32,000 nt of DNA. Origin: Nostoc punctiforme PCC 73102 (GTDB lineage: Bacteria > Cyanobacteriota > Cyanobacteriia > Cyanobacteriales > Nostocaceae). Positions 1 to 32,000 of this stretch are shown piece by piece (within the stretch, counting starts at the first letter, position 1; each line of letters begins with the position of its first letter). The DNA is taken from positions 6,420,001 to 6,452,000 of the forward strand of contig NC_010628.1 in NCBI RefSeq assembly GCF_000020025.1, given 5' to 3'. A program made the translations under genes and the position numbers. The notes under the pieces are model-generated. The model was not told the DNA's origin, did no database searches, and saw nothing but the letters and a program-made list of their open reading frames with translations.

Positions 1-258
1 GGTGGTAGTGAAGAAGCAGCAGCCCGGTATATTGCTGAGGCAATTGATAAACCAGTAATTGCCTACATTGCAGGTAGACAAGCGCCACCAGGAAAAAGTT
101 GGCGGCAAACAGGGACTTTAGCAACGGTTATCGGACGCGATCCTAACTTTGGCACAGCCCAAAGTAAATTAGCTGCTTTAAAAGAAGCAGAAGTTCCAGT
201 AGCTGAACGCCCTTCTCAGATTCCAGAATTATTGAGAAAGGAAATTAAAATTAATTAA
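1..258 (+). CDS. Succinyl-CoA ligase alpha-subunit-like protein, C-terminal fragment (start lies upstream of the window)
   Basis: Frame 1 is open from base 1 to TAA at 256-258. The translation GGSEEAAARYIAEAIDKPVIAYIAGRQAPPGK...SKLAALKEAEVPVAERPSQIPELL is collinear by eye with the C-terminal CoA-ligase domain of SucD (E. coli ...[24 protein letters not shown]...[12 protein letters not shown]...). It is absent from the ORF track because it has no start in the window. Confidence 0.6.
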   Translation, partial: GGSEEAAARYIAEAIDKPVIAYIAGRQAPPGKSWRQTGTLATVIGRDPNFGTAQSKLAALKEAEVPVAERPSQIPELLRKEIKIN

Positions 259-1452
259 TTAATTAATTACAAAAAGCGAAGGAAGCAATAATCTGGCTTC
301 GTCTGCCAATTCTAATCCATGAGTAATAGCGATCGCTCTTGATGTGATAATCTCGTCAAAAGTTCGCCCAAAGCGCTGCTCAAGCCAGCTATGACGAGAT
401 TCGTTTTGCACTAGCTTTAACAGCCTCCCTGCGATTAGACCAAAATGAAGTGCCGCTAAAGCAGCATAAGTAAAGCGCACAATACGTTCATCTCCATTCC
501 ACCCAGCAGAACGTAACCCCGTTAAGTAACCCTCAAGCACAAGTTTTTCCAAGGGTATCAGTGATGAACCATTGACGAACAATAAGAAAACGCTGTCCAG
601 CACCAAATTTATAATGTCTTCTCCCAGAACACCATAGCCAACAAAAGACCAATCGATGAGAACAGTCTGGTCATTGCCATCTGGGTTATGTCGAGAAAAC
701 AAGTTGTTGGGCGTAATATCAAAGTGGCAGAGTGTATGGGGTGCTTTGTCCACAGCATCGAGGAGGATATGGCGATCGCTCCACAAGTCCATCACGCGAT
801 CGCCGATATCTGGGGAAAATATCTCTTTTAGCAGAGGGTGCTGCCATACAGCAGGTTCTCGCCACGCTTCTAATGCAGTATTATCGATATTTGACACCCA
901 TGCTCGATGCCAGCCACGACTCAGCCAAGGCTCATAAGGCAATGATTGTGCCATTACATAGCTTCCTTGTAAATAACCAAGGTGACGAGCCGCTAAACCA
1001 AAGCGCTCCATAGTCCAAGTGCTACCAGAACTACCCTGAATATCCTCCAGCCACAGCCAGACGACATTAGCAGATGGCTCTGTAATCCCGAAGCAACGGG
1101 GGGCTACTAAGTCGCCAGTCAGATTATCGAGCATTCCTGATGTATATATCAACGCCTCACGTTGCCAGTAATTCCAGTGTGTGGGGTCTTGAGAAGAATT
1201 GAAAATAGAGCCAGCATTTTCTGGTTGTAAGTGCAAAATTTTCAGAATTACCGACCAAGATAATTGTTCGCTGCCATTGTTAGCAATACCAGTAATGCGC
1301 TGCAAACCGGCTGTAACGTTATTAATAATATGGTGGGCGATCGCTTCGGAGTGCCATTCGCCCAGAGTGGCAGTTTTACTGTCGAGTATATGACAGACAA
1401 CGATCGTTAATGTCGCCTCATCAATTAGCGGATGCGCGGTAGGTAAATTCAT
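259..1452 (-). CDS. Phosphotransferase family protein (aminoglycoside/choline-kinase-like APH fold)
   Basis: 397-aa ORF. It has the kinase-like catalytic loop HFDITPNNLF (HxDxxxxN) followed by LIDWSFVGYG (metal-binding Asp), the APH-family signature pair. Its stop abuts the stop of the convergent upstream gene. Confidence 0.65.
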   Translation of the reverse strand: MNLPTAHPLIDEATLTIVVCHILDSKTATLGEWHSEAIAHHIINNVTAGLQRITGIANNGSEQLSWSVILKILHLQPENAGSIFNSSQDPTHWNYWQREALIYTSGMLDNLTGDLVAPRCFGITEPSANVVWLWLEDIQGSSGSTWTMERFGLAARHLGYLQGSYVMAQSLPYEPWLSRGWHRAWVSNIDNTALEAWREPAVWQHPLLKEIFSPDIGDRVMDLWSDRHILLDAVDKAPHTLCHFDITPNNLFSRHNPDGNDQTVLIDWSFVGYGVLGEDIINLVLDSVFLLFVNGSSLIPLEKLVLEGYLTGLRSAGWNGDERIVRFTYAALAALHFGLIAGRLLKLVQNESRHSWLEQRFGRTFDEIITSRAIAITHGLELADEARLLLPSLFVIN

Positions 1453-1571
1453 TGAATCAATGCTTTCTAAAATTTCAACGTCTGACTGGAGCTAGGATAA
1501 GAAAGAATTGTTAAACAAATTTCTTTCTTGTCTTACCCATGAAGACAATCTTTGAATCCTGAATTAACGTT

Positions 1572-2951
1572 CTAGTAAAGTGTCACTCCTTGGTTATAAG
1601 CATTGACAAAACTCGTGTAGTCGTACTCGACTTGAGTTGCATAGTCCACCGCAAAGTTAACAATTTCGTCTTTAAATAGACCCTTGTTACCGCCCACAAT
1701 ATCAGTCACCTCTTTGTCAACACTCACAGAAACGATCGCAGCATCGTAGTCTTTATCTGAGATTGCATGGTTCTTGGCAACGACTTTTCCCGCATATCCC
1801 ATTGCATCCATGAATTTTGACTTAGTGGTTAGCAACGTATAGTCAAAGTCTACTTGGTAGGGTGATTTTTCATGCAGCATAAAGGGGATGCTATTGACCG
1901 TAGTGTAGCCAACCAAGGGATCGGTATTGGAGAGCATTGCTTTTGCGGCGATTGTTACCCGCGCCCCTTCTTGGTTTCCGTAAACTGAAGTTGGTAGCAG
2001 ACCTGGAACTGCCATCGCAACAGCGCTACTGCCTTCCTGCTTCATCTCCAAAATGCGATCGTCGTCAGTTGCTGAACTTGGGCCTTCAATCAGCAAGTAA
2101 TATCGGTACTTACCAAGACTACCAGTACCTGAACCTAACTTGAGGCGAATATCCTTGAGTGTGTAGTAACTATTGTTGTAGCGCTTACTGCTAGAAATTG
2201 AGGCGATGTAGCTGCTCATAGCTCCAGCAATGTCTGAATAGGTGCTGCTGGATACAGGCTGAAGTTCTGAAGTTGTCTGAAAAACTCGATTGTTACTGTT
2301 ATTTAACTGTGTGTACTTACTTAGCAAGCTAGAACGGCTGTTATCTGATGCCTTTTGAATCAAATCTTTGACTACACCGTTTGTATTGCCAGATTCCAAA
2401 CGGTATGAAAGTTCGTCGTTGGTTCCTTTAAAGTCACTCATCTTATTCAGGTAAGTATCCAAGAAATTCCGAACAATATCTTGAGCATCACTTGAGTTAA
2501 GACCGTTCTCTTTAGCTGCCAACAAGATAGAGACTGCCATTCGTCGCAAATCCCAAACGTAGGGGCCAAGATAGCCTTCATCAAAATCGGTGGTGTCAAA
2601 AACGTTGTTGTCGTTGCTATCTCTTATCCCTCCAAGATTTTGCAAATGCATATCTCCCTCTAACCAGATAGCTGAGGTTGAAGAATTCACAAATCCTGAA
2701 CTTGGCAAGGTCTGCATATCACGATAAAAAATGTGATCTGTCCCCCGATAAAAGGTGAAAGGGCTAGCCTTCATCTTTTGCATTTTTGTTGCCAGTTCTT
2801 GAGGCAATTGAGAAGCAAAGGGATGATTGTATTGATAAATTTCATTCTCCACCCAAGTTGAACGGACAGTTGCAGCTTGACTTGGAGATATAAACCCCAA
2901 AATTAAAATTAAGACAAATACAATTGCAGATATAGATATGTATTTTGGCAT
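1572..2951 (-). CDS. Secreted DUF2252-family protein (unknown function)
   Basis: 459-aa ORF with an N-terminal signal peptide (...LGFISPSQA/ATV). The motifs FYRGTDHIFYRD, LEGDMHLQNLGG and FDTTDFDEGYLGPYVWDLRRMAVSI match my recollection of DUF2252. Confidence 0.55.
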   Translation of the reverse strand: MPKYISISAIVFVLILILGFISPSQAATVRSTWVENEIYQYNHPFASQLPQELATKMQKMKASPFTFYRGTDHIFYRDMQTLPSSGFVNSSTSAIWLEGDMHLQNLGGIRDSNDNNVFDTTDFDEGYLGPYVWDLRRMAVSILLAAKENGLNSSDAQDIVRNFLDTYLNKMSDFKGTNDELSYRLESGNTNGVVKDLIQKASDNSRSSLLSKYTQLNNSNNRVFQTTSELQPVSSSTYSDIAGAMSSYIASISSSKRYNNSYYTLKDIRLKLGSGTGSLGKYRYYLLIEGPSSATDDDRILEMKQEGSSAVAMAVPGLLPTSVYGNQEGARVTIAAKAMLSNTDPLVGYTTVNSIPFMLHEKSPYQVDFDYTLLTTKSKFMDAMGYAGKVVAKNHAISDKDYDAAIVSVSVDKEVTDIVGGNKGLFKDEIVNFAVDYATQVEYDYTSFVNAYNQGVTLY

Positions 2952-3008
2952 GACTGTCTCTTAAATGTAAAAAAATTGGGCGTTGCTGAATTGAAGTATG
3001 AGTCAGGA

Positions 3009-3039
3009 TGTAGAGACGTAGCACTGCTACGTCTCTACA
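3009..3039. repeat. Small dispersed hairpin repeat (GTAGAGACGTAGCA...TGCTACGTCTCTAC type)
   Basis: Perfect 14-bp inverted repeat (3009-3022 / 3026-3039) with a 3-nt loop, in the divergent intergenic region. The sequence class is typical of Nostocales small dispersed repeats. Confidence 0.7.
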
Positions 3040-3254
3040 AGGATTTTAGTATTATGCAAAATCATTTTTATACATGGAATCAGCAACACCAAAATTGACT
3101 TTTGTTAGACTCTTGTATAGAGACAATCATCCAACCACAATTCTTTTAGCACCTGGAGCCATAGCTTAGAAAGCGATCTAAAGCACAATGCAACAAGTAT
3201 TCATAGTAAAGAATTCAAAAAGGTAAAATTATAAAGAACCGTCAGAATGTAATC

Positions 3255-3935
3255 ATGTCAGCTATCCAAACAACTGTGGTTCTTGCCATGACGGCCGATG
3301 GAAAAATTAGCGCCGTAGATCCTAAAGCGCCTCGTGATGCCGATCCAGTTGATCAAGCACACTTAGAGTATCAAGCTTCCTTTGCCGATTTAGTCTTGGT
3401 AGGAGCAGGGACGATTCGGGCTGAGGGAGGAACTTATACAATTCGCAATCCTGAACTTTTAGCAGCACGTAAGGTTCGAGGTCAGTCTCCCCAGCCTATT
3501 ACCTGCGTTGTCTCAGGTTCCCTAGACCTATCGCTGGACTTGCCTTTTTTAAGCCAAGACATTGAGCGATGGATATTTACAACACGGACTGGTTTAAAGC
3601 GTAATTCTGATGCAACAAGCTTGCAAAAGCTAGCTGAATTAATCGATTTGGGAGAGACAGACCTAGACTGGGATCGGGCCTACAGCTTGATGGCAGAACG
3701 GGGTATTCACAAAGTCATTGTTTTGGGAGGCGGCGCTTTAACAGCTGCTTTATTAAAGGCAGGGCGAATTAACGATTGGTGGTTGACAATTTGGCCTATC
3801 ATTTATGGAGGAAAGCACGCCCCTAGCCCAGTAGAGGGAGAGGGTTTTCTTCCCCAAGCTGCTCCTCATCTCCAACTCGTCGAAACTCGTCAGGTTGGAA
3901 GTCAGTTGTTTTTAAACTACCGCATACTCAACTGA
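3255..3935 (+). CDS. RibD C-terminal-domain / dihydrofolate-reductase-like reductase family protein
   Basis: 226-aa ORF. The N-terminal VVLAMTADGKIS, LVLVGAGTIRAEG and VIVLGGGALTAALLKAGRINDWWLTIWPIIYGG follow the RibD_C (pyrimidine reductase) pattern. Confidence 0.6.
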   Translation: MSAIQTTVVLAMTADGKISAVDPKAPRDADPVDQAHLEYQASFADLVLVGAGTIRAEGGTYTIRNPELLAARKVRGQSPQPITCVVSGSLDLSLDLPFLSQDIERWIFTTRTGLKRNSDATSLQKLAELIDLGETDLDWDRAYSLMAERGIHKVIVLGGGALTAALLKAGRINDWWLTIWPIIYGGKHAPSPVEGEGFLPQAAPHLQLVETRQVGSQLFLNYRILN

Positions 3936-3975
3936 GAATGCGCTGCCAGAATTAAGCGTTATTATCGTTGATAAT

Positions 3976-4009
3976 AAAAAGCGCCCTCCCAAAAGGGAGA
4001 GCGCTTTTT
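3976..4009. terminator. Bidirectional rho-independent terminator between the reductase gene and psbA
   Basis: GC-rich hairpin GCGCCCTCCC-AAAA-GGGAGAGCGC (10-bp stem, 1 mismatch). It is flanked by A5 (3976-3980) and T5 (4005-4009), so a U-run follows the stem on either strand. It sits between two convergent stop codons. Confidence 0.75.
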
Positions 4010-4029
4010 GATTTAACTAAACTTCAGAA

Positions 4030-5112
4030 TTAACCGTTGATAGCAGGAGCAGAAAGAGCAACAGGAGCAGATTGTGCAGATGCCAAATCTAGAGGGAAGT
4101 TGTGAGCGTTACGCTCGTGCATTACTTCCATACCGAGGTTAGCGCGGTTGATTACATCCGCCCAAGTTGCAATCACACGACCTTCAGAGTCAATGATTGA
4201 TTGGTTGAAGTTGAAACCGTTCAAGTTGAACGCCATTGTGCTTACACCCAAGGCGGTGAACCAGATGCCGATTACAGGCCATGCTGCGAGGAAGAAGTGC
4301 AGTGAACGGCTGTTGTTGAAGGAAGCGTATTGGAAGATTAGACGACCGAAGTAGCCGTGAGCTGCAACGATATTGTAGGTTTCTTCTTCTTGACCGAATT
4401 TGTAACCGTAGTTAAGGGACTCGGTTTCGGTGGTTTCACGAACTAGTGAAGATGTTACAAGAGATCCGTGCATTGCAGAGAACAAGCTTCCGCCGAATAC
4501 ACCAGCTACACCTAGTTGGTGGAAGGGGTGCATCAAGATGTTGTGTTCTGCTTGGAACACGATCATGAAGTTGAATGTTCCTGAGATACCTAAAGGCATA
4601 CCATCAGAGAAAGAACCTTGTCCGATGGGGTATACCAAGAATACTGCGGTTGCTGCTGCAACAGGTGCAGAATATGCGATCGCAATCCAAGGACGCATAC
4701 CTAAGCGGTAGGATAGTTCCCATTCACGACCTAAGTAGCAGAATACGCCAATCAAGAAGTGGAAAATTACCAATTGGTAAGGACCGCCGTTGTACAACCA
4801 CTCATCTAAGGATGCTGCTTCCCAAATTGGGTAGAAGTGCAAGCCGATGGCGTTGGAGGAAGGTACTACTGCACCGGAGATGATGTTGTTTCCGTAGATC
4901 AAGGAACCTGCAACTGGTTCGCGGATACCGTCGATGTCAACGGGAGGTGCGGCGATGAAGGCGATTACGAAGCAAGCGGTTGCGGCTAGCAGGGTGGGGA
5001 TCATGACTACGCCGAACCAGCCGATGTAGATGCGGTTGTTGGTGCTGGTGATCCACTCACAGAATCGATCCCATACGTTGGCGCTTGAGCGCTGTTGTAA
5101 GGTTGTTGTCAT
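4030..5112 (-). CDS. psbA: Photosystem II reaction-centre protein D1 (Glu130 = D1:2 / high-light-type isoform)
   Basis: 360-aa ORF, unmistakable D1 sequence (MTTTLQQR...[26 protein letters not shown]...[13 protein letters not shown] + 16-aa C-terminal extension [16 protein letters not shown]). Residue 130, counted by hand, is Glu. Confidence 0.99.
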
Positions 5113-5170
5113 TGTTTTATAAATGCGATTATTTGCGGATGAATTAGGTAGGTTTGACTACCTGTTACAC

Positions 5171-5199
5171 ATCTTAAAGAAATTATTGCGTTTTGTAAA
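5171..5199 (-). promoter_or_regulatory. Candidate sigma70-type psbA promoter (-35 TTTACA, 17-nt spacer, -10 TAAGAT)
   Basis: The minus strand reads ...ctacTTTACAaaacgcaataatttcttTAAGATgtgtaacagg... This would give a leader of about 50 nt to the ATG at 5112, a typical size for cyanobacterial psbA. Confidence 0.4.
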
Positions 5200-5549
5200 G
5201 TAGTTTCAGAAAAAACTTTCTCCTAGAATTAGGACTAATGCAAAATTTACGTAATTACGTCATTACAGCCGATAGCAACGTAATCACCTAAAACTCTGGC
5301 ATTGCTTCCCTACACTACATTTAGGTCGCAATGACAAATTTTGCTTGCGTAAGTCCTGAGAATTTACGCGCCCTGCGTGGAAAATCCCTAACTCACTGAA
5401 AAAAGGGAGGCTCTGCGTAATCAACAGTAACCATGAGAGCAATATCTACGATGGGCTACTCTATGCATTTTTATCATTTAGGTAAGTTGCCCCAAAACTT
5501 TCACACTTCCCCCTGGAACTGAATCTTGGTGATAAATAGAAGAAATTTA

Positions 5550-5783
5550 CTACCGATTAGCTATCAACCATTCTTCACGAATAGTTGACGGTAGGGGCGG
5601 GCGCAAGCAGAGATAAAAAAGTGGACCAAGTAATGGAACAAATGCTACTAGCCAAAACACCTGGGGATTATTCCAGTGGCGACGAGCGATATCATCGTCA
5701 AGGATTGTGGGGAATAAAAGACAAAAAAGGCAAAATGCCAAGCTCATACCATTAATAAAGCGATCGCTTTGGAACTGCTGCAC
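5550..5783 (-). CDS. Small membrane protein, PLDc_N-like (cardiolipin synthase N-terminal type) domain
   Basis: 77-aa ORF with two hydrophobic helices. The pattern ILDDDIARRHW...VFWLVAFVPLLGPLFYLCLRP resembles the PLD-N-terminal small membrane domain (...D...W.....P.lGp..Y...). Confidence 0.4.
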   Translation of the reverse strand: MQQFQSDRFINGMSLAFCLFCLLFPTILDDDIARRHWNNPQVFWLVAFVPLLGPLFYLCLRPPLPSTIREEWLIANR

Positions 5784-6420
5784 AAAATCTCTCCAGTCAA
5801 CGAAGGCAAACGCATAGGACTTATTAAAGGAGGATGGAAGAATCTTCGGGGCAAAATATCACTAAGACCAATGGTATTGACCCATAGCTAGATTTTATAG
5901 CCGTTTTCAGCTTTGTGGAATATGGTATTAGCTTGCAGTTATGCGCCCTCAGAAAAGATTGCATCCAGACAATAAGTGCGATCGCACTGGGATTCAAATC
6001 GTTGCCCACAGCATATTATCCATAAATATGCACTTAAGATTTAGCAAAGATATAGCATAGGCGTTTATGAGAATTTCTGACGAATTATGAAGCGGTGCTT
6101 ACAGAGAATTATGGTTTTGAAAGCAGTCTAAAGCCTTACCTCTAGCGCTTTCTAAATTTGATTTTCCAAAATCCAATATTTAGTAATCATTGCCACAACT
6201 CTCATACAGGCATTAAGGTGACATAACCCTTGCTGTAACTCATATTTATTAGGCTTTTTTTGCTGTTATTGAGCTCCGCGCTACCAATTTCATCTATTAG
6301 TTTTTTTAATTTATGACCTCTGGGATTTTAGAAAAATTCAGTATTATTGCTGAGAGAATTCTGGTAGTCAATGGTTATATTGAAAACGTAAAGAGAAACA
6401 ACACGAGGAGTTTGTTAATC

Positions 6421-6828
6421 ATGAAAATTTCTGCGATCGTTAAAGGAAGCATCTGCTTGTTGGGTTTGGTTGGCGTTGGTAATATCCTGGCAGCACCAGC
6501 AAGTGCAGATCAAGCTGCTGCTCGGGGTGCGGTTACAATAGTTAGACCATCAGGTTCTTCTATCAGTGTCAGTGGTGAGGTCGTTGCAGCTCCAGGTACA
6601 GACTTTACCGCAGTTGCCGTTGTCGTTGATGGTGGTGCTAGTCAAGGTACAAACGCAGAAACTGTCACAGGCATCACAGTAACCCCAGTTACTGGAACAT
6701 CTAGTACGACACCTCCCACCACAATTGAAGGAGCTATTGCAGCACAGATTGCTGCCGGTACTTTTTCAGCTGTTGAAGATTTATCAGCTCTTATCAGAGC
6801 AGCTAGTGCTAATGGCGGTCTAGAGTAG
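6421..6828 (+). CDS. Small secreted protein, paralogue A (unknown family)
   Basis: The internal ATG at 6421 is preceded by GAGGAG (6405-6410). Signal peptide MKISAIVKGSICLLGLVGVGNILAAPASA/DQ. The mature part of about 106 aa is Thr/Val/Gly/Ala-rich with no Cys, and is collinear with the product of 7454..7885. The ORF-track start at 6313 is probably an upstream in-frame extension. Confidence 0.7.
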   Translation: MKISAIVKGSICLLGLVGVGNILAAPASADQAAARGAVTIVRPSGSSISVSGEVVAAPGTDFTAVAVVVDGGASQGTNAETVTGITVTPVTGTSSTTPPTTIEGAIAAQIAAGTFSAVEDLSALIRAASANGGLE

Positions 6829-6956
6829 ATTGAATTTTGCCTCGTAAGTACTTACAAAATTTTTAACAACTGAACAAAACAGTTGAATAAATCAATAGAT
6901 CATGGGGGAGAGAAATAGCAATGCTATATCTCTTCCCTATATTTATTTTGTGGCTC

Positions 6957-6989
6957 AGATTCCCGGCTTCTTCAAGAAGTCGGGAATCT
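6957..6989. repeat. Small dispersed hairpin repeat (AGATTCCCGGCTTCTT/AAGAAGTCGGGAATCT type)
   Basis: 16-nt arms with one mismatch. A related copy lies at 7914..7940, also downstream of the paralogous gene. Confidence 0.65.
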
Positions 6990-7006
6990 CGTTGTAAGGG
7001 TCTTTC

Positions 7007-7038
7007 GTAGGGGCGTACAGCTAGCTGTGCGCCCCTAC
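7007..7038. repeat. Small dispersed hairpin repeat (GTAGGGGCG.ACAGC/GCTGTGCGCCCCTAC type)
   Basis: 15-nt inverted arms (one T/C difference that is a G-U wobble in RNA), 2-nt loop, directly adjacent to the previous hairpin. Confidence 0.65.
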
Positions 7039-7453
7039 TGGAAATGCCCATTGGAAAGTCGAACCTCCATTATTAGCGGCAGCAGCCCAATTAAGAGCAT
7101 TTCCTTCTTAGACCTGAAAACGAGATTTTGAAGCAAATGGAATGAAAGCGTTAGTGAATTGCCATGCTAAAGCACTGCTCATCATCCCTTTACATAACTC
7201 TAATGATATCAATATAAACCCTGAAACTCTCACTGAATAATGAATAGAGAGCTTGCGTAAAAATACGAAGCCTCAAAATGTCCAGCTTTAACAAAACCCC
7301 TCATAACAAAGGTTTTATATTTTTCTATATTGAAAAAATAAAAGCGAGAAAAAAAGGTTCTATCTCGATTTCTGCTCGGCAATGCATATTCTGCAATGCC
7401 AAGCAAAATCTGGGAACGAGCTTAAGGCGAAAAACATGAGGGGTTTATACAAC

Positions 7454-7885
7454 ATGAATAGTTTATCTAATAAATTATCTATAGTTCTTCGGGGAAGTAT
7501 CTGCTTATTAGGTTTAGTGAGTGTGGGAAATTTTTTAGCCGCGCCAGCAAATGCACAACAAGCCACTGCTCGTGGTGCTGTTACTCTGATTAGACCTTCT
7601 GGTACTTTTCTCAGTGTGACTGGGGAGTTAATTTTACCTTCCGGCTCAGACTATAGCGCAGGCATCAAAATTGCACCAACTTATGGAGGTATAGCAGGCT
7701 CAAATGAGGAAACCATCACTAGCCTGACTATAACCCCAGGAGTAGTTAAAACTACTACACTCTCTAGCCCAAACTCATTGATTGATGCAGTAACAACTTC
7801 GCTAAATAATAGTGTTTCCATTGAAGATACAATAACTATAATCCGAGCGGGTAGTGGTATTAATAGCTTAGGTGCTTTAGATTAG
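7454..7885 (+). CDS. Small secreted protein, paralogue B (unknown family)
   Basis: ATG at 7454 with GAGG 12 nt upstream. Signal peptide MNSLSNKLSIVLRGSICLLGLVSVGNFLAAPANA/QQ. The mature N-terminus ATARGAVTLIRPSGTFLSVTGE matches AAARGAVTIVRPSGSSISVSGE of paralogue A. The C-terminal ...IEDTITIIRAGSG...GALD matches ...VEDLSALIRAASANGGLE. Confidence 0.7.
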   Translation: MNSLSNKLSIVLRGSICLLGLVSVGNFLAAPANAQQATARGAVTLIRPSGTFLSVTGELILPSGSDYSAGIKIAPTYGGIAGSNEETITSLTITPGVVKTTTLSSPNSLIDAVTTSLNNSVSIEDTITIIRAGSGINSLGALD

Positions 7886-7913
7886 ACTGATTTTTAAAAT
7901 CGAAAAACTTAGT

Positions 7914-7940
7914 TCCCCAACTTTTCAAAAAAGTCGGGGA
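7914..7940. repeat. Small dispersed hairpin repeat (TCCCCAACTTTT/AAAAGTCGGGGA), same family as 6957..6989
   Basis: 12-nt arms with one mismatch and a 3-nt loop, 29 nt after the stop of paralogue B. Confidence 0.6.
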
Positions 7941-7967
7941 GGTTCTACATATTTGTAACAGTGGTAG

Positions 7968-8002
7968 GGTGTGTTATGCCGTTAGGCTAACGCACCGTTT
8001 TT
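7968..8002 (+). terminator. Hairpin plus T5, candidate terminator of paralogue B (GTGCGTTAGGC...TAACGCAC repeat family)
   Basis: GGTGTGTTA (7968-7976) pairs with TAACGCACC (7988-7996), including one G-U wobble, and is followed by G-TTTTT (7998-8002). A second degenerate copy of the same repeat follows at about 8014..8045. Confidence 0.5.
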
Positions 8003-8155
8003 ATAATCTATTGCGGCGCATTAGGCTAATGCCATAACGCACTCTAATGGTTAATTTTTCTATCGAATCAATTTAGGCTTGTTAGACCACTACAAAATTG
8101 AATATTTTTTTAATTGGAAGTGCCTGAAAAGTTTTGTGGCGTTACATTAATACTA

Positions 8156-11100
8156 TCAAAATCGATAACCACCTTGAAGCTTGAGGTCAAATCCATTCTC
8201 GCCTGTACCAATTTGAGTTTCTATAAACACACTATTATCGGGGAAATTGTGCCTCACAATGAGTCCATAATTGAAGCCAGAAACTCGGCTGCTCAAACCT
8301 AGATTATTAACACTGTAATTTTTGAGATAAGCACCGGCAGAAATATTCGTGCTGACTTTCTGTAAACCCTGAAATTCAAAGAAAAATTCTTTGCCCATCT
8401 CTAGATTTGCCTTCAAATTTAATCCATGACTAGTACCAAATTCTCCATTGAAAAGACCTAAAAACTCACCATTGCTATTATCCTCAATAAAAGCAATACC
8501 AGGAGCTAAGGAAAAACCGAAATTTCTTTCTTGATGCTGATATAAATAACTTAGAAAAGTCGTGAAAGGATTATTTTTATTAGAGGCGCTATTCCAGTCA
8601 ATTTTCAAGTAGGGTACGTGAGTATTAACAGCTACAGGTTTTTTGGCTGAATTTAAGCGTACATCCGTTTTAATATAGTTGAGAAGTATATTAGTATAGA
8701 TACCCAAAGTTGGTTCTTCTATTCCTAAATTATTATTGGAAACGCCTGGTGCCGAGTTGGCATCTACATTAAACCACGTTCCTAAATTGGCACTATAGTT
8801 AAAGTTTCCAGAAGAACCCGCTGCTAATAATTCAACTGTTGGTAAAGATAGATAACCGTTAAAGTTATTAAAATTAACACCTATTTTGTCAACTCTAGTG
8901 AGTTCCATGTAATCGAAGGCTAAATCAGCTGCTCGCACTTGGAGCGGTACTATCGTAGTATCTGCTGAATTAAATTGCTGTACAAATTGTCCCCCTTGGG
9001 GGTTTGTCAAAATTACTTCTACAGCAGAAGATTCATTAATAGGATTAATGGAAGTATTATTTAAAGGAATTGGAATACCAATGTATGTCAAAGGCCCAAA
9101 TTTTTCATTAGAGAGTCTGAGATCAGAAAAGAATGTATTACCTTCCTCTAAAATAGAAATATCTCTTTCAAGAAACTGAACTGCTCTTTTGTGGTTTCCC
9201 GCTCTTATTTGCAAGATATTAGAGTTTTGAGGAGTGACTTGACTAGGAAATGTGTAAGTTCCAGATACCTGCTCTAGTCCACTAGATGCATTGGCATAAG
9301 ATAAAGTGCGATTCAGCCTGTTATTGATTTGTCTTCTTTGTTCAGCCGTAGCAGATGTATTTAAAGGAGTAAAACCTTCTCCATTCTTAAATTTTTCTCT
9401 AGCTTCTTCTAAACCTTGTTGAATATTATCGATTTTAATAGATTCAAAGACTCTACCTAATAGCAAGCCTAATGTAGAATTAACTGATTGGATTGCATCA
9501 ATACTAGTATCACTGAATTTAGCTGTTATGGATAATCCAGGAGCAGAAAAAATATTAGAGTAAGTAGCTTTAATTGCCACTGGATCGTATTGAATTAAAC
9601 TGCGATTATGAGGATGGCTAACATACAATCTGTGCCAATCAGAACTTTCTTGAGTTTGAGATAGTGTCTCAAACACAGGGTCTCTTCTTCCTAAAGATAG
9701 CCACTGCAAAGAGTTAAGATAATGAAAGTCTTTTTCGGATTGAGAGAGAAAAGGATTGACTGCGACATTTAACAAATCAAAATTATCAAATTTTCCAAGT
9801 TGAGCAACTTTAATACCTGGAAAGGAAGAGACTGGAGCATTAAAACCAAAACCTTCTCCTGTCAAGATATCTCCCCAAAATATGCCAGCAGCTTCTAGGG
9901 CACTCTTAGGAATAATTTGACCCTCCTGGAGTTGGACATTCCCACCGTCTAGCAAAGGTTGTATATTTGTTGTTGGAAAGCTTTGGAGAATCTTGGGAGC
10001 ATTGATAGCATCTAAAGCTTGGAATAAAGCTTGGCCACCGTCAACACTCAAAGTAGAGCCACTACCAATATTGGGTATAGGATTTCTTAGAACTGTGACA
10101 TTAGGAGCGTTTAAGTCAATCCCACTATTAATAGTAACTCTTCCAGCCGGTACACCTTCAGGATTTACTAATTGTCCTGCTATTGAAGTTATAGACAAAT
10201 TCTGAGTATCAACTTCTCCAGTTAAATTCTGAAAGTCTGTAGGTATAGAGAATAAAGATTGCAATCCCCAAAATGCCTGTTGTGAGGTAACATTTTGGGT
10301 GATATAAGTATTAGTTTGTCTCCCTTGATAGATAATACCTGCTTGATAACCTTTAGTTTCTACTACGATTTTATTGTTATCGGTAACCCAGTAAAATTGC
10401 TCATCTTTTGGGAATTTAGCATAAGTAAATTTATCAACAATCTGATTGTCTCCAGAAAATCTTATGCTTAAATCTGTATCTATATAATTTTCGTCTTCAT
10501 TTGGCTTAAATAATTGCGTTGAAAAAGTTAGGTTATCTGTGGGGTTAACAATCCAAGGATATTTATTGGCACTAAATGTAAGGGCATCAAGAATTATTTC
10601 TTTTTGTTTTGCTTGTTGTTGCTTTTTGGAACTACGTAGTTTTTCTATTAGTATTTGTTGTGTTGGTGTGTATGGTTTAGTTGTATTCGGTTTAGATTCA
10701 GTCTCTTCTTCACCTTCATCAGAGGGCTTGGGTGGTTCTACTTTATACTCTTCAATTGGGATAACATCAGCTATGGTGAATTCGGATAACTGTTTGGTTT
10801 TCTGTAAGTTAGAGTTAGCATCTTTTAAAGTTTGTTTTAATAAAGCTTTGCTTTGAAGATTATCTACTTTATCCGGATTTGGCGAAATATTATCGCTAAT
10901 ATTTGCCTGACTTTTGGGAATTAATTCAACTTTAGTAACTTCAGATAACGATTTGATTTCCTGTAAGTTAGAGCTAGCATCTTTTAAAGTTGCTTTTAAC
11001 AGAGTTTTGTTTTGAGGATTAGCTACTTTATCCGGCTTGAGCGAACTATTATCGCTAGCAATTATATGATCTTTTGATATTGATTCAATTCTGGTAACTT

Positions 11101-11419
11101 CGGGTAACTGTTTACTCTTTTGTAAGTTAGAGATGGTATTTTCTAAACTTTTTTTTAACAAAGCCTTGCTTTGTACATTGTTTAGTTTATCAAATTTTAG
11201 GATTAGCGAACTATTATCATCAGCATTTATATTTTTTTCTGCGTTCAAGCTAATATAGTCTTGGCTGTCAAGCTGTAAGGCAATCGCAGAAAATTGAACT
11301 AGTATTATTTTGAATAAAATAGTTGAAGACAAAAAGCAGCTTATAATTCTTTTTAGATTTTTTTTAAACCTCATAAGTGAGATTTTTACAATTCTTTGAT
11401 TTGAGTTATAGGTTTCCAC
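8156..11419 (-). CDS. Large outer-membrane protein: signal/anchor, 3 tandem 53-55-aa repeats, Pro/Glu/Lys linker, large unknown region, C-terminal beta-barrel
   Basis: 1087-aa ORF with a GTG start at 11419 (alternative ATG at 11374 = MRFKKNLKR... followed by a hydrophobic helix). The last ~270 aa show alternating-hydrophobic strands and end ...GFDLKLQGGYRF, where the terminal Phe is the OMP beta-signal. No family recognised. Confidence 0.8.
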   Translation of the reverse strand: METYNSNQRIVKISLMRFKKNLKRIISCFLSSTILFKIILVQFSAIALQLDSQDYISLNAEKNINADDNSSLILKFDKLNNVQSKALLKKSLENTISNLQKSKQLPEVTRIESISKDHIIASDNSSLKPDKVANPQNKTLLKATLKDASSNLQEIKSLSEVTKVELIPKSQANISDNISPNPDKVDNLQSKALLKQTLKDANSNLQKTKQLSEFTIADVIPIEEYKVEPPKPSDEGEEETESKPNTTKPYTPTQQILIEKLRSSKKQQQAKQKEIILDALTFSANKYPWIVNPTDNLTFSTQLFKPNEDENYIDTDLSIRFSGDNQIVDKFTYAKFPKDEQFYWVTDNNKIVVETKGYQAGIIYQGRQTNTYITQNVTSQQAFWGLQSLFSIPTDFQNLTGEVDTQNLSITSIAGQLVNPEGVPAGRVTINSGIDLNAPNVTVLRNPIPNIGSGSTLSVDGGQALFQALDAINAPKILQSFPTTNIQPLLDGGNVQLQEGQIIPKSALEAAGIFWGDILTGEGFGFNAPVSSFPGIKVAQLGKFDNFDLLNVAVNPFLSQSEKDFHYLNSLQWLSLGRRDPVFETLSQTQESSDWHRLYVSHPHNRSLIQYDPVAIKATYSNIFSAPGLSITAKFSDTSIDAIQSVNSTLGLLLGRVFESIKIDNIQQGLEEAREKFKNGEGFTPLNTSATAEQRRQINNRLNRTLSYANASSGLEQVSGTYTFPSQVTPQNSNILQIRAGNHKRAVQFLERDISILEEGNTFFSDLRLSNEKFGPLTYIGIPIPLNNTSINPINESSAVEVILTNPQGGQFVQQFNSADTTIVPLQVRAADLAFDYMELTRVDKIGVNFNNFNGYLSLPTVELLAAGSSGNFNYSANLGTWFNVDANSAPGVSNNNLGIEEPTLGIYTNILLNYIKTDVRLNSAKKPVAVNTHVPYLKIDWNSASNKNNPFTTFLSYLYQHQERNFGFSLAPGIAFIEDNSNGEFLGLFNGEFGTSHGLNLKANLEMGKEFFFEFQGLQKVSTNISAGAYLKNYSVNNLGLSSRVSGFNYGLIVRHNFPDNSVFIETQIGTGENGFDLKLQGGYRF
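10748..11215 (-). repeat. In-frame tandem repeat, 3 units of about 159 nt, inside the large OMP gene
   Basis: DNA units are visibly near-identical (e.g. ctgtaagttagagttagcatcttttaaagtttgttttaataaagctttgctttgaag vs ctgtaagttagagctagcatcttttaaagttgcttttaacagagttttgttttgagg). They encode the consensus N.S..PDKV.N.Q.K.LLK.TLKDA.SNLQ..K.LSEVT at aa 69-224. Confidence 0.85.
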
Positions 11420-11815
11420 AATAAAAATATGCTATTTGGTAGATTCAGGAATAAAAATCACAATCAATTCAAATAAATGAAGATTGGCTACTATTTTTTA
11501 GCTGCCAAAATCAATTTCTAAGTATCAAAGATTAACCATATTTTTATTTCCAAAACTTGGATTTTTTGTGGGTTAATTTGGATACATTCAAAAGTCGTTT
11601 CAATTAATTCGATATAGATAGCGAAAAAAACCGATTGATTTTTGTATCCAGACTGTAAAGAATAAAATAGGATTAAGCAGATTTACTGCAACAAGAGTGT
11701 AATTCTTAGGCACAAATTAAACCTCAGCAAAATCACCACAGCTAAAAAAGGGAGCTAATTTTTAACCGTAAAAACACGTAATGTAAAAATCTTCAGTCAA
11801 AAAATTGGTAAAAAT

Positions 11816-13300
11816 ATGTTTCAGGCTACTCGCCGCCGTCTCGCAATTTGGTACACTGCCGTCACTGCTGTATTACTATTACTGTTTGCAAGCGGTGTTT
11901 ATTTATACGTTCGTGCTACTCTGATTGAGCGGATTGATGATACTCTTAACCATGTAGTGGAGATAGTGGAGCGTTGTCTCACAACCAGCCCCTGTGCGTC
12001 TACGCTCATATTTGAGCCAATTAATGCTGATGCAGATAAATTTCGCGTTAATCTAGAAGCCAGTTTTCATGACAATAGCGATACTGTAGAAGATGACCAC
12101 ATAGACTTGGAATGGTTTAGTCCGACTGGTGAATTACTTTGGTCAACGCTATCCGAACCCCTAAATATTCCTATTCATGCCAACCGCACTGGTGAAACTG
12201 TACGCGTAGTTAAGGGGGAGAAAGAAAAAGGCAAAGATGATAAACTCCTCACTCCTAACTCCCCACTCTTTACTCCCCACTCTCCATTGTTATTACGGCA
12301 AGTTACCCAACGGGTGGAAGTGGGGCGGCAAGTATTAGGATATCTGCGTGTTAGCCATCCCTGGTTTGAAGTCACTAAACCCAGCCGTGAGTTAATTTTT
12401 GATTTGGCGCTAGGTATTGGTTTGATGGTGGTTTCTGTAGGGGCAAGTGGCTGGTTTCTTTCAGGTAAAGCGATGGAACCTGTAGGTGAATCTTATCAAC
12501 GCCTCAAACAATTTACTGCTGATGCTTCCCATGAACTTAGAAGTCCCATCACTTTGATTCAAACAAATGTGCAAGTTGCCCTTGCTGACCTGGATTTAGC
12601 AGAGACAGAAGCAACCACTTCTATGCAGTATCGGCAACAGTTAAAGGTTGTGGAACGCTTAACCCAACGTTTGGGTAAGTTAGTCAATGACTTACTCTTT
12701 CTAGCACGGCAGGATAGTGGGATTAGCAAAGATATCTTTTCACCTTGTCCGCTAGATGCCTTGCTGATGGAAGTGGTTGAAGAACAACAATTGTTAGCCC
12801 CTGAAAAAGAAATCGCCCTTTCTCTAGACTTAGTTGATCCTCCTGCCTCTGAAACTAACCCTGAATTACTAGAAAATTGGTTTACCCTTGTGGGTAATTG
12901 GGATCAACTGGTACGGCTATTCACAAATTTAATTGCTAATGCCTTGCATTACACTCCAGCTGGTGGACGGGTGAAAGTGGAATTAGCGCGGATAGAAGGA
13001 ATAAATCGCGTTTCTGGATTACGTTACACCAGTGCCCAGTTGCAAGTTAAGGTGAGTGATACCGGAGTTGGAATTCCAGCAGAGGCACTACCACGCTTGT
13101 TTGACCGCTTTTATCGGGTAGATCCGGCACGGACTCATACAACTGAGAATACAGCTACAGCTAGCGCTACTGGTTCAGGATTGGGATTAGCGATCGCTCA
13201 AGCTATTGTCGAACATCATCAGGGTCATATTCAAGTAGAAAGTACCCAAGGCATTGGCACAACGTTTACTGTGACTTTACCGATAACTCTTGAGTCTTAA
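11816..13300 (+). CDS. Sensor histidine kinase (two TM helices, periplasmic sensor domain, HisKA + HATPase_c)
   Basis: 494-aa ORF. H-box FTADASHELRSPIT, N-box LFTNLIANALHYTP, G1 VSDTGVGIP and G2 GSGLGLAIA are present. TM1 is LAIWYTAVTAVLLLLFASGVYLYV and TM2 is LALGIGLMVVSVGASGWFL. No adjacent response regulator. Confidence 0.9.
   Translation: MFQATRRRLAIWYTAVTAVLLLLFASGVYLYVRATLIERIDDTLNHVVEIVERCLTTSPCASTLIFEPINADADKFRVNLEASFHDNSDTVEDDHIDLEWFSPTGELLWSTLSEPLNIPIHANRTGETVRVVKGEKEKGKDDKLLTPNSPLFTPHSPLLLRQVTQRVEVGRQVLGYLRVSHPWFEVTKPSRELIFDLALGIGLMVVSVGASGWFLSGKAMEPVGESYQRLKQFTADASHELRSPITLIQTNVQVALADLDLAETEATTSMQYRQQLKVVERLTQRLGKLVNDLLFLARQDSGISKDIFSPCPLDALLMEVVEEQQLLAPEKEIALSLDLVDPPASETNPELLENWFTLVGNWDQLVRLFTNLIANALHYTPAGGRVKVELARIEGINRVSGLRYTSAQLQVKVSDTGVGIPAEALPRLFDRFYRVDPARTHTTENTATASATGSGLGLAIAQAIVEHHQGHIQVESTQGIGTTFTVTLPITLES
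12240..12288 (+). repeat. STRR-like heptamer array (7 units, consensus CCCCACT) inside the kinase coding sequence
   Basis: Units are ATAAACT CCTCACT CCTAACT CCCCACT CTTTACT CCCCACT CTCCATT. They are read in frame as LTPNSPL/FTPHSPL, giving 21-nt = 7-aa periodicity. Confidence 0.75.
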
Positions 13301-13575
13301 ATCGCAAATTCAACAATTGTTTCCTGTGACAGATGCAGATAAGTGGATTTATTTACTAATTTCTATGGTGAAATTGCAGATTTAGTCATTAATTTGAAAC
13401 TTTAGAATGAGATATTTATGTCTGTCAATCTATTATTTATTAACCTCTAGCTAGAGAACAAACCGTAACTGTATTGTTAAAGTTTAGATGTTTAGATGGC
13501 AGATTAGCCACTAATTAAATTCGCTGGTTGAAAATTTTTTAATAAATAAAAATTCAATTAGATCGGGAGTCAATA

Positions 13576-14310
13576 ATGAATATGAAGCCTCAAAATTTTC
13601 GTAAGTCTGCTGAGTTAATTGGTGCTATTTGTGGTGGATTAATGATTAGTCTGCCAGTAATTCCTCAAGCAATGGCACAACAATCAGTAGGACAAGAATC
13701 TACTCCGAAGATTAACCCTTGCCCTAGAATTTTCTACGAAGAACCACATAATAGTCGGGTTGTGGTACCGCAAGGATGTCCTCCGAATGCGCTAACTCAA
13801 AGACTAGCTGCTCAAGGGCTTCTTCCTAACTCTGCTAACCCATCACAAGAGCAAACAAGATTGGGTGTCGGCGGTGAATCTCCAGAAACAGGTGTCACGC
13901 CACCACGCCCAGCCTCTGGAGATCAAACTCAACAGCCCTCACCAGGGGCGGTTTCGACCAATCAACCACAACAACTACAACCACGGCAAACTCCCAGCGC
14001 GACGATCGCACTGGCAAATGGTACTGTTAATGTCAGGTTGGTAAATGACACTGCGGCTAATGTAACTTTCCAAGTGATTGGCGATACGGCACCGCGATCG
14101 CTACAAGGTAAGTCAAATGTAATATTGCAAGGTCTAAGGGCACCAGTAACGGTGACATTTGAACGAGAAGATGGTGGACAGTTGATAGTGACTCCACAAG
14201 CTTCTTCAGAGCCAGGAAGTTTGGAAGTTAGATTTAACGAAGCCACCAATGCAGCACAGGGCAGAAGTGCTATGAGAATTGAACGAAACGGTTCAGTATT
14301 CTTGAATTAA
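13576..14310 (+). CDS. Secreted protein of unknown function (signal peptide, Cys-pair module, Pro/Gln-rich linker, ~100-aa beta-rich C-terminal domain)
   Basis: 244-aa ORF. Signal peptide ...SLPVIPQAMA/QQ, then NPCPRIFYEEPHNSRVVVPQGCPPNA, a low-complexity P/Q/S/T linker, and the C-terminal TVNVRLVNDTAANVTFQVIGD...LEVRFNE... Confidence 0.6.
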   Translation: MNMKPQNFRKSAELIGAICGGLMISLPVIPQAMAQQSVGQESTPKINPCPRIFYEEPHNSRVVVPQGCPPNALTQRLAAQGLLPNSANPSQEQTRLGVGGESPETGVTPPRPASGDQTQQPSPGAVSTNQPQQLQPRQTPSATIALANGTVNVRLVNDTAANVTFQVIGDTAPRSLQGKSNVILQGLRAPVTVTFEREDGGQLIVTPQASSEPGSLEVRFNEATNAAQGRSAMRIERNGSVFLN

Positions 14311-14346
14311 TCAAATTAAATACGAAAGTAGGGGCATAGATTGCCC

Positions 14347-15420
14347 CTATTTCCGCTGAAGCATTTTAGTTAGCTGATCCAGCAATTGGACTTCTTGCTT
14401 GCTGTCTTCCAATGTCCGCGCCAGTATAATCGCCCTTTCGTAAAAATTACGAGCAGTTAGATAATTACCTTGTTGTTTGTATAACTGAGCGTAAGACTCA
14501 AAAGATTTTAATTCTTCTCGCAAATTTTGCAATTCTTTAGCGAGTGCTAAACGTTGCTCTAGTAAATCAAAAGCCCGTTCATAGCGTCCAACAGCAGTGT
14601 GAGCTTTCACTAAACCGTCAATTGCGCGTAGTTCATTGGTGCGATCGCGGTTGGTTTTAGCTGTCCGCATCGCTTCACCATAACTAGCAATGGTATCTTG
14701 ATAATTTCCCGATGCTAGGTAGGCATCACCTAAATTATTCAGGGTATTTGCTTCACCAATGGCATCGCCAGTCTGACGGCGGAAAATTAAAGCGTTTTCA
14801 TACAATTTAATCGCCTTGTTGTAATCTCCCAACCTAGCAGTTACCAAACCCAAATTGCTCAAAGATAGTCCTTCCCCTTCAATGTTTTTGACACCGTGAG
14901 CAATTGCGAGTGCATCTTCAACTGTTTTACCAGCAGCAGCAGATTCTCCTTCTTGGAGGAGAAATGTACCGATATTATTTAGCACAAAAATCTGAGCTTG
15001 GAAGTCTTTCGTATCACGAGCGATCGCTAATCCTCGTCGTAAAGCATCTTCCGCCTCTTTTGCACTATCAATCTGGATATAAGCCTTTGCAAGCAAATTG
15101 TAAGTCAGACCTTGTGCTTTTAGGTCGCCAATTGAGTGATATAGTTCTAGTGCCTGCAAGCAAGATGCAATTGTTTTATCGGCATATCCTGAAGCGTATT
15201 GTTGTTCACCGATACGTAGTAAGCTATCTGCTTCATCTCTTGATTGCCGCCCAACAGAACTATTTAAAGGACGATGGAGTTGTTGTGTAATATCAACCGC
15301 ACCAGCAGCTATAGGACTCAGCAAAAAAGTAAACAGTAAAAAGCTGTGTAAAAGCACCTGGGAACGAGAAATCACACCTACGCAAACTAATTGCCTTGGA
15401 AATACAAGCCGTTGTTTCAT
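14347..15420 (-). CDS. TPR-repeat protein with N-terminal signal/anchor helix
   Basis: 357-aa ORF with about 7 consecutive 40-aa TPR-like units (e.g. ANTLNNLGDAYLASGNYQDTIASYGEAMRTAK). The N-terminal hydrophobic segment is LLHSFLLFTFLLSPIAAGA. It lies 98 nt downstream of the sigma-like gene on the same strand. Confidence 0.8.
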   Translation of the reverse strand: MKQRLVFPRQLVCVGVISRSQVLLHSFLLFTFLLSPIAAGAVDITQQLHRPLNSSVGRQSRDEADSLLRIGEQQYASGYADKTIASCLQALELYHSIGDLKAQGLTYNLLAKAYIQIDSAKEAEDALRRGLAIARDTKDFQAQIFVLNNIGTFLLQEGESAAAGKTVEDALAIAHGVKNIEGEGLSLSNLGLVTARLGDYNKAIKLYENALIFRRQTGDAIGEANTLNNLGDAYLASGNYQDTIASYGEAMRTAKTNRDRTNELRAIDGLVKAHTAVGRYERAFDLLEQRLALAKELQNLREELKSFESYAQLYKQQGNYLTARNFYERAIILARTLEDSKQEVQLLDQLTKMLQRK

Positions 15421-15518
15421 AAAAATTACCCGTAAAGTTGCGGGTTTAAGTAGAAGGTCTAAGAAGAAGTTTTAAGTTTATAAATTGAAGACAAACACTA
15501 TACGCGTTTACACTTAAG

Positions 15519-16148
15519 TTAGGATTGAGCTAAATCCTCCCCAAAGTATATGGCGCGGATATCTGTGGGTAATTTGTCCTCTAGCATACGATAGCCTTCC
15601 TGAAGAAAATTGGCTACTTCGTTGGGAGCGATCGCTTCTCCTTCGGCTTGCAGATAAGCAGCGATTCTAGTTTCACTCCAGTGGAAAGTTTGAGCCATTA
15701 ACACGATTAATCGTAAAACAGGGGGTAATTGGTCTAATGCCTGTTGTACATAGCACCATAGCGGTGGTGAAGTCGCTTGCAGAGAATAATGAATTGCTTC
15801 TGTCGGTGGTAGCTTAATTTCATTAATACAGAAAGCTGTGATATTAATTAACCAATTTTGCATGGTTAAGGCTGGCTCACCTGATTCAGGGGTGGTTAAA
15901 TTTAGTCCACCGAGTTCGTAATAGATATGTCGCCAGGTGAGGGCAAAGAGATAATCTGCTTGCACAGGCGATCGCGCCGAATGCCGAATTAAGGTATACA
16001 CTATGGGGCTATAGCGGCAAAAAATCACCGTAAAATACTTTCCAGCATCTGGATGGCGCTGAAACAAAGTCAGTAGTTCATGGTCACTGTGATGAAATAG
16101 CGACTTTACCAGAGGATGATTAGCTTCAGGAAAATGAGGAATTTGCAC
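15519..16148 (-). CDS. Sigma-70 family (ECF-like) RNA polymerase sigma factor, tentative
   Basis: 209-aa ORF with a GTG start. The C-terminal LPPVLRLIVLMAQTFHWSETRIAAYLQAEGEAIAPNEVANFLQEGYRMLEDKL looks like a sigma region-4 HTH. The N-terminal FCRYSPIVYTLIRHS...QADYLFALTWRHIY is plausibly region 2. Confidence 0.5.
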   Translation of the reverse strand: MQIPHFPEANHPLVKSLFHHSDHELLTLFQRHPDAGKYFTVIFCRYSPIVYTLIRHSARSPVQADYLFALTWRHIYYELGGLNLTTPESGEPALTMQNWLINITAFCINEIKLPPTEAIHYSLQATSPPLWCYVQQALDQLPPVLRLIVLMAQTFHWSETRIAAYLQAEGEAIAPNEVANFLQEGYRMLEDKLPTDIRAIYFGEDLAQS

Positions 16149-16339
16149 AAGTCTTTGAGTTGATAGTTGTTAAAATAATTTTGGGAATTGCACTCCCGTA
16201 GTTAATCGCATAATATCTTGGTGTTGCCCAGTTTGTAGCCGAGACTCAGACAACTTGAGTTATTGATAAACTAGAAACAAGGACTTAATTTTAGTCTTAA
16301 TCGACAATTATAAAATCGACTCCCCTATAGAATCCTTAT

Positions 16340-16942
16340 TTGTTCATGGTTATAGCAGTTAGTGTGATGTCGTTCCTCCTCAGCCCCCTTACTTTAGGCT
16401 CCTTTCTCCCTTCCTTGCCCTTGGATAGTCTGTTTTCCACCCAAGGCATTATGGTAATGCTGCTAGCAGCTTACGCTGGTGCGATGTGGATGTTCCTCAC
16501 CAGTGCCCCAAAAGTACACACTGTAATGGTGTCAGATTTGGAGATTGCCCGACAGTTGTATGAAGGACTGCTAGATTTGCCCGCAGCTGAGGTGCCCTTG
16601 CACTATTACTACAACTACGAACAAACTATAGGCGCAACTGGGATTGATCCGCTATACATGTCTACAGGGCCAAGTTTGTCAAGCAAAATGATGAATAATG
16701 CTACAGAAGGGCTGTGGTATCAATTGAAGAAAAACACTCAGCTACACGTTATTACTGGTGCGAGTTTAGGTAGCAAAAATCAGCAACGTCACGTTTGTTT
16801 TGACCACGACTGTCTAGAAATGATTTTAATGCGAGTCGAAACGCGCGGTTTGAAATTTAAGATTCGTAACCAGAAGCCACTGAACTTTTTGGTCAAAGAC
16901 TATGAAGGGCGAGTGATTGAGGTGGCTGAGGTAGCGAATTAA
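16340..16942 (+). CDS. Membrane-anchored VOC/glyoxalase-fold-like protein, tentative
   Basis: 200-aa ORF with a TTG start at 16340 (ATG at 16346 is more likely). It has two N-terminal hydrophobic helices, then VHTVMVSDLEIARQLYEGLLDLP ... LHVITG...RHVCFDHDCLEMILMRVETRGLKF, which resembles the VOC beta-alpha-beta-beta-beta module. Confidence 0.45.
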   Translation: MFMVIAVSVMSFLLSPLTLGSFLPSLPLDSLFSTQGIMVMLLAAYAGAMWMFLTSAPKVHTVMVSDLEIARQLYEGLLDLPAAEVPLHYYYNYEQTIGATGIDPLYMSTGPSLSSKMMNNATEGLWYQLKKNTQLHVITGASLGSKNQQRHVCFDHDCLEMILMRVETRGLKFKIRNQKPLNFLVKDYEGRVIEVAEVAN

Positions 16943-16964
16943 TCATTAGATTTTAGATGATTTT

Positions 16965-17020
16965 ATATTGTGTGGTGCGTAGCTTGCGATCGTAGGCATA
17001 GCACCACACAATATTTTTTT
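16965..17020 (+). terminator. Rho-independent terminator of the VOC-like gene
   Basis: Perfect 14-bp stem ATATTGTGTGGTGC (16965-16978) / GCACCACACAATAT (17001-17014), followed by a T7 run ending at 17020. It begins 23 nt after the stop codon. Confidence 0.7.
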
Positions 17021-17142
17021 AAGTAGCTAGGCATAAATAAATTAAAGGTTGTAGTAAGGACTTTAGTCCTGATAAACCTTGCTATGAGCAATAAATCGCT
17101 CACTAAGAAAAGTCATTATAGGGTTTTGCTAGGTAGAAACTT

Positions 17143-17625
17143 ATGACCCTTGAAAAGATGTACGCATCTCACCTATATGAAACAGATTTCTATACTTGGA
17201 CGCAAGAACAAGTTAACTTGCTCAAAACTCAACAGTGGAATCAATTAGATACAGTCAACCTAATTGAAGAAATTGAAACTTTGGGCAGAAGAGAACGACA
17301 AGAATTGAGAAATCGGCTCGGAGTGTTGCTAGGACACTTACTCAAATGGCATTTTCAACCTGAAAAACGTAGTAATAGCTGGTTGAGTACAATTCGAGAG
17401 CAACGTGTTCAAATTAAGCTGCTTCTGCAAGATAGCCCTAGTTTGAAACCCTACCTCGATGAAGTTTTCCTGACTATTTATGAACTAGGTTTAGCTTTGG
17501 CGATTCGAGAAACTGACTTAGGCGAACAAGTTTTTCCAGAAATATGCCCTTACACTTTAAGCGAAACTCTAAATCCTGAATTCTTACCAAATCTGAATCA
17601 GCTTAATGAGCAGCAGAGCGAGTAA
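17143..17625 (+). CDS. DUF29-family protein
   Basis: 160-aa ORF. LYETDFYTWTQEQVNLLKTQQWNQLDTVNLIEEIETLGRRERQELRNRLGVLLGHLLKW is the characteristic N-terminal signature of the cyanobacterially expanded DUF29 family. Confidence 0.8.
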   Translation: MTLEKMYASHLYETDFYTWTQEQVNLLKTQQWNQLDTVNLIEEIETLGRRERQELRNRLGVLLGHLLKWHFQPEKRSNSWLSTIREQRVQIKLLLQDSPSLKPYLDEVFLTIYELGLALAIRETDLGEQVFPEICPYTLSETLNPEFLPNLNQLNEQQSE

Positions 17626-17644
17626 TTACCTCAATCCTGTTTTA

Positions 17645-20410
17645 TCACCGTAAACCGTGGCAAATAAAAGCAGCCCAGTAATGAGGATCTGAAAAAGGAA
17701 ATTGCTGAGTCGAGTTTTCAATTTCTTTAATTCGCCTGTTCAATTGGGCATACATATTATATTCAAACTTCCATTGTTGATATTCAATAGAATCTGAAGG
17801 ATATTTTTTTCTATTTACTATCAGTTTTTTTTCCTTTGCTTCTACTTCATGGAATATTTTATTGAGGTCTACTTTTTTAAAGTCTCTTAGCTTAATTTGA
17901 GCTTTTTGTAAAGCTTCAGGACGATTTTTACCTTCTTGTCGCTGCTGGTAGTAAAAAATGGAAAATAATGCTGTAGCTAAATCATTGACTGACCACAGAG
18001 TACTAACTACACTTCTAGCACCAGCACACAAAAAGCCTGTAGAGAGAGTAAGAATATCATCAGTTAGAGATGGAGTACCCAAATTAGTTTCGCAGCAAGA
18101 GAGAAACACTTCTACAAGTTGAGGTAAACGCCAGCTTGGTGTCATCAATTGCCCCAACGTGATGCTGCTGTCCTGCGCTAATTTTAACTGTGATTCTAAA
18201 GGATTATCGAGGCAAGATTGGGCATGGTGGCACGAATGAAGTACTTGAACTTGTTGTGCTAGCTGTCGATAGTTTTTAGAGGTGGCTTGACTGCTACCAA
18301 TTAATCTATTTTCTGATGGAATGTTATACATTTGGGCGAGTTTTTCGCCTTCAAATCTGGCACAGGGAAGATTATCTTCGGCATCTTCCACAGTTCCATA
18401 TTCTAGAGATGTTCCATTAAATGTCCCTACATTGTTGCGTTGTTGACAAAATTCTAAAATTTGGCAGCTTGGGGTATAACGAATCAGAAATTTATCTCCT
18501 AAATATTCCTGATATTCTCCTGTAGGCAAAGCAGCGAAGGGAATTTGATGGAGTAACAGGTGAGGAACTAAAATTAATTCTTCTATTCCTTGAAGATGTT
18601 GGGAAATGAGTTGAGATATTTGCAGCCGTTCAGCTAATTCGCACAGAATACTGTTAATCTGAGTTTCCCATTTTTTGGGTTCATCTCTATAAGGCAATAA
18701 CCAATTCTGCTCAATCCAGCCTTGCAACGTATTTAACCCTTGTCCTGTGCAGGTGTGGAGAGTAATTTGGTCTTTCTGCACGACAAAGATATGGGTATCG
18801 CTGTTGGTAGTGTAAAAACTGAGGATAGCTGTATTGGGTTGGTCGATTAGCTTTTGAATTTCTGACAAGCTGAGGGGGTTAACTTGAATTTCGCCAGCTA
18901 ATACGGGATCTTCGCGTCTGAGATTTTCCCAAACTTGTTGTTTTTGGGTTTCTAAAAGTGCGATCGCTTCATTGTAAGCTTCCCAAGCAGCACGTGTATC
19001 ACTACGGTTATTTTCAGATTTATGGCTTTGGCGTTCTTTGCCAATTATTTGTTGCAGTTCTTCATACTGCTGCAATAACTCCGCAACTGCTGGGGGAATT
19101 TCGCCACTTTGGTAGAGATTGTTACTTGCCATTAAGTCTACCAGGCGTTTGGAACGCGATCGCTCTGAATATTCAAAAGCTTTTTCTATTTGTCCAGCAT
19201 TGATGCAAGCTTGCACCATACTTTCGTAAATGCCGATGGATTCTTCTAAAATCTTTTGACGGCGTGATTCAGATTTTATCCAACTACGGCTAGTCTCTAC
19301 TGCTTTAATAGCAATACTATAGCCTTTAATAGCTTCGTCCCAATATCCAGATTTAAAAGCTGTATTACCAAGATTGCGAGAAGCTCTAAGTGATTCATTA
19401 GGGTAAGCGGTGTGTGTATGAATTTCTAAGGCTAACCAATAATAATTTATTGCAGAAGTGGCTAATCCTTGATCGCGGTAAGCATTGCCTAAGTTATTCT
19501 GAAGTATGGCATATGTAAATGGATAATTATCACGAGTATAAAATTTTAAAGAATTCTGATAAGCTTGAACTGCCAAGTTAAAATTTTCTTGTCGATCTCC
19601 CTGAACCCTTTTATCATAAGCAATACCCATATTCATGTGAGTATTTGCACATTCTTCAGTAAATGATTCTTTATTCAATACACCTAATACTTCTTTGTAA
19701 ATATCTATAGCTAATTCAAAGTTATTTGAGAGATTACGATGTGGAGTATCACAGTACAGAGATGCGAGATTGTTTTTAACAATAACCCATTTTTCAATAT
19801 ATCTATACAGGGTAAAAATTTCTAAAACTGCATTACAGATTGATACTAATTTATCTAAATTTACATAGTTATCATCTTTTTTTATATGTTTGATTTTTGC
19901 AGAGTAAAGAGGGATCAAATTAGTTTGAGTTTCTGCCCACTCTATAGGATATTCTTCACGAGAATAAATTTTTAAAGCATCCTGATAAGCTGCGATTGCC
20001 TTTTCTCGATTCTCTGTAGGATCGCCATAAATGCGATTACCATAAGCATTTCCCAAATTAAGTTTAGATATTGCCCACTCTATAGGATATTCTTCGCGAG
20101 TAAAAATGATTTCAATAACCTCGCAACACGCGATTGCAATATCTAAGTTGTCAGCTATGTTGCCATGTGGAAACTGTCCAATTAATGTGCAAAAATTTCC
20201 AATAGCTGCGGCTGCTGCTACTGTTTGTGCATTGTATAGATTTTCTCCAGCAAAGTAATTTTTAGCCCAATGACGCAACAATACAGCAAAATTCAAATCT
20301 AATTTGTCTAAATTATCTTGCAGTAAAGGATAAACTATCTTTTTATCACTATAACTTTGTGATATTTTTATCAATGCTGTTAACAAAAAATTTATCCGTT
20401 CTTCTATCAT
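17645..20410 (-). CDS. TPR-repeat CHAT-domain protein (caspase-like clan CD peptidase)
   Basis: 921-aa ORF. Residues ~100-420 carry TPR-like units (EYPIEWAISKLNLGNAYGNR..., YPFTYAILQNNLGNAYRDQG...), followed by a coiled-coil segment at ~430-500. The CHAT domain at ~520-921 has VLHSCHHAQ (His728), VFLSCCETNLG (Cys773) and the family-typical end DPHYWAAFICHG. Confidence 0.9.
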   Translation of the reverse strand: MIEERINFLLTALIKISQSYSDKKIVYPLLQDNLDKLDLNFAVLLRHWAKNYFAGENLYNAQTVAAAAAIGNFCTLIGQFPHGNIADNLDIAIACCEVIEIIFTREEYPIEWAISKLNLGNAYGNRIYGDPTENREKAIAAYQDALKIYSREEYPIEWAETQTNLIPLYSAKIKHIKKDDNYVNLDKLVSICNAVLEIFTLYRYIEKWVIVKNNLASLYCDTPHRNLSNNFELAIDIYKEVLGVLNKESFTEECANTHMNMGIAYDKRVQGDRQENFNLAVQAYQNSLKFYTRDNYPFTYAILQNNLGNAYRDQGLATSAINYYWLALEIHTHTAYPNESLRASRNLGNTAFKSGYWDEAIKGYSIAIKAVETSRSWIKSESRRQKILEESIGIYESMVQACINAGQIEKAFEYSERSRSKRLVDLMASNNLYQSGEIPPAVAELLQQYEELQQIIGKERQSHKSENNRSDTRAAWEAYNEAIALLETQKQQVWENLRREDPVLAGEIQVNPLSLSEIQKLIDQPNTAILSFYTTNSDTHIFVVQKDQITLHTCTGQGLNTLQGWIEQNWLLPYRDEPKKWETQINSILCELAERLQISQLISQHLQGIEELILVPHLLLHQIPFAALPTGEYQEYLGDKFLIRYTPSCQILEFCQQRNNVGTFNGTSLEYGTVEDAEDNLPCARFEGEKLAQMYNIPSENRLIGSSQATSKNYRQLAQQVQVLHSCHHAQSCLDNPLESQLKLAQDSSITLGQLMTPSWRLPQLVEVFLSCCETNLGTPSLTDDILTLSTGFLCAGARSVVSTLWSVNDLATALFSIFYYQQRQEGKNRPEALQKAQIKLRDFKKVDLNKIFHEVEAKEKKLIVNRKKYPSDSIEYQQWKFEYNMYAQLNRRIKEIENSTQQFPFSDPHYWAAFICHGLR

Positions 20411-20478
20411 CTTTAATTGGCTCTTAGCTAGTTATTTAGCTGTTGTTTACTATTCCCAAAAATATATACGTAGAAAAA

Positions 20479-21192
20479 TCATTTCCAAATTGCTGCCAAC
20501 TTCTCCAATAGTTCCTCAGCTAAATCTAATAACTCAATTTCATCAAATTCATCACTTGTTCCGCGATTAATTTCTGCAACCGCCATACTATCTGCCAATA
20601 CATTTTTCACAGCAAAAATCCTATCTTCTTCTTCAGATAAACTCAAACATTTTTCCAACTCTACAGCAACTTCTTGGATTGTCCTTGAACCCAAACGCGC
20701 TCTCACTTTCACCGCAACCGAATCGTTACTTTCCAGCAGTTTTACCAAAGCTGTTTTCAGTCCATTATCCTCGCTAGAAAACTTCTCAACGGCTACACGC
20801 ACATATTCCCGCACGCTCATATTTGCCGCCAATGCCTTTTGTACAACGACATCTGGTACATCTACCAGCAATACACCTTCGTTATCGCTAGCTTGATATA
20901 AGTCATCTCCTTGTTTGACGGCTATCAGCAAATTTGCACCCAAAGCGTGTAAATAGTGCAACACTGATTCTAATTCATGTTCCTTTAAAGCCGACTCTAA
21001 CTTGGACACCGCAGCTTGCTTTACTCCCAGTTTTTGAGCTAGCTGTGCCTGAGTCAATCCTGCTTTATTACGTATTTCACGCATGGCATCGGTAAGATAA
21101 AGGCGCAAATACTCTAACTTTCCCGCCAAAATAACCTCTGGTTCGTCGCTTACCTTTTGCTGCAACCAAGCTTGAAAATTAGGCTTTTTCAT
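20479..21192 (-). CDS. XRE-family helix-turn-helix protein, HigA-like antitoxin position with ~140-aa extra C-terminal region
   Basis: 237-aa ORF. HTH is REIRNKAGLTQAQLAQKLGVKQAAVSKLESALKEHELESVLHYLHALGANL. Its ATG overlaps the stop of the upstream toxin-like gene (ATGA at 21189-21192). Confidence 0.8.
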   Translation of the reverse strand: MKKPNFQAWLQQKVSDEPEVILAGKLEYLRLYLTDAMREIRNKAGLTQAQLAQKLGVKQAAVSKLESALKEHELESVLHYLHALGANLLIAVKQGDDLYQASDNEGVLLVDVPDVVVQKALAANMSVREYVRVAVEKFSSEDNGLKTALVKLLESNDSVAVKVRARLGSRTIQEVAVELEKCLSLSEEEDRIFAVKNVLADSMAVAEINRGTSDEFDEIELLDLAEELLEKLAAIWK

Positions 21193-21596
21193 GACTTTTC
21201 CCTTTGCTGCAATTCACGCAATCTCACTCTTGCAGGTTCTTTGTCTCTATCTTTGATAGCGCCGTCGTATTTCTTCATAAAGGCGTACAGCACCACAAAT
21301 CTCTGAGGAGTAGCAGCCGTTAAGATAAATCGGGGATTATGTTCGCTCTTAGTCATCCGTAACTCATACAAATCATCTTCCAGTTTCTCAAAGATACCAC
21401 TGGTAAGTGATGCGAGTCCTTTGTCGCACAGGTAGCGAAGATTAACTTGCAGACGCTTGGTTTCGGAAGCACTCAGTAACGATTTTGGTGGATTTTCTGG
21501 TTGCTCCTCTTCGGGAATCATCCTGATGAAAAAAGCCAGCAAATCTTTGGGGATTTCCCCATTCACATCTAGATAAAGTTCCCAATTCCAGGTCAC
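21189..21596 (-). CDS. Gp49/HigB-type (RelE/ParE superfamily) toxin-like protein
   Basis: 135-aa ORF with a GTG start preceded by GAGG. EKLEDDLYELRMTKSEHNPRFILTAATPQRFVVLYAFMKKYDGAIKDRDKEPARVRLRE follows the phage Gp49-like/HigB pattern (LyElR..-..R.....-..vvLl.aF.KK....p..e...A). Confidence 0.7.
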   Translation of the reverse strand: MTWNWELYLDVNGEIPKDLLAFFIRMIPEEEQPENPPKSLLSASETKRLQVNLRYLCDKGLASLTSGIFEKLEDDLYELRMTKSEHNPRFILTAATPQRFVVLYAFMKKYDGAIKDRDKEPARVRLRELQQREKS

Positions 21597-21608
21597 TTCC
21601 TACCTCAC

Positions 21609-21637
21609 AATATAGTATTCCTTATAAGGAATGTCAA
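21609..21637 (-). promoter_or_regulatory. Candidate sigma70-type promoter of the toxin/HTH operon (-35 TTGACA, 17 nt, -10 TATATT)
   Basis: The minus strand reads ...aagaaTTGACAttccttataaggaatacTATATTgtgaggtaggaaGTG. The -10 lies only 12 nt from the GTG start, implying a very short leader. Confidence 0.5.
21617..21632. promoter_or_regulatory. Operator-like perfect 16-bp palindrome ATTCCTTATAAGGAAT (fills the -35/-10 spacer)
   Basis: Verified self-complementary by hand. It overlaps the last base of the -35 hexamer and the whole spacer. Confidence 0.6.
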
Positions 21638-21643
21638 TTCTTT

Positions 21644-21659
21644 ATTCCTTTAAAGGAAT
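21644..21659. promoter_or_regulatory. Operator-like perfect 16-bp palindrome ATTCCTTTAAAGGAAT (just upstream of the -35)
   Basis: Verified self-complementary by hand. It has the same ATTCCTT/AAGGAAT half-sites as 21617..21632, centred 27 bp away. Confidence 0.6.
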
Positions 21660-21828
21660 ATCATATAGAATCAGTGAGTGCAACTTATACCAATTCTGTA
21701 TGAAGATGCAATAAACCATATTAAGGCTGAAGTATAGAAAGAAAAACGAGCCGCAAAGAGCGTAAAGGGCACAAAGAAAGAAGAAGCCAAGAAAATTCGG
21801 CGCAGCCTTACAAAGACATGGTATTAGG

Positions 21829-21866
21829 TAATAAAAATGGTGCGTTAGGCAAAGCCATAACGCACC
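21829..21866 (-). terminator. Rho-independent terminator of lysS (GTGCGTTA...TAACGCAC repeat family)
   Basis: The minus strand reads GGTGCGTTATGGCTTTGCCTAACGCACC followed by ATTTTTATTA, starting about 25 nt after the lysS stop. Confidence 0.65.
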
Positions 21867-21890
21867 CGAATGTTTATATGCTTAAGTAGA

Positions 21891-23576
21891 TCAACTTAAC
21901 TGTTCAAACTTGAATTTTCCTTTAATGAACTTGTTAAAGTGTTGACCTTTAGACGGTGCATTATCCAAGTCTTCTTTGACACTGGGAGGGACTTTGAAAT
22001 ACTCGTAAACACTTCCACTGTCAAATTCAATAGTCAGTGTTTGGGTTTTTTGTTCATAGCTAAATTGCTTAATAACGCTGCCTTCAGGCTTAAGCAGAGG
22101 GAAAGCAATTACATCCCGAATGCTGGCAGAATCAGTTAACAACATTACTAAGCGATCGATCCCAATCCCTAAGCCACCTGTAGGCGGCATACCGTATTCA
22201 AGGGCTGTCAAAAAGTCTTCATCTACACCTTGGGCTTCTAAGTCGCCAGCAGCTTTTCTTTCGGCTTGGGCTTCTAGGCGTTCTCTTTGATCGATGGGAT
22301 CTGTAAGTTCTGAGAAGCTATTCCCAGTTTCTCGCCCGACGATAAATAACTCAAATCTTTCCACCAAACCAGGTTGAGAACGGTGGGGTTTTGCTAGGGG
22401 CGAAATTTCTACTGGGTAATCAATTACAAAGGTAGGTTGAATTAAATTAGCTTCTACTTTCTCTTCAAAGGCTAAATTCAGTAATTTACCAATTGATTTG
22501 GCTTCATCTACACCAGGAATACCAGCATTTTTACTTGCTGTTTTTGCTTCTTCCAAGGTTTGGAAAGAATTGAAATCTAAGCCAGTAAATTCTTTAACTA
22601 AATCGTGCATTGTCACTCGCCGCCAAGGTGGTGTTAAATCTATAGGTTCCCCTTGGTAGGTAATTTGCAGCGTGCCGAGTACCTCTTGGGCGACAGTGGT
22701 AATAATCCCTTCAGTCAGCGCCATCATATCGTTGTAGTCGGCGTAGGCTTGGTAAACTTCAATCGTTGTAAATTCGGGATTGTGTCGAGTCGAAATTCCT
22801 TCATTACGGAAAATCCTTCCCAATTCAAACACCTTTTCAAAACCACCTACAATCAACCGCTTGAGATGGAGTTCTGTGGCAATTCGCAGATACAATTCCA
22901 TTTCTAAGGTGTTGTGGTGGGTGATAAATGGACGCGCATCTGCACCTCCAGCTTCACTCTGTAAAACTGGCGTTTCAATTTCGAGAAAATCTCGCTGTTC
23001 CAAATAACGGCGAATCCCAGCTGTAATTTGGGCACGACGGCGGAAAGTTTGCCGCACTTCCGGGTTAACAATCAGGTCAACGTAACGCTGACGGTAGCGC
23101 TTGGCAACATCCGTCAATCCATGCCACTTGTCGGGTAGGGGCAACAGGGATTTAGTCAGGATAGTATATTGTTTAACGTAGACAGATAACTCGCCCTTTT
23201 CAGTCCGTTTAATAGTACCTTTAACTCCCAGGATATCGCCTGCATCTGTGAGTTGTTTTAAATGATTGAAGGCATCAGCATCAATATCTGCCATGCTTTC
23301 TTGGATGCGATTTTTATCCAAATAAAGCTGAATTGTGCCAGTTTCATCTTGCAAGGTGAAGAAAGCCAGTTTACCGAAAACGCGACGCGCCATAATGCGT
23401 CCAGCGATCGCAACTTCTAAATCAACTTCTTCACCACTGGCTAAATCGGCAAACTGTTCTTGCAACTGTGCTGCATGATGGGTAGATTCCCAGCGATAGG
23501 CGTAGGGATTAGTCCCTAGCTGCTTGAGTTGTTCTACTTTTTCCAGCCTTGCGGCTCGGATATCTTCTTCCGACAT
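21891..23576 (-). CDS. lysS: Lysine--tRNA ligase (class II) with C-terminal KTSC domain
   Basis: 561-aa ORF. Class II LysRS motifs include [38 protein letters not shown] and [14 protein letters not shown]. An additional ~60-aa tail reads ...[52 protein letters not shown]. Confidence 0.97.
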
Positions 23577-23678
23577 GGTAACGAACTAAATAGGGCAAGA
23601 TTAATTATAGATGCTGCAAAAGTTGAGAGTAAGAGATATTTGCACTTTGCAGATGATAATATCGCCAAACCAAATACA

Positions 23679-24235
23679 ATGACACAAACTAGAGTGCGCT
23701 TGTGGAATGTAGATGAATATCACCGGATGCTTGAGACGGGTATTATTACAGCCGATGAACGGGTAGAACTGATTGATGGGCAAGTTATCCCCATGAGTGC
23801 GAAAAATCCCCCCATGCAGCGACAACGCTGTGTGCGTCTGATTATCTCAAGAGAGCGCTAGCAGAAGTTGCCTTAGTTCGGGTGCAAGATCCCATTCAGT
23901 TAAGCCAATACTCGGAACCTGAACCAGATATTGCCGTTGTCCGCATTGATGCGCGAAAGTACATCGATCGTCATCCTGCACCCAATGAAATCTTTTTATT
24001 GATTGAGGTAGCAGATACAACGCTAGACACCGATCGCAAACAGAAAGCACCTTTATATGCTAAGGCAGGAATTGCTGACTACTGGATTTTGGATGTGAAT
24101 CAGCGTCAGGTTTTTGTTTTGGGCGAACCACTTTTGCAAGGCTACAATCAACAATTGATTTTGCAGGACTATACAACGTTATCCTTGATTGCATTTCCAG
24201 AAATTGAAGTTCAGATTAATCAACTGTTTCCATAA
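23679..24235 (+). pseudogene. Uma2-family (DUF820) endonuclease gene interrupted by a frameshift in a C6 tract
   Basis: The first frame gives MTQTRVRLWNVDEYHRMLETGIITADERVELIDGQVIPMSAKNPP. The family-typical continuation (S)PHAATTLCASDYLKRALAEVALVRVQDPIQLSQYSEPEPDIAVV...LLIEVADTTLDTDRKQKAPLYAKAGIADYWILD is in the frame one nucleotide behind. The switch point is CCCCCC at 23808-23813. Confidence 0.75.
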
Positions 24236-24400
24236 GTTAGCTAACAGAATTTGAGTATGAAATTTTTTAAATAAAAAGTGCGTAGGTGTAGCCCGTCGTA
24301 GACATCGCTCGATCGCATTTTATCCAAAAGACTCTCATATAAAATATGATTGATATCTTCTATGACAACGATTCAATAATCTAATGTAAAAGTCAAACCT

Positions 24401-24826
24401 TTATTTACGATCTACTGTTAGCGAATGCCTAGATGAAATTGCTTTCATTTTCAAGTTAGTAAATTGCACGATCGCCTTTACAAAATCTTGCTGTTCTGGT
24501 TGCAAATGCAGTTTTTCTAGGGCTTGATTGATATTATTACCAGCCCGGAGATGGTGATTAAGTTGGGCACGTTGCGATGTGTTTAAGACTGCCTCAATTT
24601 CTCTGTTTCTTCGCTGACGCACAGCCTGGAGTTCTTGGCGTTGTAAGGGAGTCAGGTTAATCTCCGAGGAGGTGGAGTAGCTTGCAGTTTTGGTAGTTTG
24701 GGCGGAAATAACACCAAAAGTACTATGGAGTTGAACGGGTGCAGCTAAGGCAATTCCTGGCATGGAAAGGACAAGAGCTAGAATAGCAGCGAACACAGAA
24801 AGCCGTTTTGTCAAGTGAATTGCCAT
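24401..24826 (-). CDS. Periplasmic Spy/CpxP-like (LTxxQ-motif) protein, tentative
   Basis: 141-aa ORF with signal peptide ...LSMPGIALA/APV. The helical region has LTPLQRQELQAVRQRR, LNTSQRAQLNHHL and LQPEQQDFVKAI, i.e. repeated L-x-x-x-Q motifs as in the CpxP/Spy family. Confidence 0.4.
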   Translation of the reverse strand: MAIHLTKRLSVFAAILALVLSMPGIALAAPVQLHSTFGVISAQTTKTASYSTSSEINLTPLQRQELQAVRQRRNREIEAVLNTSQRAQLNHHLRAGNNINQALEKLHLQPEQQDFVKAIVQFTNLKMKAISSRHSLTVDRK

Positions 24827-25219
24827 ATTCAGAAATGCCTACATCTAATTTAATGCTGAGATATAGTTAAGCAATTTTCAAGCCTTAATTTTGAATCTTG
24901 AATTTATCCACCCCCAAGAGGATGGTAGTTCAGGTAGAAAATATTATCCGCTTTAAGGGAATCCAAAAAAACTAGAAGGGCAAACTTAACCAAATTATTT
25001 TTGCTAAAATCTAGACTCAAATTCAAGTTGTTACAAAATCATCACTTAATTGCTCATTTCTGTTAATCTGTCAATGCGTAAGTCCTGCAAGTAGCTCGTG
25101 ATTTTATTTTAGAACACCTATCACAGAAGTTAGGCTTGATTGCATAATATCAATTATTTGTCAATGTGTAAGTTCTAAATTTAATTTCTGGAAATCCCTC
25201 AGACAAAGTATGTGCTAAA

Positions 25220-25260
25220 AGAGATATAAATAGTGCATTAGGCAAATCTAACGCACTATT
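25220..25260 (-). terminator. Candidate terminator of the M48 peptidase gene (GTGCGTTAG...CTAATGCAC repeat family)
   Basis: The minus strand reads ATAGTGCGTTAGATTTGCCTAATGCACTAT (11-bp stem including one G-U) followed by the U-rich TTATATCTCTTTT, about 28 nt after the stop. Confidence 0.4.
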
Positions 25261-25287
25261 ATATATAACTTCATTTAGCACTCAAAA

Positions 25288-26250
25288 CTACTCAGACCTT
25301 TTCATTCTGTCGATTTCGCGTTGTAATTCTTCAATTTGACGGCGCAAAGTTTCTGTTTCATTTGCGGCAGATTCTGCTTTAACATTTACCGAGCCAGAAG
25401 CAGGCGATCGCTGATAATTTCCTCGGCGAATTTGCTGATATTCTTCGGATACTGCCCACGCCCGTAAGTAATGCAGCCGTTCCACTGGGAAAGGATGACT
25501 CAACATCGTACCCTGAGCGCCATTGTATATCAAAAATTTATATATCTGATTCAGTCCATCTTCATCCAGTGCCTGATAATTTTCTGACTGCTTGATAAAC
25601 TCTTGTAAACTACATTCATTGGCATATTTGTGACTACCGCCAGAGAGTTTCATCATGGTTGACATTACCGGATTCAAGTCATCCATCACCAGTAATGCGG
25701 CGCGATCTGACGATAACTCGGCTTTGCGCCGCCACTCAAAAAAGGCGTAAATCAAGCCTTGTGTTACAAGATTACCGAGGTCAAAGGTCAATTCGCCCAA
25801 GGCAGAAGCAGCACTCATCGCCCACATCGCCATTTGAATTAAAATAGTATGACCACATTTAATATGCCCCAGTTCATGGGCTAGCACCGCCCGAATCTCA
25901 GCTTCGTCTAGTAAGTCCAGTATCCCTGTATTTATGACTATGTAAGGATTCTCTTGCCCCAGCGCATAGCTATTAGCTTGGGGATCTTGCGAGACAAACA
26001 GCGCGGGTTCTGGGTAAATGTCCAAATCTCGGACGCATTCCCGAAACATCTGGTAAATAGTGGAATACTGACGCGGCCCGACTTGGATGGTGTTACCCAT
26101 TAGATAGACTAATTGAGGGCGTTCGTAGATAAATTCCACAAATTTACGAGCGATTAAATCAAATCCCGGTAAATTTCGTAAAGCTTGCTCGGCTTGGCGA
26201 TCTAGTGGATGCCTGAAGGCTTCGCTGGAAATTCCTGTGTAAGTTGGCAT
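25288..26250 (-). CDS. M48-family zinc metallopeptidase with C-terminal coiled-coil tail
   Basis: 320-aa ORF. HExxH is in VLAHELGHIKCGH, with a downstream ELSSDRAALL (third ligand region) typical of M48/HtpX-like peptidases. The C-terminal tail is ETLRRQIEELQREIDRMKRSE. Confidence 0.8.
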   Translation of the reverse strand: MPTYTGISSEAFRHPLDRQAEQALRNLPGFDLIARKFVEFIYERPQLVYLMGNTIQVGPRQYSTIYQMFRECVRDLDIYPEPALFVSQDPQANSYALGQENPYIVINTGILDLLDEAEIRAVLAHELGHIKCGHTILIQMAMWAMSAASALGELTFDLGNLVTQGLIYAFFEWRRKAELSSDRAALLVMDDLNPVMSTMMKLSGGSHKYANECSLQEFIKQSENYQALDEDGLNQIYKFLIYNGAQGTMLSHPFPVERLHYLRAWAVSEEYQQIRRGNYQRSPASGSVNVKAESAANETETLRRQIEELQREIDRMKRSE

Positions 26251-26261
26251 AATTCAGGGTA

Positions 26262-26353
26262 TTGGGTGATTGGTAATTTGTCATTGGTCATTGGTCATTA
26301 GTCATTAGCAAAGGACAACTGAACAAAGGACAAATAACAAATGACAAGATAAT
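26262..26353. repeat. STRR heptamer array (STRR2-type TTGGTCA units followed by AAxGACA-type units)
   Basis: The first part reads TTGGTAA TTTGTCA TTGGTCA TTGGTCA TTAGTCA TTAGCAA. It continues as AGGACAA CTGAACA AAGGACA AATAACA AATGACA AGATAAT. It fills the divergent region between the peptidase and the DinG-like gene. Confidence 0.8.
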
Positions 26354-26404
26354 AGAAATGGGGCAATTGGAAGTAAAAATCACTTTGTATGGAATTAAAA
26401 GCGT

Positions 26405-27973
26405 GTGATTGAGGCAGAAGTTCATTTGTCACTACATAACTTTTTGCGATCGCAAGCGGGGTTCCCTTCCTGGCCCCATCATTTGACGATGGCACGGTTG
26501 GTAGCACGCGCCTTGCGCCTGGGACGTAGTGCCCTAATTCAAGTAGGAGCGGTTTGTGGCTATCAAGGGCGGTATCGCACTAGTTTTGTAGCATCAGCCC
26601 TAATGTGGCACGGCCCTGTAATTATTGTTGCTCAAGAACCAGTGCAGCAACTTCTGCTGCGGATAGAAATTCCGCGTCTACAGCAGTGGCTACCAGCCAA
26701 TAAATCAATTAGAACAGGTGACGCTTGGCCTGATGCTGAGTTCCAAGGGCTACTTTTAACCTCTCCAGAAGCTTGGTTAAGAGGACAATTTGCTGGTGGC
26801 GATCGCTTTCCCCAAGGCATCCCCACAATTATTGATGGGGTAGACGATCTCGAAGATTGGGTACGTCATCAACTTACCCAAGATATTCAACCCCATGATT
26901 GGGACGAACTCATATTGGCTTGTCCAAATCAAGCTGAGGCAATTAGCGAAGCACGGATACAACTGACGCACGAACTTTTTCAGCATCCTGTTAATCCATA
27001 TCACTGCTATCTAATTTCCCAGCCAGAAATAGAGATTTTAAGCCGTCTTTGTTTAGCTTTAGAGTCAGTACCATCACTACCAGAACCGTGGAAACAATTC
27101 TGGCAACAATTTCAAACCCTTGATGAAAATCTTTCCCCCCCTGCCTCCCCTGCTCCCCCTCCCCTCTTCTGGGCGACCATAGCCCATAGACAAGGTTTAT
27201 TTTCTTTGCACTATGCCCCAATGGAATTAAGAGAAATCCTCTTACCCTTATGGCAGCGACAACCAGTAGTTTTGATTGGCAGTGCCATAGAACCAGAAAC
27301 AGAGGCTCCTCTTTTTCGACAGCGCCTTGGTTTGGAAGATTTAACTTGTCTAAAATTCTCCTCGGAGAGTCAAGCGGAAGCAATTCAACTTTATGTACCC
27401 TATAAATTGCCTCTACCTAACACGCCAGAATTTCAAGCGGCATTTATTCACAAAGTCCGCACACTGGTTTGTCTGAGTGCTACAGCACCAGGATTAACGG
27501 TTGTTTTGGTGGGAGATGTACCACTCAAGGCTCAAGTGGCGACAATTTTGGCTTCAGAGTTTGGTTCGCGGGTGCAGGTAGAAAAAACTTGTTTAGATGA
27601 AAATGGTATTTTGATTAGTGGTTGGGAATTTTGGCGAGAACATCAACGAGTTTTGCCAGCACCCCATTTGTTAATTATTGCTACTTTGCCTTTGCCATCT
27701 TTAGAAAATCCGCTTGTAGCTGGTAGGGTAGCTCTTTATAAGCGATCGCATCAAGATTGGTTTCGTTTATATTTATTGCCAGCAGCCTTGAATGAATTAC
27801 AAAGAGCGATCGCGCCAGTCCGAGAAAGTCAAGGCATTGTTGCTTTACTTGACAGTCGTGTAGTTAATCGTAGCTACGGCGCTCAAATTCTTACTGCCTT
27901 AAGCCCTCTGGCACGTATTAACTATCTCGACCCAAGTTTGTTTTCTAATACCGATGAGGAAAATTCCGCTTAA
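26405..27973 (+). CDS. Rad3/DinG-related helicase-like protein with degenerate ATPase motifs
   Basis: 522-aa ORF with a GTG start. The C-terminal LLIIATLPLPSLENPLVAGRVALYKRSHQDWFRLYLLPAALNELQRAIAPVRESQGIVALLDSRVVNRSYG resembles the DinG Helicase_C_2 region. No GKT/GKS Walker A is present, and DGVD stands where DEAH is expected. Confidence 0.55.
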   Translation: MIEAEVHLSLHNFLRSQAGFPSWPHHLTMARLVARALRLGRSALIQVGAVCGYQGRYRTSFVASALMWHGPVIIVAQEPVQQLLLRIEIPRLQQWLPANKSIRTGDAWPDAEFQGLLLTSPEAWLRGQFAGGDRFPQGIPTIIDGVDDLEDWVRHQLTQDIQPHDWDELILACPNQAEAISEARIQLTHELFQHPVNPYHCYLISQPEIEILSRLCLALESVPSLPEPWKQFWQQFQTLDENLSPPASPAPPPLFWATIAHRQGLFSLHYAPMELREILLPLWQRQPVVLIGSAIEPETEAPLFRQRLGLEDLTCLKFSSESQAEAIQLYVPYKLPLPNTPEFQAAFIHKVRTLVCLSATAPGLTVVLVGDVPLKAQVATILASEFGSRVQVEKTCLDENGILISGWEFWREHQRVLPAPHLLIIATLPLPSLENPLVAGRVALYKRSHQDWFRLYLLPAALNELQRAIAPVRESQGIVALLDSRVVNRSYGAQILTALSPLARINYLDPSLFSNTDEENSA

Positions 27974-28179
27974 AATCATTCTCATGAGTGCTGTTAGCGT
28001 TAGCGGGGCCCCTAGCTGAGTAAGGAATCTCACTTCTTTACTCAGAAATCAGGACTTGGAACTATTTTGTCCAATTCCCAATTTACATTTTATGAAGGTA
28101 ATGCGATTCATTACCTCTCTATAGCCATGATTCCTGGCAAGATAAATTTAGAACCTAAGTAAAATTTGAGTTGCTGATT

Positions 28180-28395
28180 ATGGGTGAAGCAAAGCGTCGT
28201 AAAACCACACAGGGGGAAACATACGGTCAAGAGACTCGCATCTTGCCTTGGGTTCCCATCACAAAAACTCAAGCTGAACAATTTGTCAGTTGGACTACTC
28301 GCGGTGCCTGGATAGGCATTGGCCTTATGGTTGTAGGATGGGCAACTATCCGTTTTATTGGCCCAGCCTTCGGTTGGTGGCAAGTAGTCTCATAA
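28180..28395 (+). CDS. DUF2839-family small membrane protein
   Basis: ATG at 28180 gives MGEAKRRKTTQGETYGQE...WIGIGLMVVGWATIRFIGPAFGWW. The MGEAKRRK start plus a C-terminal TM helix is the cyanobacterial DUF2839 pattern. Confidence 0.65.
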   Translation: MGEAKRRKTTQGETYGQETRILPWVPITKTQAEQFVSWTTRGAWIGIGLMVVGWATIRFIGPAFGWWQVVS

Positions 28396-28490
28396 ATCCT
28401 GCTGTTAATCTTCTCGCTCCAAGAAACCTTGAATCTTACTCCCCTTTCCTTGTAAAGGACTTGCGTGAAAATAAAGTACCAATAAACCGA

Positions 28491-28535
28491 GTTTCGACAC
28501 TTCGACTGCACTGAGCGCAGTCGAAGTGTCGAAAC
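28491..28535. repeat. Small dispersed hairpin repeat (GTTTCGACACTTCGACTGC / GCAGTCGAAGTGTCGAAAC)
   Basis: Perfect 19-bp inverted repeat with a 7-nt loop, in the convergent intergenic region. Confidence 0.7.
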
Positions 28536-28847
28536 CCATCTGGTTGGGATACTTTAACCCGCAGATCCCTAAGCTATCTATTAGTCTTATTTTTAAGTGA
28601 GTTGTAGTTTTGTTGATAAAGATCCGGGTAATGGATAGCCCGCAAGCAAGAAGGGTATTAAAAGACAATATGGTTCAGTTAAGGTTTTTATAGCTAACTG
28701 AACCGTATTGCATTAAAAGGAGCCAGCGCGGTCTTTTCCCAAATGGAGAGGTAGCACAAAGGGGTTTGCCCAAGTGAACAGCTGGCGTGAGGGATACAAT
28801 GACTTTGGCAATCATAACTATTACCCGCCGGACATGATTGCTAGGAA

Positions 28848-29897
28848 TTACGAATTAGCCCGATCGCAATACACTTCACCAAAGCTATGATCGGCATAAA
28901 TTTCAACCACTAGATCAACTGCTGTTGCATCTTTTACCAAGGGCTTGATAAATAATTCCGGGTGAAGCGATCGCCAAAAATAATTGACAAATTGCTCTAT
29001 CTCTGCATTGCTCATCCCCGACTTACCCGCAGCAATCATCTGCTGTTCTGCCTGTTTGCGCCACTCCAAAGAACAGCGGTAATCGGTTGGATATAGCACA
29101 ATTAAGCTGTCCAATCGATCCCACAGTGGTAAATAATCATGGAGGCGAAGATTCATATCACGAGCAAATGCTCTATCTTCATTTGTGACAATTGGCGGTG
29201 GTGCAGTATCAAATACATCTGTATTAATTGGTCGTACACCCACAAACCAACCTTCAAATAGTACAATATCTACACCTGTTACCATCTCTGGATTAGTGCG
29301 ATCGCCAGCGCCTTTGTATGCAGATTTATCAAAGCGGGGAACCATAACTGAACTTTGCGACTGACGGATCTGATCTAGTACATCTAAGCCTAAATCTACA
29401 TCGTGGGTTCCTGGTGGACCGCGCCAAATCAAGCGGGGATCTTGCTTTAAAACCAAGCGATCGCTGTAAGTTTTATATAAGTCATCCAAAGATAAACTCA
29501 GAGTCCGGTATCCCAACTGATTCAGAATCAAACTGAGAACTTTAGACATTGTGGTTTTACCAGTGCCTTGTCCTCCCAATATTCCCTGAATTAGAGGGCG
29601 TTCCAACTGTTGGCGCTGCGATGCTAGTTTGATCCCCAAAGGCAGCCACAAGTCCCACAATACCTGTAACATTTTCTTTGGTTCGATTTGGAGGGTAGTT
29701 TGGCAAAATTGGCTAAAAGCTGGGAGGACAGATTTTAATAAGTGCGATCGAAAAGCGATCGCTTCGTCGACATTTTCCGGCGCGATCCCAAAAGCTTTTG
29801 CCCTTAACTTATCTGCTAGTGCTGCTTCTCTTGCTTGCTGCTGCCAATTTTCAGTTACAGTTTCTGAAATTAAAATTTCACCCAGCCACAAACTCAT
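28848..29897 (-). CDS. D-glycerate 3-kinase (plant/cyanobacterial GLYK type, photorespiratory)
   Basis: 349-aa ORF. It has the P-loop GILGGQGTGKTTMS, then SLDDLYKT, WRGPPGTHDVDLG, VPRFDKSAYKGAGDR, VLFEGWFVG and EWRKQAEQQM...GMSNAEIEQFVNYF, collinear with plant GLYK as I remember it. Confidence 0.8.
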   Translation of the reverse strand: MSLWLGEILISETVTENWQQQAREAALADKLRAKAFGIAPENVDEAIAFRSHLLKSVLPAFSQFCQTTLQIEPKKMLQVLWDLWLPLGIKLASQRQQLERPLIQGILGGQGTGKTTMSKVLSLILNQLGYRTLSLSLDDLYKTYSDRLVLKQDPRLIWRGPPGTHDVDLGLDVLDQIRQSQSSVMVPRFDKSAYKGAGDRTNPEMVTGVDIVLFEGWFVGVRPINTDVFDTAPPPIVTNEDRAFARDMNLRLHDYLPLWDRLDSLIVLYPTDYRCSLEWRKQAEQQMIAAGKSGMSNAEIEQFVNYFWRSLHPELFIKPLVKDATAVDLVVEIYADHSFGEVYCDRANS

Positions 29898-29902
29898 AAT
29901 TT

Positions 29903-29941
29903 CCCCTTATGCCCCTCTGCTCCCCTGCGCCTCCGCTCCCC
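29903..29941 (-). other. G-quadruplex-type G-tract motif in the 5' leader of the glycerate kinase gene
   Basis: The minus strand reads GGGG-agcggaggcgca-GGGG-agcaga-GGGG-cataa-GGGG-aaatt-ATG. The plus-strand C4 runs are at 29903-06, 29912-15, 29922-25 and 29938-41. Confidence 0.4.
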
Positions 29942-29950
29942 TGCCTATTC

Positions 29951-30283
29951 TCACGATCCCAGCTTAAAGGCTTCGAGAAACAGGCTGTAGGTGAAACCAA
30001 CTTTGAGGAGATTTAGTGAGTCTACAAAGAGCGATCGCCTAGTAAAAAAGCTCTGACTGTAAAATATTCTACTAGTAACTTCAGTTAACACAACTAAAAA
30101 ACCAGCTACCACAATGTCTAATTCTGCCCGTTGACCAGCTGTAGTGGAAACTGCGTTTCCCAGAAAAAAACCAAACAAAAAACTAATTATCAGCAACGAT
30201 AATCGCCGCCAAGGATTTAAAAACCATTGCCCCAAGCGTGTAGCAATGGCATCCAACAAGTTATTCAGACGAGTGTTTTGCAT
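29951..30283 (-). CDS. Ycf20-like (DUF565) membrane protein
   Basis: 110-aa ORF. NPWRRLSLLIISFLFGFFLGNAVSTTAGQ ... LNLLKVGFTYSLFLEAFKLGS, where the terminal AFKLGS is characteristic of Ycf20. Confidence 0.7.
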   Translation of the reverse strand: MQNTRLNNLLDAIATRLGQWFLNPWRRLSLLIISFLFGFFLGNAVSTTAGQRAELDIVVAGFLVVLTEVTSRIFYSQSFFTRRSLFVDSLNLLKVGFTYSLFLEAFKLGS

Positions 30284-30834
30284 CAGATAGACTTCTGGGA
30301 AAAAGTCAAGATATCTTGAAATATCTTTATATTATTAAAAAATATATTGGTTGTAGCCTAAGCTTATTTGTTAATATTATAGATATATGCTGGGTTTCCA
30401 GCGTTGATTTAAATTTCACATCCTATCATCTTTAAGGAAGCACAAGCGGTTTCAAGGCTGCTTGTTCTAACCCAAGATGAAATATATTTATCATCTGGAC
30501 TGGCAAAAGACACTTTGTTGTCTGTGCTAGTATTCTCACGATATTTTTATTTTTCTATACAAATACATTAGCTGGTTCGGTATCTAATTTTCTTGTTTTT
30601 ATCCAAGCCTACGGTTAATACACAAAGCAATTAGTGTCTGTAACTGTTGTTTTTCAGTCATCAATGAAATAATTCCGTCCAAATATTTTCTACCCAAAAT
30701 GATATTTATAATACATTGATGTGTCTAATCTGAATAAAATCTATCTTAAGCTACTTTTTATAATTGCCTTTCGTGATAATAGGCTACTATTTGGTCAAGC
30801 CTAGACAAAATATTTATTTCTAAAAACTATCAAT

Positions 30835-31458
30835 ATGAAATCTTTAGTGTATCGTAACGTCGGTGTTACAGCTTGTTGCTTGGGACTACTTGTTACTCTG
30901 GTGGGATGCTTTGGAGTGAGTGTATCCTTGGAGTCCACAAACCCAGATACATCTTCACAACTGCCAACTGAAACTCAAGAGTGGGAGACAACTTCCTCTA
31001 AACCTGTTTCACCTGAAAAAAGCATTTCCGCTAATCTATCTACTCCAACCAATAAAGTAGAACATAGTAGTAAAGAAAATACTTATCCTGTCTTAGCAGA
31101 GCGTGATAAATCAGCAACCAAAGCTAAGAATCAAGGGACTTTGCGGATGAGTAATCAAACAAATCAACCTGTACGCCTGACTCTACTGGCGCGACAGTCG
31201 GTAGCAAAAGGCTCTGGTACCAAACAGACTCAATATGATGTACCGGCACATTGGGATTTTGCTCCCCAAGAAGGTAGTGAGAAGGGACTGGTTCTATCCC
31301 TACCTCAGAATAATTTAAAGCTGGAAAAGGGAGATATTTTAGTTGCCTTCGCAGAAGATGGCTCCCGTCGTTATTGGGGTCCCTATGTTGTCGGTGAAAC
31401 TCAATTACCTAAATGGAATTCCCAAAACAGAGAATGGCAACTAGTGCTGAGTCCATAA
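30835..31458 (+). CDS. Lipoprotein of unknown function
   Basis: 207-aa ORF. The signal peptide has the lipobox LVGC (…LLVTLVG/CFG). A Ser/Thr/Pro-rich linker is followed by a ~100-aa C-terminal domain. Confidence 0.6.
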   Translation: MKSLVYRNVGVTACCLGLLVTLVGCFGVSVSLESTNPDTSSQLPTETQEWETTSSKPVSPEKSISANLSTPTNKVEHSSKENTYPVLAERDKSATKAKNQGTLRMSNQTNQPVRLTLLARQSVAKGSGTKQTQYDVPAHWDFAPQEGSEKGLVLSLPQNNLKLEKGDILVAFAEDGSRRYWGPYVVGETQLPKWNSQNREWQLVLSP

Positions 31459-31850
31459 TCTATAGCAATCAGAATTGAATTTTCTGTTTGAAAATGCGCT
31501 TATTAAGAGTTATGAAAAACTACAACCTGTAGGAGCAATTTATGTATTGCCCTACGTAAATCAAGCACAGCTTCAAATAGAATCGATATTAGGATTGCTA
31601 AATAGTTACCATAGATAACTTTTGCATTTAGTCTTGTAGATTGACTTTTGTTTCATTTATTTTTACTATTAAACCCCATTATGGTATAGGGCTAGAGTAA
31701 ATACGCTCATCTGATGTTGCTAATAAATAGAGCAATCGGGGCAATCTCGGAAAAACAACTTATTAAGCGTGCTCATTACATTGTTTGAAGTTATGTAGCC
31801 TTTTGATTACGGCCTATCAAACACTGCGGTAAACTATGCGTTGATTATGA

Positions 31851-32000
<150 letters not shown>

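Follow-up and report, generated by a model that had tools for sequence, protein, structure and literature searches.

The chromosome of Nostoc punctiforme PCC 73102 carries genes for a Gp49/HigB-like toxin, an oversized XRE-HTH protein and a TPR-CHAT protease side by side, which raises the question of whether these genes form one functional module and, if so, what connects a toxin-antitoxin-like pair to a caspase-like protease. An earlier note on this DNA had placed all three on one strand, with the toxin gene first and a 4-nt overlap between toxin and XRE genes. In the window (the whole stretch of DNA that was analysed, 32 kb), the three open reading frames were confirmed on the minus strand, and their coordinates bear out the order and the ATGA overlap (21189..21192). 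The NCBI protein accessions in the locus are ACC83533, ACC83532 and ACC83531. The genes neighbouring the module are housekeeping genes.

21189..21596, minus strand: Gp49/HigB-like (RelE-fold) toxin gene, 135 aa, GTG start
20479..21192, minus strand: XRE-family repressor/antitoxin-like gene, 237 aa
17645..20410, minus strand: TPR-CHAT gene, 921 aa

The 135-aa protein bears the NCBI product name RelE/ParE family toxin and matches the Pfam Gp49 model (PF05973) with an E-value of 6e-8 and 33 bits against a cut-off of 23.9. Its sequence has a median identity of 91% within Nostocales and 75% beyond, and a search for a close solved structure found none. The protein is presumably toxic and would be neutralised by the XRE protein. 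The Gp49 match is modest, and this counts against the model that we favour below.

The XRE protein keeps its full length in more than 100 cyanobacterial relatives. Pfam matches (HTH_3, HTH_31 and HTH_37) are limited to aa 29-93; HipB/Y4mF-type antitoxin models match the HTH below their own cut-offs, and the PADLOC capH model matches it weakly. The remainder had been described as about 140 extra residues without a motif. It is true that aa 95-237 match no Pfam, NCBIfam or PADLOC model; however, the extension is not a single unit and splits into a middle stretch and a C-terminal domain (C-dom).

20914..21108, minus strand: HTH DNA-binding domain, aa 29-93 (HTH_3, E 1.9e-9; HTH_37 spans aa 29-93)
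20764..20910, minus strand: middle stretch, aa 95-143, predicted strand-helix-helix
20482..20763, minus strand: C-dom, aa 144-237, a four-helix unit, a disordered loop and the acidic C-terminal helix DEIELLDLAEELLEKLA
20563..20574, minus strand: E207-I208-N209-R210, a speculative candidate protease site in the C-dom loop

The middle stretch is modelled by AF2 at low confidence and has no Pfam match even at E 10; its RHH-like look is only an impression. The C-dom is modelled with a pLDDT of 79.7 (AF2, C-dom alignment), and Foldseek returned no PDB match to it below E 1. An exhaustive profile search of 1.84 billion proteins recovered only 104 cluster representatives, a small family confined to cyanobacteria. 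Of the 68 representatives that are not fragments, half are DUF1822 proteins; other carriers include XRE proteins, Y proteins, a single HTH+TRADD-N protein and a single TPR protein. The C-dom is homologous to the core (central part) of DUF1822 proteins, and the Pfam DUF1822 model does not match the window's XRE protein. The extension matches no unrelated known domain, a match that the earlier note had named as a threat to its proposal, and the family to which it belongs is CHAT-associated.

The third protein combines two regions, listed here with the codons of its putative catalytic residues.

19331..20410, minus strand: hypervariable N-terminal TPR array, aa 1-360, putative sensor
17648..19330, minus strand: conserved helical linker and CHAT caspase-like protease domain, aa 361-921
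18224..18226, minus strand: codon for putative catalytic His729, motif LHSCHHA
18092..18094, minus strand: codon for putative catalytic Cys773, motif FLSCCETN

Pfam places CHAT at aa 597-919 (E 6e-40) and TPR_12 at aa 301-362. The Csx29 structures 8d9f and 7x8a match aa 611-813 (E about 5e-6), and the NCBIfam Csx29 model scores 64.7 bits, well short of its 300-bit cut-off. The intact His/Cys dyad reported previously (H729 and C773) is present, with both motifs invariant among 10 diverse relatives; by analogy with other CHAT and caspase proteins, H729 rather than H728 is the putative catalytic histidine. Among 34 orthologues, identity is 29-54% over aa 1-360 versus 72-96% over aa 361-840, a pattern of variable sensor and constant protease; in the protease half, conservation is 80-96%. 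Protein lengths in this set span 803-1263 aa (up to 1811 aa elsewhere).

The regulatory sequences lie upstream of the toxin gene, and a short spacer separates the XRE and CHAT genes.

21644..21659, minus strand: operator O2, palindrome ATTCCTTTAAAGGAAT, just 5' of the -35 hexamer
21609..21637, minus strand: sigma-70-type promoter, TTGACA, 17 nt, TATATT, 11/12 matches
21617..21632, minus strand: operator O1, palindrome ATTCCTTATAAGGAAT, filling the -35/-10 spacer
20411..20478, minus strand: XRE-CHAT spacer, 68 nt, terminator-free

The site at 21609..21637 is the top promoter-like site within 17000..22200 and probably works as a promoter. An exact search of the window for ATTCC-N6-GGAAT gave two matches only, O1 and O2, and no copy before the CHAT gene. 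Since O1 lies in the -35/-10 spacer, repression by occlusion is predicted, presumably by a dimer of the XRE protein. Promoter and O1 (the proximal operator) are kept in all diverse loci examined, with half-sites fixed or near-fixed and the central 6 nt free; TTGACA and a -10-like box are conserved among the lineages examined. Most of these lineages also have an O2-equivalent palindrome, sometimes with a degenerate half-site, which was not evident in loci L056 and L066. The mapped promoter, if used, leaves a Nostoc leader of a few nucleotides, which is unusual and counts against our favoured model. As had been noted, the 68-nt gap contains no visible terminator: searches found no terminator-like site, no stable hairpin (the gap folds no more stably than its shuffled versions, z 0.15), no Rfam family match and no promoter conserved among orthologous gaps, which measure 2-80 nt (about 20 loci, longest-ORF calling). 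We infer that the three genes form one operon-like module, co-transcribed from a single autorepressed promoter.

The proposed linkage of the pair with the CHAT gene holds across genomes. Toxin, XRE and full-length TPR-CHAT genes occur in the same order and on the same strand in 56 of the 72 loci with enough downstream DNA. Ten of the 56 are non-Nostocales of Oscillatoriales type (Floridaenema, Microcoleus, Oscillatoria, Laspinema and Okeania), and all flanks differ there, none of the window's flanking genes (lysS, orf200 and sigma-like genes) being detected. In another two non-Nostocales loci, the locus or contig ends within the CHAT match. Throughout Nostocales the module sits at a fixed chromosomal site beside lysS, with TA genes of 88-91% identity; it is vertically inherited there and is not on a mobile island. 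A fixed site and high conservation (toxin 91%) are unlike typical mobile defence or TA loci, and this counts against the model that we favour. The module is restricted to filamentous taxa, and in Cylindrospermum X-Y cassettes and a NACHT-HEAT gene occupy the same slot. In 14 Nostocales loci the CHAT gene is lost or decayed and the toxin-XRE pair, including the C-dom, is intact. The pair can therefore work without an adjacent protease, and the C-dom may have another role, which counts against our favoured model.

The C-dom and CHAT genes are also neighbours outside the trio. For four of five unrelated C-dom proteins (P0280, P0281, P0261 and P0292), the next gene downstream encodes a CHAT protein; the one beside P0280 is an orthologue that shares 47% identity with the CHAT protein of the window, and no toxin gene accompanies this pair. 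Conversely, of 29 full-length CHAT relatives, 22 are preceded on the same strand by a C-dom ORF at a distance below 2.5 kb, and at L070 a single reading frame encodes the C-dom followed by the TPR-CHAT protein. C-dom proteins with neither an HTH nor a Gp49 partner (DUF1822, Y and TPR-C-dom proteins) still adjoin CHAT genes. X-Y cassettes at L081 and L083 carry the C-dom without an adjacent CHAT gene, which counts against our favoured model. Judged from gene order, adjacency of C-dom and CHAT genes is general across filamentous cyanobacteria. This suggests that the C-dom is a module coupling the XRE protein to CHAT, probably by physical contact. Previous work described DUF1822 and ECF sigma genes adjoining caspase genes (Kaur et al. 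2021, PMC8195603).

Based on these observations, we favour a model to which we give an even chance of being right: the XRE protein would be an autorepressor/antitoxin and a CHAT client, probably its substrate, and sensor-triggered cleavage would derepress the operon and free the toxin. The HTH would bind both ATTCC-N6-GGAAT operators, the protein would neutralise the Gp49/HigB-like RNase, and the C-dom would tie it to the TPR-CHAT protease from the adjoining gene. The hypervariable TPR array would sense a trigger, e.g. a phage or stress-derived molecule, upon which CHAT would cut the XRE protein; the likeliest place for the cut is the disordered loop near R210, just before the acidic helix. 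With the repressor/antitoxin gone, the operon would be derepressed and the toxin set free, leading to translation arrest, and the module may have a role in defence. Besides the conserved linkage, the single regulatory region and the C-dom/CHAT adjacency, the model is supported by the sensor/effector pattern of identity in the CHAT protein and by the conserved arginine within the low-confidence C-dom loop. Arginine occupies the R210 position in 227 of 235 C-dom sequences, and E/D-x-x-R is found there in 166 of 235, although these sequences are not independent; the site lies 7-8 aa before the acidic helix, and pLDDT at the site is below 50. Cleavage at E207-R210 is speculative, and the proposed arginine site is weak because Arg specificity is not a trait of the known CHAT enzymes, Csx29 among them; this counts against the model. 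Among precedents, Csx29 cleaves Csx30. The TPR-CHAT anti-sigma factor DdvA has been proposed to release its sigma factor by proteolysis (PMC11506125).

The same C-dom/CHAT adjacency and L070 fusion would also fit a possible, if unlikely, securin-like arrangement in which the C-dom binds TPR-CHAT and keeps the protease inactive as a pseudosubstrate or inhibitor. One labile XRE protein would keep both effectors in check, the protease as well as the HigB-like RNase, until a stop in its synthesis or decay by housekeeping proteases released both, with CHAT as the main executioner. Securin restrains separase, which is structurally related to TPR-CHAT (PMC11506125); Y proteins with a second C-dom could serve as extra inhibitors, and repeated CHAT loss with the XRE gene kept is expected of a dangerous effector. 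However, the hypervariable TPR array resembles a variable-ligand sensor rather than a dock for a very conserved acidic helix, and the C-dom is intact at the CHAT-less loci L041, L043 and L056, where decay would be expected of a sole CHAT inhibitor. This retention could be due to paralogous CHATs encoded elsewhere in the genomes concerned. It is rather improbable that the pair acts on transcription and stability of the operon only, setting the CHAT level without XRE-CHAT contact, with the C-dom serving toxin binding or oligomerisation. TA-like cassettes often regulate neighbouring genes, two operators with a single promoter fit autoregulation, and the pair persists without CHAT; but the HTH-less and Gp49-less C-dom proteins beside CHAT genes, P0280 with its toxin-free orthologous CHAT, and the L070 fusion speak against it.

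Filamentous cyanobacteria may have domesticated the module as a switch in development or stress, so that it would not be an anti-phage system. This reading concerns the biological role and would fit either of the molecular mechanisms discussed above, and we regard it as doubtful. A comparable case would be the CHAT-type protease HetF, which acts in heterocyst development. The position beside lysS is fixed throughout Nostocales with the TA-gene identity given above, the neighbours are housekeeping genes, only filamentous taxa carry the module, and PADLOC recognised no system in it. Against this stand the diversifying TPR array with its varying repeat number, the repeated loss of CHAT, the Cylindrospermum slot with its X-Y cassettes and NACHT-HEAT gene, and the overlap of the family with the conflict systems of Kaur et al. 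Finally, the earlier note had raised a GC contrast between the HTH and CHAT genes as a sign that they may be neighbours of different origin. The contrast is real but local: GC is 0.30-0.33 only at 19501..20500, the hypervariable TPR-coding third of the CHAT gene, and reaches 0.39-0.41 in the protease-coding part and 0.41-0.44 in the TA genes. Chance neighbourhood is very improbable and is contradicted by the conserved linkage, which survives complete flank turnover, and by the adjacency of C-dom and CHAT genes in unrelated architectures.

Among known systems, type II HigB/HigA (Gp49-XRE) shares the toxin-first order, gene overlap, PF05973 toxin, XRE-HTH partner and palindromic-operator promoter. 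In contrast, the Nostoc antitoxin has over twice the normal length and includes a CHAT-associated domain, the pair is followed by a conserved third gene for a large protease, and inheritance is vertical at a single chromosomal site, whereas HigB/HigA is patchy and mobile. Mycobacterium tuberculosis has tripartite toxin-antitoxin-chaperone (TAC) systems, made up of HigB1, HigA1 and a chaperone of SecB type, in which a C-terminal extension of the antitoxin confers dependence on the third-gene product. The toxin there is of the gp49 family (PMC11980606). The third component in Nostoc is a TPR-CHAT protease instead of a SecB chaperone, the C-dom has no detected similarity to the chaperone-addiction segment, and the expected outcome is destruction or gating, not protection. 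Type III-E CRISPR Craspase (Cas7-11 and Csx29) has the same TPR-CHAT architecture, and the window's CHAT aligns to Csx29 structures. In Craspase, a sensor-activated protease cuts a dedicated partner controlling transcription, and we propose a similar logic here; however, Cas7-11 and Csx30 are absent among the genes adjoining the Nostoc module, in the Nostoc protease the TPR array itself is the presumed sensor, and an XRE antitoxin takes the partner's place. The DUF1822/ECF-sigma/caspase neighbourhoods of multicellular bacteria likewise place CHAT/caspase beside DUF1822 in filamentous cyanobacteria (Kaur, Iyer, Burroughs and Aravind 2021, PMC8195603). The window protein, by comparison, shares only the C-dom with DUF1822 and lacks its N-terminal region, and the ECF sigma factor is replaced by an XRE HTH plus a Gp49 toxin; DUF1822 was termed a TPR protein in that study, and the C-dom was not singled out. 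CapH/CapP (CBASS), ImmR/ImmA (ICEBs1) and DdvA also pair a regulator with a protease thought to inactivate it on a signal, but CapP and ImmA belong to the metallopeptidases, DdvA sits in the membrane and would be its own substrate, and none involves a toxin or the C-dom.

In the literature we found no experiments or transcript data for these three genes and no paper describing such a switch. If our favoured model is true, the Nostoc module would be a protease-controlled toxin switch, not previously described.

The three genes that the earlier note had grouped as a candidate conflict module in Nostoc punctiforme lie head to tail on the minus strand, flanked by lysS (21891..23576) and a convergent DUF29 gene (17143..17625). 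We think it quite probable that this trio (ACC83531-ACC83533) forms one functional module, with the last ~95 residues of the XRE protein (aa 144-237, the C-dom) connecting it to the protease. The 237-aa XRE protein of the window is 100% identical to P0001 in our set of relatives. The genes and their promoter are as follows:

21637..21609, minus strand: sigma-70-like promoter (TTGACA, 17 nt, TATATT), the best such site of the region, upstream of the toxin gene
21189..21596, minus strand: Gp49/HigB-like gene, 135 aa, GTG start, PF05973 (Gp49) E 6e-8, 33 bits vs a cut-off of 23.9
20479..21192, minus strand: XRE-HTH gene, 237 aa, XRE-type HTH models limited to aa 29-93
17645..20410, minus strand: TPR-CHAT gene, 921 aa, TPR_12 and CHAT (PF12770) E 6e-40

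ORF and Pfam data agree with what had been read from the sequence alone: three ORFs with these domains, a 4-nt overlap (ATGA) of the toxin and XRE genes, a CHAT gene beginning 68 nt beyond the XRE gene, and a His/Cys dyad. The dyad lies in the motifs LHSCHHA (H729) and FLSCCETN (C773), both of which are invariant in ten diverse relatives. Based on its domain and these conserved residues, the CHAT protein is a putative caspase-like peptidase, and its protease domain aligns to Csx29 structures (E ~5e-6). A phmmer search of the PDB with the toxin matched no solved structure. The earlier note knew of no named system for the trio, and scanning each protein with PADLOC, NCBIfam and Pfam likewise yielded none; in PADLOC-DB 2.0 no system-specific model matched, and generic HTH models along with weak TPR and BovA matches were all that was returned.

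The TPR array of the CHAT protein (aa 1-360) is 29-54% identical to that of the window among 34 orthologues, versus 72-96% for aa 361-840. Protein length ranges from 803 to 1263 aa in this set and reaches 1811 aa elsewhere, and median identity across Nostocales is 66% for CHAT vs 88-96% for its neighbours. Low GC in the CHAT gene had raised the caveat that the genes might differ in origin. The low GC is real; since the dip is restricted to the variable TPR part, however, it is no argument for a foreign origin of the whole gene.

The proposed linkage of toxin, XRE and CHAT genes is borne out in other genomes. A profile of the 237-aa protein provided 80 loci from species-representative genomes, which were examined by tblastn with the window proteins. 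The toxin gene is directly upstream of the XRE gene, in the same order, in 80/80 loci, and a full-length TPR-CHAT gene follows on the same strand in 56 of the 72 loci with at least 3.5 kb downstream. Of these 56, 46 are of the Nostocales type and have lysS, orf200, the sigma-like ORF and the TPR357 gene in common as well, so that adjacency there could be simple synteny. The other ten, from Floridaenema, Microcoleus, Oscillatoria, Laspinema, Okeania and relatives, keep the trio with those flanks all absent; in the last two non-Nostocales loci, a locus or contig end truncates the CHAT match. The CHAT ORF starts 2-80 nt past the XRE gene in ~20 loci. Among Nostocales loci with an intact toxin-XRE pair, CHAT is decayed in nine and absent in five, and because the pair persists in these, the XRE-CHAT link is strong, not obligatory.

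The conserved Nostocales neighbours of the module in the window (14347..16148, minus strand) are a 357-aa TPR protein and an ORF of 209 aa that matches Sigma70_r4_2 weakly, neither of which was detected in the non-Nostocales loci. This sigma-like ORF (15519..16148) is unlinked to the module outside Nostocales, and comparison shows no relation to the gene ahead of a DUF1822-CHAT pair in locus L088. Small cassettes between XRE and CHAT in Oscillatoriales (among them Uma2, HSDR_N, DUF433 with MazF) are unrelated and were not counted as parts. In the non-Nostocales loci L072 (5171..6588) and L079 (7810..8595), HSDR_N-like, DUF433 with MazF and Uma2 sequences have colonised the XRE-CHAT space, leaving gene order unbroken. 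The window itself carries a Uma2-family (putative restriction endonuclease-like) gene at 23529..24235 on the plus strand; it appears split in two ORFs (110 and 117 aa) and is probably disrupted, since the Pfam match is limited to the second half of the profile. LysS of the window (561 aa; 21891..23576, minus strand) has a ~60-aa C-terminal add-on, given that the match ends at aa 500 in several relatives. A 1087-aa ORF at 8156..11419 (minus strand), which had no Pfam match at E 1e-5, occupies the lowest-GC stretch of the window (0.28-0.38).

The extension of the XRE protein, in which no motif had been recognised earlier, still matches no well-known unrelated domain: Pfam offers none, and the C-dom belongs to a family tied to CHAT genes. 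A C-dom profile searched against 1.84 billion representative proteins gave 104 clusters only. DUF1822 proteins account for 34 of the 68 non-fragment members, the C-dom being their central segment; the others are a few XRE proteins (two with a TRADD-like N domain), one protein with CHAT-type TPR repeats, and Y-like proteins resembling a cassette product of ~155 aa. Neither the 237-aa protein nor the C-dom alone matched the DUF1822 model (PF08852), even at E 10, and the C-dom alone is common to both.

Genomic context was looked up for five unrelated C-dom architectures. Next after P0280 (HTH, TRADD-N, C-dom) comes a 1164-aa TPR-CHAT protein 47% identical to that of the window, with the toxin gene absent, and after P0281 (TPR, C-dom) a 1200-aa TPR-CHAT protein. 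A 1265-aa TPR-CHAT protein is encoded 33 nt beyond P0261 (DUF1822 N-part, C-dom) and a CHAT-NACHT-HEAT protein 22 nt beyond P0292 (DUF1822); the fifth, P0271, is on a short contig and was uninformative. A reciprocal test was also performed by searching metagenomes with the conserved half of the CHAT protein, which gave 29 non-redundant loci where a full-length relative has 1 kb or more of upstream sequence. A C-dom ORF was present within 2.5 kb upstream on the same strand in 22 of the 29 (14 DUF1822-like, five XRE plus Gp49, three Y-like); it was 3.3-4.4 kb downstream in four and absent in three. Because the C-dom contexts and the reciprocal test agree, the constant partner of this CHAT subfamily is, judging by gene order, a C-dom protein with an exchangeable N-terminal module, which in N. 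punctiforme is the XRE antitoxin-like protein.

Within the orthologous loci themselves the C-dom recurs: in many of them XRE and CHAT are separated by an insert that encodes X (~231 aa, without a Pfam match) and Y (~155 aa). The final ~95 residues of the XRE protein are repeated at the C-terminus of Y (45-70% identical), and Y can also follow CHAT or precede the toxin gene. The X-Y cassette (L040 7844..9071; L081 6247..7462; L083 6244..8808), which is not in the window, lies between XRE and CHAT in ~15 Nostoc loci and stands alone after lysS in Fischerella. In Cylindrospermum PCC 7417 it occupies the same syntenic slot, duplicated and beside a NACHT-HEAT gene. One Nostoc MAG (L070 7435..10437) has an ORF of 1000 aa in which the C-dom is fused in frame to the TPR-CHAT N-terminus, along with an XRE ORF shortened to 145 aa; a natural fusion, a deletion and an assembly artefact are all possible.

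Pfam gave nothing useful, even at E 10, for the middle stretch of the XRE protein (aa 95-143), the C-dom, X or the N-terminal domain of Y, and an impression of a ribbon-helix-helix at aa 107-139 of the XRE protein is therefore unsupported. AF2 modelling of the C-dom alignment (pLDDT 79.7) placed a long C-terminal helix after four helices and a low-confidence loop; the full-length XRE protein was modelled poorly (pLDDT 58.5). Foldseek found no relative of the C-dom model in the PDB below E 1. The loop has an Arg, mostly as ESNR-G, in 227 of 235 C-dom sequences, counts that are inflated by sequence relatedness. In the window the loop residues are E207-I208-N209-R210, 7-8 residues ahead of the near-invariant acidic helix DEIELLDLAEELLEKLA.

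A perfect palindrome, ATTCCTTATAAGGAAT, occupies the -35/-10 spacer of the toxin promoter, and a second, ATTCCTTTAAAGGAAT, lies just upstream. The exact pattern ATTCC-N6-GGAAT has two matches only in the 32 kb, both at this promoter. The TTGACATTCC-N6-GGAAT arrangement is retained in 21 diverse orthologous loci, including Oscillatoriales, with a few single-base changes (half-site or -35), and the six central bases vary freely among them. Conserved half-sites around a free centre are the pattern expected of a real operator. The upstream palindrome, sometimes degenerate, is present in most but not all of the 21 loci. Two conserved palindromes thus overlap the promoter, where binding and repression of the HigBA type may take place.

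The CHAT gene has no operator copy upstream. A search of the 68-nt gap for a terminator-like site found none, as the earlier note had read it; the gap folds no better than shuffles (z 0.15) and contains no Rfam element, and comparison of the orthologous gaps revealed no conserved promoter. One weak promoter-like match there (20488..20461) lacks conservation and was set aside. With a single operator region and such a gap, co-transcription of the trio from one autorepressed promoter would be the simplest reading. In the window the -10 box and the GTG start are just 12 nt apart (21597..21609, minus strand), so the Nostoc transcript leader would be a few nucleotides; orthologues in Laspinema, Oscillatoria and Okeania have ATG starts and longer leaders. 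A hairpin and then a T-run beyond the lysS stop codon (~21815..21850) insulate the toxin promoter.

From these features we infer, as our preferred model, sensor-triggered cleavage of the XRE repressor/antitoxin. The TPR array would sense a trigger, the protease would then cut the repressor/antitoxin within the C-dom loop, and cleavage would both lift repression of the operon and release the HigB-like RNase. This model's main rival is securin-like: the C-dom would silence the protease, and loss of the labile XRE protein would set both effectors free. A broader and more tentative idea, which we hold at somewhat less than even chances, is that the C-dom is a portable 'client tag' for the TPR-CHAT subfamily in filamentous cyanobacteria, with tagged proteins docked on the neighbouring protease and cut or gated by it once its fast-evolving TPR sensor fires. 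Candidate tagged proteins may include the XRE antitoxin, DUF1822 proteins, Y proteins and the HTH-TRADD-N protein. As for its biological role, the module may serve phage defence or may have been domesticated for development or stress: high conservation at a fixed chromosomal position favours the latter, and the diversifying sensor, the repeated loss of CHAT and the conflict-type genes in the same slot in Cylindrospermum favour the former.

The trio resembles type II HigBA in its Gp49/HigB (RelE-fold) toxin and in having the toxin gene first with an overlapping HTH gene. Ordinary HigBA is a two-gene unit with an antitoxin of ~90-120 aa, whereas the window antitoxin, which includes the C-dom, has 237 aa, and the conserved unit goes on to a third gene. 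In TAC systems the antitoxin is extended at its C-terminus, and this extension depends on the third gene. Here, in contrast, the third gene encodes a TPR-CHAT protease and not a SecB-like chaperone; the extension of the XRE protein is genomically tied to CHAT genes and may bind the third component, and no homology between the XRE and TAC extensions was found. TAC systems also have a toxin of the gp49 family (PMC11980606). Compared with type III-E Craspase, the window CHAT scores 64.7 bits on the Csx29 model NF041237 (cut-off 300), and the adjacent genes are lysS, DUF29, an unassigned ORF of 200 aa and the sigma-like ORF, with Cas7-11/gRAMP and Csx30 not among them. Csx29 cleaves Csx30, and CapP/CapH is a further precedent of the same logic. 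DdvA is a TPR-CHAT anti-sigma factor (PMC11506125), and neighbourhoods of DUF1822, ECF-sigma and caspase genes have been reported (Kaur et al. 2021; PMC8195603). By analogy, TAC, Csx29-Csx30, CapP/CapH, DdvA and the DUF1822 neighbourhoods may serve as precedents for the proposed mechanism.

Full-text literature searches turned up no account of the Gp49-XRE-CHAT module, the C-dom or these proteins, and DUF1822 came up in only two papers. The module extends known kinds (tripartite toxin-antitoxin systems and caspase-type conflict systems of multicellular bacteria), and the category itself is not new. To our knowledge, how the toxin becomes activated is the main unanswered question about most type II toxin-antitoxin systems. 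If our model is true, a sensor-bearing dedicated protease beside an antitoxin with a protease-associated domain would answer it for one family, concretely and in a testable way. Under the client-tag idea, a dedicated caspase-like protease, not Lon or Clp, would trigger a HigB-type toxin in N. punctiforme, so that the logic of separase-securin or Craspase-Csx30 would have a bacterial parallel joined to a toxin-antitoxin pair. The module would also show what the core of DUF1822 does; Pfam lists DUF1822 among its domains of unknown function. Few CHAT protease targets are known to us (HetF, Csx29), and likely substrates or partners would be named for a CHAT subfamily of multicellular cyanobacteria. 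The combination of a constant protease and a hypervariable TPR array resembles immune receptors and could be reprogrammed, as Craspase has been.
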